Shown here: positions 1 to 56,292 of the stretch, one piece after another | Position numbering within the stretch: the stretch's first letter is position 1 | Layout of the letters: every line of letters begins with the position of its first letter | Assembly (NCBI GenBank): GCA_017439965.1 | Contig: JAFSID010000013.1 | Location: 1-56,292, forward strand | Length of the DNA: 56,292 nucleotides | Origin: Clostridia bacterium | Lineage (GTDB): Bacteria; Bacillota; Clostridia; Oscillospirales; SIG627 | Direction: 5' to 3' | Position numbers and translations under genes: made by a program | Notes under the pieces: generated by a model | Seen by the model: only the letters and a program-made list of their open reading frames with translations | The model's database searches: none | What the model was told of the DNA's origin: nothing

Positions 1-10
1 ATCAGCCTCC

Positions 11-196
11 CCAAAAAGCAAATTGCTTTTTGGACTACATTCATTTGAACGAAAATCGACAGTTTTCTCAAAGAAAACTGTTAGCAAATCAAAGATTTGC
101 TGTCGAAATTCTTGAATTTCGACTTTCGATTATCGTTATAACAGGAGATGTAAAAAGAGGCTGTGAAAAACTCGTGCAGAATTTTTCACAGCCTCT
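11..196. repeat. Multi-hairpin palindromic element (REP/MITE-like or end of a mobile element)
   Basis: Inverted repeats at 11-33, 60-80, 83-101, 102-123 and 156-196. Segment 48-59 pairs with 126-137 (1 mismatch) and encloses three of them. No credible ORF. Confidence 0.5.
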
Positions 197-297
197 GATT
201 ATTCAAAATTCAGCAAAAATCGGGACAAAAACGCCTTGCGCATTTTCAATCACAGTGGTATAATACGCATATCAAAGCAAATCATCGGAGGTATGAA

Positions 298-1440
298 ATG
301 AACGAGCGCTATTATTTCGGAGAGGATAAAAGCATACGCTTTATTTTTCCCATTGACGGCGACTGCCTCAACGCAAACGACGGCGTAGCCGAAGGGAACA
401 AGCTGACCGTGACGGCAAGGGTAAAGGCGCCCGAGGGTCACGAGGTGAAAATATGTGACAAGGTCGCAGAATACAAGGACGGCGTATACGTTGCCGATTT
501 CACCGTCGAGGACAGAGAGACACTTCTCACCGCAACCGATACGACCGACGGCATAACTGCGGAAATCAAGGTGTTCCGTCTCAAAAATTCCATAGGCGGT
601 TACAGACTTTCCTCGGACGACAACATTATGTTCCTTGCCGACATCAATGCGCACAAGGACGAATACAAGTCGATTTTTGAAAATCCCTATCTTGCGGTGT
701 ACAAGAAGGCTCACGATTTATACGGCGCCAAGGTTCATCTCAACCTCTTTTACGAATACAACGACGATTCAATGAGACTTTTCGATATAAAGAGAGGCTA
801 CTTCAATCTCTCTATGATGACCGACAAGTTCAAGGAGGAATTCCGTGCCAACTCGGATTGGCTCAAGCTTTCCTTCCACTCCTTTGCGGAATTCCCCGAC
901 AAGCCCTACGAATTTGCCACCGCCGAAAAGGCTCTTGCTGACGCAAGGCTGGTTATCGCTGAGATAGAGCGTTTTGCAGGCAAGGAGGTTTTGAGTGGCT
1001 GTACAACGATACATTGGGGAGAGGCAAACGTCGAGGTAACGAAGGCTCTCAGAGGTCTTGGATACCGTGTTTTTGCAGGATATTTCATTCCCGAGAACGC
1101 AGTACACTACTATGCTCCCGACGAGCTTACGGCACACATTTACGAAAGAGACTTCTGGTACGACAGAGAGACCGATATGTTCTTCTCGCGCATTGACGCT
1201 ATCACGAATTGCTACACTCTCGAGTATAATATGGAGGCTTTAAGGTCCGCAATCGCAAGTCCTACCCGAGGAGGCTTTATGGAAATAATGATTCACGAGC
1301 AGTATTTCCACAAGGATTACACGGGACACCTTGCCGACTTTGAGGAAAGAGTGCTTGAGCCCTGCAAGCTCATTTTTGAGAGCGGATACGTCGGACGTCA
1401 TCTCAACGAGGTTGACGATTTTCCAGCTTTAATCAATTAA
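298..1440 (+). CDS. Hypothetical protein, N-terminal beta domain plus polysaccharide-deacetylase-like (NodB-type) barrel
   Basis: 380-aa ORF with GGAGG SD. Motifs LSSDD, LSFHS, IHWG and MIHEQY are spaced like a NodB-like metal-binding barrel. Confidence 0.55.
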   Translation: MNERYYFGEDKSIRFIFPIDGDCLNANDGVAEGNKLTVTARVKAPEGHEVKICDKVAEYKDGVYVADFTVEDRETLLTATDTTDGITAEIKVFRLKNSIGGYRLSSDDNIMFLADINAHKDEYKSIFENPYLAVYKKAHDLYGAKVHLNLFYEYNDDSMRLFDIKRGYFNLSMMTDKFKEEFRANSDWLKLSFHSFAEFPDKPYEFATAEKALADARLVIAEIERFAGKEVLSGCTTIHWGEANVEVTKALRGLGYRVFAGYFIPENAVHYYAPDELTAHIYERDFWYDRETDMFFSRIDAITNCYTLEYNMEALRSAIASPTRGGFMEIMIHEQYFHKDYTGHLADFEERVLEPCKLIFESGYVGRHLNEVDDFPALIN

Positions 1441-1444
1441 AAAC

Positions 1445-1479
1445 AATGAAAGCCGTCTCTGTCCGAGACGGCTTTCATT
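1445..1479. terminator. Bidirectional intrinsic terminator
   Basis: AATGAAAGCCGTCTC-TGTCC-GAGACGGCTTTCATT, a 15-bp stem between convergent genes. Confidence 0.85.
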
Positions 1480-1490
1480 ATTTATATCAA

Positions 1491-2426
1491 TTATTTTCCT
1501 GCCTTGCCCTGAGAACCGAGAACGTTTACGATCTTGTGAGATACAAGGTCACGAACGTTGTTTCTGGAAACGGAGAGATAGGTTCTGGGATCAAACGCTG
1601 CGGGATCGTTTACGAAGGTCTGACGGATGCCTGCGGTGAATGCGAGACGGATGTCAGAGTCGATGTTGATCTTACAAACAGCCATAGAAGCAGCCTTGCG
1701 GAGAAGCTCCTCGGGAACGCCCTGAGCGTTTGCGAGGTTACCGCCGTTCTCGTTGATTATCTTAACGTACTCCTGATTAACGCTGGAAGCACCGTGAAGA
1801 ACGATGGGGAACTCGGGAAGTCTCTTAGAAATCTCCTCGAGAATGTCAAAGCGGAGCTTGGGCTCGCCCTTGAACTTGAATGCGCCGTGGCTGGTACCGA
1901 TTGCGATAGCAAGAGAGTCAACGCCCGTTCTCTCAACGAAAGCCTCAACCTCTGCGGGATTGGTGTACATAGCGTCCTCGGCGGAAACCTTAACGTCATC
2001 CTCAATGCCTGCGAGCTTACCGAGCTCACCCTCAACGGTAACGCCGTGAGCGTGTGCATACTCAACTACCTTGCGGGTAACTGCAACGTTGTCGTCGAAA
2101 TCGAAGTGAGAGCCGTCAATCATAACGGAGGTAAAGCCGTTGTCGATACAAGCCTTACAGATTTCAAAGTCTGCGCCGTGGTCAAGGTGAAGAGCAAAGT
2201 CGATTCCCGCATCCTCAGCCGCTGCCTTGGCAAGAGCCATAAGATAAGCAGGCTTAGCGTACTTTCTCGCACCTGCGGAAACCTGAAGGATAACGGGAGA
2301 CTTCTGCTCAGCAGCAGCCTCGGTTATAGCCTGAATGATTTCCATATTGTTAATGTTAAAGGCACCGACAGCGTATCCGCCGTGATAAGCCTTATTGAGC
2401 ATTTCCTTGGTATTGATAAGTCCCAT
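1491..2426 (-). CDS. fba: Class II fructose-1,6-bisphosphate aldolase
   Basis: AVGAFN, ALHLDHG, SVMIDGS, EGELG, GTSHG, VLHGAS and KINIDSD motifs. Confidence 0.96.
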   Translation of the reverse strand: MGLINTKEMLNKAYHGGYAVGAFNINNMEIIQAITEAAAEQKSPVILQVSAGARKYAKPAYLMALAKAAAEDAGIDFALHLDHGADFEICKACIDNGFTSVMIDGSHFDFDDNVAVTRKVVEYAHAHGVTVEGELGKLAGIEDDVKVSAEDAMYTNPAEVEAFVERTGVDSLAIAIGTSHGAFKFKGEPKLRFDILEEISKRLPEFPIVLHGASSVNQEYVKIINENGGNLANAQGVPEELLRKAASMAVCKINIDSDIRLAFTAGIRQTFVNDPAAFDPRTYLSVSRNNVRDLVSHKIVNVLGSQGKAGK

Positions 2427-2586
2427 AAATACACACCTGTCCTTTTAAAATATTTTTTACTCTAATATAATAATATATCTTGCCCGTAAAGTCAAGAAAT
2501 TCAGTTGAAAAAATACAAAATTTGTGAAATGTTTAACATTTTTCGACTGCTTAACGATAAGTTTACATAAAGATGCACAATTTCTT

Positions 2587-2615
2587 TTGACATTTGAAAG
2601 TTTTTATGATACAAT
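2587..2615 (+). promoter_or_regulatory. SigA promoter of the ruvCAB operon
   Basis: TTGACA-N17-TACAAT with extended -10 TG. Confidence 0.75.
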
Positions 2616-2658
2616 ATATCTTGAGTATATATAACTTGAAGAATACGGATATTCAAAA

Positions 2659-3183
2659 ATGATAATATTAGGCATAGACCCGGGTATTGCGACGGTCGGA
2701 TGGGGTGTCGTTGCAAGAGACAGAGGGTCATTCCGCTACATCGACTGCGGAATAATCTCCACCCCTGCGGGAATGAGAGTCGAGAGACGCTTATTTCTCA
2801 TCCATCAGGCGCTGAGCGACATCATAAAGAGATACACACCCGATGAAATTTCCATCGAGGAATTATTCTTTCATTCCAACCAGAAAACCGTTATAAACGT
2901 AGCGCAGGCAAGAGGTGTGATTCTCTTCACGGCAGAGGAGAATTCCCTTCCCATTTACGAATACACGCCTCTTCAGGTCAAGCAATCAATCGTCGGCTAC
3001 GGCAGAGCCGAAAAAAAGCAGGTAATGGAAATGACCAAGGTGTTTTTGCACCTTGACAGAGTGGCGAAGCCTGACGACGCCGCCGACGCTCTTGCGCTTG
3101 CGATATGCCACGGCAATTCATCACAGAGTAAGCTTTACGGCTTGCGCACAATAAAAGATTCAAAGAAGACGGGCGGACAATAA
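2659..3183 (+). CDS. ruvC: Holliday junction resolvase RuvC
   Basis: ILGIDPG, IEELFF, EYTPLQVK and DDAADALALAICH motifs. Confidence 0.97.
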   Translation: MIILGIDPGIATVGWGVVARDRGSFRYIDCGIISTPAGMRVERRLFLIHQALSDIIKRYTPDEISIEELFFHSNQKTVINVAQARGVILFTAEENSLPIYEYTPLQVKQSIVGYGRAEKKQVMEMTKVFLHLDRVAKPDDAADALALAICHGNSSQSKLYGLRTIKDSKKTGGQ

Positions 3184-3184
3184 A

Positions 3185-3790
3185 ATGTTTTACTATATTT
3201 CGGGAAAGGTAGCGTTGCTCACTCAGGGCAAGGCTGTAATTGACGCAGGCGGAGTCGGATATCAGCTTTCAATCTCCGACTACACTCTCTCACGCCTTCG
3301 CGCCGAGGCAAGCGACAAGGCACTCCTCTACACGTATTTTCACGTAAGAGAGGACGCACAGGAGCTTTTCGGCTTCCACTCCATTGACGAAAAGAAGCTT
3401 TTCGAGCATCTCATTTCGGTATCGGGAGTAGGTCCCAAGGTAGCACTGTCAATACTTTCGACCCTATCCCCCGAAAAGCTTGTTCTGGCAATCGTTTCCG
3501 ACGATGCAAAGGCAATCTCCTGCGCACAGGGAATCGGTCTGCGTACAGCCCAGAAGATAATCCTTGAAATCAAGGATAAGCTCAAGAAGGAAGGACTCGG
3601 AGACGTATCCGAGCCACTCACCGAGGAGCTTTCGCAAACCCCCTCAAGCGCCGTAAACGAGGCTCTCGAGGCTCTCGCCGCGCTCGGATACTCACGCTCT
3701 CAGGCTATGTCCGCGCTCAAGCTTGACGGACGCGACAAAATGAGCGTTGAGGAGCTGATAAGAAACGGTCTCAAAAATCTGACAAAGTAA
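3185..3790 (+). CDS. ruvA: Holliday junction branch migration protein RuvA
   Basis: [32 protein letters not shown] and ALAALGY; lies between ruvC and ruvB. Confidence 0.97.
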
Positions 3791-3800
3791 AGGACATCAA

Positions 3801-4871
3801 ATGAACAACGATTACCGCTTTGACGAGGAGGAGCTCAACGAGCGACTTATCTCAACTGCAGAAACCGAAATAGACAGAAGCTTCGACTCGGGCGAGGGAT
3901 CTCTGCGTCCGACGACGCTCGACGAATACGTAGGACAGGAAAAAGCAAAGGAAAACCTTAAAATATTTATGGAGGCGGCAAAGCTCAGAGGTGAAAGCCT
4001 TGACCATCTTCTGCTTTACGGCCCTCCCGGACTCGGAAAAACCACTCTGTCCACAATAGTTGCAAACGAAATGGGCGTAAACATCCGCATTACCTCGGGT
4101 CCCGCTATCGAAAAGCAGGGCGACCTTGCGGCGCTTTTGTCAAATCTTTCAGAGGGAGACATACTTTTCATAGACGAGATACACCGTCTCAGCCGTTCAA
4201 TCGAGGAAATTCTCTATCCCGCAATGGAGGACTACGCGCTCGACATAATCGTAGGCACGGGACCTGCCGCACGCTCTATCCGTATTCCCCTTGAACGCTT
4301 CACCCTTATCGGTGCAACCACCCGTGCAGGTCAGCTTTCAGCCCCCTTGCGTGACCGCTTTGGCGTAATACTCCGCCTTGAGCTTTACACCGAGGACGAG
4401 CTTGCACAAATCGTTACCCGCTCCGCATCCATTCTCGATATACCCATCGAGGAGGACGGTGCACACGAAATTGCCCGCAGAAGCCGAGGTACTCCACGTA
4501 TCGCCAACAGACTTCTCAGACGCGTGCGCGACTTTGCGCAGGTAGAGGGCAACGGTATTATAGACAGAAAAACCGCCTCAAGAGCCTTGTCAATGCTTGA
4601 GATTGACGAGCTGGGGCTTGACAACACCGACAGAAGAATGCTTCTGTCAATGATTAAACATTTTAACGGAGGCCCCGTGGGACTCGAAACTCTTGCCGCC
4701 GCTATCGGCGAGGAATCCGTAACGGTGGAGGACGTGCTTGAGCCGTATCTTATGCAGATAGGCTTTCTTGCCCGTACTCCGAGAGGACGAGTTGCCACGA
4801 AAAGCGCATACGAGCACCTTGGAGTAAAGTGGGGACAGGACTCTGCTCAGGTGACGGTAGAGGATGTGTAA
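3801..4871 (+). CDS. ruvB: Holliday junction branch migration helicase RuvB
   Basis: [28 protein letters not shown] and RTPRGR motifs. Confidence 0.98.
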
Positions 4872-4898
4872 GAGCCTTCGCTATAAGAAAGGAACTCT

Positions 4899-6569
4899 AT
4901 GGCAAAAACAAAAAAACAAAAGCTTAAAATTATTCCCCTCGGAGGTATAGGAGAGGTCGGAAAGAACATTACCGTCGTTGAATACGGCGACGACATCCTC
5001 GTCGTTGACTGCGGCCTTGGATTTCCCGATGACGATATGCTGGGCATCGACCTTGTAATCCCCGACGTATCCTACCTCGAAAAAAACGCCGACAGGGTGA
5101 AGGGAATTATCCTCACCCACGGTCACGAGGACCACATCGGCGCACTTCCTTATATTTTAAAGGACCTGAACGTTCCCGTTTACGGAACGAGACTGACACT
5201 CGGTATTTTAACCAACAAGCTCGTTGAACACAGCCTTGAGCGAGTAGTAAAGCTTAACTGCATAAGCGCAGGAGACACGGTAAAGCTCGGATGCTTCTCG
5301 GCAGAGGCAATAAGAGTAAATCACTCCATTGCCGACAGCGTTGCCTGGGCAATAACCACCCCCGTCGGAACGGTGGTGTTCAGTGGTGACTTCAAGATAG
5401 ACGTCACTCCCATTGAAGGAGAAATGACCGACCTGACACGCTTCGGCGAGCTTGGTAAAAAGGGCGTGCTTGCATTCTTCTGCGAGTCCACCAACGCCGA
5501 AAGAAGCGGATATACCCCCTCCGAGAGAATCGTCGGCAACAGCCTTGACACGATTTTCTCCTCAACCTCAAAGAGAGTAACCATTGCAACCTTCTCCTCA
5601 AACGTACACCGTGTACAGCAGATAATCAACGCCTCCGAGAAATTCGGACGCAAGGTGGCTATCACGGGAAGAAGTATGATAAACGTCGTAAAGGCGGCAA
5701 TGGACCTCGGCTATATGCATATGCCCGAGGGAATGCTTATAGACATCGGTGAAATGAAGCGTTACAGACCCGACCAGCTTACCCTTATCACAACGGGAAG
5801 CCAGGGAGAGCCTATGAGCGCACTTCACAGAATGGCTTACTCCGACCACGATAAGATAAGCCTCGGCGCAGACGACCTCGTCGTTATATCCGCCACTCCC
5901 ATACCGGGTAACGAAAAGCTTGTTTCCAACGTAATCAACGAGCTTTTACGCAAGGGCGTTGAGGTGGTTTACAATCAGGTAGCCGACGTTCACGTATCGG
6001 GACACGCCTGTCAGGAGGAGATCAAGCTCGTTACCTCCCTTTTAAAGCCTACCTTCTTCGTGCCAATGCACGGTGAATTCAAGCACCTTTCACAAAACAA
6101 GCTCCTTGCCGAAATGGTAGGAGTATCACCCGACAACATTCTCATTCCCGAAACGGGAAAAATTATAGAGCTTGACAAGAAGTCTATCAGGACGAATGGC
6201 ACAGTGCCCGCAGGCAACGTGCTGGTTGACGGTCTCGGAGTCGGAGACGTCGGAAGCGTAGTGCTTCGTGACAGAAAGCATCTGGCTCAGGACGGTATCG
6301 TTATGGTAGTAGCGGCGCTCGACATTTCGGCAGGATATCTCCTGTCGGGTCCCGACGTCGTAACCAGAGGCTTCGTATACGTCAAGGAATCCGAGGAGCT
6401 TATGGAGGAGATGCGACAGGTAGCCTACGACGTTATAGACAAAACGCTTGATGCAGGCTATCAGGATGCAAACGCCATCAAGAACGCACTCCGTGACGAC
6501 CTGACCAAATATCTGTACAGTAAAACTCGTCGCCGTCCGATGATTTTACCCGTATTGATGGATTTATAA
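4899..6569 (+). CDS. rnj: Ribonuclease J
   Basis: PLGGIGEVGKN, THGHEDHIG, TTGSQGEPM, HVSGHA and RRPMILP motifs. Confidence 0.96.
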   Translation: MAKTKKQKLKIIPLGGIGEVGKNITVVEYGDDILVVDCGLGFPDDDMLGIDLVIPDVSYLEKNADRVKGIILTHGHEDHIGALPYILKDLNVPVYGTRLTLGILTNKLVEHSLERVVKLNCISAGDTVKLGCFSAEAIRVNHSIADSVAWAITTPVGTVVFSGDFKIDVTPIEGEMTDLTRFGELGKKGVLAFFCESTNAERSGYTPSERIVGNSLDTIFSSTSKRVTIATFSSNVHRVQQIINASEKFGRKVAITGRSMINVVKAAMDLGYMHMPEGMLIDIGEMKRYRPDQLTLITTGSQGEPMSALHRMAYSDHDKISLGADDLVVISATPIPGNEKLVSNVINELLRKGVEVVYNQVADVHVSGHACQEEIKLVTSLLKPTFFVPMHGEFKHLSQNKLLAEMVGVSPDNILIPETGKIIELDKKSIRTNGTVPAGNVLVDGLGVGDVGSVVLRDRKHLAQDGIVMVVAALDISAGYLLSGPDVVTRGFVYVKESEELMEEMRQVAYDVIDKTLDAGYQDANAIKNALRDDLTKYLYSKTRRRPMILPVLMDL

Positions 6570-6596
6570 TTGATTTTATTTTAGGAGGACAATATT

Positions 6597-6923
6597 ATGA
6601 AAATGATTTTTGCAGTCGTTAATAACGATGACGGAGCAGTTGTAAACGCTCAGCTTATCAAGGCAGGCTTCCACGTTACAAAGCTTGCATCGACGGGCGG
6701 ATTTCTCAAGAAGGGAAACACCACCTTCATTCTCGGCGTAGAGGATGAAAAGGTTGACGGTGCCGTTGACATCATCAAGCGTTACAGCAAGAAGAGAACC
6801 TACACCACTCCTCTCGACGTGGTATCCTCCGCAACTCTCGGCGGTGCTATGACTCCCATCGAGGTAACGGTTGGCGGTGCTACCATATTCATTATGAACA
6901 TCGAGCATTTCGAGAGCATCTGA
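6597..6923 (+). CDS. darA: Cyclic-di-AMP receptor, PII-like (DarA/PstA)
   Basis: TKLASTGGFLKKGNTT and EVTVGGATIF; conserved position before holB. Confidence 0.9.
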   Translation: MKMIFAVVNNDDGAVVNAQLIKAGFHVTKLASTGGFLKKGNTTFILGVEDEKVDGAVDIIKRYSKKRTYTTPLDVVSSATLGGAMTPIEVTVGGATIFIMNIEHFESI

Positions 6924-7903
6924 TGACACTTATAGGCAATAAAGCCACGGTTGACGACTTCCGACGTGATATAAGCGTCGGAAGGCTGTCGCACGCCTTC
7001 ATAATAGAAGGAGCAGAGGGAAGCGGCAAGACCGTTCTTGCAAGAACTCTTGCCTCAATGCTTATGTGTAACGCGGATAATATTCCCTGCGGTGCTTGTA
7101 AGGGCTGTATTACCACCCTTGCAGGTGAGCACCCCGACGTTAAGGAGATAGACGTTCCCGAGGACAAGTCCTTTATACCCATCGACAGTATAAGAGAGCT
7201 CATTAAGGACGCCTACGTCAAGCCGTCGGAGGCAGGCTATACCGTATTTATCATCGAAAACGCTCACAAAATGACGGTGCCCTCTCAAAACGCTTTGCTT
7301 CAGGTTTTCGAGGAGCCGCCTCGAAACACGGTGTTTTTTCTTCTCACGCCCGACAGAAACCTTCTTCTTAAAACTCTTCTCTCAAGAGCAAGAGTGCTCA
7401 GATGCGAGGTGCTTTCGGAGGAGGCGGTAAAATCCGCCCTGACGGAGCGTTATCCCGACAAGGCGGACAGCGTGGAAAGAATAATGCGACTTGCCTCGGG
7501 CTCACTCGGTGAGGCTGTCGGACTTATGGAAAACGAGGCGCTCTCCGAGGTCATCGAGCTTGTGTCACGCTATTTCGACGAGGTATCAAAAGGCGCGGGG
7601 TTTTATAAGCTTTCAACGGTATTATCCCCCACCAAGCCCGTGACGAGAGAACAGCTTTCGGATATAATATCCTATTTTGCAATAGCGCTCCGAGATATAG
7701 CGCTTCTTTACGCAGAGGAGGAGCCGAGGCTTATGTTCTTTACAGACCGCTCAGTCCCCGACAAAATCGTTACGAGACGCACGCTGAGGGAGATAGTTTC
7801 CTCCTTCGAGCTTTGTGAAAGACTCATACAAAGAACCGTTTCCGCAAACGTCGGAACGGCAATAGCTTTGCTTAACTCATCGCTTGCGAGCGATATGAAA
7901 TAA
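6923..7903 (+). CDS. holB: DNA polymerase III subunit delta'
   Basis: LSHAFIIEG..GSGKT, PCGACKGC zinc motif, HPD and QNALLQVFEEPP; lies between darA and yaaT. Confidence 0.9.
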   Translation: MTLIGNKATVDDFRRDISVGRLSHAFIIEGAEGSGKTVLARTLASMLMCNADNIPCGACKGCITTLAGEHPDVKEIDVPEDKSFIPIDSIRELIKDAYVKPSEAGYTVFIIENAHKMTVPSQNALLQVFEEPPRNTVFFLLTPDRNLLLKTLLSRARVLRCEVLSEEAVKSALTERYPDKADSVERIMRLASGSLGEAVGLMENEALSEVIELVSRYFDEVSKGAGFYKLSTVLSPTKPVTREQLSDIISYFAIALRDIALLYAEEEPRLMFFTDRSVPDKIVTRRTLREIVSSFELCERLIQRTVSANVGTAIALLNSSLASDMK

Positions 7904-7915
7904 AGGATAAACAAT

Positions 7916-8809
7916 ATGGATAACAACACAAACAATACCCCGAAGGAATTTGAGATAATCGGCGTAAGATTCAAGGAGGCGGGAAAGGTTTACTATTTCT
8001 CCCCCGCGGGAATTTCCTTCAACGTATCCGACGGCGCAATCGTTGAAACCTCACGCGGAATGGAATTTGGTACCGTTGTGGTAGCCAACAAGACCGTCCC
8101 TGCAAACGAGGTGGTTCAGCCCCTCAAGAGCGTTGTACGACGCGCCACCGAAAAGGACGTTATAAGAGTAAAGGAAAACCTTGAGCTTGCGGAAAAGGCG
8201 AAAAACATTTTCCGTGAAAAAGTAGAAAAGCACAAGCTTGACATGACGCTCGTTGACGCCGAATACACCTTTGACAATTCAAAGCTTCTCTTTTACTTCA
8301 CCTCAGAGGGCAGAGTTGACTTCCGTGAGTTCGTAAAGGATATGGCGTCTGTATTCAAGACGAGAATCGAGCTCAGGCAGATAGGCGTACGAGACGAAGC
8401 AAAGCAGGTCGGAGGTCTCGGTATATGCGGACGTCCCTTCTGCTGTAAAACCTTCTTAAACGATTTTGAGCAGGTCTCCATCAAGATGGCAAAGGACCAG
8501 GGTCTTTCTCTCAACTCGGTCAAGATTTCGGGCACCTGCGGACGTCTTATGTGCTGTCTGCGTTATGAAAACGACGTATATCAGGAGGAGATTGCAAAGA
8601 CCCCCAAGGTCGGAAGCCTCGTTTCCACTCCCTCGGGTAAGGGTGTGGTTATAGAGTCCAACCCCCTTGCAGGAATCGTCAAGGTATCCCTCGACTCCAA
8701 CCGCGACGTACCCGCGATATTCGTGCGCGAGGACGTAAAGGTGCTTGCAAAGGGCAAAAAGGACGATATTCCCGAGGATGAGGAGCTCAAAATGCTGGAA
8801 AAAGAATAA
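7916..8809 (+). CDS. ricT: PSP1-domain protein RicT/YaaT
   Basis: GVRFKEAGKVYYF, RVDFRE, RIELRQIGVRDEAK, CGRPFCC and ISGTCGRLMCCLRYE. Confidence 0.93.
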   Translation: MDNNTNNTPKEFEIIGVRFKEAGKVYYFSPAGISFNVSDGAIVETSRGMEFGTVVVANKTVPANEVVQPLKSVVRRATEKDVIRVKENLELAEKAKNIFREKVEKHKLDMTLVDAEYTFDNSKLLFYFTSEGRVDFREFVKDMASVFKTRIELRQIGVRDEAKQVGGLGICGRPFCCKTFLNDFEQVSIKMAKDQGLSLNSVKISGTCGRLMCCLRYENDVYQEEIAKTPKVGSLVSTPSGKGVVIESNPLAGIVKVSLDSNRDVPAIFVREDVKVLAKGKKDDIPEDEELKMLEKE

Positions 8810-8823
8810 TTTTAATTTTCCAC

Positions 8824-8852
8824 TTTACAATTAGCATTATTTGTGCTAAAAT
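8824..8852 (+). promoter_or_regulatory. SigA promoter for ferredoxin (and lepA)
   Basis: TTTACA-N17-TAAAAT with extended -10 TG. Confidence 0.65.
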
Positions 8853-8891
8853 AATATGCGTTAAATTATTAACTCAAAGGAGGACAATAAA

Positions 8892-9062
8892 ATGGCTTAC
8901 AAGATTTCTGACGAGTGCATCAACTGCGGTGCTTGCATCAGCGAGTGCCCCACCGGCTGTATCAGCGAAGGTGACGGTGTTGCAGTTATCAACGCTGACG
9001 AGTGCGTTGACTGCGGTACCTGCGCTTCCGTATGCCCCGTTGAAGCTCCCCAGGCAGAGTAA
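8892..9062 (+). CDS. fdx: 2x[4Fe-4S] clostridial-type ferredoxin, 56 aa (absent from ORF track)
   Basis: Hand translation MAYKISDECINCGACISECPTGCISEGDGVAVINADECVDCGTCASVCPVEAPQAE has two CxxCxxCxxxCP motifs. AAAGGAGG SD upstream. Confidence 0.95.
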   Translation: MAYKISDECINCGACISECPTGCISEGDGVAVINADECVDCGTCASVCPVEAPQAE

Positions 9063-9081
9063 AGAACATATTGCCGAAGGC

Positions 9082-9107
9082 TGTGCCACAGGGAAACCTG
9101 TGGCACA
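9082..9107 (+). terminator. Stem-loop after ferredoxin (weak terminator or stabiliser)
   Basis: TGTGCCACAGG-GAAA-CCTGTGGCACA followed by AATTTT. Confidence 0.6.
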
Positions 9108-9132
9108 AATTTTCAAAAAAGGAATTTAACAA

Positions 9133-10938
9133 ATGTATAATCCTGAAAACATTCGTAACTTTTGTATAATTGCTCACATCGACCACGGCAAAAGCACGCT
9201 GGCTGACAGACTGCTTGAGATAACCGACACCGTTAAGTCGCGCGAGATGGAGGAGCAGATACTTGACAATATGGACCTTGAGCGTGAGAGAGGTATCACC
9301 ATCAAGGCTCGCGCCGTTAAGCTTGACTATACGGCAGACGACGGACAAAGCTATACCTTCAATCTTATAGACACCCCCGGTCACGTGGACTTCAACTACG
9401 AGGTATCACGCTCACTTTCAGCCTGCGAGGGTGCATTATTGGTGGTTGATGCGTCTCAGGGTGTTGAGGCACAGACTCTTGCAAACACCTACCTCGCGCT
9501 TGACCACGACCTTGAAATTTTGCCCGTTATAAATAAGATAGACCTTCCCGCCGCTAATCCCGACCGAGTTAAAAACGAGATTGAGGAGATTATCGGTATA
9601 CCTGCTGAGGATGCTCCCTGCATTTCGGCAAAGACGGGACTTAATATAAAAGACGTGCTTGATGCGGTAGTAAAATATATACCCGCACCTAAGACGAATG
9701 CCGAAAAGCCTCTCAAGGCGCTTATCTTCGACGCAGTATACGACGCTTACCGCGGAGTTATCGTTTACGTGCGTATAATGGAGGGTAAGCTCTCGGCAAA
9801 GGATAAGATCCGTATGATGAATACAGGCGCTGAATTTGAGGTCGTCGAGGTCGGACATCTCCGCCCCTTCGGACCCGAAAAGCGTGACACAGTATACGCA
9901 GGCGAGGTTGCCTACATCACCGCTGCCATAAAATCCCTTGACGATACGCAGGTCGGTGACACCGTAACCCTTGCAGATAATCCCACCGAGGAAGCCTTCC
10001 CCGGCTTTAAAAAGGTTTTGCCGATGGTTTACAGCGGTATTTATCCCGCAGACGGCGCACGCTATACCGATTTGAGAGACGCTCTTGAAAAGCTCCGTCT
10101 CAACGATTCGGCTCTCACCTTTGAGGCTGAAAGCTCTGCGGCGCTCGGCTTCGGCTTCCGCTGCGGATTTTTGGGACTTCTTCATATGGAGGTCATTCAG
10201 GACAGACTTGAGCGTGAATTTAACCTTGACCTTATCACCACCGCACCCGGCGTTATCTACAAGACGGTAATGAAATCGGGCGAGGTAAAATATATCGACA
10301 ATCCTCAGAACTTCCCTGCGGCAGACGAGGCAGAGGAGATTTGTGAGCCTATGGTTAAGGCGACCATCCTCTCTCCCAAGGAGTACGTAGGTACTATTAT
10401 GGATCTCTGTCAGGACCGCCGAGGAGTATTTATCGACACCAAATATATCACCACCGACAGAGTTGAGCTTCATTACAGACTTCCGCTCAACGAAATCGTT
10501 TACGACTTCTTCGACGCACTCAAGTCGCGTACGAAGGGCTACGCATCCCTCGACTACGAAATGTCCGACTACGAAAAGTCAAGCCTCGTAAAGCTTGACA
10601 TTATGCTCAACGGCGATATCGTTGACGCCCTCTCCTTCATCGTTCATTCGGAGAAGGCGTATGCGAGAGCGAGAAAAATTGTTGAAAAGCTTAAGGAAAA
10701 TATTCCCCGTCAGCTTTTTGAGATACCCGTTCAGGCGGCAATCGGCGGTAAGATAATTGCCCGTGAGACCGTAAAGGCAATGCGTAAGGACGTTCTTGCC
10801 AAGTGCTACGGCGGTGACATCACCCGTAAGAAGAAGCTTCTTGAAAAGCAAAAAGAGGGTAAAAAGAAAATGCGCCAGCTCGGTACGGTCGAGGTACCTC
10901 ACGAGGCGTTTATGGCGGTGCTTAAGCTCGATGAATAA
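9133..10938 (+). CDS. lepA: Translation elongation factor 4 (LepA)
   Basis: [34 protein letters not shown] and [21 protein letters not shown]. Confidence 0.99.
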
Positions 10939-12049
10939 GGGCGTATATATTCACTACCCATTCTGTGATGCAAAGTGTCTTTACTGTGATTTTTATTCCA
11001 CGTCCGACACAAGAAAAAGAGAATTATACGAAGAAGCGCTGGTAACGGCGCTTCTGTCATATAAGGAGAAAGGCATCACGGCGGATACCGTCTTTTTCGG
11101 CGGAGGCACTCCGAGTCTTATGACCGAGGAGGGCGCAAAAAGGGTATTTTCCGCCTTGCGCGAGGCGTTCAATATCACGGATAACGCCGAAATAACACTT
11201 GAAGCAAACCCCTCAAGCCTTGCGGATTTTCCCGAAAGGCTCGGTCTTTTCCGCTCACTCGGAGTCAACCGATTAAGCCTTGGCTCACAGAGTATGCAAA
11301 AAAACGAGCTTGAGGCTCTCGGCAGACGGCATTCACCACTCGACGTTGAAAATACGGTGAAATGTGCAAGGAATATGGGATTTGACAACATTTCTCTTGA
11401 TTTAATGGTGCGCATCCCCCACCAGACCCTTGAGACGCTTGAGGATACGCTGAGCAAGGCGCTCGCTCTGTCACCCGAGCACCTCTCACTTTACACCCTT
11501 TCGATTGAGGAAAAGACTGTTTTCGGCGTAAGGCATAAGAAGGGGGATGACCTCAGCCTTGCGGATGAGGATACCGAGGAGGAAATGTGGGACAAGGTGT
11601 GTGACACCCTTTCCCGTCACGGCTTCGAGCATTACGAGGTCTCCAATTTTGCAAGAGACGGCAGAAGGTCGCGCCATAATCTCAAGTATTGGCAAGCCGA
11701 GGAATACGTCGGTATCGGCGTGGCGGCTCACTCATATCTTGACCGAGAGCGCTTTTATTCTCCGAGCAGTATTGACGCGTTTCTTGAAAATCCGTTACGG
11801 CGTGACGGCGTTGAATATATCTCGGACAGTGAAGGGCTTGCCGAGTACGTTATGCTAAGTCTCCGTCTTTCCGACGGAATAAGCCTTGAGAAAATCACGC
11901 CGACTCCCGAATTTTACACGCTTGCAAAAAGGCTTGAGGAAAACGGTCTTGCAAGGCTGTCCGAAAGCACCCTCTCTCTTACCGAAAGAGGCTGGAGAGT
12001 GTCAAATTCAATCATCGAGGAAATACTCAATTCCCTAAAGCTTCTTTAA
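10931..12049 (+). CDS. hemW: Radical SAM heme chaperone HemW (HemN-like)
   Basis: Start reassigned to ATG 10931, overlapping the lepA end. [30 protein letters not shown] and HNLKYW motifs; lepA-hemW synteny. Confidence 0.9.
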
Positions 12050-12090
12050 AGGGACTGTAAAGGCTTTTATGCCTTTTACAGTCCCTTTTT
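12048..12090. terminator. Bidirectional terminator
   Basis: AAAGGGACTGTAAA...TTTACAGTCCCTTTTT between convergent genes. Confidence 0.8.
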
Positions 12091-12101
12091 ACGTCTGCTT
12101 T

Positions 12102-12926
12102 TTATATTTTAATTCCGTAAAGCGCCCTTGCGCCGTCTATCAGCTCAAGGTCGTATTTAAGCGTACCGTTTTCCTCGGAAACACTTTCGATAAAGTCAAA
12201 ATATTCCGAAAGCACGTCGCTCGGTATATCCTCATTCCTTTTAGCTCTCAGCTCGTCAAAGGTGTATATCTCACCGTCATAATACAATGCAAGCGGGTTT
12301 TTTAAAGCCCTTTTAATCTCCTTAACGTCCTCAAGATACAAGGCGTCAATCGTGCTTTGTTGAAGCTCGTCACCGCCAAGCTCTTTATTTTTCCTTTCAA
12401 GCGCCTCCTTGGAGATGTCAAAAGCAACTATCATCATATATACGTTAGGCAATGCCTCCTGCTCCTCGGGAGAAAGCTTTAAGAAAACCTCGTTTACCCA
12501 TTTGTCACTCGCCTCACGGCCGACTATTTCATCGCAAATATATATATTGTACACCTCGTCGATATACTTTCGTGAAAAGGTAGGGTCTGAGCCTCCTATT
12601 GCGGGAGGAGTAATATCCGCACCGCTTGATACGGGAGTATTTTCGGGAGGTGTGTAGGGCTTTTCAATCTCGGGAACAATCGGATTTTCAACTATGGGAG
12701 GGTCTGTGGGAGTCTCAATGACGGGAGGCTCGGGCGGTACCTCTATCGGTGGCTTTGCCTTTGGATAGGCAAGTATTCCGATTATCGTTACAAGACAGAG
12801 ACACGCCGCAAGAGATACCCATTTTACAGACACGCGCCTGACTGTTATCTCCTTATCGGGAGAGGCATCCTCGATATACTCGGGTGAAACGTTACCGATA
12901 GCAAAAAGCAGATCCTTAACCTTCAT
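12102..12926 (-). CDS. Putative anti-sigma factor: single TM helix, Pro-rich linker, extracellular domain
   Basis: Start reassigned to ATG 12926 (4-bp overlap with the sigma stop). LLFAIGNVSPEYIEDA N-terminus, WVSLAACLCLV TM segment, PPEPP linker. Confidence 0.7.
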   Translation of the reverse strand: MKVKDLLFAIGNVSPEYIEDASPDKEITVRRVSVKWVSLAACLCLVTIIGILAYPKAKPPIEVPPEPPVIETPTDPPIVENPIVPEIEKPYTPPENTPVSSGADITPPAIGGSDPTFSRKYIDEVYNIYICDEIVGREASDKWVNEVFLKLSPEEQEALPNVYMMIVAFDISKEALERKNKELGGDELQQSTIDALYLEDVKEIKRALKNPLALYYDGEIYTFDELRAKRNEDIPSDVLSEYFDFIESVSEENGTLKYDLELIDGARALYGIKI

Positions 12927-13471
12927 ACAAAAAATCCCTCCTTCTCCAAAAACATTTTTAGTTTTCGTCTCATTCTGGAAAGCATCATCGCAACGGTGCT
13001 CTCCTTCATATTGAAATCTCTTGCAATCTCCGAAACGGTACACATATAAAAATATCTGCGCAGAAATATACGCCTTTTATCCCTTGACAGTCCGCCGAGA
13101 AATCGGTTGAGAGAATCCGAAAGCGCAACGCTCTCTCCTATATCCTCCCCCTCCGAGATACACTCGGAAAGCTCGTCGAGTGCAACGGCTGTCCGTCCGC
13201 CTCTCTTCTGAGCGTTGATATGCTCGTATCTGTTAAGCGAAAGCCGACGGGTTATCGTCCCGAGATAAGACTTCAACGGGTCGGGACGGCTTGGCGGTAT
13301 ACTGTTCCACGCCTTAAGGTAGGTATCGTTTACCACCTCTCCCGCATCCTCGTGGCTTGAGAGAATGTTATATGAGATACTGCGACAGTATCTTCCGTAT
13401 TTTTTGTCGGTTTCCTCAATTGCGCTCTCGTTTCTGTCAAAATACAGGTCGAGTATTCTGAAGTCCTCCAT
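12923..13471 (-). CDS. ECF-type sigma-70 factor
   Basis: Start ATG 13471 after AAAGGAG. DAGEVVNDTYLKAWNSIPP (region 2) and IFLRRYFY..SEIA..STV..LSRMRRKLK (region 4). Confidence 0.9.
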   Translation of the reverse strand: MEDFRILDLYFDRNESAIEETDKKYGRYCRSISYNILSSHEDAGEVVNDTYLKAWNSIPPSRPDPLKSYLGTITRRLSLNRYEHINAQKRGGRTAVALDELSECISEGEDIGESVALSDSLNRFLGGLSRDKRRIFLRRYFYMCTVSEIARDFNMKESTVAMMLSRMRRKLKMFLEKEGFFV

Positions 13472-13545
13472 ATTTTCAACTCCTTTCATATATAATAACA
13501 GAAAAACGTACAATTTCATCACACAAATTGTTTTTTTATAAAAAT

Positions 13546-13581
13546 TTCCCTATGCATCGGATTTTGATGATGCATAGGGAA
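13546..13581 (-). terminator. Terminator of the aroD-like operon
   Basis: TTCCCTATGCATC...GATGCATAGGGAA stem with a U-rich tail on the minus strand. Confidence 0.65.
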
Positions 13582-13585
13582 GCTT

Positions 13586-14461
13586 TTATTTGTTGGAAAT
13601 ATAAATACCGCCTGCAATAAAGAGGAAGGATAAAATATACTGCCACTGAAAAATATTTTCGTTTAACAGCATTGCGCCGAAAATACATGCAAACGCAGGC
13701 TCGGCAAACTTGATGATAAAGAGCCTCGACAGCTCTCCGCTTTTAACCACCGTAAACCAGATGCAATAGCTTACGACCGACGCTATGCAGATATAGACGA
13801 ACAGAAGCGAGGACAAAGATGCCGTAACCGTCATTGAGCCTCCCATTGCTCTTCCGATTATCGCAAGCACGATTCCGCCGAAAAGCTGGGATATTCCCGT
13901 TGCGGTAATCGGCTTTACCGTAACAAATACCTTTTTGCTTATAATACTTGAAAAGACACTGCAGAACGATGCGATGATTATAAGCAGGTCTCCGATATTG
14001 AAGCTTATGCCGTCAACGTTTAAATTGATGACGATAATTCCCGCAAAGCCGAGAAGCGCACCTATAAGCTTCTTAACGCTCAGCTTATCGTCCTTGAAAA
14101 AGAGAGAGGAAAAGCAAACGTAGAAAAGCACGCCAACCTGCTTGAGAATTGCGGTCTTTGAGCTGTCGGTAAGCTGAAGTGCCGAATAGGTGCACGCGTA
14201 ATGCAGTATTATGGAAAACAGTCCTGCAAGCAATATGGGAAGGATTGAGCTTTTAGCAGGCTTGAAGGACGCCTTGTCGGTGACGAGTGAAAAAAGACAT
14301 ATCACCCCTCCGCAAACGACGAAGCGCATACCTGCAAAAAAGAGTATATCACCCGTCGTGCTTATATCAAACGCAGAATAGCTGAGCTTGACCGTCGGAA
14401 ACAGCGTGCCCCATAAAAGCATTACGAAAAGGGACAATATAAGCGCTTTACTCTTTTGCAA
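13586..14461 (-). CDS. DMT/EamA-family transporter
   Basis: Probable TTG start at 14461 after AAGGTGG. About 10 TM segments; LLWG, AGMRF, GDLLII and EPAF motifs. Confidence 0.85.
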   Translation of the reverse strand: MQKSKALILSLFVMLLWGTLFPTVKLSYSAFDISTTGDILFFAGMRFVVCGGVICLFSLVTDKASFKPAKSSILPILLAGLFSIILHYACTYSALQLTDSSKTAILKQVGVLFYVCFSSLFFKDDKLSVKKLIGALLGFAGIIVINLNVDGISFNIGDLLIIIASFCSVFSSIISKKVFVTVKPITATGISQLFGGIVLAIIGRAMGGSMTVTASLSSLLFVYICIASVVSYCIWFTVVKSGELSRLFIIKFAEPAFACIFGAMLLNENIFQWQYILSFLFIAGGIYISNK

Positions 14462-15428
14462 TCTTAAGTACCACCTTACCGATATTTTCTCCGCGGTAAA
14501 GAATTGCGTGAGCCTCCTCCGCCTCCTCAATGGGAAGCACCTTATAAACCGAGGGCTTCATCTCACCGCTCTCAAGCTTGCACCACACGTTATTTACAAG
14601 CTCGGAAAGGAGCCACGCCTTGAACTCGGGAGTACGTTTTCTGAGCATACTTCCCACAAGATGAAGTCCCTTTGTGAGAAGAGGGCGAAGCTGTACGGTG
14701 GTCTCGATTCCCGCAAGAGTGGAAATTACCACCCAATAGCCTCCCTCCGCCATATACGGAAGGCTCTTGCCGAGGGTCTCACCCGAAAGACAGTCCATAG
14801 AAACGCTGACGGGAGTACCTCTCTCCTCCTCCGCCTTGAGAATCTCCTCAACACACTGAGTTGTGGAATTGATAATAACGTCCGCACCGAGAGGCTTTAT
14901 CTTTTCGGCAATCTCATCCGAAAGCACAGAGGTAATGACCCTTGCGCCGAATGCCTTTGCCATAGGAATTGCAACGCTTGCAAGACCTGAAGCACCTGCA
15001 GGAATAAAGGCAGTCTGACCTGCCTCAAGGTGTCCCTCGATAAACAAATTAAGATAGCTTGTAGCGTATGCCTCGGGAAGTGAGGATGCCTCCTCCATAG
15101 TAATCCCACGGGGGACGGGCATAAGCATATCGTGTTTTACGGCAACGTACTCGGCGTAGCCTCCGCCTCCGAGCAAAGCGCACACCTTGTCACCGAGCTT
15201 CCAATTGCTAACGCTCTTTCCTAACTCAACGATTTCTCCCGAAATCTCAAGACCCATCCACTCGGGACAGCCCTTGGGAGAGGGATATTTTCCTTCCCTC
15301 TGCAAGAGGTCGGCACGGTTAAGCGCCGCCGCATAAATTTTAACGAGCACCTCGTCGTCCTTTATGACGGGGTCGGGCACGTCGCTCCATACGAGATTTT
15401 TATCCTTATCAACGAGCATTGCCTTCAT
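14448..15428 (-). CDS. NAD(P)H-quinone oxidoreductase (MDR, PIG3/Qor type)
   Basis: AALNRADLLQREGKYP, GLEISG, ALLGGGGYAEY and GKVVL motifs. Confidence 0.9.
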   Translation of the reverse strand: MKAMLVDKDKNLVWSDVPDPVIKDDEVLVKIYAAALNRADLLQREGKYPSPKGCPEWMGLEISGEIVELGKSVSNWKLGDKVCALLGGGGYAEYVAVKHDMLMPVPRGITMEEASSLPEAYATSYLNLFIEGHLEAGQTAFIPAGASGLASVAIPMAKAFGARVITSVLSDEIAEKIKPLGADVIINSTTQCVEEILKAEEERGTPVSVSMDCLSGETLGKSLPYMAEGGYWVVISTLAGIETTVQLRPLLTKGLHLVGSMLRKRTPEFKAWLLSELVNNVWCKLESGEMKPSVYKVLPIEEAEEAHAILYRGENIGKVVLKIAKE

Positions 15429-15429
15429 A

Positions 15430-16203
15430 TCAGTCCGTTCCTTTCATAGAAAGAGTTCTTCCGCCGTCAACGATATAGGTCTGACCCGTAATCATTCTCG
15501 CCTTATCGGATGCGAGATACTCAACCATATAGGCAATATCCTCACCCGTACACATTTCACCGAGGAGGTTTGTTTCGTATGCATACTTGTGACCCTCGGG
15601 AGTTGAAACGTCAACCTCGGGACGACAAACGACACCGGGCGCTACTGCGTTTACGGTTATCTTATGAGGTCCAAGCTCCTTGGCAAGAGCCTTGGTAAGT
15701 GACATAACGCCACCCTTTGACGCAGCGTACTCGGTTGAGCCAACGAGACCGTTTACGCCGACGGTAGAGGCAAAATTGATAATTCTACCGCCCTCGCCCT
15801 GCTTAATCATTACGCGAGCTGCGGCACGGCTTGCGTAGAATGCTCCGTAAAGATTGACCTTAAGCACCTTGTCGATGACCTCGTCCTCCTGGTCAACGAG
15901 CTGTGCATACTTACCGGGACCCGCAAGTCTTGCGCTACCGCCTGCAACGTGTACCATAATATCAAGTCTGCCAAACGCCTTAACAGTTTCGTCAACCGCT
16001 TCGTTGACCTCGGCAGAATTTGTAACGTCGTAAACGAGTCCTATTGCCTCTCCTCCGTTTTCACGGATTTGATTTACAACCTTATCAACTGCCTCACGGT
16101 TAATATCTCCCACTGCAACGGCAATTCCCGCCCTTGCAAGAGTAATTGCGGTCGCAGTACCGATATAGCCTGCACCTCCCGTAATAAATGCAACCTTTTT
16201 CAT
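15430..16203 (-). CDS. SDR-family NAD(P)-dependent oxidoreductase
   Basis: TGGAGYIG, YAASKGG, VNAVAPG and VDGG motifs. Confidence 0.92.
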   Translation of the reverse strand: MKKVAFITGGAGYIGTATAITLARAGIAVAVGDINREAVDKVVNQIRENGGEAIGLVYDVTNSAEVNEAVDETVKAFGRLDIMVHVAGGSARLAGPGKYAQLVDQEDEVIDKVLKVNLYGAFYASRAAARVMIKQGEGGRIINFASTVGVNGLVGSTEYAASKGGVMSLTKALAKELGPHKITVNAVAPGVVCRPEVDVSTPEGHKYAYETNLLGEMCTGEDIAYMVEYLASDKARMITGQTYIVDGGRTLSMKGTD

Positions 16204-16224
16204 AATAAAATCTCCTTCAAAAAA

Positions 16225-17214
16225 CTATATATTCTCGCCTATTGCCTGCATAAGCGTTTTTTGTACCGCGAGGTCGTGAACGTAAAGCCTCTCGTCTCTT
16301 TTATCTCCGACGACAAGCTCGTAAAACTCGCGCATCATATCGTTATAGCGTGCTCGGGCGGGCATATCGGGTACGGTAATTTTCCGTCTTATGTCCGCAT
16401 AGGGATTGCAGGCAAAGTCAATGCTTGAAAAATACATTTCAACGTCAAGCTCAAGAGGCTTGATCTCAACCGTGCCACGACTACCCATTACCGCCATTCG
16501 TCTCATTCCCCAGCCGTTTACCTCGACCGAAAGATTCGTAATTTTCGCAATCGCCTTATCGTATTCAAGAACCACAAAGCAATTATCATCGGTATGCACG
16601 CCCTTAAAGTCTGTCTGCTTGATAAAGGAATGCACCTTATTCGGCTCACCGAGTATAAGATGGGCAAGGTCGATAAGATGACTTCCGAATATATACATAC
16701 TACCGCCCTTGAAGTGCTTGAGCCATTCACGGTATTGTGCAGAATGATAGGTGCTCATTTCAAGGTCAACCTGATATATCTCACCAAGCTCACCTGCCCG
16801 AATTATCTCAAGCGCTCTCTTGATTGCGGGATTGTGTCGGTACATATAGCCCATATGCACGATGAGATTCTTCTCTTTTGCCGTTTCTATAAGATAGGTA
16901 AACTCCTCAAGCGTACCGCTTGCCGGCTTGTCAATATGCACGTGCTTACCTGCATCAACGCACCGTTGTGCCCATTTTGTCAAATTCCAGACGTCACACT
17001 CAATGCATACGGCGTCGCATTTTTCTATAAGCTCGTCCACCTCAAGCCTCGGCACGCCCTCATAGGCTTCAAGTCCGCCACGCTTTTCTACCCATTCCTC
17101 ATCGGGCTCGGCGTAGCCGACGATTTCAAAGCACTCGGGGTTGTGCTTCATACCGAGCATATGTCCCTCGGCATGATTGTGACCTATGCCGAGCTGACCT
17201 ATCTTTATTTTCAT
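16225..17214 (-). CDS. Gfo/Idh/MocA-family oxidoreductase
   Basis: GIGHNH Rossmann start, GKHVHIDKP, GYMYRHNP and GSHLID motifs. Confidence 0.9.
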   Translation of the reverse strand: MKIKIGQLGIGHNHAEGHMLGMKHNPECFEIVGYAEPDEEWVEKRGGLEAYEGVPRLEVDELIEKCDAVCIECDVWNLTKWAQRCVDAGKHVHIDKPASGTLEEFTYLIETAKEKNLIVHMGYMYRHNPAIKRALEIIRAGELGEIYQVDLEMSTYHSAQYREWLKHFKGGSMYIFGSHLIDLAHLILGEPNKVHSFIKQTDFKGVHTDDNCFVVLEYDKAIAKITNLSVEVNGWGMRRMAVMGSRGTVEIKPLELDVEMYFSSIDFACNPYADIRRKITVPDMPARARYNDMMREFYELVVGDKRDERLYVHDLAVQKTLMQAIGENI

Positions 17215-18035
17215 ATCATTCCACCGATTTTCTTCATTCCGTCAATTATCTGACGAGTGGTCTTCAAATCGAGCTGTCCCATCGTACTGCGCTCGTTATA
17301 CCTATCAACGCAGAATATCATATGACCGCCGAGAATGGGGTTGATGATTCTCGAAAGGTCTCCCTTCGCGCCTCCCGCGTGGAAGGAAACGGCGGTCTTA
17401 ACCTCCTTCTTCAACGCCTTCATAGTCTTAAAGGCTTCAATAAGCTCCTCGTCGGTCTCGGCAAAAGTGACCAATTTTATAACGTCGGGATTTCTCTTTT
17501 CAAGGAAAAGAGCAAGATCCACCACCTGCTCACAGCTCATAACCCTTGCAGGATGGCAGGATAAAAGCACCTCGGCGCCGTGTCCGTGTACCCACTCGAT
17601 AAGCTCGCACTGCTTATCAATTATTGCCGAATCGGTTACGACCTCGCAGGGCTTGACCGAGGCAAAGGAATACCCCTCGTCCCCGAGATATTGAGTCTTT
17701 GACTCAGCGTGAAAGGTGTAGCCCTGCATATCAATACCTGCCGCACCTGCCTCGATGGCACGCTTAAAGCTTGCGACTCTCTCCTCCTCGGTAAGATTTA
17801 AGGGCTGAAGCCTTGCGTCAAGATTATAATTAAGCGCAAGAATGGGCAAGGGCGTGCTGTCCACGATTCTTTTAAGCACCTCAACGTCGGAGCTTTCAAG
17901 GAAAGACATATGCAAATCTATCATATCTGCTCCGTCAAAATAACAATTTTTAATCTCGGCAATCGCCGAAAGCTCGTTTGCTTCTCTTACAACGCCTGCA
18001 AGCGCAGGAGTTCTGACAGTAGTAATTTTTTTCAT
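17211..18035 (-). CDS. Type I 3-dehydroquinate dehydratase-like (AroD-like) TIM-barrel protein
   Basis: GADMIDL, VLLSCH (catalytic His position), PDVIKLV (Schiff-base Lys position), LSRI and GQLDL; divergent member. Confidence 0.65.
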   Translation of the reverse strand: MKKITTVRTPALAGVVREANELSAIAEIKNCYFDGADMIDLHMSFLESSDVEVLKRIVDSTPLPILALNYNLDARLQPLNLTEEERVASFKRAIEAGAAGIDMQGYTFHAESKTQYLGDEGYSFASVKPCEVVTDSAIIDKQCELIEWVHGHGAEVLLSCHPARVMSCEQVVDLALFLEKRNPDVIKLVTFAETDEELIEAFKTMKALKKEVKTAVSFHAGGAKGDLSRIINPILGGHMIFCVDRYNERSTMGQLDLKTTRQIIDGMKKIGGMI

Positions 18036-18181
18036 AAACTCACCTCGGTTAAATTATGCATTACAATGTATAATTTGTAAATATCACATTTGATGTTTTT
18101 ATCAATTATGATACAAAACTGTTGACTATTTCTGATTTTAGAGTTATTATTAACTTGCAATATCAAATGTTGAGGTGTTTT

Positions 18182-18937
18182 ATGAGTCAAAGTGTTTTAT
18201 CAAATCTGATTATCAAGCGCGTACTTTCGACCACAAAGCTTTTTACCGCCGAGGGAGTACATTACAAAAAGGGAAAAAGACCTGGATGGGCGCTCGTTTT
18301 AAAATACGAGGGAGAAACCGTATACAAGCAAAACGGTAAGGAAACGGTCTCCGATGCTTCAAGCCTCATCATTCTTCCGAAGGGATGCATTTACGAATGG
18401 ACCTGCACGAAATCGGGACATTTTATTATAACCGAATTTGAGAGTGACCTTGAGTGTGAAAGCATTATATGCTTTCCCGTCAAAAGCTCGGACAAGTATC
18501 TCCAACAGCTTCAAAGACTTGAATACATTATGACGCTAAACACACCCACCGTACAGCTTGAAGCAATACGCGACGTCTACTCAATACTGCTCTCGCTCAT
18601 TCAACGCTCAAATGCGTATATGCCAACCGACAAGCTTACGAAAATCGCTCCTGCACTTGAGTATATTGCCAAGCATTACGACACACAGATAACCAACGAC
18701 GAGCTTGCAGAGCTTACGGGGCTTTCCTGCGTTTACTTCCGCAAGCTTTTCGGTGAGGTTATAGGAGAGTCTCCCATAGCCTACGCACACGGTCTGCGTA
18801 TAAAAAAGGCTTGTGAGATGCTGAAGAGTGACTTCGGCAGTATTGCCGACGTGGCTCAGACTCTCGGATATTCCAACATCTACGATTTTTCAAGGGATTT
18901 TAAAAAGCACACCGGTAAACCGCCATCTAAATATTAA
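18182..18937 (+). CDS. AraC-family transcriptional regulator
   Basis: ATG 18182 after GAGGTG. C-terminal double HTH (YFRKLF, GYSNIYDFSRDFKKHTGKPPSKY). Divergent from the aroD-like operon. Confidence 0.92.
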   Translation: MSQSVLSNLIIKRVLSTTKLFTAEGVHYKKGKRPGWALVLKYEGETVYKQNGKETVSDASSLIILPKGCIYEWTCTKSGHFIITEFESDLECESIICFPVKSSDKYLQQLQRLEYIMTLNTPTVQLEAIRDVYSILLSLIQRSNAYMPTDKLTKIAPALEYIAKHYDTQITNDELAELTGLSCVYFRKLFGEVIGESPIAYAHGLRIKKACEMLKSDFGSIADVAQTLGYSNIYDFSRDFKKHTGKPPSKY

Positions 18938-18942
18938 ACGAA

Positions 18943-18970
18943 GAAAGCCGTCTCTTGCGAGACGGCTTTC
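18943..18970. terminator. Bidirectional terminator
   Basis: GAAAGCCGTCTC-TTGC-GAGACGGCTTTC between convergent genes. Confidence 0.8.
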
Positions 18971-18981
18971 AACCATAATTT

Positions 18982-20160
18982 TTAATTTTTATACACCGTT
19001 TTTCCGCCGACAACCGTCATTTTTACGTTGATATCGCTGTCGAAAAGCACGAGGTCGGCACGAAGCCCTCTTTCAAGGCTACCTGTTTCACCGTCGATTC
19101 CGATAAGCCTTGCAGGGTTTGAGGTCATCATCTGTATAGCCTCGACGATAGGCACGCCTACCGTCTTGTACATAGTGCGGACGAGTCTGTCTGCGGTACA
19201 AACGCTGCCTGCAAACGCCGAGCGGTCGGGAAGCTTTGCAACGCCGCCCTCGATTATACAGCGCAAACCTGTTTCACGGTTACCGAGCACGGTTTCACCG
19301 TCGGGCATTCCCGCACCTCTCATAGAATCGGTAACGAGTGCGATGCGGTCAACTCCCTTGAGCTTGTAAATCATCAAAAGAAGCTCACGGGGAAGATGGT
19401 GACCGTCGGCAATAACCTCGACGTTCATACCGTCAATAAGATAACCGCTCTCGATAACTCCGAGTCTGCGATAGCCGTCAACACGGGTAATGGTGGACAT
19501 TCCGCTGTAAAAGTGGGTCATAAGCTCAACGCCGTTATCATAAGCCTTCTCAACGTCAGCGTAAACAGCGTTGGAATGACCGATTGAAGCAATAATCCCC
19601 TGCTTCTTGAGATATGCGGCAAACTCATCCGCACCCTCAAGCTCGGGGGCAAGTGTCCAACGGATTATCGCTCCGTTTGACATTTCCACAATATACCCGT
19701 AATCCTCGGGAGTGGGCTTACGGATATATCTCGGGTCCTGAGCGCCTGCCTGCTCGGGAGAAAGATAGGGACCCTCCATATGAATACCGACCAGCCTTGC
19801 GCCGAGATGCTCGGAGTCACGCGCCTTGGCAAAGCATTCAAAAGCCCTTACAACGTCCTCAACGGGCCCCGTCGTAATGGTGGGCACGAGAGTGGTAGTA
19901 CCGTGCTTTGCATGAAGCTCTGCGGGAATTATATAGGACTCAACACCGCCGTCATTAAAATCGGCGTCTCCGCCGCCGTGACAGTGTATGTCAACGAAGC
20001 CCGCCGACAAAAATCTGCCCTCGGCATCAATGAGATTACCCTCAAGAGTCGGAGCACCCTCTCCGACACCGATTATAATTCCGTTTTCATAGGCAACGTA
20101 GCCCTGCTCAATAACTCTGTCGGATACGATAACTCGCGCGTTGTAAATAATGGTTTTCAT
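18982..20160 (-). CDS. nagA: N-acetylglucosamine-6-phosphate deacetylase
   Basis: GFVDIHCHG, HMEGPY, TLAPE, GHSNA, THFYSGM, IADGHH, VTDSM and AGS motifs. Confidence 0.9.
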   Translation of the reverse strand: MKTIIYNARVIVSDRVIEQGYVAYENGIIIGVGEGAPTLEGNLIDAEGRFLSAGFVDIHCHGGGDADFNDGGVESYIIPAELHAKHGTTTLVPTITTGPVEDVVRAFECFAKARDSEHLGARLVGIHMEGPYLSPEQAGAQDPRYIRKPTPEDYGYIVEMSNGAIIRWTLAPELEGADEFAAYLKKQGIIASIGHSNAVYADVEKAYDNGVELMTHFYSGMSTITRVDGYRRLGVIESGYLIDGMNVEVIADGHHLPRELLLMIYKLKGVDRIALVTDSMRGAGMPDGETVLGNRETGLRCIIEGGVAKLPDRSAFAGSVCTADRLVRTMYKTVGVPIVEAIQMMTSNPARLIGIDGETGSLERGLRADLVLFDSDINVKMTVVGGKTVYKN

Positions 20161-20161
20161 T

Positions 20162-22030
20162 TCAATCCCCTAAAAGTCGGGCAAGTCCCGTCATCGTCAC
20201 CTGAACGATATCTTCATCGGAATAGAGTCGGTCGGTGATGATATCCTCTGCAGTAATCTTATTATGGCAATAAGCCTTGACGTTGATGCCCGTTTTTTCA
20301 AGTATATCGGCAAACACGCCGTATACACCTTCAGTATATAACAAAACGTCATTTGAGTCAAGTTCATTTTTTGCCATTTCAAGAGCTTTGATTAACTCGA
20401 AGCTCATAAGCGCTGGAAGGCTGTCTCCAAGGAACAAAAGCTCCTTCGAAAGTCTGACGGGAGCATTGAAGCGCCCCGCATTGTTAAGCTTTTCACTCGG
20501 TAAGCATTTACCCATTGTCGAAAGGTCAACCACAAGTGCGCGTCTGCCCTTTTTCAAAATATCCCAAATTACAGACCTGTGCCCGACGAGATTATCCGTA
20601 CCGCCCGACCAGAGACAGACGGTCACGGGCAAGGAATTGGTGTTTTCGGGAGAAAACAAAACGCCGTAAGAGGCAAGCTCACGCTGTCCAAACCACATAA
20701 TACGCTGAATTTCAGCGCCTTCAAGCGTATCCTTGAAAAGATAGCGGACGTGAGGCTCAACCTCCTCACGCTCAAAATATATTTTCTTGCGGAGAAGCTC
20801 TGCGGAATTCTTCAAGGGCCTTCGGCTTTTATACTCGGCAAGGTTTTCCTCATACACGGTGGTATACTCGGGATAAGCCGAATAAACGCTTCCGTCGGGA
20901 GAGGTATAAAGAGGCGACGGGTCGTCAAAAATCTTCACGTCGGGCTTGACACAAGCCTTCCTTCCGTCAAGCACCTCTGCGAAAAACTCTGCCGCACGGC
21001 AAGCAAGCACTTTAGTATACGCGTGCTTTGAGTCATCCCACGCAATGCGCAGGTTATCCTCACAGCCGAAAAGTCGGTAAAATTCCCTTCCCTTTTCAAA
21101 TACTCTTTCTGTACCCTCGGGACAGAAAAAGTCACTCTTGACCCCCAAAATGAGATAAGGCTTCGGACAAAATGCGGATATCAGCTCAAAATGGTCGAAA
21201 TTATTTTTCGTAATTCCTTCCCATACCTGCTCGGCATCCTGAGTACTTCCTGCAGGAAAATAATCACGTCGGGTGGTGATAAACGTACCGGGTGCGGTTG
21301 CCTTGATCCTGTCGTCCATAATTGATATGACCGAGGTCATCGTACCGCCTCCCGAGTTACCCGTAGCGCCTATACGCTCACTGTCAAGCTCGGGACGGGA
21401 CTCTATATAGTCAATAGCGCGCATTGCATCCGAAATGAAATATTTTAAAACGGAAGTACCGTTCAGAATACACTGTCTGCCTACCCACTCGTGCTCGTAG
21501 CAGGGAGACTCACGCATCTCGGGTGTCTCGGAATAGCCCTGACGCTCGCCCTGACCTATATGGTCAATGGCAAAAACGGCAAGACCCGTTTTTGCAATAA
21601 TCCTGCACACCGTCTGATACTGCGCATAAAATCTTCCCAAGGGGGCGTGACCGCATTGAAAAAGAACCGTCGGAAGCTTGCCGTCCGCATTCTCGGGCAT
21701 ATAGAGAGTCGCGGGGACAAAAACGTTTTTCCTTGACTGAAAAACGATATTTTCAATTCTCAAACCGTCATCGGCAAAGCTTTTTACCACACGGGAGTTG
21801 AGCGGAAGAGACTTATCGTAGGGTATTTTACCCACGCTCTTTTTAAAGGTGTTTATGGCGCGACGGCGGTATTTTTCAAATTGCTCAAGGCTTTTGACTC
21901 GGTCACGGAGCTTATCAGCGCGGTCGAAAGCCTTGTCGCTTCGCCTTAAAATGTGTAGAAAAAGCTTATCGTCAAGGGCGTAAAAATCATCCGTCGGCGT
22001 ATATTTTTCTATTTTTTCAAGGGTGGTCAT
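20162..22030 (-). CDS. Alpha/beta hydrolase (acetylxylan esterase/deacetylase-like), two-domain
   Basis: CGH, GQGER, nucleophile elbow TGNSGGG, PKPYLIL..DFF and H-AY; degenerate second hydrolase-like domain. Confidence 0.75.
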   Translation of the reverse strand: MTTLEKIEKYTPTDDFYALDDKLFLHILRRSDKAFDRADKLRDRVKSLEQFEKYRRRAINTFKKSVGKIPYDKSLPLNSRVVKSFADDGLRIENIVFQSRKNVFVPATLYMPENADGKLPTVLFQCGHAPLGRFYAQYQTVCRIIAKTGLAVFAIDHIGQGERQGYSETPEMRESPCYEHEWVGRQCILNGTSVLKYFISDAMRAIDYIESRPELDSERIGATGNSGGGTMTSVISIMDDRIKATAPGTFITTRRDYFPAGSTQDAEQVWEGITKNNFDHFELISAFCPKPYLILGVKSDFFCPEGTERVFEKGREFYRLFGCEDNLRIAWDDSKHAYTKVLACRAAEFFAEVLDGRKACVKPDVKIFDDPSPLYTSPDGSVYSAYPEYTTVYEENLAEYKSRRPLKNSAELLRKKIYFEREEVEPHVRYLFKDTLEGAEIQRIMWFGQRELASYGVLFSPENTNSLPVTVCLWSGGTDNLVGHRSVIWDILKKGRRALVVDLSTMGKCLPSEKLNNAGRFNAPVRLSKELLFLGDSLPALMSFELIKALEMAKNELDSNDVLLYTEGVYGVFADILEKTGINVKAYCHNKITAEDIITDRLYSDEDIVQVTMTGLARLLGD

Positions 22031-22761
22031 ATACTCAAAATCTCACTTGCGCTGTTTTCGTCAAGATAGAGAATGAAATCGGGATGCTCCTTGAGAAGCG
22101 TTGCAGGAACAAGGTTTGTGGTATCCTTTGCAGAGAGGGTATTTTTTATAGCCTCCGCCTTTACCTTATGAGGCACGCAGGATACTATCCTCTTACAAAG
22201 CATAATCTGATAAGCGGTCATAGATACAGCCTGCTTGGGTACGTCGTCAATGGTTGCAAACCATCCCTCACCCATCTGCTGTTTTTTGCAACGCTCGTTG
22301 AGGTCAACCACGATATACGCCTCTTTAGTGTCAAAGTTAGCAGGCGGATCGTTGAAGGCGATATGTCCGTTTTCACCGATGCCGATAAGACCGATATCAA
22401 TAGGCGCACGGCGAATTTCCTCGGTAAGCTTTGCAATCCCTTCAACCGTACCGTCAACGAAATGAGTAGCCTTAAGCGCTCCTACCTTCTCAACGAATCT
22501 CTCCTTGAGATACTTGCGGAAGCTCGCAACGTGAGTCTCGGGAAGGTCTACGTACTCGTCAAGATGGAACATCTCAACGCATTCCCACTTAATATCAGGC
22601 TCTTCAACAAGCGCCTTGAGAGTATCAAACTGCGATGCGCCCGTTGAAAGCGCAATTCTCGCCTCGCCCTTTTCGGCTATAACCTCACGGAGCACCTGAG
22701 CCACCTGCTTTGCGGCGCTTCTTCCAAGCTCCTCGCTGTTTTTACAAATTCTGATTTCCAT
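22027..22761 (-). CDS. nagB: Glucosamine-6-phosphate deaminase/isomerase family (NagB-like)
   Basis: LSTGASQ, FHLDEY, SFRKYL and IGIGENGHIAFNDPP; same operon as nagA. Confidence 0.75.
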   Translation of the reverse strand: MEIRICKNSEELGRSAAKQVAQVLREVIAEKGEARIALSTGASQFDTLKALVEEPDIKWECVEMFHLDEYVDLPETHVASFRKYLKERFVEKVGALKATHFVDGTVEGIAKLTEEIRRAPIDIGLIGIGENGHIAFNDPPANFDTKEAYIVVDLNERCKKQQMGEGWFATIDDVPKQAVSMTAYQIMLCKRIVSCVPHKVKAEAIKNTLSAKDTTNLVPATLLKEHPDFILYLDENSASEILSI

Positions 22762-22773
22762 ATTTTTTTCTCC

Positions 22774-24004
22774 TTATTCAAAAAATTCGTCTATTCTTAC
22801 CTGTCTGTTTTCTGCCATTGAAATATTTGCCGCCGCGCCGATTCCCATTGACGTCATACCTGCGCGAAGGTCTGCCATCTGTCCGAGCTCGTCATTCTCA
22901 CAGCCTCTGAAAAGACAGCTTCTGAGAAGCCTGTCACTGCCTCCGTGCGCCTCGGTGCTCATTTCTGAAAGCTTATAGGTTATCTCCTCGCCCGTTCTGT
23001 CGTAAAGCTTTATTACGGGTCTGGGAGCTTTATCGGAATAGTCACCGACGTTTCCCGTCCAGTATTTTGTAAATTCAAGTCTTCCGAGCGTTCCGTTCAT
23101 AACGATATTACAAGCCTCAAGAGGTGAATGTGCTGTGAGCGAATAGCTCATAACAGTACCCTTTTTATACTTTACGCTGACCGAAACACTGTCCTCGATA
23201 TCAATGTCGGGAGAGAACACGCAACGGTCACGCCAATAACCGTCCTCCTCCTCGCAATCGAAATATATACGGCGGATATCCTTGCTTTTTTCTATATCAA
23301 AATAAAACTTACATTTCTTCGCATAGGGACAGGTGTGGCATCTTTCACCTCTTTTTTCGGTAACGGGTCCGTAGAAGCGGCGCGTACCAAATGCGTTGAC
23401 CGCCTCGGGCTCGTCCTCAAGAAACCAATTCATAACGTCGAAATGGTGTGTGGATTTATGTATAAGCAAGGAGCCCGAATTACGTCTTTCGCGGTGCCAA
23501 CGGCGGAAATAATCCGCGCCGTGACGGGTGTCAAGCATCCATTGGTAATGCACACTTAAAACATCACCCAAAACGCCCGATTTTATAATCTCCTTCACCC
23601 TTCTGAAGTCGGGACGGAAGCGTAGATTGAAGGTCACGGTCACGTGCTTACCCGTTTCCTCCTCCGCCTTTTTTTATGGCAAGAGCCTTTTCAAAGGTGG
23701 TGGTCAACGGCTTTTCGGAAATGACGTCACAGCCCGAGTAAAGCGCTTTGATAATATACTCGTCGTGAAATGCGTCAACCGTCGTAACGATTACAGTATC
23801 AGGCTTTGTCTCCTCAAGCATTTTTTCAAAGCCGTCAAAGACGGGAACGGTCTCGCCCGTATACTCGCTGACAAGCTCGGCTCTTTTTCTGTTTACGTCG
23901 TAAGCACCGCAAAGCTCGGCGCAGTCCTGATATTCCTTTACTATCGGTACGGCGTATGACGTTATTCCTCTATATCCGCATCCTACTATAACGTACTTTT
24001 TCAT
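22774..24004 (-). pseudogene. Gfo/Idh/MocA oxidoreductase split by a 1-nt frameshift in an A7 run
   Basis: 23648..24004 (VGCGYRG, ISEKPL) and 22774..23643 (FNLRF, HGADYFRRWHR, HKSTHHFD) join into one 409-aa ORF (AIKKAEEETGKHVTVTFNLRF) if one T is removed from 23669-23675. Confidence 0.85.
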
Positions 24005-24191
24005 ACCCTATCTCCTCTTATAAGTTGACAATTTCATTATATTGTGATAGCATTAAAAAGTAAAGTGATAATTTTATGATTTTCGGTATAAAATTATACT
24101 TGATGCAATATTAAATATCGCTTTATTACGGATGATTTAAAATATTATAAGCACTTTTTTATTATAAGCAGGATAAAATTAGGAGAATTAT

Positions 24192-25004
24192 ATGCCCGTT
24201 TCTTTTCTCGGAATTAAAAATATCGGTCTTGAGCCCGAAAGCGTGCAGCTTTATACACCGCCAATCGTATGGAAGGGTGACAGCGTAGGGCACGTAGGCT
24301 ATTTTGACGTCTTCTTTCTCGTCACTCAAGGAGAGTGCTTTTTGAACGTCGCGGGGCAAAGCTACGTTGTAAAAAGCGGTCAGCTTGCCTTTCTACCAAA
24401 GGGTAAGCTGAGACAGTATACTCAAATTTCTAAAAGCTTTTCAATGTACGAGCTTCGCTTTAACGCCTTGGCAGACGGTGAAAGCCTTATGCAGACGCTC
24501 GGTCTTGCCGACGGAAATTTCGTAGTGGACCTTCACTCCGACGAGGCGTTGAGGCTTTTTGAAAGCTCCTGCCATCAGGAATTTACTCAATCTCCTCTTC
24601 ACCGTGTCGCTATGTGCTCAAGCCTTATTTCGATTATAAAAATATACGCCGAGGAAAGACAGAGACAGGGCGGCTCTGATACGGGCTTTTTCAAGCCAGT
24701 GCTTGAATATATGTCGGAGAATATGTCCTCCGCCGTCACCCTTTCCCACCTTTCCGCACTCGTCTATATGCACCCGACCTATTTCGTCAAGCGCTTCGGA
24801 GAGTGCTTCGGTATGCCTCCGCTTGCCTATCTCAACCGTATGAGAATATATCAGGCAATGGGACTTCTGTCGGGTACGGAAATGTCGGTTGAGGAAATAG
24901 CCAGAAGCGTCGGCTTTTCCGATTCCTCTTATTTTGCAAGAGCCTTCAAGAAGCAAACGGGAGCAACTCCCACCGAATACCGAAACGCCTTCAAGCGACC
25001 GTGA
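24192..25004 (+). CDS. AraC-family transcriptional regulator
   Basis: Cupin-like N-terminus and VGFSDSSYFARAFKKQTGATPTEYR; divergent from the nag cluster. Confidence 0.92.
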   Translation: MPVSFLGIKNIGLEPESVQLYTPPIVWKGDSVGHVGYFDVFFLVTQGECFLNVAGQSYVVKSGQLAFLPKGKLRQYTQISKSFSMYELRFNALADGESLMQTLGLADGNFVVDLHSDEALRLFESSCHQEFTQSPLHRVAMCSSLISIIKIYAEERQRQGGSDTGFFKPVLEYMSENMSSAVTLSHLSALVYMHPTYFVKRFGECFGMPPLAYLNRMRIYQAMGLLSGTEMSVEEIARSVGFSDSSYFARAFKKQTGATPTEYRNAFKRP

Positions 25005-25022
25005 ATATATTTATCCACCCCG

Positions 25023-25051
25023 TTGACAATTCAAGGGCTTTGTGATACAAT
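25023..25051 (+). promoter_or_regulatory. SigA promoter
   Basis: TTGACA-N17-TACAAT with TG extension. Confidence 0.75.
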
Positions 25052-25083
25052 TTCCTTTGATTTTATGAAAAGAGGTTTTAAAA

Positions 25084-25968
25084 ATGGCTATCGTTATTAT
25101 TGCATTTATTATTTCAATGCTCGGTCTTGCATCGGGTAGTGTGTTTTACAAAATGGGTGCGGAAAGACAGGCTGACCCCAAAAGCTCGCCCGCGCTTCTC
25201 TGCTTCTTCTATTTTCTCATTGCCGCAATAGGCTACGTCGTTGCAGGCTTTATCACAAATATTTCCTTCACCGCAACCCTTCCGACCCTTATAACCGCGC
25301 TTATCGGAGGCGTATGCTTTTCGGCGGCGGCTTATCTTTACATACTCTCGCTCAAGAGCGGTCCCTTTACTATTTCCGCGGTGCTTCTTAACTTTTCAAA
25401 CTTTGCTCCCATTCTCTACTGTCTTATTTTCCCAGGTGATATGATAGGACTCGTTACTCTTTCGGGTATAATCCTTATGGCAATATCCGTTTACGTGCTT
25501 ACCTCAAGAAACAAGGGAGAGGGAGAAACGGGCGTCAACAAGAAATGGATCCTTTACATCACTCTCACCTTTATCACAAACTCCATCATTTCCTACTGCA
25601 TCCGTCTTCAAGAGCATTTTGCGGTCAAGAATGAGTCGGTTATCTTCTACGTAATACTGTTTGGCTCTGCCGCAATTATCTCTCTTATAATCTTTCTTGC
25701 GATGGGCGGAGCTAAAATCAAGCAAAACAGCGTAAGACTTCTTCCGCCCGCAATCGGTCTTGCACTTACCATAAGCGCTAACGTATTTCCTCAGACTATT
25801 CTTTATCAGCACTCGGTTCCCGCGGCGGTACAGTCTCCAATTATCAACGGCGGTGCAATTCTTTTAGCGGCTCTTTTCGGAAGAATATTCTTCAAGGATA
25901 AGCTTTCACTCAAGGCTTGGATTGCAATTATTATCGGTATTGTTGCAATAGTTCTTCTCGGCATTTAA
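25084..25968 (+). CDS. EamA/DMT-like membrane transporter
   Basis: About 10 hydrophobic segments in two repeats; GP..IS and FFKDKLS motifs. Confidence 0.8.
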   Translation: MAIVIIAFIISMLGLASGSVFYKMGAERQADPKSSPALLCFFYFLIAAIGYVVAGFITNISFTATLPTLITALIGGVCFSAAAYLYILSLKSGPFTISAVLLNFSNFAPILYCLIFPGDMIGLVTLSGIILMAISVYVLTSRNKGEGETGVNKKWILYITLTFITNSIISYCIRLQEHFAVKNESVIFYVILFGSAAIISLIIFLAMGGAKIKQNSVRLLPPAIGLALTISANVFPQTILYQHSVPAAVQSPIINGGAILLAALFGRIFFKDKLSLKAWIAIIIGIVAIVLLGI

Positions 25969-25995
25969 ACAACTTTATTAATCAAAATATACAAC

Positions 25996-26030
25996 AAAAA
26001 AATCAAGGCTCAAATGAGCCTTGATTTTTT
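25996..26030. terminator. Bidirectional terminator
   Basis: AAAAAAATCAAGGCTCA-AA-TGAGCCTTGATTTTTT. Confidence 0.85.
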
Positions 26031-26048
26031 CACTTTATCAGGATTGAA

Positions 26049-27890
26049 TTACCATTCCCAATCGTCTGCTTCCATTACAACGTTCTTGGTGCTTCCGCTG
26101 TTGATGGTATAAGCTGTACCGTTGTTATAGGTAAGATCGTTGTGATAGAACTTGTATGAACCGCTGGTTGATACGATTCCAAAGGTTCTTGTGGTATTAA
26201 GATCACAGTTTTCTACGTACATATAAGCGGGATACTTAACGCCGTCAACGGCATTGTTTCCGTTTACGTAAAATGCAACCGCATCCCATTCTGTACCCTT
26301 GATTACCGTGAGATCATAGCACTTAACCTTTGACTTACGGATGGACTGAACTGCAGCGTTGTCCTTGTTGTTAGTAGTCTTAGCCGTTGCGTCAAGATAA
26401 AGGTTGCGAAGAGTTACTTCAATATATTCAGCCTTCGTTCCGCTACAGTTAAAGAGGTGACGGTTTGAGCTTGAAGATGATTTTTTAACTACCTCAACAG
26501 AATCCTTGTCACCGAGACCGATTATATCCATGCTGGAATAAACGTTTATGGTAGTTCCCTCGTTATATGTACCGGGGAGGAGATATACAGTGCTATGCTC
26601 ATTGTTCTGAAGAGCAGAAATTTCTGCGTAAAGTTTGTTTTCGCCAATTCTCTTAACACCTTCAAGGTTTTCGGGAATTACTGTATCGGGAGCCGCAAGT
26701 ATAACAGTTTCGTCAGCCTTGCTTACCGCATAGCAGGTCTTACCGTTCTTGGTATATTCAAGAACAAGACGCTCGGTATCATTTTTAAGAGTTACGTCTA
26801 TCTCTCTGGGGTCATACACTACGCCGTCTTTGTTAGCCTCAAAAAGACCGGCAACGATTTTCTTGTCCTCTACGACACCTCCTATCGAAAGCTCCTCATA
26901 AACGACTGAGAAGGGACTGAAGGAATCTGTGTAGAAGCTGATTATATGGGTAAGGGGATCGTATTCATAATCCTCTACCTCAACACCGTTATGATAAACC
27001 TTGCTGATATTCAAAAGAACTCCTATGTCGATCTGAACCAAATACTTAACGCCCGCTTCGGCAACAACGGGCACACCGTCCTTGTTAAGCTTGATTTCGT
27101 AGCTTGCAGTAACAAGACCTTCCGAATCCGCGGTAGTGCTGATGTGGTCTGCGTCAATAGAATACATTCCCTTCTCTGCGTTCAAGGGAACTGTAACGGC
27201 TACACCGCTTGCGGTATCCTCAATGGTGGTTCCCTCGGGATATTCAGCAGGCTTATCGTAGGTCTTATCAAAGCTGTCATCTTCAAACTCAAGCTGAGTT
27301 GCTACAAGCTGAATTGCAAAATCCGTACCGATGGACTTGTTCTGATACTCGTTACCTGCAGACTCCCTCATCTTGAGAGCGATCGTGATAACCTCGCTAT
27401 CCTTTGCCTCAAGCTCGCCGTAGCCGGTTGCTCCAAGATTTGCAATAGCCTCGGTAAGATTGCCCATAGCGGTCTTCCCGTCAAGAGAGTCACGGTTTGC
27501 AATCTGCTCTGCGGGGTCAAGATAGTATACATCAATAACGTCTGTAAGTTTATCAATATCTCCATAAGGGATGATATTGACCTGATACTTAAGGGCAAGG
27601 GTTCCGTTATTTGAAATTCTGATATGCTTAACCTCAGTATAACCGGGCTCCCACTTATCATTTTTAAAAATAGCACCCGTGGACGCATCTGTCCATCCTG
27701 TTGTATCAGCTGGGTCTGTATTACCCTCTTTCCATTCAAGCGCAACGTCAAGAGTACCCGACTTGATTATATTTCCCGTACTGGTAACGCTGTCGGTAAA
27801 CCAAGCAAAAGTAGTACCGATAAGCATTGACGCACAGAGAAGAAGGGAAAGCGCGCTCATAAGAAGTGAATGCTTTGTGCTTCTTTTCAT
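26049..27890 (-). CDS. SipW-type signal peptide protein, TasA/CalY-like N-domain plus beta-helix-like passenger (copy 1, 613 aa)
   Basis: Start reassigned to ATG 27890 after AAAGGAG. GTTFAWFTD..GN...SGTL, WEPG, NNGTLALKY, AGNEYQ and LVATQ motifs. Confidence 0.8.
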   Translation of the reverse strand: MKRSTKHSLLMSALSLLLCASMLIGTTFAWFTDSVTSTGNIIKSGTLDVALEWKEGNTDPADTTGWTDASTGAIFKNDKWEPGYTEVKHIRISNNGTLALKYQVNIIPYGDIDKLTDVIDVYYLDPAEQIANRDSLDGKTAMGNLTEAIANLGATGYGELEAKDSEVITIALKMRESAGNEYQNKSIGTDFAIQLVATQLEFEDDSFDKTYDKPAEYPEGTTIEDTASGVAVTVPLNAEKGMYSIDADHISTTADSEGLVTASYEIKLNKDGVPVVAEAGVKYLVQIDIGVLLNISKVYHNGVEVEDYEYDPLTHIISFYTDSFSPFSVVYEELSIGGVVEDKKIVAGLFEANKDGVVYDPREIDVTLKNDTERLVLEYTKNGKTCYAVSKADETVILAAPDTVIPENLEGVKRIGENKLYAEISALQNNEHSTVYLLPGTYNEGTTINVYSSMDIIGLGDKDSVEVVKKSSSSSNRHLFNCSGTKAEYIEVTLRNLYLDATAKTTNNKDNAAVQSIRKSKVKCYDLTVIKGTEWDAVAFYVNGNNAVDGVKYPAYMYVENCDLNTTRTFGIVSTSGSYKFYHNDLTYNNGTAYTINSGSTKNVVMEADDWEW

Positions 27891-27963
27891 TGTTTTTTCT
27901 CCTTTAAATAATTTGAATCGGAGCAATCTCAAAGGGTTAAAAAAGGCTCCTATCACATTTTCC

Positions 27964-27991
27964 ATTTTAGTCAAAAATCGCATATTGTCAA
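27964..27991 (-). promoter_or_regulatory. SigA promoter of TasA-like copy 1
   Basis: TTGACA-N16-TAAAAT. Confidence 0.6.
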
Positions 27992-28126
27992 GTATCATCA
28001 ACAAATTGGTCGTTTTTTTCACGCAATCGAAACAAAATCAGAAGAATTCAGGCTTTGTAATCGCATAAAGCAAACTCTCTTAAAAAAATAAGGAGGCCGA
28101 GTCCGATGGACTCAGCCCCTGAATAA

Positions 28127-29734
28127 TCAGTATATTCTTCCCAAAACAGCGTTAAGCTGATTGTCAACAGTATAATAAGAATCCTTGTATGTATTTACGA
28201 TATCGGTAATTGAATTAACGAGAGGAAGCGTCAATGCGCCCGTAGGCTCCTGACCGACCGACAATTGAAGGAAGGTGACCGCATTAGTGGTATGCTCGTC
28301 CCACTTGCCGTCAACGAACTCGCCTCTCATAAAGCCCATAAGCTCAAGGCGTCTTTCAAGAGCGGTAACGACCTCGTTTTCCGCTCCGTCAACAGCCTCG
28401 ACGTAATTGATGTAATTAAACCATTCAAGGTCTGTGGGAAACTCGAATTTAACGCGGGGATTGTCAAGATACACGGTAGGCATAAGACCCTTTTCGTTAT
28501 AGGTCTGACCTCTGTAATCGTACGCCACGAAGGTTGTAATACCGTAGGTGGAATCATCAATCAGCGTTGCGGCGCTCTGTGCCACCGCCTTGCCTACGGT
28601 CTTTTTGCCGACGAGCGTTGCGCCTGCGTGCTGCTTGAGACAAAGAGCGGTAATCTCGGCGCTCGACGCGGTATTCTCGTTTACGAGCACGTGAAGAGTA
28701 TCAAACTCAACTCCTCCGCCGTTTGACTTGAAGCCGTGATAATTGAGCTTGCCCTCGCGTCCCATTGAGAAAAGCGGCACGTCCTCATCCTCAATAAAAG
28801 CGCTGATAATATTCGAGGCAACGTAAACGTCTCCGCCCGAATTGTCACGGAGGTCAAGAATTGCGTTGACGTAGCCCAACTCCTTAAGCTCCTTGAAGCG
28901 TTCGATCAGCTGAAGATACGTATTGGGATTCTTGAAGCTTGAAAGCTGGAGCACAAAGGCTCGGTCATTGGGATAAAGATGAAAGCTGAATTCACGGAAT
29001 ACAGTCGAGCGACGCTCAAGAGTCACGTCGGTCTCGGAAATCTCCTCGCCGTCTATTCTCTCATACTTCAGCTCAATATAATTATCGTCCTCTCCGAGAG
29101 AGGAAAGAATTGCCTGAACAGCGGAAAACGGCGAGCTTGAAACGTCATAGCCCATAAGAGAGGTAAGTCGGTCACCCGTGCGGATGCCCATTGCGGCAGC
29201 GGTTGAGCCGGGTGCAACGCCCTCAACGAAGGTGCCGACACTTCCCCACGCATCTCCCGTCTCATCGTAAACGAAGGTAATTCCAACTCCCTTTGCGGTT
29301 GTGGAATTCCAGAAGGAATCGTAATATTGCGGAGGCAGATAATAGCTGTATTTATCAAGAAGCGAAAACAGATTCTTATACGCCGTGTCCATATCCTTGG
29401 TATCGACGTACTTGAATTTCTCGGCATACTGTCGGAATATCTCCTCGGCGGTAGTCGGGATATAATAAAGGTCCTCAATTGCGTAGCAGAAGTATACGAA
29501 CTTGTCGGAATTGATATAACGCTCGCTTTCGTCAACCGTCTTTAAGGTCTCGTAAAAATCCTTAAGCGTCATAGTCTCGGGTATGTAAACGATACCTCTT
29601 GCAAGCCGTTCAATATCCGACATCTCGGAATAGTCAAGAGTCTCCTCGGGCTGAGCAGCTTCATCCGCCAGCGCCGTAACGAGAGTCAATGACAGAACGA
29701 TTACAAGCAAAAGTGCTGTTAAAATCCTTTTCAT
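28127..29734 (-). CDS. S41-family carboxy-terminal processing protease with PDZ and peptidoglycan-binding domains
   Basis: Signal peptide, LDKYSYY, GVGI (PDZ), ILDLRDNSGG, NENTASSAE (Ser), TVGKA (Lys) and a C-terminal PG-binding-like segment. Confidence 0.88.
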   Translation of the reverse strand: MKRILTALLLVIVLSLTLVTALADEAAQPEETLDYSEMSDIERLARGIVYIPETMTLKDFYETLKTVDESERYINSDKFVYFCYAIEDLYYIPTTAEEIFRQYAEKFKYVDTKDMDTAYKNLFSLLDKYSYYLPPQYYDSFWNSTTAKGVGITFVYDETGDAWGSVGTFVEGVAPGSTAAAMGIRTGDRLTSLMGYDVSSSPFSAVQAILSSLGEDDNYIELKYERIDGEEISETDVTLERRSTVFREFSFHLYPNDRAFVLQLSSFKNPNTYLQLIERFKELKELGYVNAILDLRDNSGGDVYVASNIISAFIEDEDVPLFSMGREGKLNYHGFKSNGGGVEFDTLHVLVNENTASSAEITALCLKQHAGATLVGKKTVGKAVAQSAATLIDDSTYGITTFVAYDYRGQTYNEKGLMPTVYLDNPRVKFEFPTDLEWFNYINYVEAVDGAENEVVTALERRLELMGFMRGEFVDGKWDEHTTNAVTFLQLSVGQEPTGALTLPLVNSITDIVNTYKDSYYTVDNQLNAVLGRIY

Positions 29735-29745
29735 TTTTTATCCTT

Positions 29746-30819
29746 TCAATTGTTAAGTGCCCATTCTGCAAGGCGTGTAATAAGCTCTGAGTAGGAAATG
29801 CCCATATTCTCCATAAGCTTAGGGTACATACTGATACTGGTAAAGCCGGGAAGCGTATTAATTTCATTGAACACAAGTCCATTTTCGGTTGCAAAGAAGT
29901 CAACTCTGGAAAGTCCTCTGCAATCGAGCGTTCTGAATACCTTTTCGGCATAGCCCTGCACCTCCTTTATTCTCTCGGGAGAAAGGCGGGCGGGAATATA
30001 GAACTGCGCAGTATCGTTTTTATACTTGGTATCGTAATCGTAAAAGCCCTCTCCCGTGACAAGCTCACCGGGAAGGGATACGAAAAGCGACCTCTTGCCG
30101 TCAACCGTCTCGTCCATTACGGCAACCTCAATCTCGCTGCCGACGATAGTCTCCTCGGCAAGCACCTTGGCATCGTACTTAAAGGCGTGCTCAAGCGCCT
30201 TGACGAGCGCCTCTCTGTCATCAGCCCTCGAAACACCGACGGATGAACCCGTACCGCAGGGCTTAATAAATATAGGATAGCTTATTTTCTCCTCACACTC
30301 GGCAATACTCTTGTTAATATCGTTCTCGCGGCGGAAGAGATACCAATCTGCCATGGGAATATCGGTCTGCTCAAGAAGTGCCTTGGTCACTGATTTATCC
30401 ATCGACACCGCAGAGCCTCTGACGTCCGAGCCGATATATTTGACTCCCGAAAGCTTCAAAAGCCCCTGAAGGTTTCCATCCTCGCAGTTTTCTCCGTGAA
30501 CGACGGGGAAAAATACGTCTACGTTTTCTATCTTAAAGGTACCCTCGGCCTTATTGAATACCGCGAGTCCGTGATGTGCGGGACAGGGACTTATAACCGC
30601 AGGCAAAAGCCTTTCGGTATCCTCAACGTAGCTTCCGTCCTCTATTCTGTCAACCTCGCCGTTGTAGAGAAACTGACGGCCGTCACGAAGTATGGCAAGG
30701 GTCTTGACCTCGAATTTGTCTCGGTCAACGTTACGGATAACACCTGCGGCAGAGCGGAGTGATATCTCGTGCTCGCTGGATGCTCCTCCGAAAATTATAC
30801 ATAAAACTGTCTTTGACAT
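29746..30819 (-). CDS. ddl: D-alanine--D-alanine ligase
   Basis: FGGASSEHEISLRSA, HGENCEDG, GSSVGV, YDYDTKY and NEINTLPGFT. Start set to ATG 30819. Confidence 0.96.
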   Translation of the reverse strand: MSKTVLCIIFGGASSEHEISLRSAAGVIRNVDRDKFEVKTLAILRDGRQFLYNGEVDRIEDGSYVEDTERLLPAVISPCPAHHGLAVFNKAEGTFKIENVDVFFPVVHGENCEDGNLQGLLKLSGVKYIGSDVRGSAVSMDKSVTKALLEQTDIPMADWYLFRRENDINKSIAECEEKISYPIFIKPCGTGSSVGVSRADDREALVKALEHAFKYDAKVLAEETIVGSEIEVAVMDETVDGKRSLFVSLPGELVTGEGFYDYDTKYKNDTAQFYIPARLSPERIKEVQGYAEKVFRTLDCRGLSRVDFFATENGLVFNEINTLPGFTSISMYPKLMENMGISYSELITRLAEWALNN

Positions 30820-30921
30820 AAAATTACCTCCAAAACTGTTCAACTGTATTATATTCTATCACACAATATGCTAAAACTCAATACGAAAAAATTTTCTTAT
30901 TAAAAAATTAACCGTTAGTAC

Positions 30922-30953
30922 AAAAAGAAACGGCGTGACAAGAGTCACGCCGT
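30922..30953 (-). terminator. Terminator of the corC-like gene
   Basis: ACGGCGTGAC-TCTT-GTCACGCCGT followed by TTCTTTTT on the minus strand. Confidence 0.8.
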
Positions 30954-30958
30954 AGCAA

Positions 30959-32266
30959 TTATTCGTCCTTGCCGTCCTCATCGGAATCCTTGGACTTCTT
31001 CTTATCGTCCTCGTCATCCTCGGTCTTTTCAAAGAGCTCAACGCGGACGGAGGTAACTCTGTGAGACTCACAAACCTCAACCGTCAGAATACCGAAGTCG
31101 GTCTCAAGTCGGTCTCCCTCCTCGGCAACCTTTTCAAGTCGCTCTGCAACGAAGCCTCCGAGAGAAACGCTGTCGGTCTCGAAATCGTCAAGGTCAAAAC
31201 GGCTCTTGAAGTCCTCCATATTGACACCGCCCTCAACGAGATAAAGTCTCTCGCCGATCTCACGGTAATCCTCGACAACCTCGTCGTGCTCGTCCCATAT
31301 CTCTCCGACAAGCTCCTCAAGAATATCCTCCATCGTAACTATACCGAGAGTTCCGCCGTACTCGTCAAGCACGACTGCAATGTGGGATTTCTCCTCCTGA
31401 AGTCTCTTGAGAATACTGGTAATCTTTTCTGTCTGGTTGATAAAGATAGGCTCAGAGGAAATATCCTTGATATCTCCCTTGTACATACCGCCGTTAACGT
31501 AGAAGTCCTTCTGATGAATAACGCCGACGATATTGTCAATGTTATCCTCGTAGAGAAGAAGTCTTGAAAAACGTGTTTCGGTAAAGCAATCGGCAATCTC
31601 CTGCTTGGTAGCGGTAACGGGAAGAGCTTCAATGTTTATACGGTGAGTAAGTATTTCCTCAGCGCAACGGTCGGTAAACTCGATAGCGTTCTTCAAAAGC
31701 TCGCCCTCGTCGTCGTTGATGCTACCCTCCTGCTGACCCTCTTCAACGAGAATAAGCAGCTCCTCCTGAGAAACACCCTCCTCCTCTTCTGCCTTGAAAA
31801 GCACGTAGATGAGCTTTCTCCACAAGGAGAAAATGAAGTTGAAGGGAGTGAGAAGAATCAAAAAGAACTTAAGTAAGCGCACGGTTGCCATTGCGAATTT
31901 TTCTGCAAAGTTTCTCGCAAGGGTCTTGGGCGTTATCTCACCGAAGATGAGAACGACAACGGTTACCGCAACGGTTGAAACGGTTGCCGCAACGTCCTGA
32001 TCCTGAATGAGCTTTACGAAAACGATGGTAGCCATTGAGGAAAGCAGAATGTTAACCACGTTGTTACCGATAAGTATTGTGGAAATAAGCTTATCGTACT
32101 GCTCAGTAAGAGCAAGCACCATATCCGCCTTTTTGTTACCCTTTTCCGAAAGAGCCTTAAGGCGAGTTTTATTTACCGAGGAAAAAGCCGTCTCGGTAGC
32201 CGAGAAATACGCGGAAAGCACAAGGCAGACCGCCATAACGATTAAATAGGGTATGTATTCCGTCAT
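30959..32266 (-). CDS. HlyC/CorC (CNNM-CBS-CorC) family protein, probable Mg2+/Co2+ exporter
   Basis: [31 protein letters not shown] and [30 protein letters not shown]. Confidence 0.92.
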
Positions 32267-32406
32267 AAAGCAAACACCTCATCATTCCTGAAAATAGACA
32301 CAAAAAGGCATACCTGCACACCTTTAGTGCGCGCAGATATGCCGAAATCTATTTCATTATTAAAAATACAAGTGTTCGCGTCAGGGTCGCAACTGTCGCC
32401 GTCCAT
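32263..32406 (-). CDS. Putative 47-aa leader peptide upstream of the corC-like gene
   Basis: [56 protein letters not shown]; its stop overlaps the corC start (ATGA). Confidence 0.55.
   Translation of the reverse strand: MDGDSCDPDANTCIFNNEIDFGISARTKGVQVCLFVSIFRNDEVFAL
32302..32343 (-). terminator. Attenuator terminator in the corC 5' leader
   Basis: 15-bp stem GGCAUAUCUGCGCGC/GUGUGCAGGUAUGCC (3 G-U pairs) plus UUUUU, ending about 35 nt before the corC start. Confidence 0.75.
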
Positions 32407-32442
32407 TATCCGTATCATCCTCCTTGGATTTTATTCGAGGGA

Positions 32443-32471
32443 ATTATAACAAATAAAAGGGCTTTTGTCAA
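32443..32471 (-). promoter_or_regulatory. Consensus SigA promoter for leader-corC
   Basis: TTGACA-N17-TATAAT with TG extension; overlaps the ABC gene terminator hairpin (32455-32479). Confidence 0.8.
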
Positions 32472-32486
32472 GCCCTTTTACTAAAA

Positions 32487-34199
32487 TTAAGCTCTGAGAT
32501 GCGAGCGGTAAAGTCCTGCGTAAACTCCGCCCTTTTCGAGAAGCTCGGTATGAGTTCCTCTCTCGGTAATTCTTCCGTCGGATACGACGACTATCTCATC
32601 CGCGCCCTGAACGGTGGAGAGTCTGTGAGCAACGATAAGCGTCGTTCTTCCCTCGCAAAGCTCGTTGAGAGCGTTCTGTATAAGTATCTCGGTCGCGTTG
32701 TCGAGAGCGCTCGTTGCCTCATCGAGAATAAGAATGGGAGGATTCTTGAGGAATATTCTCGCAATCGACAGCCTCTGCTTCTGACCGCCCGAAAGCCTTA
32801 CGCCTCTCTCACCGACCTCAGTGTCGTAGCCCTTTTCAAGAGTGGTTATATAATCGTGTATACCCGCCTTCTTAGCCGCCTCGATAACCTCCTCCTCGGT
32901 AGCGTCGGGTCTGCCGTAAAGAATGTTATCACGGATGGTGGAGTTGAACAGATACACGTCCTGCTGAACGATACCGATATTACGGCGAATGGATTCACGC
33001 GTATAGCTTTCGGCAGGCCTTCCGTCAAGGAAAAGCTCTCCGTTTTCAATATCGTAAAATCTCGGAATGAGATGGCATACGGTAGTCTTACCGCCTCCGC
33101 TCGGTCCGACGAGCGCAACCGTCTTACCCTTTTCAAGCTTCAAATCAATTCCGTGAAGCACGTCGTGTACTCCGTCGTAGCCGTAGGATACCGAACGGAA
33201 TTCAATCTCACCCTCAAGCACTCCTGCGTCAACAGCGCCCTCACTGTCCTTTTCGGGCTCAGCGTCAAGCACCTCAAGAAATCTCTCAAAGCCCGTAACA
33301 CCGTTCTGATACTGCTCCATAAAGTTAATAAGAGTCATAACGGGAGACAGAAACATATTGACCGATACGACGAACGCAGAATAGTCTCCGAAGAGTATAT
33401 AGCCCTTGTAATAGAAAAATCCGCCCGCAATAAGCACTATAACGTTGAATATATCGGTAATAAAGGCGGTTGATGCGTGAAACTGTCCCATTGCCTTATA
33501 CGCCTTGTGCCTTGCGCGGATAAAGTCCTCGTTGCCCTCCTCGAACTTTTCCTGCTCCTTTGCGGAATTATTGTAAGCCTTGGTGGTACGGATACCCGAG
33601 ATGCTTCCCTCGATGCAGGCGTTTATCTTGCCCACTGCCTCACGGCTTTCCTTGAAGGCGTTTCGCATCTTGACTCTCAGCTTCATTGCCGCTATCAGTA
33701 AAAACGGTACTGCGACGAAGATGGTCAGCGTGAGACGGATATCAATGGTTGAAAGAAATACGAAGGATGCAATTGCGGTGATTGTGGAAATAAGCAGGTT
33801 TTCAGGACCGTGATGAGCAAGCTCGGAAATCTCCCAGAGGTCACTCGTCATACGGGTCATAAGCTTACCCGTTTCGTGATTGTCAAAATAGCTGTACGGA
33901 AGCTTTTCAAGATGTGTGAAGAGCTCGCTTCTCATCTGTGCCTGCATTTTAACGCCCATAACGTGACCGTAATACTGGATAAAATAATTGAGAAGCATAC
34001 GCACGACGTAAAGGGCAAGCAGACCGAGACCCGCCCAAACGACCAGTCTGTATTTTCCGTTGGGTATCAGATCGTTGAGCATTTCACGGGTAAGTATCGG
34101 GTAAAGTATTGCTATAAGCGCAACGAAAAGCGATGCCGTCATATCCCAGAAGAAGATTCTTTTGTGTGGCTTGTAATATGACAAAAATCTTTTTAACAT
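32487..34199 (-). CDS. ABC exporter, fused permease/ATPase (MsbA/YwjA-like)
   Basis: Start ATG 34199. SELAHHGPE, GPSGGGKT, LSGGQKQR, ILDEATSALD and AHRLST motifs. Confidence 0.93.
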   Translation of the reverse strand: MLKRFLSYYKPHKRIFFWDMTASLFVALIAILYPILTREMLNDLIPNGKYRLVVWAGLGLLALYVVRMLLNYFIQYYGHVMGVKMQAQMRSELFTHLEKLPYSYFDNHETGKLMTRMTSDLWEISELAHHGPENLLISTITAIASFVFLSTIDIRLTLTIFVAVPFLLIAAMKLRVKMRNAFKESREAVGKINACIEGSISGIRTTKAYNNSAKEQEKFEEGNEDFIRARHKAYKAMGQFHASTAFITDIFNVIVLIAGGFFYYKGYILFGDYSAFVVSVNMFLSPVMTLINFMEQYQNGVTGFERFLEVLDAEPEKDSEGAVDAGVLEGEIEFRSVSYGYDGVHDVLHGIDLKLEKGKTVALVGPSGGGKTTVCHLIPRFYDIENGELFLDGRPAESYTRESIRRNIGIVQQDVYLFNSTIRDNILYGRPDATEEEVIEAAKKAGIHDYITTLEKGYDTEVGERGVRLSGGQKQRLSIARIFLKNPPILILDEATSALDNATEILIQNALNELCEGRTTLIVAHRLSTVQGADEIVVVSDGRITERGTHTELLEKGGVYAGLYRSHLRA

Positions 34200-34209
34200 C
34201 TTTTTCTCC

Positions 34210-34797
34210 TTAGTTATAATGGCACATTGCAGTGTCAATTCCCTCTCTGAGCATTTCGCAAAGTGCGGCGTGAGTGTTTGTAAAGGCGTCAAACATAAGC
34301 TTCTCGTCTGACTTGGGAAATCTTCCAAGCACCCAGTCCTTCATATCGTAATCGGGATGAGGAGGCGAGCCGACGCCTATCTTTATTCTCGGGAAATCCG
34401 AGGAATTAAGATGCGCCGTAATTGACTTTATTCCGTTGTGACCTCCGTGAGAGCCCTTGCGGCGAAGTCTTATCTTACCGGGCACGAGAGAAATATCGTC
34501 GAAAATAACGATAACGTTTTCGGGAGGGATATTATAAAACTTTGCCGCCTCGCCGATAGCGAGTCCCGAATCGTTCATATAGGTCTGTGGCTTCATAAAG
34601 AGGATTCTCTGTCCCTCTATCTCACCGTCGAAGCAAGCGGAATGGAATTTCACCTTACCCGAGCCGACTCCTATCTTCTCTAAAATATAGTCGAGCGCAA
34701 GGTAGCCTGCGTTATGTCTTGTAAAGACGTACTCCTTACCCGGATTGCCGAGACCTGCGACAATATAGGTATAGGTCTTATTATTAAAAAGCTTCAT
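34210..34797 (-). CDS. pth: Peptidyl-tRNA hydrolase
   Basis: AGLGNPG, TRHNAG, KPQTYMNDSG and GGHNGIKS motifs. Confidence 0.97.
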   Translation of the reverse strand: MKLFNNKTYTYIVAGLGNPGKEYVFTRHNAGYLALDYILEKIGVGSGKVKFHSACFDGEIEGQRILFMKPQTYMNDSGLAIGEAAKFYNIPPENVIVIFDDISLVPGKIRLRRKGSHGGHNGIKSITAHLNSSDFPRIKIGVGSPPHPDYDMKDWVLGRFPKSDEKLMFDAFTNTHAALCEMLREGIDTAMCHYN

Positions 34798-35965
34798 TGT
34801 ATATCACCTGATGTTCAAGAGTTTTGAGCGCGTTTTCGATGAGAGCTTTGCGGTCGAGACCTTCCTCGGCGCGAATTACCTTTTCAAGCACGGGTCGTGT
34901 TCTCGGATGAGGAGGCGTGAATACCGTACAGCAATCCTCGTACGGCTCGATTGAAGTCGCAAAGGTATCAATGCGACGGGCTATCTGTACTATTTCCTCC
35001 TTGTCCATTCCAATCAGCGGACGGAACACGGGAATCGTCGGCACGCAGTCGGTTACCGCAAGAGCCTGCATTGTCTGACTTGCAACCTGACCGATGCTCT
35101 CGCCCGTTATCAGCGCGTTAGCGTTAACGCGACGGGCAACCTCGTCGGCAATCTCCATCATAAAGCGACGGAGAATAAGAGTGAAATAATCGTACTCGCA
35201 GTTGTCTCGGATAGCCTCCTGAATTTCCGTAAGAGACACCTTATTAAAATGCATCTTGTCGGTATAACGGCAAAGCTTACCTGCAAGCGTCTTTACCTTT
35301 TCAAGCGCGCGCTCGGAGGTATAAGGGAAGCTTTCAAAGTGGAGCGCATCCACCTCAACGCCTCTCTTTGCCATCATCCAGCCTGCAACGGGAGAGTCGA
35401 TACCTCCCGACAGAAGAAGCAGGCCTCTGCCTCCCGTTCCATAGGGAAGACCTCCCGCGCCCATCGTTTTTCCTGCGTGAATGAAGGCGTATTTCTCACG
35501 CACCTCTATCATAACCGTTATCTCGGGGTTGATGACGTCAACCGCAATATCGGGGCATTTTTCGGAAAGCTCTCCGCCTACCTCCATCATAATCTGAGGA
35601 GTCGTATAAGGGAAGGTCTTGTCACTTCTTCTTGCGTCCGCCTTGAAGGAGCGATAGCCCTCAAGGTGAGGCGGAATGTACTCAAGCGCAACTCTCATAA
35701 TCTCCTCCATGCTCTTTTCGGCACGGTAGGCAATACAAAGGGAAACTATTCCGAAAATTCTGGAAAGCGCGTCGTGAGCTATCTCAACGTCCTCGTCACG
35801 CTCGGGAGTGACGTAGACGGTGGACTGCATATATTCAAGCTCGTATTCACCGATAAGTCCCTTGAGACGACGGCGAATCGAATCGGCAAGCTGTTTTTCA
35901 AAGGCACGTCTGTTTGCGCCCTTCAGAATTATCTCACCGTATTTTAAAAGTATGGTTCTTTTCAT
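34784..35965 (-). CDS. thiI: tRNA 4-thiouridine synthase ThiI
   Basis: KYGEIILKG, THUMP domain, LLSGGIDSPVA, TGESIGQVASQT and EDCC motifs. Confidence 0.96.
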   Translation of the reverse strand: MKRTILLKYGEIILKGANRRAFEKQLADSIRRRLKGLIGEYELEYMQSTVYVTPERDEDVEIAHDALSRIFGIVSLCIAYRAEKSMEEIMRVALEYIPPHLEGYRSFKADARRSDKTFPYTTPQIMMEVGGELSEKCPDIAVDVINPEITVMIEVREKYAFIHAGKTMGAGGLPYGTGGRGLLLLSGGIDSPVAGWMMAKRGVEVDALHFESFPYTSERALEKVKTLAGKLCRYTDKMHFNKVSLTEIQEAIRDNCEYDYFTLILRRFMMEIADEVARRVNANALITGESIGQVASQTMQALAVTDCVPTIPVFRPLIGMDKEEIVQIARRIDTFATSIEPYEDCCTVFTPPHPRTRPVLEKVIRAEEGLDRKALIENALKTLEHQVIYNEAF

Positions 35966-37092
35966 TATCTGTTACCTTTCAAGCGTTGTATTTCCTCTTT
36001 TAAAGCCGTTGCGAAGGCTTCTATTTCCTCCTCGGTGTTAAGACCCGAAAGACTTACTCTGACTGCTCCCTCAAGTCCCGATTTATCAAGACCGAACGCC
36101 TCGAGCACCGAGCTTGTTTTAGCCTTTGAGGAGCAGGCAGACCCGCTGGAAACGAATATGCCTCTTGCAGACAGCGAGTGAAGGAGCGTTTCACTTCTTA
36201 TTCCCTTGACCGAGAGGTTCGTGACTGTCGGGCTTTTTCTTTCGGGGAGGTTTAAGGTCACCCCGTCAACCTCGGACAAAAGTGTCACAAGTCTATCCGA
36301 CAGAGCCGAAAGCCTTTGAGTCCTTTCTCTATCTTTTGCAAGAGACTCAATTGAAGCACCGAGGGAGGCAATTCCGACGGTATTCTCGGTACCGCTTCTC
36401 ATTCCCTTTTCCTGACCTCCGCCGAAAATTACGGGTGCGAGAGGTATGGGCTTTAAAAGTGCCAGAGCGCCGACGCCCTTGAGAGCGTGTACCTTATGCG
36501 CGGAGACCGACACCATATCAGCACCAAGCCCCGACAGAGTAAAGCTGTCCTTCAAAAAGGCTTGCACGCAATCCGAGTGTATAAGCGCTCTCGGATAACG
36601 CTTCTTGACTCTCTTGGAGATTTCAGCAACGGGATATATTGCGCCCGTCTCGTTGTTGGTATGCATGACCGACACGAGACACACGGGAGCGTCAAGAGAC
36701 GCTTCAAGCTCGTCCATATCGATTCTGCCCTCTCGGGTAGAAAGATAAACCACCTCAAAGCCACGTCGCTCAAGCTCACGACAGCATTCAAGCACCGACG
36801 GATGCTCGGAATTTGTGGTTATTATTCTGTTACCTGCACGGCGGTTTTTTTCAGCACCCGACAAAAGCGCTAAATTGTTTGCCTCGCTTCCCGAGGCAGT
36901 AAAGACGACCTGACCTGCACCGAGAAGCCTTGCAAGTGACTCACGCACGCGGGATATTACCTTCTCAGCCTCAAAGCCGAGCGTGTGAAGGCTGGAGGGG
37001 TTTCCGTAAAGAGAGAGGGCTTCCCTTATCCTCTCCTCCACCTCGGGTATAAGAGGAGTCGTTGCAGCGTTGTCGAGATATATATTCGGCAT
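35965..37092 (-). CDS. iscS: Cysteine desulfurase (IscS/NifZ type, ThiI partner)
   Basis: YLDNAATT, GNPSSLH, SAHKVH, RSGTEN and SSGSACSS; adjacent to thiI. Confidence 0.9.
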   Translation of the reverse strand: MPNIYLDNAATTPLIPEVEERIREALSLYGNPSSLHTLGFEAEKVISRVRESLARLLGAGQVVFTASGSEANNLALLSGAEKNRRAGNRIITTNSEHPSVLECCRELERRGFEVVYLSTREGRIDMDELEASLDAPVCLVSVMHTNNETGAIYPVAEISKRVKKRYPRALIHSDCVQAFLKDSFTLSGLGADMVSVSAHKVHALKGVGALALLKPIPLAPVIFGGGQEKGMRSGTENTVGIASLGASIESLAKDRERTQRLSALSDRLVTLLSEVDGVTLNLPERKSPTVTNLSVKGIRSETLLHSLSARGIFVSSGSACSSKAKTSSVLEAFGLDKSGLEGAVRVSLSGLNTEEEIEAFATALKEEIQRLKGNR

Positions 37093-37199
37093 ATGTTGAC
37101 CTCAATTATTAAAAATTTGCTTACCTCTCTTGATTATATTATAAATTTGTATTATAATCAAGTAAGAGTTTGATTTTTTTGAAAAATTTTAGGTAAAAA

Positions 37200-38147
37200 A
37201 TGGATTACAATAACACAAAGCTTATACTTGCTCCTATGGCAGGCTTTGGAGATTCCGCCTTCCGCACCGTCTGTAAGCGATGGGGAGCGGACGAGGTCGT
37301 CAGCGAAATGATATCGGCTAAGGCCACCGTCTTTCGTGACAAAAAGACTCTTGAGCTTGCAAAGAGATGCGACGAGGAAACGCCCTTCCGCATACAGCTT
37401 TTCGGGTCAGAGCCCGAAATAATCGAGGAGGCGGCGTCAATACTTGCCGAAAAGTGCCGACCCGACGGCTTTGATATCAATATGGGCTGTCCCGTCGGAA
37501 AGATAGTCAAAAACGGTGAAGGCTCTGCTCTTATGAAAAATCCCGCGCTGGTTGAAAAAATCGTATATTCAGCCGTCAAGGGAGCAGGAGGCTTGCCCGT
37601 CAGCGTCAAGATAAGACGCGGATTTTCTCCCGATACCGTCAACGCAGTTGAGGTGGCTCTTGCCGCCGAGTCGGGAGGTGCCGACAGAATAGCCGTACAC
37701 GGAAGAACGCGCGACCAGATGTATATGCCCCCCGTGAATCTCGACGTTATTGCGGACGTCAAGCGCGCCGTCAAGGTGGAGGTCATCGGAAACGGTGATA
37801 TCACCTCTCCCGAGAAGGCTCTCGAAATGCTTGACAAAACGGGCTGTGACCACCTTATGATAGGCAGAGGAGCGCTCGGCAGACCTTGGATATTTTCCGA
37901 GATTTCCGCAGTGCTGAAGGGAAACGAAGCGCCCGTGATTCCTACGGGCGAGGCTTTGTATCAAGCAATGACGGAGCATCTGTCTCTCGCTCTTCAGGAC
38001 AAGGGCGAGTCTCGGGCAATTCCCGAGGCAAGAGCGCAGATTGCCCATTATATAAAGGGTGTGCGAGGAGCGGCAGAGGTAAGAAACCGAGTCAACCACG
38101 CCACGAGCTATAACGAAATTTGCGAAATACTTAAAACTATTCTATAA
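37200..38147 (+). CDS. dusB: tRNA-dihydrouridine synthase B
   Basis: LAPMAG, DINMGCPV, GSALM, VHGRTR, GNGDI and MIGRGALGRPWIF. Confidence 0.94.
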   Translation: MDYNNTKLILAPMAGFGDSAFRTVCKRWGADEVVSEMISAKATVFRDKKTLELAKRCDEETPFRIQLFGSEPEIIEEAASILAEKCRPDGFDINMGCPVGKIVKNGEGSALMKNPALVEKIVYSAVKGAGGLPVSVKIRRGFSPDTVNAVEVALAAESGGADRIAVHGRTRDQMYMPPVNLDVIADVKRAVKVEVIGNGDITSPEKALEMLDKTGCDHLMIGRGALGRPWIFSEISAVLKGNEAPVIPTGEALYQAMTEHLSLALQDKGESRAIPEARAQIAHYIKGVRGAAEVRNRVNHATSYNEICEILKTIL

Positions 38148-38184
38148 AAATATAAAAGCTGACGAAAGGAGTGTGACGGAGCAA

Positions 38185-38730
38185 ATGGATAACAATCTTA
38201 ACAAATCATATATCAATAAAATCCGTCACGGAGATATGCACGCCTTTGAAGAGCTTGTGCAATACAACACTCCCTTCGTAATGTCGGTCTGTCTGTCGCT
38301 TATGAAGAATAAGCATGATGCCGAGGACGCTTGTCAGGAGGTTTTCCTCAAGGTGTGGAAAAGTCTGTCACGCTTCAGAGGAGAAAGCGCCTTCACCACC
38401 TACTTATACACGGTGAGCCGTAACACCTGCCTTGATATTCTCAAGAAGAACGGCAAGAACGAGTGCGAGGAAATTCCCGAGGCGCTTGCCGACGGAAGCG
38501 GTACTCCCGAGGAGCAATATATCAAGCGTGAGTTCAACGAGCTTCTTGACGAATGTCTCAACGCGCTCGAGGAGGATATGAGAACGGTATTGCTTCTCAG
38601 GGAAAAGGCAGGTCTTTCATATACGGAAATTGCCGAAACGCTTCTCATTTCCGAGGGCACGGTGAAAAGCCGTATAAGTCGGGCAAGAGAAAAGCTTTTA
38701 AAATTAATGAAAGAAAAAAACGCTTTTTGA
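38185..38730 (+). CDS. ECF sigma factor (SigW/RpoE-like)
   Basis: AFEELV, DAEDACQEVFLKVW, FRGESAFTTYLY and LSYTEIAE..GTVKSRISRAR. Alternative GTG start at 38173. Confidence 0.92.
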   Translation: MDNNLNKSYINKIRHGDMHAFEELVQYNTPFVMSVCLSLMKNKHDAEDACQEVFLKVWKSLSRFRGESAFTTYLYTVSRNTCLDILKKNGKNECEEIPEALADGSGTPEEQYIKREFNELLDECLNALEEDMRTVLLLREKAGLSYTEIAETLLISEGTVKSRISRAREKLLKLMKEKNAF

Positions 38731-38731
38731 C

Positions 38732-38758
38732 GGAACTAAAATAAAAATTTTCCGTCAA
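38732..38758 (+). promoter_or_regulatory. Putative ECF-dependent promoter just after the sigma gene
   Basis: GGAAC-N16-CGTCAA fits the AAC/CGT ECF consensus; also forms an inverted repeat (38726-38759). Confidence 0.6.
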
Positions 38759-38777
38759 AGATAATAGAAACGGAATA

Positions 38778-39136
38778 GCGTGTCACCAAATACTCTGCGT
38801 ATTTCAAGGTGCTATTATCCCGCAGATAACGCGGTATTGGACAAAAATTTCAATTAATTCTACCGCTTGACAGTTTTGAATAAAGATTTTTGTTCAAGAC
38901 AAGGCGTCAAGGGTAGGAGCGCCGACGGAATACTTCCGTATTTCGAGGCGGTCATATCCCGCAGATACGCGGTATTGGACAAAAATTTCAATTAATTCTA
39001 CCGCTTGACAGTTTTGAATAAAGATTTTTGTTCAAGACAAGGCATCAAGGGTAGGAGCGCCGACGGAATACTTCCGTATTTCGAGGCGGTCATATCCCGT
39101 AGATAACGCGGTATTGGACAAAAAGATTATTCAAAA
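38778..39136. repeat. Tandem 138/139-bp structured repeat (2 full units plus partial and diverged flanks)
   Basis: Units start at 38816, 38955 and 39093 and differ at only a few positions; diverged copy at 38778-38815. Imperfect terminal inverted repeats TTTTGAATAAAGATTTTTGTTCAA / TTGGACAAAAAGATTATTCAAAA. Confidence 0.9.
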
Positions 39137-39157
39137 AAAGGAGGTAAGAGTATCATT

Positions 39158-39985
39158 ATGACCTGTAACGACTTTCGTTCATATATGTGGGAAGATAACG
39201 TCCCCGACGAAGCTTTAAAGCATCTCGAGGAATGTCCCGAATGTAAAAAAGAATACGAGCTTGTAAAAAAGATGCGTAGCTCTCTTGCCTCAAGCGAGGA
39301 TATGACGGGAAGAATTATGGCAAGAATCGTAAAGGAAAAGCGCCGTCAGATATTCAAGACGGTGTCGAGAATTGCCGCAGCCCTCGTTATTCTTTTTGCA
39401 GTGGGTATTTTTGCAAGACTTGCTATCAACTCGGGCTTCGTTGCCAAGGAGAGTGTAAACGACAACGGTGCGTTTGAGAGTGAGGAGATAGGTTTTGTAA
39501 CAAAGAGCGAAAGCACTGCGTCGGACGACCGAGACTATTCAAGTGACGGAAGCCTGAACGATATATTCGACTACAACTATCCTATGGAGGCGGAGCCAGA
39601 GGAGGACTTCGTTCCGATGGAGCCCGAGTCACCCGCGCCCGAGCCCGAAACGGCGTCGGGCTCGCCCAATATGGAAAAAGACACCGTCGAGAGCGAGGAG
39701 GCGCCTGCTCACGACCTTTATATGCTCCTCAACGAGTACAAGGACAATCACGGAATATCACAGCACACCGCGGACATTATCGTCTCAGGTGGAAGTCTTG
39801 ACGAGGTGCTTGACACCCTTTATGAATTGGGCGCCGTAATCGTCGATTCTCACGTTGAAATAGACGGAGACTATTACTTTGAAGCGCAAACGCTTCTTGA
39901 AAAGGCAGGCTTTACCGTAGCACTTACGTCAAGCTCTGAAACTGTTAAGAAAACGCTTATTTACTTTGAAGATTTGCTGATTTAA
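39158..39985 (+). CDS. Zinc-binding anti-sigma factor (ZAS/zf-HC2, TM, acidic extracellular region)
   Basis: MTC..HLEECPECKKEY (HxxxCxxC), IAAALVILF TM segment, AAGGAGGT SD; downstream of the ECF sigma. Confidence 0.8.
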   Translation: MTCNDFRSYMWEDNVPDEALKHLEECPECKKEYELVKKMRSSLASSEDMTGRIMARIVKEKRRQIFKTVSRIAAALVILFAVGIFARLAINSGFVAKESVNDNGAFESEEIGFVTKSESTASDDRDYSSDGSLNDIFDYNYPMEAEPEEDFVPMEPESPAPEPETASGSPNMEKDTVESEEAPAHDLYMLLNEYKDNHGISQHTADIIVSGGSLDEVLDTLYELGAVIVDSHVEIDGDYYFEAQTLLEKAGFTVALTSSSETVKKTLIYFEDLLI

Positions 39986-39995
39986 GGGAGACGGT

Positions 39996-41411
39996 ATGGT
40001 TTTTTCAAGCTTAATATTTCTGTTTATGTTTTTGGTGTTTACCCTTACGGGCTACTATATTCTCCCGAGAGTAGCGCGAAACACGTTTTTGCTTATAGTA
40101 AGTCTGTTCTTCTATGCATGGGGAGAACCGTCCTACGTTATAGTGATGATAATCTCTATCGTCTTAAACTATACCGCAGGCAGACTTATTGCCCATTACA
40201 AGAGCCGTGAGAAAATTGTGGGCGCAAAAATCACGGTTGCCGTGCTTTCCGTTATCGACATCGGACTTTTGGTATTTTTCAAATACACGGGCTTTATCTT
40301 CGACAATATTTCCTCACTCTTCAAAATATCCTTCCCGTTTGACCCGTTCATCGACTCAATCGTTTTACCCATCGGTATTTCATTTTACACCTTCCAGATG
40401 ATGTCCTACGTCATCGACGTTTACAGAGGAGACACCGCGGTACAGAAGAATATTCTCGACTTCGGCTGCTACGTATCACTGTTTCCTCAGCTTATTGCGG
40501 GCCCCATCGTTCAATATAAGACGGTTGCGGACCAAATGAAAAACCGCCGTGAGAATCTCACGACGTTTGCCGAGGGTGTTATACGCTTCGTTGTAGGTCT
40601 CGGAAAAAAGGTGCTTCTCGCAAACGGCGTCGGAATTATCTGGGACACGGTTGCGGGCTATGACCTTGCAACGCTTCCGACACTCACCGCGCTTATCGGC
40701 TCGGTTGCCTTTTCCTTCCAGATATATTTTGACTTTTCGGGCTATTCGGATATGGCAATCGGTCTCGGCAAGATGCTGGGCTTTGAATTTTTAGAAAACT
40801 TCAATTACCCCTATATTTCCAAAAGCGTTACGGACTTTTGGAGAAGGTGGCACATTTCCCTCTCCTCCTGGTTCCGTGATTACGTTTATATTCCTCTCGG
40901 CGGTAACCGTCGGGGCTTTGCAAAGCAAATACGCAACATTGCAATCGTTTGGCTTTGTACGGGAATATGGCACGGAGCAAGCTGGAACTTTGTTCTGTGG
41001 GGAGCTTGGTTCGGAATACTTCTCATTGCCGAAAAGCTGTTTCTTCTCAAGGCGCTCGAAAGACTTCCGCGCTTCGTTTCTCATATATGGGCGCTCTTCT
41101 GCGCTTGGTTCGGTTGGGTAATATTTGCAAACGAGGACCTCTCCCGACTCGGTCAGTATATAAAGGCGCTCTTCGGAGGCTCAGGCGTATTTGCCGACGG
41201 TCAGTCACTCTGGCTTCTCTCAAATTACGCTATCCTCTTCGTTATCGCCGCAATTGCCTCCACTCCTCTTTGCAAAAATCTGTGGAAAAAGGTTGAAAAT
41301 TGCTCCTTTGCTCCCGTGTTGAGAGTTTTGTTCGTTGTGGCAATTCTCGTTTTGTGTACCGCTTACGTGGTATCCTCAACCTACAATCCCTTTATCTATT
41401 TCCGTTTTTAA
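39996..41411 (+). CDS. MBOAT O-acyltransferase, AlgI/PatA type
   Basis: MVFSS, LPIGISFYTFQ, FPQLIAGPI, FDFSGYSDMAIG, FWRRWHISLSSW, GIWHGA and PFIYFRF. Confidence 0.93.
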   Translation: MVFSSLIFLFMFLVFTLTGYYILPRVARNTFLLIVSLFFYAWGEPSYVIVMIISIVLNYTAGRLIAHYKSREKIVGAKITVAVLSVIDIGLLVFFKYTGFIFDNISSLFKISFPFDPFIDSIVLPIGISFYTFQMMSYVIDVYRGDTAVQKNILDFGCYVSLFPQLIAGPIVQYKTVADQMKNRRENLTTFAEGVIRFVVGLGKKVLLANGVGIIWDTVAGYDLATLPTLTALIGSVAFSFQIYFDFSGYSDMAIGLGKMLGFEFLENFNYPYISKSVTDFWRRWHISLSSWFRDYVYIPLGGNRRGFAKQIRNIAIVWLCTGIWHGASWNFVLWGAWFGILLIAEKLFLLKALERLPRFVSHIWALFCAWFGWVIFANEDLSRLGQYIKALFGGSGVFADGQSLWLLSNYAILFVIAAIASTPLCKNLWKKVENCSFAPVLRVLFVVAILVLCTAYVVSSTYNPFIYFRF

Positions 41412-41420
41412 GGAGGCAGT

Positions 41421-42521
41421 ATGAAAAAAGCTGAAGCAATTATTATAACTGCGGTTTTTTCCCTGCTTCTCGTCGTGGGACTTGTGGGAACGCTTATTTC
41501 GGATAAGCCCGATTTCTCGGAATGGGAAAACCGTGAGCTTGCAGAATTTCCCGAGGCAAGCGTTGACTCGGTGCTGTCGGGCAAATTCGGTCAGGAATTT
41601 GAGGGTTGGCTTACAGACCGCTTCGTTGCAAGAGATTTCTGGGTCAAGCTCAAAAGAGCCTCCGACTCGGCTCTCGGCATTAAGGAATCAAACGGCGTGG
41701 TCGTAGGAAATAACGCACTGTTTGATATTCCCGACAAGGCAAGCGAAAAGGCAGTCGAAAAGAATATTTCGGCAATCAACGCCTTTCAAAAGAAAACAAG
41801 CCTTCCAACCTCAATAATACTCGTTCCGTCTACCGCTACGGTGTTTTATGAGGATGCGCCCTCTCTCTTCCCTTCAAACGACGAGGAGGCGCTTGTTGAG
41901 AATATCTATTCAAGGCTTGACAACGTCACCGCCGTTGATACCCTTCCCGTGCTTCGCGCGATGACGCTTGACGAGGCTTTTTATAAGACAGACCATCACT
42001 GGACGAGTAAAGGCGCGGCGGCGGTTTATTCCGCCTGGAGAAATATAGAAAACACCTTTGAGCTTGAAGAGGTGGCAGAGGATTTTTACGGTACTCTTAC
42101 CTCACGCTCGGGAGATATTTCCATAAAGGCTGATACGGTTGAGAAAATTACGTCGGGTGACGCCTTCGTCTCCTGCAAGGTTTTCGACGGCGTTAATACC
42201 ACCGAATACCCGTCAATGTACTTTGATTCCTATCTCGGACTTAAGGATAAGTATTCCTACTTCCTTGGCACGAATCAGCCGATGGTAACGCTTGAGACCG
42301 CAAACGGTACGGGCAGAGTCCTGCTTATGCTCAAGGACTCCTTTGCTCATTCCTTCGTACAATGCGCCTCAGAAGATTTTGATAAGGTCATTCTCGTTGA
42401 CCTCCGCTATCTTACCTCTCCTCTCGATACACTCCTTGACCTTGATGAAGTCACCGACGTGCTTTTCCTTTATAGCCTTGAAAACTTCACCACTCAGGAT
42501 AATATGATGTGGATAAAATAA
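41421..42521 (+). CDS. DHHW-family protein (AlgJ/AlgX-like O-acetyltransferase partner)
   Basis: N-terminal TM, ENRELA, FYKTDHHWT, KDSFA and VDLRY motifs. Confidence 0.88.
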   Translation: MKKAEAIIITAVFSLLLVVGLVGTLISDKPDFSEWENRELAEFPEASVDSVLSGKFGQEFEGWLTDRFVARDFWVKLKRASDSALGIKESNGVVVGNNALFDIPDKASEKAVEKNISAINAFQKKTSLPTSIILVPSTATVFYEDAPSLFPSNDEEALVENIYSRLDNVTAVDTLPVLRAMTLDEAFYKTDHHWTSKGAAAVYSAWRNIENTFELEEVAEDFYGTLTSRSGDISIKADTVEKITSGDAFVSCKVFDGVNTTEYPSMYFDSYLGLKDKYSYFLGTNQPMVTLETANGTGRVLLMLKDSFAHSFVQCASEDFDKVILVDLRYLTSPLDTLLDLDEVTDVLFLYSLENFTTQDNMMWIK

Positions 42522-42556
42522 ATTAAAGCCGCAGGGGAAACCCTGCGGCTTTAATT
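42521..42556. terminator. Bidirectional terminator
   Basis: AATTAAAGCCGCAGGG-GAAA-CCCTGCGGCTTTAATT. Confidence 0.85.
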
Positions 42557-42773
42557 ATAGATGTTTTCTCAACCACTCAGGCATATTCGGATCGTTTATA
42601 CTCCAAGATTCTACTATATGTTCATCTTCTTGCCAAACATTTTCGTCTCCATCAAAGAATTTTTGTCTGCTACATTTATATTTTATCACCTCACCACCCT
42701 CAACTCTGTACTCGTAATGATAATAATTATGTTTTCCAAAGCCTTTATACTCTTCTGTGGAATAAATCATCAT
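42555..42773 (-). CDS. Hypothetical protein, 72 aa
   Basis: AAAGGAG SD, tight operon spacing, globular composition ending DPNMPEWL. Confidence 0.7.
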   Translation of the reverse strand: MMIYSTEEYKGFGKHNYYHYEYRVEGGEVIKYKCSRQKFFDGDENVWQEDEHIVESWSINDPNMPEWLRKHL

Positions 42774-42788
42774 TGTGTGTCTCCTTTC

Positions 42789-43142
42789 TCAGTCGTCTAC
42801 CTCTATAATTTCATATTCAGGATTATCGAATTCGTCCTCGTCATAATCATAATCTCCGGGGTTAGACATATGAAGAATTTCAGCTCCCTCGCGTGTGCAA
42901 GAACGCAAATACAGAGCGTGTTCTTCTGCGTCCTCCTCGGTATCGAAAATTTCGTCCTGCTCCTCGCCGTCAAAAATCAATTTAAACTTTGACATAATAT
43001 CATCTCCTTCTAAATTATTTTCATTTTGTTTTTTTCTGCTTGCAACAGCATATAAGCAAGCACCTGCAACTAAAGTGCATATAGCACCAAAAGCTATCGC
43101 TGCCACTCTTTTTTTATCGTTGCATATTCTTCTAACAGCCAT
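42789..43142 (-). CDS. Hypothetical protein: TM segment plus acidic domain (second in-frame start at 42995)
   Basis: Strong SDs before both ATG 43142 and ATG 42995. Confidence 0.65.
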   Translation of the reverse strand: MAVRRICNDKKRVAAIAFGAICTLVAGACLYAVASRKKQNENNLEGDDIMSKFKLIFDGEEQDEIFDTEEDAEEHALYLRSCTREGAEILHMSNPGDYDYDEDEFDNPEYEIIEVDD

Positions 43143-43164
43143 TTTATACCTCCTTCAGTATTTC

Positions 43165-43347
43165 TTATTTTCCGTGAATGTATTTCTTGCGGTCTGACAT
43201 ATGTTTTGCAGCAAGCTTGCTACCATTTCTCAATCCATCAGACATAAGCTCCATAAAATAAGCGTCTTTTTCATCGCACAGTTTATGCAATCTCTTGTTT
43301 TCAGCTACAAGACGTTTGTTTTCTGCTCGTATGTTAAATAATTTCAT
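43165..43347 (-). CDS. Hypothetical protein, 60 aa
   Basis: AAGGGG SD, operon spacing, short repeated AENKRL coiled-coil. Confidence 0.65.
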   Translation of the reverse strand: MKLFNIRAENKRLVAENKRLHKLCDEKDAYFMELMSDGLRNGSKLAAKHMSDRKKYIHGK

Positions 43348-43374
43348 ATCTAATCCCCTTGATACCGTTAAAAG

Positions 43375-43521
43375 TTAATCATCGTACGAAGCAACAGCTC
43401 CGCCACCCAATGCACACAATGATAATATAATATCATCAACAGGTCCCGGGCATAAATCCACGGGAGAAACAACATAAATAACAAGTAAAATCAACAACAT
43501 ACCTTTCAGAACACCATTCAT
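43375..43521 (-). CDS. Small membrane protein, DUF1232/YkvA-like (48 aa)
   Basis: Start ATG 43521 after AAAGGAG; YVVSPVDLCPGPVDD motif. Confidence 0.7.
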   Translation of the reverse strand: MNGVLKGMLLILLVIYVVSPVDLCPGPVDDIILSLCALGGGAVASYDD

Positions 43522-43655
43522 AATAATTAACTCCTTTATTTTAAATCTTGTAAACCTCTTGTTTACGTTTATATTGTAATACGGAAACAACCGAAAATAA
43601 ATAACGAATAAAGCAAATTAAAAGCCTTTAATTATACCCATTTAGCAACTCGCAT

Positions 43656-44300
43656 TTATGAAAAGCTATACTTTAAAAGTAACTCCGCAAAAGGATTGTA
43701 AGCAGGCTTTTCTTCTATCTTACCTATATAATAAGGGCTTAACTGCAATACCGGCTCTCTTTCCATCTTTGCAAAAAGATACGCTGTATTTCGTGCATCT
43801 ACAAGGGCATCATGTTCGCCGTCATCCCAGTAAATGTCAGCTATTGAAAGTGCCTCAGAAAGCTTATATCGTTTCTCGGTATCCATTCTATCACTGAACG
43901 TCTTTTGACAGTCAACCCAGGTTTCCAAGTATTTATCAATTCCAATTACAACAAACCCTTTACCGTCAATCTCGTTGATTATTTGCATTTTATCACTATC
44001 GCTCCAGGATACTATGATTGCATCCTCAGGAACCCAAGATATAAATCTTGTTAACACCTCGCAAAAATCCGGGGCGCCTTTTACGTCCTTAGGTGAGATG
44101 TGAGTAAGATTCTCAATGTATTTGCTTATAATTCCGTACTGAGGAGAAACATAAGATATAAAAGTGTCAACGATTTCAAGAGATTCATTCAAAAGCACCG
44201 CTCCGATTTGTATCGTTTCGCATCTCCCTCTCATATTGCCTCGGTATGCGCCTTTGGGAATATCACACATTTCCAAATCGACGACTACGTATTTACTCAT
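43656..44300 (-). CDS. DEDDh 3'-5' exonuclease (KapD/ERI-1-like)
   Basis: VVDLEM, ETIQIGAV, SWSDSD and HDALVDA motifs. Confidence 0.88.
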   Translation of the reverse strand: MSKYVVVDLEMCDIPKGAYRGNMRGRCETIQIGAVLLNESLEIVDTFISYVSPQYGIISKYIENLTHISPKDVKGAPDFCEVLTRFISWVPEDAIIVSWSDSDKMQIINEIDGKGFVVIGIDKYLETWVDCQKTFSDRMDTEKRYKLSEALSIADIYWDDGEHDALVDARNTAYLFAKMEREPVLQLSPYYIGKIEEKPAYNPFAELLLKYSFS

Positions 44301-44416
44301 TTCGTTTTCTCCTTTTTCTTGATCTTCACGTCAATGCCAAGAGTTTTGGCATATACGGGATCACGTTTTTGTTTTTTGAGCAATTTAAGTGCAAGCACTC
44401 GTTCTCTATGGGTCAC
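44297..44416 (-). CDS. Basic micro-protein A, 39 aa (absent from ORF track)
   Basis: GTG start after AAAGGAG; MTHRERVLALKLLKKQKRDPVYAKTLGIDVKIKKKEKTK; ATGA overlap with the exonuclease; paralog at 48429-48530. Confidence 0.7.
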   Translation of the reverse strand: MTHRERVLALKLLKKQKRDPVYAKTLGIDVKIKKKEKTK

Positions 44417-44582
44417 AATATCAGCTCCTTTGTTTTGTGACTCTCTTGTTTACGGTTATATGATAACGCAGAAAAAAGAAAAGCGAAACAATAAACTTGG
44501 CAAATTAGAGAAGATAATTTACACAAATTCAGCAAAATATAAGGGTGCGTTTCATTTCTACGAAACGCACCTTTCAAAACGT

Positions 44583-45092
44583 TTATTCATCTTTATATCC
44601 AAGCTTCATTTTTTCACACCAAAGCTGCAAGGCTTCGATGGTCATTGAAATGTGTTCAAGCTCTTCTGATATCTTATCAAAATCCTCAATCTCGTCAGCG
44701 GATACCTCGCCGTCTTCAAGTATCTCCATTAACCTTATTTTGCTATGGTTTACAGTTTTCAGGGACACCGCCATATTAACGAGTATTTCGTGAATACCAC
44801 CGTTAAACGTAACCTCGGGAGCATCAAGCCTGCCTATTTCACATTCATGACAACAGTAATAATTGCGAAGCTCGGGCCTGTTATATCGTTTTGCCATAGC
44901 CACAACGTCGGCGGGCTGTACGATAACCGTTCCGTTTTCAATTTTAACAAGCTTATATTCGGGAACTCCGGGCATACCGGGGAAATTAGGATTGCCGGGA
45001 ATCGTTTCGGTCGCTTCAGCTCGGCTAAGTCCCAACTCTTCCCTTGTAATCTGATATATATTTTTATCCTTTTTGATTGATGCCTTTCCCAT
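44583..45092 (-). CDS. XRE-family HTH regulator with YYCxxEC motif and helical C-domain (copy A)
   Basis: REELGLSR..KIENG HTH, NYYCCHECEIG and EILEDGEVSADE; paralog of 47857-48372. Confidence 0.8.
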   Translation of the reverse strand: MGKASIKKDKNIYQITREELGLSRAEATETIPGNPNFPGMPGVPEYKLVKIENGTVIVQPADVVAMAKRYNRPELRNYYCCHECEIGRLDAPEVTFNGGIHEILVNMAVSLKTVNHSKIRLMEILEDGEVSADEIEDFDKISEELEHISMTIEALQLWCEKMKLGYKDE

Positions 45093-45200
45093 AATACACT
45101 GCCCTTCTTGTTGAAATTATTTAACAAGAAAATTTTAGCACACATTTTTATATTTTGCAACAAAAAAGTACATATTGTCGAAATCCGTGTGCCGAAAGAC

Positions 45201-46019
45201 TTAATCAAGCGACAAAAAGACGCTCATTTCCTCCTCTAAATCATAATAGCTGACGCTTATCTCGTCGCCGTCGGAATTATCGGCTCTGAAGCTATCTTCG
45301 TCCTCATAGCTCACGTCGGTATAGCCCATTTCACGAGCCGCCTCAACGTAGCTCTTATACTCCTCAAGAGTCACACCGAGAGCGTTAAACGAGAAGCTTT
45401 CCTCGGTATCCCAGCCGAGTGATACGGCGATTGCATCGGGCTGAGGCACCATTTTTGCAAGCTCGCTTTCCGACCACTCGTAAAGCTCTCTGCCGTCTCC
45501 CTTTTGAAGCTCGGAATACTCGTCGTTTATGAAATCGTAATAAACGAGGTATCCAAGCCCGTCCGAGCCAACGTAAAGAATCTCTGCCATATCGGGTCTC
45601 ATAAGCTCAAGGTGCTTTGATTCGGCAAGCGTATATCCGCCGTCAATAACGAGCGGAGACTCGGAAACGGTCTCACCGGGATCGGCACGTCTGCGGTTAT
45701 ATCCGAGAATATAAAGCTCCTTTACCTCCTCATCGGTAAGCTCGTCCTCCTCCTTGATACCGTCAAACGCACTGTAATCGCTTACGTCATCTTTGAAGGT
45801 ATACTTTATTTCAAGGTCAAGTATGGTGTATTTAGTATTATTGGTATATTCAAGAGAAAGATATCTCTCACCCTCTCTGACGGCGTTTTTGACTCTCCAG
45901 TCAATATCCTCAATTTTGATCGCTCCCTCGGGAGTAAACTCCCTTTCACACCCAAAAAGAAGCGTAAAGCTCAAAAAGGCAAAGCATATCAAAGCAAGTA
46001 TTCTTATTACGTTTTTCAT
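45201..46019 (-). CDS. Acidic lipoprotein of unknown function
   Basis: Lipobox LLFGC; C-terminal W..SELAKMVPQP...YKSYVEAAREMGY domain. Confidence 0.75.
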   Translation of the reverse strand: MKNVIRILALICFAFLSFTLLFGCEREFTPEGAIKIEDIDWRVKNAVREGERYLSLEYTNNTKYTILDLEIKYTFKDDVSDYSAFDGIKEEDELTDEEVKELYILGYNRRRADPGETVSESPLVIDGGYTLAESKHLELMRPDMAEILYVGSDGLGYLVYYDFINDEYSELQKGDGRELYEWSESELAKMVPQPDAIAVSLGWDTEESFSFNALGVTLEEYKSYVEAAREMGYTDVSYEDEDSFRADNSDGDEISVSYYDLEEEMSVFLSLD

Positions 46020-46021
46020 TT

Positions 46022-47008
46022 TTAGTCTCCTTTAATTTTATCCTTGTAGCATTCAAGTGCGCCTATTATATAAATCATCAAGCCATCGGAGCTTAACGCT
46101 CTGTCAAGGGCTTTGACGGTCGCATGTCTTGAAATCCGCTTTATAAAAAGCTCAAACGCCTCTCTGTCCGAGTCACACGGCTTACAGTCCGAAGAAGAAA
46201 TTGCCTTATAAAGCCTTTCTGCCTCTGCAATACATTCCTCCGAATAAAAGGGCGCTCCCTGATTCTTGAGTGATTCAAGTCTTACAAGCACGCTTGACAG
46301 GGTCTTATCAAAGCCAACGTCATCCGAGCTCCTGCACCAAAGGGATACCGCCGAGGAAAGATATTCTCCAAAGCCGTTTTTATAATCTTTATTTAACCCA
46401 ACAACGACGGCGTTACTCGAAAACATCTCCTCAAGCATTAACAACGAGTCAAAAGCAATAGAAGAGCAAGCCTTTCGTATCAGCGGAATACATTCCTGCA
46501 CGGATTCATCCGTGTAAGGAATTTCATCCTCAAAGCAATAATAAAGTCTGTCAACAGCCCCGTCAAAAAGCGCTTCCTTCTCCTTGCTGAAGCTTTCCTC
46601 TCCTATCAGCTCAAAATTGGTCTGCATCAAATCGACACATTCCTCATAATTGAATAAGCCGTAATTCACTTCCCTTGGAGTAATTCCCGCCAGCTTCAGA
46701 TTATCCGTCACCCTCAAAAGCATTTCAATTCTGTCACGCTTTTTCTTTAGCTCGACAATATGCCGTTCAAGAGTGGCATCCGCATCGAAATCAGGGTCGT
46801 TCATAAGCCGACGTATTTCCTCGTTTGAATATCCAAGCTCCTTATAAAAACGAATCGTCCATATCTGCTCAACCTCCTCGTCGGAAAACTGTATAGAGGT
46901 ATTATCCCCTCTCCATTGCTTAGGTCTGCACAGAATCTTATCCACCCAGTATTGCACCGTCGTTCTCCCGACACCGAGCTCAGTATAAACCTCTCTCAAG
47001 CTTTTCAT
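46022..47008 (-). CDS. MerR-family transcriptional regulator with long C-terminal domain
   Basis: LGVGRTTVQYW, IRFYKELGYSNEEIRRL and a coiled coil. Confidence 0.8.
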   Translation of the reverse strand: MKSLREVYTELGVGRTTVQYWVDKILCRPKQWRGDNTSIQFSDEEVEQIWTIRFYKELGYSNEEIRRLMNDPDFDADATLERHIVELKKKRDRIEMLLRVTDNLKLAGITPREVNYGLFNYEECVDLMQTNFELIGEESFSKEKEALFDGAVDRLYYCFEDEIPYTDESVQECIPLIRKACSSIAFDSLLMLEEMFSSNAVVVGLNKDYKNGFGEYLSSAVSLWCRSSDDVGFDKTLSSVLVRLESLKNQGAPFYSEECIAEAERLYKAISSSDCKPCDSDREAFELFIKRISRHATVKALDRALSSDGLMIYIIGALECYKDKIKGD

Positions 47009-47026
47009 ACTTACACCTCCAAGCTA

Positions 47027-47056
47027 ATTCTAAATACTGCCAGTACTGGCTGTCAA
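47027..47056 (-). promoter_or_regulatory. MerR-style promoter with a dyad operator in the spacer
   Basis: TTGACA-N18-TAGAAT; perfect palindrome GCCAGTACTGGC (47039-47050) abuts the -35. Confidence 0.7.
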
Positions 47057-47066
47057 TACCTTTTTT

Positions 47067-47099
47067 AAAAAAATAAGCCGTTGCGGTCGCAACGGCTTA
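47067..47099 (-). terminator. Intrinsic terminator
   Basis: TAAGCCGTTGCG-AC-CGCAACGGCTTA followed by T7 on the minus strand. Confidence 0.8.
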
Positions 47100-47104
47100 A
47101 ATTC

Positions 47105-47287
47105 TTACGGAGCGTAAGGATTGGGCTTAAACAAAAGTCTTATAAGGTCAACGAGAACGCCGATGCCGAAAAGACCTCCCGTAAAGAGATAAACTATTCC
47201 GAGAAGGATACGCCCCTCATAAAAGCGGTGTATTCCGAGCACTCCGAAAAAGAGACAGAGGAAAAATGCCACCCATTTGTTTTTCAT
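47105..47287 (-). CDS. TM2-domain membrane protein
   Basis: KNKWVAFFLCLFFGVLGIHRFYEG...LFTGGLFGIG..VD. Confidence 0.9.
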   Translation of the reverse strand: MKNKWVAFFLCLFFGVLGIHRFYEGRILLGIVYLFTGGLFGIGVLVDLIRLLFKPNPYAP

Positions 47288-47291
47288 AAAA

Positions 47292-47834
47292 TCACTCCTT
47301 TATCAAGCTACAATTACAGTTTATGCATTTGTCATTCCCAACGGGATTTACAGAGCCGCAAAACTCACAGCATACGTTAGGCTCTATTATAAGTCTGTCA
47401 AGACCCCAGACGCTTATCACACTGTCGCCCACGTGGATTCGTTCAAGCTCGGCGTCAACGGTCTTGAAGTCCGAGCTTAAATAGTTTATTTTTCGCACGA
47501 CTCCGTTATCCTTTTTGACGGTAAGAATAATATTGTTTTTACAATATACCTTTCTGCCGACAGACACCACGTTATAATGATACGTCGTAATGCATTTGAT
47601 ATCCAGTATAGTCCCCTTCCACGAAGAGCGGGTGAGTCTGTACGCGCCCGTCAGGAACACGGGCAACAGCACAAAAAAGCATATAACCGCCACGCTCTTT
47701 ACGGGTCTGTCCAGAAAGTCTTCGCGGTACATATATACAACCGACAGAACGAACGCCTCGGATATAAAGAGAAGCGCAAGTCTTCGCACTGCCTTTTTCA
47801 AAGCAAGTCTTTTAACGTCACAGGGTAAGGTCAT
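47292..47834 (-). CDS. Hypothetical membrane protein with C-terminal zinc ribbon
   Basis: Two TM segments, CEFCG...CINC and GGAGGT SD. Confidence 0.7.
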   Translation of the reverse strand: MTLPCDVKRLALKKAVRRLALLFISEAFVLSVVYMYREDFLDRPVKSVAVICFFVLLPVFLTGAYRLTRSSWKGTILDIKCITTYHYNVVSVGRKVYCKNNIILTVKKDNGVVRKINYLSSDFKTVDAELERIHVGDSVISVWGLDRLIIEPNVCCEFCGSVNPVGNDKCINCNCSLIKE

Positions 47835-47856
47835 ACAGCACCTCCATATATTGACG

Positions 47857-48372
47857 TCATTTTTGTTCTGCTTTACGGCGGTTAAATTCCTCGACGTCTA
47901 TCTTTCCGTCGGCAAGCATCTTTTCCACCCAAAGCTGAAGGGTCTCAACGGTAATTGAAATGCGCTCAAGCTCCTCTTGGATATAGATAAAATCGTTAAG
48001 CTCCTCGCTGTCGATAACGCCGTCGGCGGTTATTTCGATAAGGCGCTCCTTTTTCTTTGCCATCGAATTGAGAGAGGCAAGCATTTCAAGAACGATTTGC
48101 GAAAGGTCCTTGACCTTGACCTCGGGTATGTACTCCTGACCTATCGGACATTCGTTGGCGCAGTAATAATTGCAAAGGTGAGGCGCCTTATAGCCACGTG
48201 ACATATCAAGCACGTCCGACGGATGAGGAGTAATTTTTTCGCTTTCTATCCTCTCGATTCTCTCGGGTGTCAGGGTTTCGAGCAGCTCACTTGCCGCCTC
48301 ACGCGAAAGTCCGAGCTCCTCGCGCTTTTTCTGATATACGTTTTTATTTTCCTTAGATGATATTTTACCCAT
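47857..48372 (-). CDS. XRE-family HTH regulator with YYCxxEC motif (copy B)
   Basis: Start set to ATG 48372 by alignment with copy A; REELGLSRE, NYYCANECPIG and EITADGVIDSEE. Confidence 0.82.
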   Translation of the reverse strand: MGKISSKENKNVYQKKREELGLSREAASELLETLTPERIERIESEKITPHPSDVLDMSRGYKAPHLCNYYCANECPIGQEYIPEVKVKDLSQIVLEMLASLNSMAKKKERLIEITADGVIDSEELNDFIYIQEELERISITVETLQLWVEKMLADGKIDVEEFNRRKAEQK

Positions 48373-48428
48373 TTCAAGCTCCAAAGTTTTTTCTTTTATT
48401 TTATCATATATTGCCAAATAATCAACCG

Positions 48429-48530
48429 TTATTTTTTCTTTTTGACCAGCTTAACGGAAACGCCGAGCTTTTTCAATTGCTCACTCTTTTCTGCAAGTCT
48501 TATTGCAATAAGTCTTTCCCGTACTCCCAT
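48429..48530 (-). CDS. Basic micro-protein B, 33 aa (absent from ORF track)
   Basis: GGAGGTGAT SD; MGVRERLIAIRLAEKSEQLKKLGVSVKLVKKKK; aligns with micro-protein A. Confidence 0.7.
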   Translation of the reverse strand: MGVRERLIAIRLAEKSEQLKKLGVSVKLVKKKK

Positions 48531-48625
48531 TCTATCACCTCCACTGTACATATTTTAACCGAAACAGCAATATTCCTCAATAACGGGCTTTACAAAATAG
48601 CCCTCCTTATTTTACCCAAAACGGC

Positions 48626-48732
48626 AAAATGAACGGGCGGTGTATCCCGTACACCGCCCGTTCAAAAGAGAGAAAGGAAAACTGTGAAAAACAACTAACA
48701 CACATCTTTGGGAACACCACATCCCTCCGACA
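48626..48732 (-). ncRNA. Candidate ~105-nt small RNA
   Basis: Own -10 (TAAAAT, 48738-48743), CU-rich tract UUUUCCUUUCUCUC, 15-bp terminator stem (48630-48664) plus UUUU; no credible ORF. Confidence 0.5.
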
Positions 48733-48778
48733 CTTATATTTTATCACGCGATGTGTCCCAAAAACAGTACAGCCAAAC

Positions 48779-48813
48779 AAAAAATGCACTCCGAATTTCT
48801 TCGGAGTGCATAA
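48779..48813 (-). terminator. Terminator of TasA-like copy 2
   Basis: TGCACTCCGAA-GAAA-TTCGGAGTGCA plus T6; identical 35-mer at 51020-51054. Confidence 0.85.
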
Positions 48814-48820
48814 AACGTGT

Positions 48821-50896
48821 TTAAAGTGTAACGGTTACACCGTCTACGGTAACGGTAGTATTGGGATCACGTGCGATAAGTTCAGCGAAATTAAAGTGGG
48901 CAAGAATATTTGCAGCAGTCAAAGGCGCACCGTCAACCGTACAGTTGTTAAACGCTATATTAACAGTCTTGTTAGCCCAGTTTGCAGATTTGAAAGCAAT
49001 ATCAGCATTGAACTCACAGCCGGTAAAGGTATTTGTAGCTCCTGCTATATAAAATCCAATTGCATCGCTGTTCCAGGTGTTCTCAAATACAACGGTATCA
49101 AAGGTTGATGCCTTAACCGTAGAAATGGAAACGCCCGTGCTGTCCAAGGTCGTATTGCTTACGTTTACGTAGCCTCTGGTCGTGCTGTTACTCGGACCGA
49201 ACGAAACAGCGTTACCCTTAACCTTGATAGTAGAATCAGTGAGGTTCATAGTTCCGTTCATATTTCTAAATACAAGACCCGAGCTGGCGCCCCAAAGAGT
49301 AGTGGTATCCGTAATGGTAAGGTTAGAAACGTTTGTCACGGATGCGGTAGTATCAGAGCCGCTTGCAATCAACAGCAAGCCCTGACTTACATTAGCACCC
49401 TCAACGGTAGTGTCCTTGATGGTGGTGTCAGAACCGGAAACGGTAAGACCGTAGGAAGCGCCTGCGCTCTGATACTTAACGCCCTCGATGGTGGTATTGT
49501 TACCATTGATGGTCGTAGTGCCTACGGACTGGATGGTCATATCCTTTACCGTCAAAGCATCGGCAGTAACGGTAGCGCCGTTGGAAGCAACGGTAGTACT
49601 GTCAACGCCGTTACCAACAAGCGCGATGTTAGAAGAGCCGTTCAATGCATCGGCAATGTTGTTTACGGATACCGTATTTCCTGCGGTAGAGTTAATAGCT
49701 ACGCTATCACCTGCATTTACGTTGCCAAGAGTCTCGTTGAGCTCCTTTTCAGCCTCAGAAAGCTCGGTGTAAACAACGGTAATATTGCTCTTCTTTGCCT
49801 GAGAGAAGGGCGTAAAGTAATTAGTGCTGAAGGTTACAACGCCGGTAGCGATATCATAGGTTGCCCAAGTATTAGTGGGCATCATACCGTCCTTATATAC
49901 CTTTACGTCATTTCTGCCTGCACCAATAGGAAGCTCAACCTTTATGTTACCGTAATTATACAATTTGTGAGTGCCGTCTACAAAAGGATTGATGTAGTCA
50001 GCAACGCCGTCTACGTAAATCTCATAGCCGTTTGCCACCTGCATTTCAGTAAGAGCACCGCCGTAACCGTTTGCGGCGTTCTTTACGGTAAGCTTAAGAT
50101 TTGCAAGGCTCGCAGATGAAAGCTGTGCACCTGCGGGAACTGTAACCTTAACAGTGCCGTAAGGCATATCGGCAGTCATAACAACCTCTTCGCCAAGTTT
50201 TCCGTTGTTGTTAACGATAGCAGCGCTCTCGTTTACTGCTAAAAATTCAGAGTTTACGTCATACTGATCGTCAAAGCTATCCTTTTCGCTGGTAAGCTGA
50301 GTTGCGAGGAGCTGAACGGTAAAGTCAGAGCCGATTGCCTTGTCCTGATACTCGTTGCCTGCGTTCTCACGCATCTTGAGAGCAAGAGTAACCGTATCTG
50401 TTTCCTTTTCCAAAAGCTCACCGCTTGCGTTACTCGGCATACCTGCGAGAATCTGAGTGAGTGTACCTACGGGCTCAATGCTGTTAAGCGCGGTGCGGTC
50501 TGCAACCTGAACGGCGGGATCCACGAAATAAACGTCAATCACGTCCGCAAGATCGGAAACGTCGCCGTTTGCAAAGATGTTAAGCTGATACTTGAATGCG
50601 AGCGTACCTACGTTGCTGATCTTAATGTGACGAACCTCAACGTAACCAGGCTCCCACTTATCGTTGTTGAAGATTTTGCCCGTTGATGCATCATTCCATA
50701 CAGTACCCTGTGCCTCGGGATCTGCTTTGCCCTCAGCCCAGTGCATTTCTACGTCAAGAGTACCCGACTTGATGATGTTTCCCGTGCTTGTAACACTGTC
50801 GGTAAACCACGCAAAAGTAGTGCCGATAAGCATTGACGCACAGAGAAGAAGTGAAAGCGCGCTCATAATGAGTGAATGTCTTGTGCTTCTTTTCAT
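48821..50896 (-). CDS. SipW-type signal peptide protein, TasA/CalY-like N-domain plus T/N/S-rich beta-helix passenger (copy 2, 691 aa)
   Basis: Start ATG 50896 after AAAGGAG; TTFAWFTD, WEPG, NVGTLAFKY, AGNEYQ and LLATQ. Confidence 0.82.
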   Translation of the reverse strand: MKRSTRHSLIMSALSLLLCASMLIGTTFAWFTDSVTSTGNIIKSGTLDVEMHWAEGKADPEAQGTVWNDASTGKIFNNDKWEPGYVEVRHIKISNVGTLAFKYQLNIFANGDVSDLADVIDVYFVDPAVQVADRTALNSIEPVGTLTQILAGMPSNASGELLEKETDTVTLALKMRENAGNEYQDKAIGSDFTVQLLATQLTSEKDSFDDQYDVNSEFLAVNESAAIVNNNGKLGEEVVMTADMPYGTVKVTVPAGAQLSSASLANLKLTVKNAANGYGGALTEMQVANGYEIYVDGVADYINPFVDGTHKLYNYGNIKVELPIGAGRNDVKVYKDGMMPTNTWATYDIATGVVTFSTNYFTPFSQAKKSNITVVYTELSEAEKELNETLGNVNAGDSVAINSTAGNTVSVNNIADALNGSSNIALVGNGVDSTTVASNGATVTADALTVKDMTIQSVGTTTINGNNTTIEGVKYQSAGASYGLTVSGSDTTIKDTTVEGANVSQGLLLIASGSDTTASVTNVSNLTITDTTTLWGASSGLVFRNMNGTMNLTDSTIKVKGNAVSFGPSNSTTRGYVNVSNTTLDSTGVSISTVKASTFDTVVFENTWNSDAIGFYIAGATNTFTGCEFNADIAFKSANWANKTVNIAFNNCTVDGAPLTAANILAHFNFAELIARDPNTTVTVDGVTVTL

Positions 50897-50983
50897 TGTT
50901 TTTCTCCTTTTAGAATAAATATTATTGAAAAACGGATACCCACATACCGTAATTTCCAAAACGGGAAGCTGTCGCCATTTACC

Positions 50984-51008
50984 ATTATATATATATATAT
51001 ATTGTCAA
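50984..51008 (-). promoter_or_regulatory. Promoter with (AT)n spacer, candidate phase-variable switch
   Basis: TTGACA (51008-51003), then 13 nt of pure AT repeat, then TATAAT (50989-50984). Confidence 0.7.
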
Positions 51009-51019
51009 GGCTTTTTTTA

Positions 51020-51054
51020 AAAAAATGCACTCCGAATTTCTTCGGAGTGCATAA
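51020..51054 (-). terminator. Terminator of TasA-like copy 3
   Basis: Identical to 48779-48813. Confidence 0.85.
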
Positions 51055-51057
51055 GAC

Positions 51058-53907
51058 TTAATAGCCTATTACGTTTTCTGCGGTGAGACCCGTGTTATTT
51101 GCAATAACCTCTGCTTCAAAGTCAGCAGGCATATCACTTATAACGTAGCCGATAGCCTCATCGTTAATGTTAGTGAAGGTACAGCCCTTTATAGTAGTTG
51201 TGCTTCCGTTCTTGTTCTTGATTCCGCAAAGTGCGTTGTTGTAGTTATCAAAGGTACAGTTCTCAACGGTGAGATTACCGTTAAGATTCTTGTAGATACC
51301 CCAGTTCTTATCGGTAGCTGTGCCCTTAAAGCTACAGTTTCTGACTACGATATCACCGTCGCCGTCGTGGTCGTTGTTATTAACCGGACCTGCAATTGCA
51401 TAACCCTTTAGATTTGTTTCAAAGGAGATATTTTCAATAACCGCATCTCCAATACAGCTAAAGATATCATCGTAGGTTGAAATCTGCTGAATAAGAACCG
51501 TCTTACCTGCCTCACCCTTAATGGTTACGCCGTCGGGAATGGTAAAGGTTCCGCTCGTAACGTAGGTCTGCTCGGGAAGAATAAGCACGTCACCCTTCTG
51601 GAGAGTGGGAAGGTACTCGTAAAGACCGCCGTACTTGGTGGGATTGTAGGTGGTTTTATGATAGTTGTCAAAGCCGTTAACTACAACGGGTGTCTCCCAG
51701 GTTTCATCGCCCCAGGTTGCAACGGTGTAGATACCGCCGCCCTGAAGTCCGCTCGCACTGGTAAGAGTATTACCGCTTGCAACGTTGGTGCCCTCAAACT
51801 CAAGGTCTATGGTAGTCGAGCTGCCGATTGTAAGTGCCATACCGTAGAATGCGGAAGCGCCTGCATAGTCTGCAACGGTGGTTGCGGTAATCTCCGTATC
51901 GGTTACAGAGCAGTCAATAAACTTGATGGTAGCGTTGCTCTCGCTGTTTCTACCGACGAGACCGCCTACGTTACATCCGCCCGTGATAGAGGAGTTGGTT
52001 ACGTTAACCTTTTCAACAGTAAGGTCACCGTAAGCCTCGCCCCATACTGCGCCGTTGTGATGTGAGCCACCGTTCAAGGTGAGATTGTCAAGGGTAAGGT
52101 TCTTTACAACCGAAGCAACGGCTCCGTTGGTACCTCTCGTTGCACCCGTGAAGAGACCTGTTCCGTTAATGGTAAGGTTGGAAATTGTATGTCCGTTACC
52201 GTTGAAGGTAATACCGCTGACGTTAGAGGAGTCGGGAGTGATATGCTTAGTTGTCCAGATATAGCCCGTAGCGTCGATGTCTGCCATTACGTTATAGGTC
52301 TTGCCCCAGAATGAACCGCTGCTGTAATTTGCGATAATCCAGTTGTTGAGAGCTATAAGAGCCTCTGCGTTATAAACGTAGTAGTTGCCGTTTGCATCCT
52401 TATAAAGACCGTTTGAAACCTCGGTGTCAACAACGGTTATAAGCGTATCCTTGCCGTCGGCGTAATTGAATTTTTCACCGTAAATGTTCTGACCTGCCGC
52501 AACTGTGGGATTGATAATGAACGCGGTAATCATATTTACGATTGAATCACCGCCGTCACGACCTACCGCACCTGCGATACCGCCAGCCAACGTGTGACTT
52601 GCACTGCCAACAAGCTCTTTAACCTCACCGTTATTGGTACAGTCGGAAACGGTTACGGTAAGGTTGGTATTATTGTCGTCACCTGCGATAAGACCGATGA
52701 TACCGCCTGCGATAATGTCTGCGGTAACGTCGCCGTTATTGGTACAGTTATCAACGACGGTCAAACGGTTAGCCTGACCGATAAAGCCACCTACCTGATG
52801 AGTGCCCGTAACGTTTGCGTAGTTCACGCTGTCAACGATAAGAGTATCGTAGGAGCGGTCAGCACCGATAAAGCCGCCCGTGTAATGTCCGCCACCCTTA
52901 ACGTTACCCGTTACGGTTACGTTGGAAATAACGGTCTGGTCTGCATCCGCAACCTTATCTACCTGACCTGCAATCGCACCCGTGCGAGCATCGGTTGACT
53001 GGATGTCAACGTTTTCAAGAGTAAGGTTCTTGATGGTTGCACCGCTGATTTTGGTGAAGAGACCGTTTGCGCCCTTGAGGTTCTGGATAGCGTAGCCGTT
53101 ACCGTCAAGAGTTCCGCTGTAATTTGCAATGGGAGTCCAGGTCTCGCCTGCAAGGTCAATATTCTTGGTAAGCTTAACGTTCTGATTGTTGTTAAGAGCC
53201 TTGATAAGCTCGCCTAAGGTTGAAATCTCCTCGGGGAATGCAGCATTCTCGTCGTACGTCTCGTCAAAGCTGTCATCCTCGTAAGTAAGCTGAGTTGCGA
53301 GGAGCTGAATATCAAATTCGCCAAGCTTCTTGTCCTGATATTCGTTGCCTGCACTCTCCTGCATCTTAAGAGCAAGACCGAGATAAATCTTATCTCCCGC
53401 CTCGCCCATAGGCATAAGCTCGCCCTTGGTAGTCGTCTCAATAGTGTTTATAAAGCTTGTGAGGTTGCCAACGTACTGATAACCGTCTGCCTCAAGGTCA
53501 CGGGTGTCGGGCATAGCAAGTGCGTTGGTATCCTTCTTAACCCAAACGTCAATTACGTCGGAAAGTATGGAAAGCTTCTCGCTTGATACGAACTTAGCGT
53601 ACCACTTGAGTGCAAGCGTGCCCTCGTTTTCAATCTTGAGGAGCTTTACCTCGGTATAGCCGGGCTCCCACTTTTCGTAATTGAAAATAGGTGCCTTGCT
53701 TTCCTTGATGCTTGCGTATTTGTCAGCTGTGGTATTGTCCTTGTCATACATTTCAAGGTCGAGTACCAGAGTACCTGACTGAATCTTGTTTCCCGTGCTG
53801 GTAACGCTGTCGGTAAACCACGCAAACGTAGTGCCGATGAGCATCGATGCACAGAGAAGAAGGGAAAGTGCGCTCATAATGAGTGAATGTCTTGTGCTTC
53901 TTTTCAT
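51058..53907 (-). CDS. SipW-type signal peptide protein, TasA/CalY-like N-domain plus GLUG-like repeats and beta-helix (copy 3, 949 aa)
   Basis: TTFAWFTD, WEPG and AGNEYQ; two (L/F)xGNGxxIxNL modules; repeated GGFIG/GGIAG/GGLVG; NCTF/NCSF repeats. Confidence 0.82.
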   Translation of the reverse strand: MKRSTRHSLIMSALSLLLCASMLIGTTFAWFTDSVTSTGNKIQSGTLVLDLEMYDKDNTTADKYASIKESKAPIFNYEKWEPGYTEVKLLKIENEGTLALKWYAKFVSSEKLSILSDVIDVWVKKDTNALAMPDTRDLEADGYQYVGNLTSFINTIETTTKGELMPMGEAGDKIYLGLALKMQESAGNEYQDKKLGEFDIQLLATQLTYEDDSFDETYDENAAFPEEISTLGELIKALNNNQNVKLTKNIDLAGETWTPIANYSGTLDGNGYAIQNLKGANGLFTKISGATIKNLTLENVDIQSTDARTGAIAGQVDKVADADQTVISNVTVTGNVKGGGHYTGGFIGADRSYDTLIVDSVNYANVTGTHQVGGFIGQANRLTVVDNCTNNGDVTADIIAGGIIGLIAGDDNNTNLTVTVSDCTNNGEVKELVGSASHTLAGGIAGAVGRDGGDSIVNMITAFIINPTVAAGQNIYGEKFNYADGKDTLITVVDTEVSNGLYKDANGNYYVYNAEALIALNNWIIANYSSGSFWGKTYNVMADIDATGYIWTTKHITPDSSNVSGITFNGNGHTISNLTINGTGLFTGATRGTNGAVASVVKNLTLDNLTLNGGSHHNGAVWGEAYGDLTVEKVNVTNSSITGGCNVGGLVGRNSESNATIKFIDCSVTDTEITATTVADYAGASAFYGMALTIGSSTTIDLEFEGTNVASGNTLTSASGLQGGGIYTVATWGDETWETPVVVNGFDNYHKTTYNPTKYGGLYEYLPTLQKGDVLILPEQTYVTSGTFTIPDGVTIKGEAGKTVLIQQISTYDDIFSCIGDAVIENISFETNLKGYAIAGPVNNNDHDGDGDIVVRNCSFKGTATDKNWGIYKNLNGNLTVENCTFDNYNNALCGIKNKNGSTTTIKGCTFTNINDEAIGYVISDMPADFEAEVIANNTGLTAENVIGY

Positions 53908-53966
53908 TGTCTTTTCTCCTTGTTGTTTTTATCCCCGTGTTCTACGGAGATTGTTTGACATTTCAG

Positions 53967-53995
53967 ATTATATATCCAAGCCCTCGTTTTGTCAA
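53967..53995 (-). promoter_or_regulatory. Perfect SigA promoter of TasA-like copy 3
   Basis: TTGACA-N17-TATAAT. Confidence 0.8.
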
Positions 53996-54026
53996 TCCAA
54001 TTCATTTAAAAGGCTTGTTTTTTCGG

Positions 54027-54182
54027 TCAATTTACAATTTTTAACCGTTCAACCGAAGCTCTCCTTGCCACCGTCTCACCGTCAAGCATCACGAAGAAGC
54101 CTGAGCCCATAGCGTAACGCTCACCCGTCTTATCGTAAGCAACCGAACATTTAAGTCCTCTTACAGTTTTTTCAAGGACCTG
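54027..54182 (-). pseudogene. Start-less 3' gene remnant, 51 codons
   Basis: QVLEKTVRGLKCSVAYDKTGERYAMGSGFFVMLDGETVARRASVERLKIVN has host-like codons and no start or SD; resembles a glycoside-hydrolase C-terminal tail. Confidence 0.4.
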
Positions 54183-54196
54183 CTTTTTTCGAATTA

Positions 54197-55039
54197 TTAT
54201 CCGATGCGTGAATAAAAATCGTCAATCAGCAAAAGCTGATTTTTCGGAATTTTGGACAGACAAAAATCCGAAATGTGCTCGGGCACCTCGCCGTAAAATG
54301 CCTCTGCAATAGCACCCGACATATCCGCAATGGTGTCCGAGTCGCTTCCGTAGGAGATTGCATTTCTGACGGCGCTCTCATAATCGTAGCTTTCAAGAAA
54401 CGCTACCACCGCCATTGGCACCGTGTCCTGACATATCTCACTCCACTCGCAAGAGTCTCTCAGCTCCTTAACGCTCTTGTTAAGCAGGGTGTAGCCGAAT
54501 GCCCTGAGCAAATAATCCTTTATATACTCCTTGCTGTTTCCCTTACGCGCCAGAAAGATTGCCGCCGCAATGCACATTGCACCCTTCTGACCCTCGGGAT
54601 GATTGTGTGTAACGTCTGCCGAAAGCTTGGCAAAGCGCATCGTTTCCTCCATAGTGTCAAAAAACCATCCCACGGGACTGACTCTCATTCCCGCGCCGTT
54701 TCCACAGCTATTGTAGGGCTCATATTCACCGATAAGGTCCGCCTTTGCACACCAATGAAAATACCTTGTACCGAAGCCAAGCATACCCTCACCCTCCTCG
54801 AAGGTGTGTACCGAGTATTTTACAAACTGCTTTGCAAGGGATATTTTCAAAGCCTCATCGTCAAAATAGTCCTTTTCAATATCGTGCAAAAGCCAATCGG
54901 CAACCGCAAAGGTCAGCACCGAATCGTCCGTAAAATTATCGGTGTCAAGGCAAAGTCTTATTCCCTCGGCGTCCTCAAACTTCGTTTCCTGAAACTCATA
55001 GGTCGAGCCTAAAACATCTCCGCATATCGCTCCAAGCAT
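54197..55039 (-). CDS. ADP-ribosylglycohydrolase (DraG/ARH family)
   Basis: MLGAICGDVLGS.YE, FTDDS, GNGAGMRVSP, THNHPEG and DSDT motifs. ATG 55039 after GGGAGG. Confidence 0.92.
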   Translation of the reverse strand: MLGAICGDVLGSTYEFQETKFEDAEGIRLCLDTDNFTDDSVLTFAVADWLLHDIEKDYFDDEALKISLAKQFVKYSVHTFEEGEGMLGFGTRYFHWCAKADLIGEYEPYNSCGNGAGMRVSPVGWFFDTMEETMRFAKLSADVTHNHPEGQKGAMCIAAAIFLARKGNSKEYIKDYLLRAFGYTLLNKSVKELRDSCEWSEICQDTVPMAVVAFLESYDYESAVRNAISYGSDSDTIADMSGAIAEAFYGEVPEHISDFCLSKIPKNQLLLIDDFYSRIG

Positions 55040-55124
55040 ACTCAATTCCTCCCGTCATTCAATAGATTTGTGTTATCAAAATCAAGCCAAGTACCGTAAA
55101 AATCATCTCATATTCACCTACCGC

Positions 55125-56087
55125 TTATTCAACAATATAATGCTGATACTGTTTCTTAACCTGATTTTTTATTCTTTTCGAGCATTTTTTACAATTGATA
55201 ACCGTGCTTTGCCCAAAGGCTCCTCCGCCAAGAGTTTTGAGACCCGAAGGCAATACAATCTCCTTTAACATAGGACAAAAACTAAACGCATCAATTCCTA
55301 TAAGCCTCAGCCCTTCTCCAAGAAACTCTACCTCGGATAAGGCACTATATTCACCGAAACTAAACAGCCCCCGTATATTCACCATAGAATGCGGGAAGGT
55401 AATCCTTTCAATCCTTTTATTATTTCCAAAGGCACCCCCGACAATCTCTTTTATTCCCTCGGGAATAATTACGTGACGCTTCCGTCCTCTGTATTCAATG
55501 AGCTGATTGTTAAATACTATAAAGTCTCCCTTTAGAGAATCGCTCCATTTTGACCCAACAAACGCATTATTCGTAAATTCAGTACGCGTACCGGATATCG
55601 AAACACTTTCGAGATTTACACAATCTCCAAATGCTTTTGAGCCTACGTATTTTAAGCTTTTCGGAAGCTCCAACGATTTTAAGCTGTCCTTGTGAATCAA
55701 GACGGATTCCTCTATCTGCTCGACACCCTCGTCAAATTTCAGATTCTCAATGCTCTCACAAAGCGAAAAGCAAAATCTTTCAATGATTTTAAATTCTCCG
55801 CTTATGACAACATTCTTTTTAACGGTAAGATACTTTTTCAAAACAGCTTTGCCGTCAAATGACTCCCCAAAAAAAGCAACGTCCTCGGACTTTAGAAAAT
55901 AATTACCGATTATCCTTTCCCGTAGCAAAAGACCTGTCTTTACGTCAGCTAAACGCTTCTCGTTCGAGGCTTTTATATCTTCAATCTCAGCGGTCACGTC
56001 CCGATACAAGCGTGATGACAAATATTTTACGTACTCTAACATTGAAGCGTTATCCTCCAATATCACACAGCCGTTATTTGATATCAC
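55125..56087 (-). CDS. BspA-type leucine-rich-repeat protein with no evident signal peptide
   Basis: LELPKSLKYVGSKAF.DC, IIPEGIKEI..AF, IGIDAF..C and LPSGLKTLG..AF repeats. Start uncertain (GTG 56087 or ATG 56043, both with SD). Confidence 0.8.
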   Translation of the reverse strand: MISNNGCVILEDNASMLEYVKYLSSRLYRDVTAEIEDIKASNEKRLADVKTGLLLRERIIGNYFLKSEDVAFFGESFDGKAVLKKYLTVKKNVVISGEFKIIERFCFSLCESIENLKFDEGVEQIEESVLIHKDSLKSLELPKSLKYVGSKAFGDCVNLESVSISGTRTEFTNNAFVGSKWSDSLKGDFIVFNNQLIEYRGRKRHVIIPEGIKEIVGGAFGNNKRIERITFPHSMVNIRGLFSFGEYSALSEVEFLGEGLRLIGIDAFSFCPMLKEIVLPSGLKTLGGGAFGQSTVINCKKCSKRIKNQVKKQYQHYIVE

Positions 56088-56110
56088 CTTTATCACCTCC
56101 TGTTATAAAT

Positions 56111-56145
56111 ATTATACCTAACAGTATGTCCCAAAAGTAGTACAG
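56111..56145 (-). promoter_or_regulatory. Promoter with conserved upstream motif and no canonical -35
   Basis: CTGTACTACTTTTGGGACA-N10-TATAAT; 17/19 match with the same spacing at 48738-48772. Confidence 0.6.
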
Positions 56146-56292
56146 TAAAAAGGAGATGTAAAAAAAGTCCAGACCGCCAAAAACAAGAAAGCATAAGCAA
56201 ATGAGACTGTTTATCAAAACAAATACAGATAAGATAAATATTAAGGTAAAAACTCAAAAATGAGTTTTCTCGAATAAATCATATGTTTTTGG

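Follow-up and report, generated by a model that had tools for sequence, protein, structure and literature searches.

An acidic leader ORF with an embedded intrinsic terminator precedes cation exporter genes in Clostridia and may act as a ribosome-gated attenuator

Introduction

In Firmicutes, the M-box (ykoK), an RNA aptamer without an open reading frame (ORF), acts in cis from the 5′ leader to couple Mg2+ to an intrinsic terminator, and turns importers off at high Mg2+. To our knowledge, the Mg2+-sensing leaders known so far control importers.

In the MgtL leader of mgtA from Salmonella and E. coli, a short ORF precedes a Mg2+ importer gene that is on at low Mg2+. Its acidic, Pro-containing N-terminus (MEPDP...) is reported to make translation abort more often when Mg2+ is low, and translation of the leader determines termination (10.1101/2021.02.02.429294, PMC11282234) through alternative stem-loops and a Rho-dependent terminator. 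Chadani et al. reported that N-terminal Asp, Glu and Pro combined with small residues abort translation whereas bulky residues counteract this, and that such N-termini in E. coli cause intrinsic ribosome destabilization (IRD) at a stage when the exit tunnel is empty (10.1101/2021.02.02.429294). The N-terminus of E. coli YbeX/CorC (MSDDNSHSSDT), which likewise consists of Asp and small residues, is reported to act in this way, and high Mg2+ has been proposed to raise YbeX/CorC expression (Chadani et al. 2021, 10.1101/2021.02.02.429294; restated in PMC12421838). In Salmonella, the small leader ORF YoaL overlaps the region ahead of mgpA (yoaE), a cation-stress gene with a CorC domain, and its authors suggested that it raises expression at high Mg2+ (PMC12421838). 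According to the same 2025 paper on Salmonella CorC and MgpA, the regulatory mechanisms of mgpA and corC are still unclear (PMC12421838). A different output is known from pyrL/pyrBI of E. coli, in which the leader ORF extends across an intrinsic terminator and an antiterminator is unnecessary (PMC5021804, PMC4824070). There, a ribosome that follows the polymerase closely prevents the hairpin from forming (PMC5021804, PMC4824070, citing Roland et al. 1988), and UTP is sensed by polymerase pausing at U-tracts.

We analyzed a 56,292-nucleotide stretch of DNA from a Clostridia bacterium (GCA_017439965.1, contig JAFSID010000013.1), hereafter the window, in which a short leader ORF (uORF) precedes a membrane CNNM/CorB-type transporter gene. 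The locus shares with MgtL a short leader ORF ahead of a probable Mg2+ transporter gene, with YbeX/CorC an N-terminus of Asp and small residues linked to a CorC-family gene, with YoaL a small leader ORF at a CorC-domain gene, and with pyrL a leader ORF that passes through an intrinsic terminator. It differs from each of them. Unlike MgtL, the leader type precedes exporters, its predicted sign is inverted, and it has an intrinsic terminator within the ORF and no conserved alternative structure. In YbeX/CorC, the protein itself begins with the acidic stretch, which affects translation of that same protein, whereas here it belongs to a separate leader ORF with a transcription terminator; in addition, YbeX/CorC is a soluble CBS-CorC protein. 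The target genes of pyrL differ from those found here, and the variable proposed here is ribosome passage through the acidic N-terminus rather than polymerase pausing. YoaL belongs to another organism group and to a TerC-CorC protein, and the available text of the YoaL paper reports neither an acidic N-terminus nor an embedded terminator (PMC12421838).

We propose a pyrL-like ribosome-occlusion attenuator in which an MgtL/YbeX-like IRD-prone acidic N-terminus serves as the sensor and gates a cation exporter; we assign this reading a probability of roughly 0.5. The architecture of the attenuator is well supported: the data show its anatomy and conservation, a uORF of coding character, covariation in the terminator, no alternative RNA structure, and an association with efflux genes. 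We infer uORF translation in vivo, terminator occlusion, drop-off and the identity of the ion.

Results and discussion

The leader in the window

The elements of the original prediction, namely a consensus promoter, an AAGGAGG Shine–Dalgarno (SD) sequence, a 47-codon uORF, a 15-bp terminator with a U5 tract and an ATGA overlap with the exporter gene, were all found on the minus strand at the predicted positions (Table 1).

Table 1. Positions in the window of the leader elements and the downstream gene
Feature	Positions	Strand	Details
Sigma-70-type promoter	32443..32471	(-)	-35 TTGACA 32471-32466, 17-nt spacer, extended -10 TGnTATAAT 32451-32443
Leader-ORF SD, AAGGAGG	32419..32425	(-)	ATG 12 nt downstream
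Leader ORF (uORF)	32263..32406	(-)	ATG at 32406, 47 codons (MDGDSCDPDANTC...), TGA 32265-32263, overlapping the CNNM ATG (32266-32264) as ATGA
Acidic, small-residue segment, codons 2-9 (DGDSCDPD), putative sensor	32380..32403	(-)	assigned from composition across 59 leaders
GCGAACACTTG, codons 10-13	32369..32379	(-)	predicted pairing with the CNNM SD region 32270-32280 (minimum-free-energy fold)
Intrinsic terminator hairpin, inside the leader ORF	32307..32343	(-)	15 pairs, 8 of them G-C
Terminator U5 tract (TTTTT)	32302..32306	(-)	directly after the hairpin
SD of the CNNM gene, GAGGTG	32275..32280	(-)	ATG 8 nt downstream
CNNM/CorB-type transporter gene	30959..32266	(-)	435 aa; CNNM TM domain, CBS and CorC_HlyC

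The promoter reached a score of 12/12, with a TG preceding the -10 element. The 1.7-kb region contained 2 promoter-like sites against a shuffle mean of 1.6, an unremarkable number; that is, the perfect consensus match, rather than the site count, makes this promoter stand out. Comparable TTGACA/TATAAT pairs were present upstream of the other leaders examined. An in-frame ATG at 32418 abuts the SD and would give an ORF of 51 aa; it is an unlikely uORF start, since it has no spacer from the SD. Long SD-to-ATG spacing (about 10–15 nt) was dropped as a trait of the leader, the CNNM genes of the same loci being similar by eye.

The leader of the window folded better than 200/200 shuffles (z = -3.4). 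The GCGAAY/GTTYGC pairing was retained in L001–L004 through G-U changes only, with 0 double changes (by eye), and this predicted helix, which may mask the CNNM SD, appears to be specific to the close relatives of the window. Similarly, the ATGA overlap was confined to the closest relatives (L001, L002 and L004); the predicted coupling through this overlap would be limited to the window and these relatives and is not a family-wide feature. Most uORFs ended in the hairpin or shortly after it, 40–200 nt ahead of the gene.

The downstream gene has the domain layout of a CNNM (DUF21) membrane domain, a CBS pair and CorC_HlyC (Pfam E-values for CNNM, CBS and CorC_HlyC of 1.3e-52, 8.1e-15 and 1.2e-11, respectively). 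The closest solved structures were 7m1t/7m1u and 7cfk, and E. coli CorC (4hg0) matched too. None of the NCBIfam equivalog cut-offs was reached by the CNNM protein; GldE, PaeA and CorC all scored below them. The gene is probably a magnesium exporter, with Mg2+, Co2+ or polyamine as candidate substrates. In one metatranscriptome run, 5% of the sampled words were present, together with small fragments of relatives; against the locus, this run gave four short contig pieces of 90–99% likeness, all within the CNNM gene and none over the leader.

In the genome of the window, a scan for an SD, an acidic short ORF and a terminator returned 8 candidates, 2 of which had a terminator: the present locus and a false match, the 3′ end of a 256-aa gene on C92. 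The MgtE gene of this genome has a plain, short 5′ UTR, and CorA was not found in the genome.

Occurrence of the leader in Clostridia

Related genomes and metagenomes yielded 59 distinct leaders, and a further 6 came from other orders of the class. Some of these leaders were gathered with patterns that fix ATGGAY and the base of the stem. An acidic uORF start followed by a terminator, predicted to be conserved upstream of CNNM orthologues, was indeed present at 7 of the 30 CNNM loci returned for 41 related genomes (47–100% protein identity). The covariance model R1 detected the leader in 24/151 genomes of the order and in 9/150 of the class. Neither the CNNM survey nor R1 carries the bias of the sequence patterns. 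Within the order, 26 of the 27 R1 matches were acidic leaders, located before CNNM in 23 cases and before a P2A ATPase in 3, and outside the order 6/7 were acidic leaders before one or the other gene. Most of the 27 matches retained the T run, while L228 had no convincing terminator. Two R1 matches were false: L232 is non-acidic with a 129-aa ORF downstream, and L239 is a gene end plus its terminator.

A relaxed pattern gave at least 120 matches in at least 118 loci of the metagenomes. Among the matches listed, 20 passed a filter for an SD and an acidic start, and the remaining 100, with a D/E count of 1–2 and early stops, look like chance. We also considered that the leader is homologous to an N-terminal extension (MDSPGSIPLCNA...) of leaderless CNNM genes in the same genus. 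This was unsupported by R1, which gave weak matches over the SD and ATGGAC on these genes (best E 0.008, most about 1).

These results indicate that the leader is more than a chance arrangement and is widespread in gut and rumen Clostridia. Our literature searches found no description of this leader type; supplementary lists of candidate motifs from ncRNA surveys (e.g., PMC11109978) or of IRD genes (Chadani et al.) could mention it.

N-terminal composition and downstream genes

Across the 59 leaders, Asp and Glu made up 222/472 (47%) of residues 2–9 compared with 62/1277 (4.9%) from residue 12 on. Bulky residues showed the opposite distribution (12/472 in residues 2–9 and 521/1277 from residue 12 on), and Lys, Arg and His were rare in residues 2–9 (8/472). 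More than three Asp, Glu or Pro residues occurred in residues 2–11 of 52/59 leaders, with three or fewer in 7/59. This composition agrees with the rules reported for IRD. Asp with small residues is common to the leaders, but Pro, as in the DPD of the uORF analyzed here, occurs in only some of them.

A gene was identified downstream of 57 of the 59 leaders: 44 CNNM genes, 12 P2A (LMCA1-like) Ca2+-type ATPase genes and 1 AI-2E permease gene. The target was thus of the cation efflux type in 56/57 leaders with an identified gene. Two genomes each contained two true leaders, ahead of different exporters. The best PDB match of the P2A ATPase was 9euq (E 3.9e-195). P2A ATPase relatives at 44–51% identity, which made up 27 of 30 loci, had no acidic leader upstream, L180 being the sole filter match among them. 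No acidic leader was present in the 166 nt of sequence upstream of the P2A ATPase gene (C78) in the window's own genome.

Because the leader also precedes this Ca2+-type ATPase (12/59 leaders), the signal may be divalent or ribosome-stabilizing cations generally, not Mg2+ alone. The predicted sign, on at high Mg2+, fits an exporter and, by analogy, the proposal made for the N-terminus of YbeX/CorC. It counts against our reading, however, that the ATPase gene with this leader, being of the Ca2+ type, is no obvious Mg2+ target.

The ATPase-type leaders form a distinct and tightly conserved peptide subtype, and the CNNM leaders often have Cys at positions 6, 9 and 13. Both observations would suit a reading that keeps the architecture and the sign and has the nascent Asp/Ser/Cys-rich chain itself bind a divalent cation (Ca2+, Mg2+ or another metal) in or near the peptidyl-transferase center or the tunnel. 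Each leader subtype would in that case answer to its own ion, with MDDADSSDADRSN serving the Ca2+-type ATPase and other sequences serving CNNM, and the 12/59 leaders before the LMCA1-like P2A ATPase would be one such subtype. We consider this unlikely. We know of no precedent for such sensing, several groups of leaders have no Cys (MDEDGYPAE... and MEADDGNPP...), and the conservation of the subtype may just reflect common descent with the ATPase gene.

The same N-termini could instead report translation capacity, through an EttA-like ABC-F factor (ATP/ADP state), EF-P or the general status of the ribosome. E. coli EttA is reported to relieve pausing or drop-off at acidic residues in the first 30 codons, including those of MgtL (PMC11282234), and some leaders contain PP (NPPL, HPPL). 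However, PP motifs are found in few leaders only, and cation exporters as 56 of the 57 identified targets point to an ionic signal. We give a translation-capacity signal a low probability.

Reach of the uORF, the terminator and other RNA structures

The reach of the uORF to the terminator extends to the family: its stop lay inside or beyond the hairpin in 57/59 leaders and 1 and 7 nt before the hairpin in the other 2. A stop more than 10 nt before the hairpin was found in 0/59 leaders. Termination in E. coli is reported to be nearly abolished when the stop codon is only a few nt from the terminator, and to be full again beyond about 27–30 nt (PMC4824070).

RNAalifold on 22 leaders returned the terminator as the sole consensus helix, with double changes in 3/12 pairs. 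In 64 model matches, the lower stem was 99.2% paired with double changes at 5/6 pairs, and 0/500 shuffles equalled this; that is, the terminator stem covaries. TTTTTG followed the stem in 22/22 leaders of alignment A1, although the search pattern demanded TTTTTG. By eye, T-runs preceded the hairpin in L002–L004, L049 and L050, and none did in L005, L034 and L040.

We searched for other RNA elements. Searching 31500–33200 against Rfam with E-values up to 10 returned just two sRNA matches at chance level, STnc320 (16 bits) and Teg23 (14 bits). Both scored well under their cut-offs, and the STnc320 match was the terminator of the upstream gene. At gathering thresholds, no family was found on the leaders in 12 leader loci, which contained one tRNA elsewhere. 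The M-box (RF00380) was not found in the window, in the 12 leader loci or in the genome (one genome, 90.6% complete). No Rfam family thus explains the leader, and the absence of an M-box, as first noted, holds. Similarly, folding the leader without its 3′ arm revealed no recurrent partner of the 5′ arm as an antiterminator, and RNAduplex of the upstream region against each arm was no better than shuffles (mean z +0.35 and +0.09), with L051 alone reaching z = -1.9. In the absence of an Rfam family, an M-box and a conserved antiterminator, ribosome occlusion is the simplest output logic.

A ribosome-occlusion attenuator would operate as follows. Transcription would begin at the consensus promoter, and a ribosome would load at the strong SD and then meet the N-terminus of Asp/Glu and small residues. 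A ribosome that passes the acidic stretch would run into the in-ORF intrinsic terminator, 38–89 nt after the ATG, and block the hairpin, so that RNA polymerase would continue into the CNNM gene (on). Should the ribosome pause in the acidic stretch or drop off there, the hairpin would form and transcription would stop (off), which is probably the default. IRD is relieved by high free Mg2+, and efflux would be switched on when ribosome-stabilizing cations are in excess, opposite to the response of MgtL-mgtA. For the window and its closest relatives, the ATGA overlap and the possible helix that hides the CNNM SD may add translational coupling.

The timing of this scheme can be compared with described systems. 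The principle is reported from a synthetic system, in which slowed translation gives more termination once a stall site is inserted ahead of the pyrL hairpin (PMC5021804). In E. coli, terminators in the first 100 nt of an ORF are reported to be efficient, as the first ribosome lags (PMC4824070), and the RNA polymerase of Bacillus subtilis is reported to outrun ribosomes (PMC13323073). In the leader, too, the terminator is found in the first 100 nt. Given these reports, occlusion would need a pause of the polymerase, which counts against our reading, as only some leaders have T-runs ahead of the hairpin.

Default termination, as expected with a terminator so near the start codon (PMC4824070), would also suit a constitutive dampener, in which the uORF and the terminator hold a costly or toxic membrane protein at a low level without a physiological signal. 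A dampener needs neither an acidic N-terminus nor a uORF that reaches the hairpin, features that the 59 leaders from several orders nevertheless retain, and we regard this explanation as quite improbable.

Coding character of the uORF

The uORF frame was open from the ATG into the terminator in 22/22 distinct homologous leaders, compared with 4/22 and 0/22 for the other frames, and an SD-like core preceded the uORF start in 22/22 leaders. Changes in the first codons among close relatives were mostly synonymous; L001 and L004, for example, differed at 4 synonymous and 2 non-synonymous codons.

Some features of the same region are also seen at the nucleotide level. Ser was encoded by AGY in 29/31 cases in leader codons 2–12 compared with 147/511 in the CNNM genes, and GACAGTAGCGAC recurs at the nucleotide level in both CNNM-type and ATPase-type leaders. 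The AGY bias and the recurring GACAGTAGCGAC leave room for constraint on the RNA itself. In most close pairs, conservation was also higher over the first 39 coding nt than over the 30 nt that precede them. The conserved 5′ part could thus act as RNA, its purine-rich RRY/GAC repeats binding a protein or ligand and the open frame being secondary. We give this reading little credence. The leaders keep their SD, their start codon and an open frame that enters the hairpin, they preserve acidity with differing codons (GAC GAA GAC GGT TAC CCC and GAC GGC GAC AGT TGC GAC), and there is no conserved helix or antiterminator besides the terminator. AGY is, moreover, one transition from GGY and AAY, themselves one from GAY, so drift of Asp codons could give the bias.

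A classical amino-acid attenuator that senses charged tRNA-Asp, which the early run of Asp codons followed by a terminator might suggest, is very improbable, since it would be without an antiterminator, stalling at Asp codons would terminate rather than read through, Asp is often swapped for Ser, Gly, Asn or Glu, and the targets are cation exporters, not genes of Asp biosynthesis or uptake.

Implications

If the ribosome-occlusion attenuator is correct, the leader would mirror MgtL, as a cheap and protein-free sensor that turns exporters on in cation excess. [quoted passage not shown] In addition, the leader flags genes of about 20–60 codons that are missed by annotation pipelines. In a bolder extension, which we hold to be improbable, the leaders of Clostridia would constitute a modular regulon with the ribosome as a cation meter: the acidic chain would discriminate between ions, MDDADSSDADRSN... 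for Ca2+ and the CNNM type for Mg2+, and the module would have moved between unrelated efflux genes, filling the role that the M-box and other metal riboswitches play elsewhere.

Features of the leader locus

A promoter, a Shine-Dalgarno (SD) sequence, a 47-codon leader ORF (uORF), an embedded terminator and an ATGA overlap had been predicted ahead of the CNNM/CorC gene of the window, and each was found in its place. The leader RNA was more stably folded than 200 of 200 shuffles (z = -3.4).

Elements of the leader locus in the window
Feature	Position	Strand	Remark
Sigma-70-type promoter	-35 TTGACA 32471-32466; 17-nt spacer; TGnTATAAT 32451-32443	minus	score 12/12, perfect
Leader SD AAGGAGG	32425-32419	minus	
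Leader ORF, 47 codons	ATG at 32406; TGA 32265-32263	minus	
Terminator hairpin, 15 pairs	32343-32307	minus	within leader frame
TTTTT tract after hairpin	32306-32302	minus	
CNNM gene ATG	32266-32264	minus	overlapped by leader TGA; 435-aa gene

The -35 TTGACA lies within the terminator hairpin of the ABC-exporter gene upstream (AGTAAAAGGGC TTGAC AAAAGCCCTTTTATT, window 32452-32482, minus strand), in its loop; a single stretch therefore doubles as terminator for one gene and promoter for the next. This arrangement is also present in the related loci L002 and L003. An in-frame ATG (32416-32418, minus strand) adjoins the SD without a spacer and would yield MIRIMDGD...; it is retained in L001-L004 as AGGAGGATGATA and is probably extended SD context, not a start codon.

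In the predicted fold of the window leader, GCGAACACTTG (32379-32369) pairs with the CNNM SD region (32280-32270), and in L001-L004 this helix is preserved through G-U changes only; such an SD-hiding helix may add a further layer of control. The proposed coupling into the exporter gene would hold for L001, L002 and L004, in which the ATGA overlap would add translational coupling, and does not extend to the family. Coupling and SD helix are local layers.

Occurrence of the leader in Clostridia

As an unbiased start, the CNNM protein was searched against 41 related genomes, and the sequence upstream of the gene was inspected in all 30 loci that this search returned. The arrangement was present in seven (L001-L007; 47-100% protein identity, three genera, two families), confirming that an acidic uORF start and terminator are conserved upstream of these corC/CNNM orthologues; the other 23 were without it, one of them (L025) missing its 5' end. 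A scan for the shared stem pattern returned 26 loci in MAGs of Oscillospiraceae, Acutalibacteraceae and other Clostridia, comprising 21 CNNM leaders (15 new, 6 duplicates) and five unrelated terminators. The covariance model R1 was made from 39 leaders and is less bound to the stem sequence than the pattern. For the order Oscillospirales, it located the element in 24 of the 151 genomes sampled (13 of 30 families); for the class Clostridia, the figure was 9 of 150, with 7 of these genomes outside the order. Within the order, 26 of 27 matches were acidic leaders (23 before CNNM, 3 before P-type ATPase genes) and one, L232, was false; outside it, six of seven were true (5 CNNM, 1 ATPase) and L239 was false. 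Part of the leader set came from patterns fixing ATGGAY and the stem base, and the unbiased subsets (CNNM-homologue, ATPase-homologue, and R1 order and class searches) agree with this pattern-derived set. Pattern matches L041, L044, L047 and L048 were ordinary terminators sharing the stem base.

CNNM loci L009-L017 (same genus, CNNM ~44% identity) are leaderless and carry a nearly invariant N-terminal extension, MDSPGSIPLCNA...; upstream of it lie AAAGGAGTGAACGTCC and a hairpin in the 5' UTR whose arms apparently covary (ATGTG...CACAT). There is a loose resemblance between this extension and the leader peptide; R1 matches are weak (best E 0.008). In L033 (an Acutalibacteraceae MAG), an almost identical terminator stem, GGCATACCTG...CAGGTATGCCTTTTTG, is located around 6102-6136, between a leader that is glycine-riboswitch-like by eye and a sodium:alanine-symporter-like ORF.

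Acidic start and coding frame of the leader peptide

All sources, including the pattern matches listed from a metagenome scan, were pooled into 59 distinct leaders. Asp and Glu accounted for 47% of residues 2-9 (222/472) and 4.9% from residue 12 onward (62/1277); the corresponding counts were 8/472 and 222/1277 for Lys, Arg and His, and 12/472 and 521/1277 for bulky hydrophobic residues. Asp occupied position 2 in 54 leaders and Glu in four; elsewhere the acidic segment consisted mainly of Asp, Ser, Gly, Ala, Cys, Asn and Pro, and 52/59 leaders had more than three D/E/P within residues 2-11. The N-terminal words varied by group (MDGDSCDPD, MDSGSSDDD, MDEDGYPAE, MEADDGNPP, MDDSDDADC, MDDADSSDAD); judged from these sequences, the preserved property is a composition of acidic and small residues, not a single motif. 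The metagenome scan (at least 120 pattern matches in at least 118 loci) served as an internal control: among the matches listed, all 16 with an SD and a hairpin-reaching frame had at least four D/E in residues 2-9, and chance-like ones had one or two.

In codons 2-12 of 22 loci (window 32374-32403), Ser was encoded by AGY in 29/31 cases, compared with 147/511 in CNNM genes. The acidic segment consists largely of RRY codons (GAY, AGY, GGY, AAY); GACAGTAGCGAC is found repeatedly, in leaders of both the CNNM and the ATPase type. The AGY bias may reflect drift by single transitions among GAY, GGY, AAY and AGY, or a purine-rich constraint.

The ATG-started frame was open through to the hairpin in 22/22 distinct leaders, and the other two frames in 4/22 and 0/22. 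First codons of close relatives changed mostly synonymously (L001 vs L004: four synonymous, two non-synonymous codons). Across the same stem the frame reads G-I-S, A-Y-L or H-I-C depending on the group; therefore, the stem is not conserved for its coding. The uORF stop codon lay within or past the hairpin in 57 of the 59 leaders and 1 and 7 nt short of it in two, and in none was it more than 10 nt ahead. The start-to-hairpin distance was 38-89 nt (median 60), and L228 alone had no convincing terminator. All 26 true R1 matches of the order follow this reach rule, which was not used as a filter there. Double changes occurred in 3 of 12 terminator pairs in the first alignment; in an alignment of 64 R1 matches, which is fitted to R1 and takes in five weak extra matches, the six lower-stem pairs were 99.2% paired, with double changes in five. 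This level was reached by 0/500 shuffles, and slid controls gave 19-68% pairing. The leader is conserved, and so is its coding frame, which apparently has to extend to the terminator.

Putative cation efflux genes downstream

The gene downstream in the window has CNNM, CBS and CorC_HlyC domains. Its closest solved relatives are prokaryotic CNNM/CorB-type chains (7m1t/7m1u and 7cfk), and E. coli CorC (4hg0) matches too; no cut-off of the NCBIfam equivalog models was reached (GldE, PaeA and CorC all below). The 59 leaders precede 44 CNNM genes (31 of the window's subfamily, 12 of a second subfamily at 25-30% identity, and L078, placed by Pfam), 12 P2A-type ATPase genes (884 aa) and one AI-2E family permease gene; two have no assigned target, as L086 lies at a contig end and L172 diverges directly after the leader. 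The best solved relative of the ATPase is the Listeria Ca2+-ATPase LMCA1 (9euq/6zhf, E 3.9e-195), and the Ca2+ model TIGR01522 scored 710 bits vs 410 for the Mg2+-importer model TIGR01524, both below strict cut-offs, indicating an efflux-type pump rather than an importer like MgtA. In the sample of the order, the leader preceded 3/3 ATPase orthologues at 69% identity or more (one with a different stem sequence) and 0/27 relatives at 44-51%. In two genomes, a pair of true leaders stands before different exporters: in G069 before both CNNM subfamilies, and in G148 before an ATPase and a CNNM gene; G105 has one true leader plus the false match L232. By their sequence assignments, the targets point to cations.

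In the identical metagenome loci L076 and L167, a 66-codon acidic leader with a terminator, MDDTDTEDSDADRNNN..., precedes the AI-2E permease (PF01594, E 1.6e-34), the sole non-CNNM, non-ATPase target among the leaders collected. In L172 (1385 onward), the ATPase-type leader is intact as far as the ATPase SD; what follows bears no relation to the ATPase gene and suggests that the sequence was inserted, rearranged or chimerically assembled. In L168 and L175, codon 9 of the ATPase frame is an in-frame TGA instead of the TGG (Trp) of relatives; the gene may be a pseudogene, or the TGA may reflect a sequencing error or recoding. ATPase-type leaders contain a second conserved hairpin (CTGACCaCCGC TGAAA GGCGGTCAG) between terminator and ATPase SD (L100:5079-5115; same place in L066, L094, L162, L168, L176 and L178).

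Proposed attenuation mechanism

We consider the leader a real, conserved cis-regulatory leader-peptide attenuator, with a probability of about 0.9. The leader ORF of the E. coli pyrBI attenuator is described as spanning an intrinsic terminator, whose hairpin is kept from forming when a ribosome closely follows the polymerase (PMC5021804, PMC4824070); a stall site ahead of the hairpin gives more termination under slowed translation (PMC5021804). A terminator is almost fully repressed with a stop codon a few nt away and regains full strength beyond ~27-30 nt (PMC4824070), and the stop position of 59/59 leaders falls within the repressing range. By analogy, the output quite likely follows ribosome-occlusion logic. 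The variable step would be ribosome passage across the acidic start: a ribosome that passes would occlude the terminator and permit read-through into the efflux gene (ON), whereas failure in the acidic stretch would lead to termination (OFF). E. coli terminators within the first 100 nt of an ORF reportedly act efficiently, since the first ribosome has yet to catch up (PMC4824070); the leader terminator falls within this range, which presents a kinetic difficulty for occlusion. T-runs precede the hairpin in some leaders only, and a polymerase pause there would aid occlusion. Runaway transcription has been reported in Bacillus subtilis (PMC13323073).

A D/E/P-rich stretch right after the initiator Met destabilises the ribosome and aborts translation (intrinsic ribosome destabilisation, IRD); small residues favour abortion, bulky residues and a filled tunnel oppose it, and MgtL senses low Mg2+ through this effect (10.1101/2021.02.02.429294). 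The N-terminus of E. coli ybeX/corC, MSDDNSHSSDT, acts likewise, and its authors therefore propose that high Mg2+ raises expression of this efflux-related gene (10.1101/2021.02.02.429294); a Salmonella CorC/MgpA paper restates the idea and calls the regulation unclear (PMC12421838). The signal could instead be divalent cations more broadly, or Ca2+, as the leader also precedes a Ca2+-type P2A ATPase. EttA-type ABC-F factors are described as modulating early acidic stalling (PMC11282234), so the input might also be energy or translation status. We found no RNA-only explanation: Rfam gave no match explaining the leader in the window at E up to 10 and no leader match at gathering level in 12 leader loci, and the window's genome (90.6% complete) yielded no M-box, consistent with the original prediction that an M-box-like aptamer is absent; the consensus fold had no helix besides the terminator, and duplexes of the upstream leader with either terminator arm were no better than shuffles (mean z +0.35 and +0.09). 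No CorA was found in the same 90.6% complete genome, and its one MgtE gene has a plain short leader.

In the literature searched, supplements excluded, no account came to light of CNNM or Ca2+-ATPase genes preceded by an acidic leader ORF that contains a terminator. In the proposed model, the element combines a pyrL-like output with an MgtL/YbeX-like sensor, and it is a member of neither system. It shares the acidic start with MgtL but lacks a Rho-dependent or alternative-helix output; like pyrL, its ORF runs through an intrinsic terminator, but with no apparent UTP logic; and whereas the acidic N-terminus of YbeX/CorC begins the regulated protein, here it forms a separate ORF. We give roughly even odds to Mg2+ or ribosome-stabilising cations, sensed by way of IRD, being the signal. 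Relief of IRD by Mg2+ would then turn the efflux genes ON at cation excess.

What the first reader, a model, noticed from the sequence alone, without database searches (positions are those of the whole stretch)
50984..51008. Candidate (AT)n phase-variation switch in the promoter of a TasA-like adhesin
Seen: the only promoter-like site between the copy-3 terminator and copy 2 has perfect TTGACA and TATAAT hexamers separated by just 13 nt. The whole spacer is a dinucleotide tract, (TA)8T at 50986-51002. Two more AT units would give the optimal 17 bp. The sister gene has an ordinary TTGACA-N17-TATAAT, and an intervening terminator should limit read-through. Known: TA-repeat slippage between -35 and -10 phase-varies Haemophilus influenzae hif fimbriae. 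Inference: copy 2 is OFF in this sequence and is switched ON/OFF by slipped-strand mispairing. I know of no such switch on SipW/TasA-type fibres.
Basis: partly seen in the sequence, partly recalled or inferred. Interest (0 to 1): 0.85.

Follow-up and report, generated by a model that had tools for sequence, protein, structure and literature searches.

The report
TA-repeat promoter switch, surface-fibre gene
A run of TA repeats fills the gap between the two recognition boxes of a surface-protein gene's promoter in an uncultured gut Clostridia bacterium, leaving the gap four bases too short, and look-alike promoters change TA number between near-identical strains, so it is probably a slippage-driven expression switch of a kind known from pathogens.

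Summary
On the minus strand, TTGACA (51008-51003), a 13-nt pure AT spacer (51002-50990) and TATAAT (50989-50984) lie between a strong terminator and a 691-aa gene with a SipW-type signal and a TasA/camelysin domain.

Normal promoters in this genome are sharply fixed at 17 bp: 89 perfect pairs at N17 against 4 at N13. The allele is therefore very probably low or OFF.

The genome holds only two dinucleotide tracts of 8 or more units, where 0.0007 are expected. The second sits in the homologous promoter of a paralog, with a 15-bp spacer. A third copy of the module has a collapsed 5-bp spacer.

Public scans found 76 pure TTGACA-(AT)n-TATAAT promoters in gut Bacillota, mostly before surface proteins. 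In 7 of 9 groups with near-identical flanks, the spacer length differs (for example 11/13/15/17/21).

Direct evidence at this locus is thin. One contig of one run carries 2 extra letters across the tract. There are no reads and no expression data.

Verdict: a probable slipped-strand contingency promoter, with the same mechanism as H. influenzae hif and Mycoplasma Vmm, in a new taxon and a new gene family. This scan has already noted poly-G versions in other gut Clostridia.

The parts
51003..51008 (-). -35 hexamer TTGACA
   Evidence: Read directly. It is invariant in the alignment of the four module copies.
50990..51002 (-). 13-nt spacer made only of AT repeats, (AT)6A. It is part of the 17-nt alternating run 50986-51002.
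   Evidence: It is one of only two dinucleotide tracts of 8 or more units in the 2.44-Mb genome.
50984..50989 (-). -10 hexamer TATAAT
   Evidence: TATAATGGTA is invariant in the four aligned module copies.
51009..51024 (-). T7-A7-GCC stretch directly upstream of the -35 box. It holds the terminator's U-tail and an A-tract that could act as an UP-like element (inferred).
   Evidence: The A-run before TTGACA is conserved in the module copies.
51025..51052 (-). Intrinsic terminator of the upstream paralog gene
   Evidence: 12 pairs, 6 G-C, T-run. (-20.2 kcal/mol, z -6.75).
50897..50983 (-). Leader (5' UTR) with RBS AAAGGAG at 50910-50904. Its last ~75 nt are identical to the leader of the C53 paralog.
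   Evidence: It has no significant fold (z 0.39) and no Rfam family.
48821..50896 (-). Target gene P0001, 691 aa: SipW-type signal peptide, a TasA/camelysin (Peptidase_M73) N-domain, and a divergent C-terminal part
   Evidence: PF12389, 27.8 bits against cut-off 22.5. (TIGR04088, 23.6 bits against 19).. (beta-helix look-alikes, a lead only).
48784..48811 (-). Terminator of P0001, the same 28-nt hairpin as at 51025-51052
51058..53907 (-). Upstream paralog P0002, 949 aa. Its first 40 residues are identical to P0001.
53967..53995 (-). Ordinary TTGACA-N17-TATAAT promoter of P0002, with no repeat

Best explanation
This is a hypermutable promoter of the simple-sequence-repeat type. The primary-sigma RNA polymerase of this organism needs about 17 bp between TTGACA and TATAAT. 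Here the whole spacer is a TA repeat, so its length is set by the number of TA units and can only take odd values.

The allele in the assembly has 13 bp. That puts the two boxes about 4 bp out of register, and the strong terminator upstream blocks read-through. The 691-aa SipW/TasA-type surface protein gene is therefore transcribed weakly or not at all.

Slipped-strand mispairing during replication adds or removes TA units. One more unit gives 15 bp (weak), two give 17 bp (full) and three give 19 bp (weak). A clonal population therefore keeps producing cells that express or silence this one member of a ~15-gene family of variable surface proteins.

Shown: the anatomy, the genome's own 17-bp rule, the rarity and placement of the tracts, the length differences between homologous copies, and the strain-level length polymorphism of the same promoter type elsewhere.

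Inferred: that expression follows tract length here, that switching is frequent and reversible, and that it is adaptive.
For: 1. Anatomy: both hexamers are perfect, the spacer is a pure 13-nt AT repeat, and there is no alternative 16-18-spaced promoter before the ATG.

2. Genome-specific geometry: perfect TTGACA-Nx-TATAAT pairs in G000 number 89 at x=17, 11 at x=16 and 10 at x=18. There are 4 at x=13, including this site. Other x values from 8 to 26 give 0-4, apart from x=22 with 10, which reflects a doubled -10 box.

3. Paralog promoters: of the 15 genes with the SipW-type signal, nine carry TTGACA-like/TATAAT-like boxes 16-18 bp apart without a repeat (read by eye). Four show no such promoter in the 260 nt upstream. 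Two carry the TA tract.

4. Census of long TA tracts:
- In G000, 2 of 2 dinucleotide tracts of 8 or more units lie in TTGACA/TATAAT spacers.
- In the genus (16 genomes), all 4 sites with (AT)7 or more lie in such spacers.
- In the family (51 genomes), 4 of 6 sites with (AT)8 or more do.
- In 401 genomes of the order, TTGACA(AT)8 occurs 6 times and the backwards control 0 times.

5. Module copies within G000: the copies at C85, C53 and C39 align well on both sides of the promoter core, and within the core they differ mainly in the TA tract. The spacers are 13, 15 and 5 bp. The C53 copy drives another TasA/camelysin paralog.

6. Class level: the scans returned 104 genome loci and 65 metagenome loci, holding 76 pure (AT)n spacers.
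- Nine groups share near-identical flanks, and 7 of them differ in spacer length: [11,11,11,11,15,19,19], [11,13,15,17,21], [11,11,13,13], [13,13,15], [13,23], [11,19], [15,17].
- L140 (15) against L176 (17) differ at 1 of 485 flank bases.
- L138 and L188 (11) against L159 (19) are identical over 400 of 400 downstream bases.

7. Downstream genes are typical contingency targets.
- By a crude signal-peptide rule, 25 of 44 de-duplicated downstream ORF groups are positive, against 11 of 46 for non-repeat promoters with the same boxes (odds ratio 4.2, Fisher p 0.002).
- Pfam on 10 of them gives MucBP/LPXTG, BspA-LRR+fn3, SLH, Laminin_G/fn3 and camelysin; 2 of the 10 had no match.

8. Run X1: one contig of 121 letters lies on 119 reference bases (50931-51049) with 0 substitutions and 2 gap letters. 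Its depth is 2.8, against 5.9-7.3 for its neighbours. This fits a (TA)9 allele beside the assembled (TA)8.

9. Precedent: (TA)9-11 between the hifA and hifB promoter boxes (PMC2651432 and PMC11709252, passages), and poly-TA promoter tracts of Vmm-type lipoproteins (PMC2628566 and PMC3053259, passages).
Against: - There are no read-level counts and no expression or transcription-start data for this locus.
- The position of the 2 extra letters in the X1 contig is not displayed. The tool itself flags the repeat as a place where rows are mostly false.
- ON-length alleles are a minority in the class. 17 bp occurs in 5 of 76 pure promoters, and in 1 of 22 in the scan that could see all lengths from 5 to 35 bp. 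There is no sign of selection for 17 bp.
- Nine of the 76 have a collapsed 5-bp spacer, which is too short a tract to slip readily. The C39 copy in this genome is one of them. Its gene has a separate perfect N17 promoter about 90 nt upstream, so the module can persist as a dead relic.
- MutS and MutL are intact, which should damp dinucleotide slippage.
- In E. coli consensus-promoter libraries, spacers under 15 bp still give expression above background (PMC8695583, section 11). The effect may be graded rather than ON/OFF.
- Kin are not independent. Several class members are orthologs or paralogs of one another.
Confidence: 0.6

Rival explanations
1. Decay rather than design. The AT-rich spacer and -10 region expanded and contracted by slippage as a mutational accident. 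This disabled the promoter of a redundant paralog. The gene is being silenced for good, and the tract is neutral junk.
For: - There is no enrichment of 17-bp alleles in the class: 5 of 76 overall, and 1 of 22 in the unbiased scan.
- Collapsed 5-bp forms exist (9 of 76), including C39 in this genome, whose gene uses another promoter.
- The family has about 15 paralogs, so losing one would cost little.
Against: - The ORFs behind the tracts are intact: 691 aa here, 455 aa at C53, and up to 2010 aa elsewhere.
- Both hexamers stay perfect in this allele and in the other module copies.
- Near-identical strains show both longer and shorter alleles, including 17 bp.
- The promoters sit preferentially before surface proteins.
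Confidence: 0.17
2. The gene is expressed largely independently of tract length. This could be from the consensus -10 box plus the easily melted TA-rich DNA and the upstream A-tract, through an activator that compensates for the spacing, or by residual read-through. The tract would then fine-tune expression at most.
For: - E. coli consensus promoters with spacers under 15 bp keep activity above background (PMC8695583, section 11 read).
- Most alleles in the class are not 17 bp, yet the genes are kept.
- An HTH regulator gene lies directly downstream, at 47857-48417.
Against: - This genome's own perfect promoters are almost all at 16-18 bp, 110 against 4 at 13 bp.
- There is no TG extended -10 motif.
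- The terminator upstream is strong.
- No alternative promoter-like site is present.
Confidence: 0.15
3. Assembly or sequencing artefact. The true spacer is an invariant 17 bp that was collapsed in the assembly.
For: Dinucleotide repeats are prone to PCR stutter. A contig in run X1 differs by 2 letters.
Against: - A 17-nt tract is far shorter than reads and assembly k-mers.
- The same promoter type turns up with many lengths in the two public scans, 104 and 65 loci.
- The C53 copy in the same assembly kept a longer tract.
Confidence: 0.03

Closest known systems
Haemophilus influenzae hifA/hifB fimbrial promoter, (TA)9-11 tract (van Ham 1993 and Geluk 1998, as cited in PMC2651432 and PMC11709252; I read passages of those two papers only)
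   Same: - A TA dinucleotide repeat changes the distance between the -35 and -10 boxes.
- Unit changes move expression between maximal and reduced or absent.
- The target is a surface fibre.
   Different: - hif is a Gram-negative pathogen system with overlapping divergent promoters and a chaperone-usher pilus.
- Here there is one promoter, a gut Clostridia commensal, and a SipW/TasA-type protein.
- Switching is not shown here.
Mycoplasma mycoides Vmm and related lipoprotein genes with poly-TA promoter tracts (Persson 2002, as cited in PMC2628566 and PMC3053259; I read passages of those two; the original, PMC135138, is not held)
   Same: - TA insertions and deletions in a repetitive promoter region give ON/OFF variation of a surface protein.
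- Several paralogous genes in one genome carry tracts of different length (10 to 16 units in strain 95010).
- Mycoplasmas belong to the wider Firmicutes-derived lineage (recalled).
   Different: - These are wall-less pathogens with lipoprotein targets.
- That the Vmm tract lies between the -35 and -10 boxes is recalled; the passages I read say only that it is in the promoter.
- Frequencies were measured there and not here.
Streptococcus pneumoniae spxA1-tenA AT-repeat region (PMC11709252, passages)
   Same: It is in a Bacillota species. An AT dinucleotide repeat of variable length near a promoter changes the transcription level between strains.
   Different: The repeat is described as lying upstream of the promoter, not as the -35/-10 spacer. 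The target is a toxin-antitoxin pair, not a surface protein.
Homopolymer promoter-spacer switches (Neisseria porA/opc, Mycoplasma hyorhinis vlp; recalled, not read here). Poly-G spacer tracts in gut Clostridia were noted earlier by this scan.
   Same: A repeat inside the spacer sets the -35/-10 distance.
   Different: The unit is a single base, so the spacing changes in 1-bp steps. Here the steps are 2 bp and only odd lengths can be reached.

Membership tests
Repeat-tract promoter-spacer phase-variation switch (hif / Vmm type) | An uninterrupted simple-sequence repeat lies between recognisable -35 and -10 hexamers | tested here: met
   TTGACA-(AT)6A-TATAAT
Repeat-tract promoter-spacer phase-variation switch (hif / Vmm type) | The tract is long and unusual for the genome, so a hypermutable tract is plausible | tested here: met
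   2 tracts of 8 or more units in 2.44 Mb against 0.0007 expected
Repeat-tract promoter-spacer phase-variation switch (hif / Vmm type) | Tract length differs between cells or strains at the same locus while the flanks stay the same | tested here: inconclusive
   - At this locus, only one contig of run X1 carries 2 extra letters.
- Homologous module copies in the genome have spacers of 5, 13 and 15 bp.
- For the same promoter type elsewhere, 7 of 9 flank-matched groups differ in length.
Repeat-tract promoter-spacer phase-variation switch (hif / Vmm type) | Expression depends on tract length | not testable with these tools
   Inferred from the genome's sharp N17 preference and from spacer-length data in E. 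coli (PMC8695583, section 11)
Repeat-tract promoter-spacer phase-variation switch (hif / Vmm type) | Switching is frequent and reversible within a clone | not testable with these tools
   The organism is uncultured. Only contigs were on offer, not raw reads.
SipW-dependent TasA/camelysin family (Peptidase_M73) | SipW-type signal peptide | tested here: met
   TIGR04088, 23.6 bits against a cut-off of 19
SipW-dependent TasA/camelysin family (Peptidase_M73) | Camelysin/TasA domain | tested here: met
   PF12389 on residues 9-193, 27.8 bits against a cut-off of 22.5. No solved structure matched by sequence.
SipW-dependent TasA/camelysin family (Peptidase_M73) | A cognate SipW-type signal peptidase in the genome | tested here: met
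   3 matches over the TIGR02228 cut-off, on C50 (two, one with an internal TAG) and C82
SipW-dependent TasA/camelysin family (Peptidase_M73) | Assembly into extracellular fibres, or adhesin activity | not testable with these tools
   The only clue is a lead: the C-terminal part resembles right-handed beta-helix models, TM 0.42-0.53.

The most novel reading that the evidence does not exclude
TTGACA-(AT)n-TATAAT promoters may be a widespread and so far undescribed class of contingency loci in gut Bacillota, both Clostridia and Bacilli. Each would independently dial one surface protein up or down: TasA-type fibre subunits, MucBP/LPXTG mucus binders, BspA-LRR proteins or SLH proteins. If so, repeat slippage, and not only DNA inversion, would be a general way for gut commensal Firmicutes to vary their surface.
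Probability: 0.5. Interest if true: 0.75.

Novelty: new member of a known kind. Interest (0 to 1): 0.6.

Why it matters
Phase variation in gut commensals is mostly discussed in terms of invertible promoters and methylation. Repeat-tract switches are textbook for mucosal pathogens such as Haemophilus, Neisseria and Mycoplasma.

This locus, its paralog, and the 76 look-alike promoters found here suggest that uncultured gut Clostridia and other Bacillota use the same trick on their surface proteins. One target would be a multigene family of SipW/TasA-type proteins, for which no such control has been reported.

If this is true, three things follow:
- A single metagenome-assembled genome understates the surface repertoire of a population.
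- The TA count becomes a cheap marker of expression state in metagenomes.
- The claim can be tested directly with reads and reporters.

Tried and rejected
- Reads: only Logan contigs were available. In runs X2, X4 and X6 no listed contig covers 50976-51009. The tool says such holes prove nothing and that it drops rows at the repeat. I take no evidence from these holes. The contigs also break at the paralog-shared leader and at the duplicated terminator (51025).
- First metagenome scan, for this genome's own module (boxes plus the conserved leader): 0 hits. No within-species alleles of this exact locus could be collected.
- Relatives: the genome collection holds one genome per species, so no orthologous promoter of P0001 was found. 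Hits were to the coding N-terminus or to other copies of the module.
- Structured leader or riboswitch: the leader does not fold better than shuffles (z 0.39). Rfam gave only chance-level hits far below the gathering scores.
- Alternative -10 boxes at 16-18 bp from TTGACA (AATGGT, ATGGTA, TGGTAA, read) are poor. AGCCTT, 17 bp upstream of TATAAT, is not a -35 box.
- Missing mismatch repair as the cause of instability: rejected, since MutS and MutL are intact.
- PDB sequence search with P0001: 0 hits. PHROGs and Pfam on the recurrent small protein: no family.
- I did not run a structure prediction or the large homology searches, because the protein's fold does not decide the promoter question.
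- Literature: no paper was found on TA-tract promoters in Clostridia or on phase variation of SipW/TasA proteins in the held library. Subscription journals are largely not held. Supplements were not consulted.

Full report
**Observation.** The genes in this part of the window run on the minus strand. Read on that strand, the sequence is ...ATGCACTCCGAAGAAATTCGGAGTGCAT TTTTTTAAAAAAAGCC TTGACA ATATATATATATA TATAAT GGTAAATGG...

- The -35 box is at 51008-51003.
- The spacer is 13 nt and made only of AT repeats, at 51002-50990.
- The -10 box is at 50989-50984.
- The ATG of the downstream gene is at 50896, after a good RBS (AAAGGAG).

The consensus scan finds no 16-18-spaced promoter-like site on this strand between the terminator and the ATG. 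It confirms the sister gene's perfect TTGACA-N17-TATAAT at 53995-53967. The hairpin at 51052-51025 is a strong intrinsic terminator: 12 pairs followed by U7, -20.2 kcal/mol, z -6.75, and 0 of 200 shuffles fold as well.

**The gene.**

- P0001 (48821-50896, 691 aa) has a SipW-dependent-type signal peptide (TIGR04088). It also has a camelysin/TasA domain (PF12389, residues 9-193, above the curated cut-off).
- Its first 40 residues are identical to the upstream paralog P0002 (949 aa). The N-domain is 53% identical over 228 residues, and after that the two proteins diverge.
- The genome (2.44 Mb, 106 contigs, 45.8% G+C) holds 15 genes with this signal-peptide motif. It has three SipW-type signal peptidase matches.
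- The C-terminal 480 residues have no Pfam family. They resemble right-handed beta-helix models only as a lead, and no solved structure matches by sequence.
- 'TasA-like' is therefore supported. 'Adhesin' is a guess.

**Is 13 bp really wrong for this organism?** I counted perfect TTGACA-Nx-TATAAT pairs over the whole genome. There are 89 at x=17, 11 at x=16 and 10 at x=18. There are 4 at x=13, including this site. Other spacings from 8 to 26 give 0-4, except x=22 with 10. The x=22 peak comes from a common doubled -10 box (TATAATATAAT) whose first copy sits at N17.

Nine of the 15 paralogs have TTGACA-like and TATAAT-like boxes 16-18 bp apart with ordinary spacers (read by eye). Four show no such promoter within the 260 nt upstream. 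The primary sigma factor here thus uses the classical geometry very strictly, and a 13-bp spacer should be weak or silent. One caveat comes from E. coli consensus-promoter libraries, where spacers under 15 bp drop further but stay above background (PMC8695583, section 11 read). 'Low' is therefore safer than 'OFF'.

**Rarity and placement of TA tracts.**

- A first-order Markov model expects 0.0007 tracts of (TA)8 or (AT)8 in this genome. There are two, and no other dinucleotide tract exceeds 6 units.
- The second tract, (AT)9 at contig C53:19605-19622, lies in TTGACA-(AT)9-AATATAAT. This is the homologous promoter of another TasA/camelysin paralog (455 aa, PF12389). Its first TATAAT is 15 bp from the -35 box, so one more unit would give the genome's usual N17 arrangement with a doubled -10 box.
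- Across the 16 genomes of the genus, all 4 sites with (AT)7 or more lie between TTGACA and TATAAT upstream of genes with signal-peptide-like starts. Their spacers are 13, 15, 15 and 18 bp.
- Across 51 genomes of the family, 4 of 6 sites with (AT)8 or more do so. The fourth has a 16-bp spacer. The other two are an intergenic site and a coding site in one genome.
- In 401 genomes of the order, TTGACA(AT)8 occurs 6 times, in 5 genomes. The same pattern read backwards occurs 0 times.

**Homologous copies within the genome.** A third copy of the module lies on contig C39. Its spacer has collapsed to 5 bp (TTGACA-ATATA-TATAATGG). It precedes a 1003-aa protein with SLH and Listeria-Bacteroides repeat domains. 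Aligning the three copies and one from another species of the genus shows three invariant pieces: an A-run, TTGACAATAT and ATATAATGGTA. Within the promoter core, the TA tract is the main length difference. The leader downstream of the tract is identical between C85 and C53 for about 75 nt. So the tract has changed faster than its surroundings. The C39 gene also has a separate perfect TTGACA-N17-TATAAT with a TG motif about 90 nt upstream, so the collapsed copy looks like a relic inside a leader.

**The same promoter type elsewhere.**

- A scan of one genome per species for TTGACAATAT-N(0-30)-ATATAATGGTA returned 104 loci. Of these, 22 have a pure (AT)n spacer. The lengths are 5 (8 loci), 9 (2), 11 (2), 13 (4), 15 (2), and one each at 17, 19, 21 and 23.
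- The 82 non-repeat matches in that scan peak at 17 bp (18 loci), with 5 at 16 and 7 at 18.
- A metagenome scan that could only see spacers of 11 bp or more returned 65 loci. It holds 54 pure spacers: 11 (15), 13 (10), 15 (17), 17 (4), 19 (5) and 21 (2), plus one 5-bp copy on a locus with two modules.
- Grouping by downstream sequence gave 9 groups with at least two members and 47 singletons. Seven of the 9 groups differ in spacer length: [11,11,11,11,15,19,19], [11,13,15,17,21], [11,11,13,13], [13,13,15], [13,23], [11,19] and [15,17]. Two are uniform: [11,11] and [15,15].
- The flanks can be nearly identical. L140 (15) and L176 (17) differ at 1 of 485 flank bases. L138 and L188 (11) match L159 (19) over 400 of 400 downstream bases. 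L151 (17) and L146 (21) match at 205 of 206. L156 (11) and L177 (15) match at 299 of 300 upstream bases.
- This is strain-level length polymorphism, the signature of a hypermutable tract. The [13,23] pair (L116, L066) precedes a SipW-signal camelysin-type gene in two other species.

**What these promoters drive.**

- A crude rule (a basic N-terminus followed by an uncharged hydrophobic stretch) marks 35 of 63 downstream ORFs as secreted or membrane proteins. For the non-repeat promoters it marks 15 of 52.
- After collapsing similar ORFs, the figures are 25 of 44 groups against 11 of 46 (odds ratio 4.2, Fisher p 0.002). The rule is rough, and relatives are not fully independent.
- I ran Pfam on ten examples, out of 63 pure-set ORFs plus the two G000 paralog-module genes:
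  - MucBP/Muc_B2 with an LPXTG anchor (the group with alleles 11/13/15/17/21)
  - BspA-type LRR plus fn3
  - DUF5648 plus LRR
  - fn3 repeats
  - Laminin_G_3 with fn3 (2010 aa)
  - SLH
  - camelysin (two proteins)
  - no family (two proteins)

**Evidence at the locus itself.**

- Twenty coded runs from 11 studies, nearly all recorded as gut metagenomes, hold part of the stretch. All are kept as contigs only.
- I laid 4 of the 21 listed runs (X1, X2, X4, X6).
- One contig of X1 bridges the tract. It has 121 letters on 119 reference bases (50931-51049), 0 substitutions and 2 gap letters. Its depth is 2.8, against 5.9-7.3 for its neighbours.
- This fits a (TA)9 allele that shares the sample with the assembled (TA)8. 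The tool does not show where the two letters lie, and it warns that rows at the repeat are mostly false.
- X1 may be the sample the genome was assembled from.
- I draw nothing from the other three runs.

**Mechanism and rivals.** The best reading (confidence 0.6) is a slipped-strand contingency promoter. TA units are gained or lost at replication, and the spacer moves in 2-bp steps through 13, 15, 17 and 19 bp. Transcription by the primary-sigma polymerase peaks at 17 bp. Because a strong terminator insulates the gene from its upstream paralog, this one family member is dialled independently of the others.

Several results speak against a neat ON/OFF design:
- 17-bp alleles are rare in the class: 5 of 76 overall, and 1 of 22 in the unbiased scan.
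- Collapsed 5-bp relics exist (9 of 76).
- Mismatch repair is intact.

The rivals are:
- mutational decay of a redundant paralog's promoter (0.17)
- expression that is largely independent of tract length (0.15)
- an assembly artefact (0.03)

The intact ORFs, the perfect boxes, the two-way length changes between near-identical strains and the bias towards surface proteins favour the switch over decay.

**Comparison with what is known.**

- The mechanism is that of the H. influenzae hif promoter. Its tract is (TA)9-11, 10 units give maximal transcription, and 9 or 11 give reduced transcription (PMC2651432 and PMC11709252, passages).
- It also matches the poly-TA promoter tracts of Mycoplasma mycoides Vmm-type lipoproteins (PMC2628566 and PMC3053259, passages). 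The original Persson 2002 paper is not held.
- In Bacillota, a variable AT repeat upstream of the pneumococcal spxA1-tenA promoter has been described (PMC11709252, passages).
- My searches found nothing on TA-tract promoters in Clostridia or on phase variation of SipW/TasA proteins. That statement covers the held open-access library only, and supplements were not consulted.
- Earlier notes of this scan describe poly-G tracts in promoter spacers of other gut Clostridia. They are unchecked leads. They agree in kind but concern other DNA.

I file this as a new member of a known kind. The taxon and the target family are new, and there is a class-level pattern worth a proper census.

Noticed in passing
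G000 contig C53:19599-19630 (locus L216 ~200-231): A second TA-tract promoter lies in the same genome: TTGACA-(AT)9-AATATAAT, with the first TATAAT at 15 bp and the second at 20 bp. It precedes a 455-aa TasA/camelysin paralog whose leader is identical to that of P0001 for about 75 nt.
   Followed up: yes
G000 contig C39:~35160-35180 (locus L215 ~260-280); canonical promoter at L215 147-175: A collapsed copy of the same promoter module (5-bp spacer) lies inside the leader of a 1003-aa SLH/Listeria-Bacteroides-repeat surface protein gene. That gene has its own perfect TTGACA-N17-TGnTATAAT promoter about 90 nt upstream.
   Followed up: partly
G000 contig C72, about 60-90 nt upstream of the ATG at 43980: Another SipW-signal paralog has a run of 7 G inside an 18-bp promoter spacer (TTGACA...GGGAGGGGGGG-TACAAT). 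The genome has only 5 G7 and 5 C7 runs. Earlier notes of this scan describe variable poly-G spacers in other gut Clostridia.
   Followed up: no
Loci L130:3160-3390, L158:7001-7249, L156, L177, L193, L196, L164, L170, L218 and others: A small conserved protein of about 70-90 aa, starting MR(I/V)ILDTDKKTIT(V/L)PWNY, is the most frequent gene behind pure TA-tract promoters in the public scans. The spacers there run from 11 to 21 bp. It has no Pfam or PHROG family.
   Followed up: partly
Loci L169, L168, L142, L151, L146 (metagenome contigs): A 1016-1061-aa MucBP/Muc_B2 protein with an LPXTG anchor and a YSIRK-like signal (name recalled) has TA spacers of 11, 13, 15, 17 and 21 bp in five assemblies. 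Apart from L168's upstream flank, their flanks are 96-100% identical.
   Followed up: partly
window 51025-51052 and 48784-48811 (minus strand): The same 28-nt terminator hairpin (ATGCACTCCGAAGAAATTCGGAGTGCAT) follows both paralog genes. This points to duplication or conversion of whole gene cassettes, ends included.
   Followed up: no
G000 genome-wide: A doubled -10 box, TATAATATAAT, is common. Ten perfect TTGACA...TATAAT pairs at 22 bp arise where a -10-like box, in several cases a perfect TATAAT, already sits at 17 bp.
   Followed up: no
window 47857-48417 and 46022-47008 (minus strand): An XRE-type HTH protein gene lies directly downstream of P0001, and a MerR-family regulator gene lies further on. 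No link to the promoter was tested.
   Followed up: no
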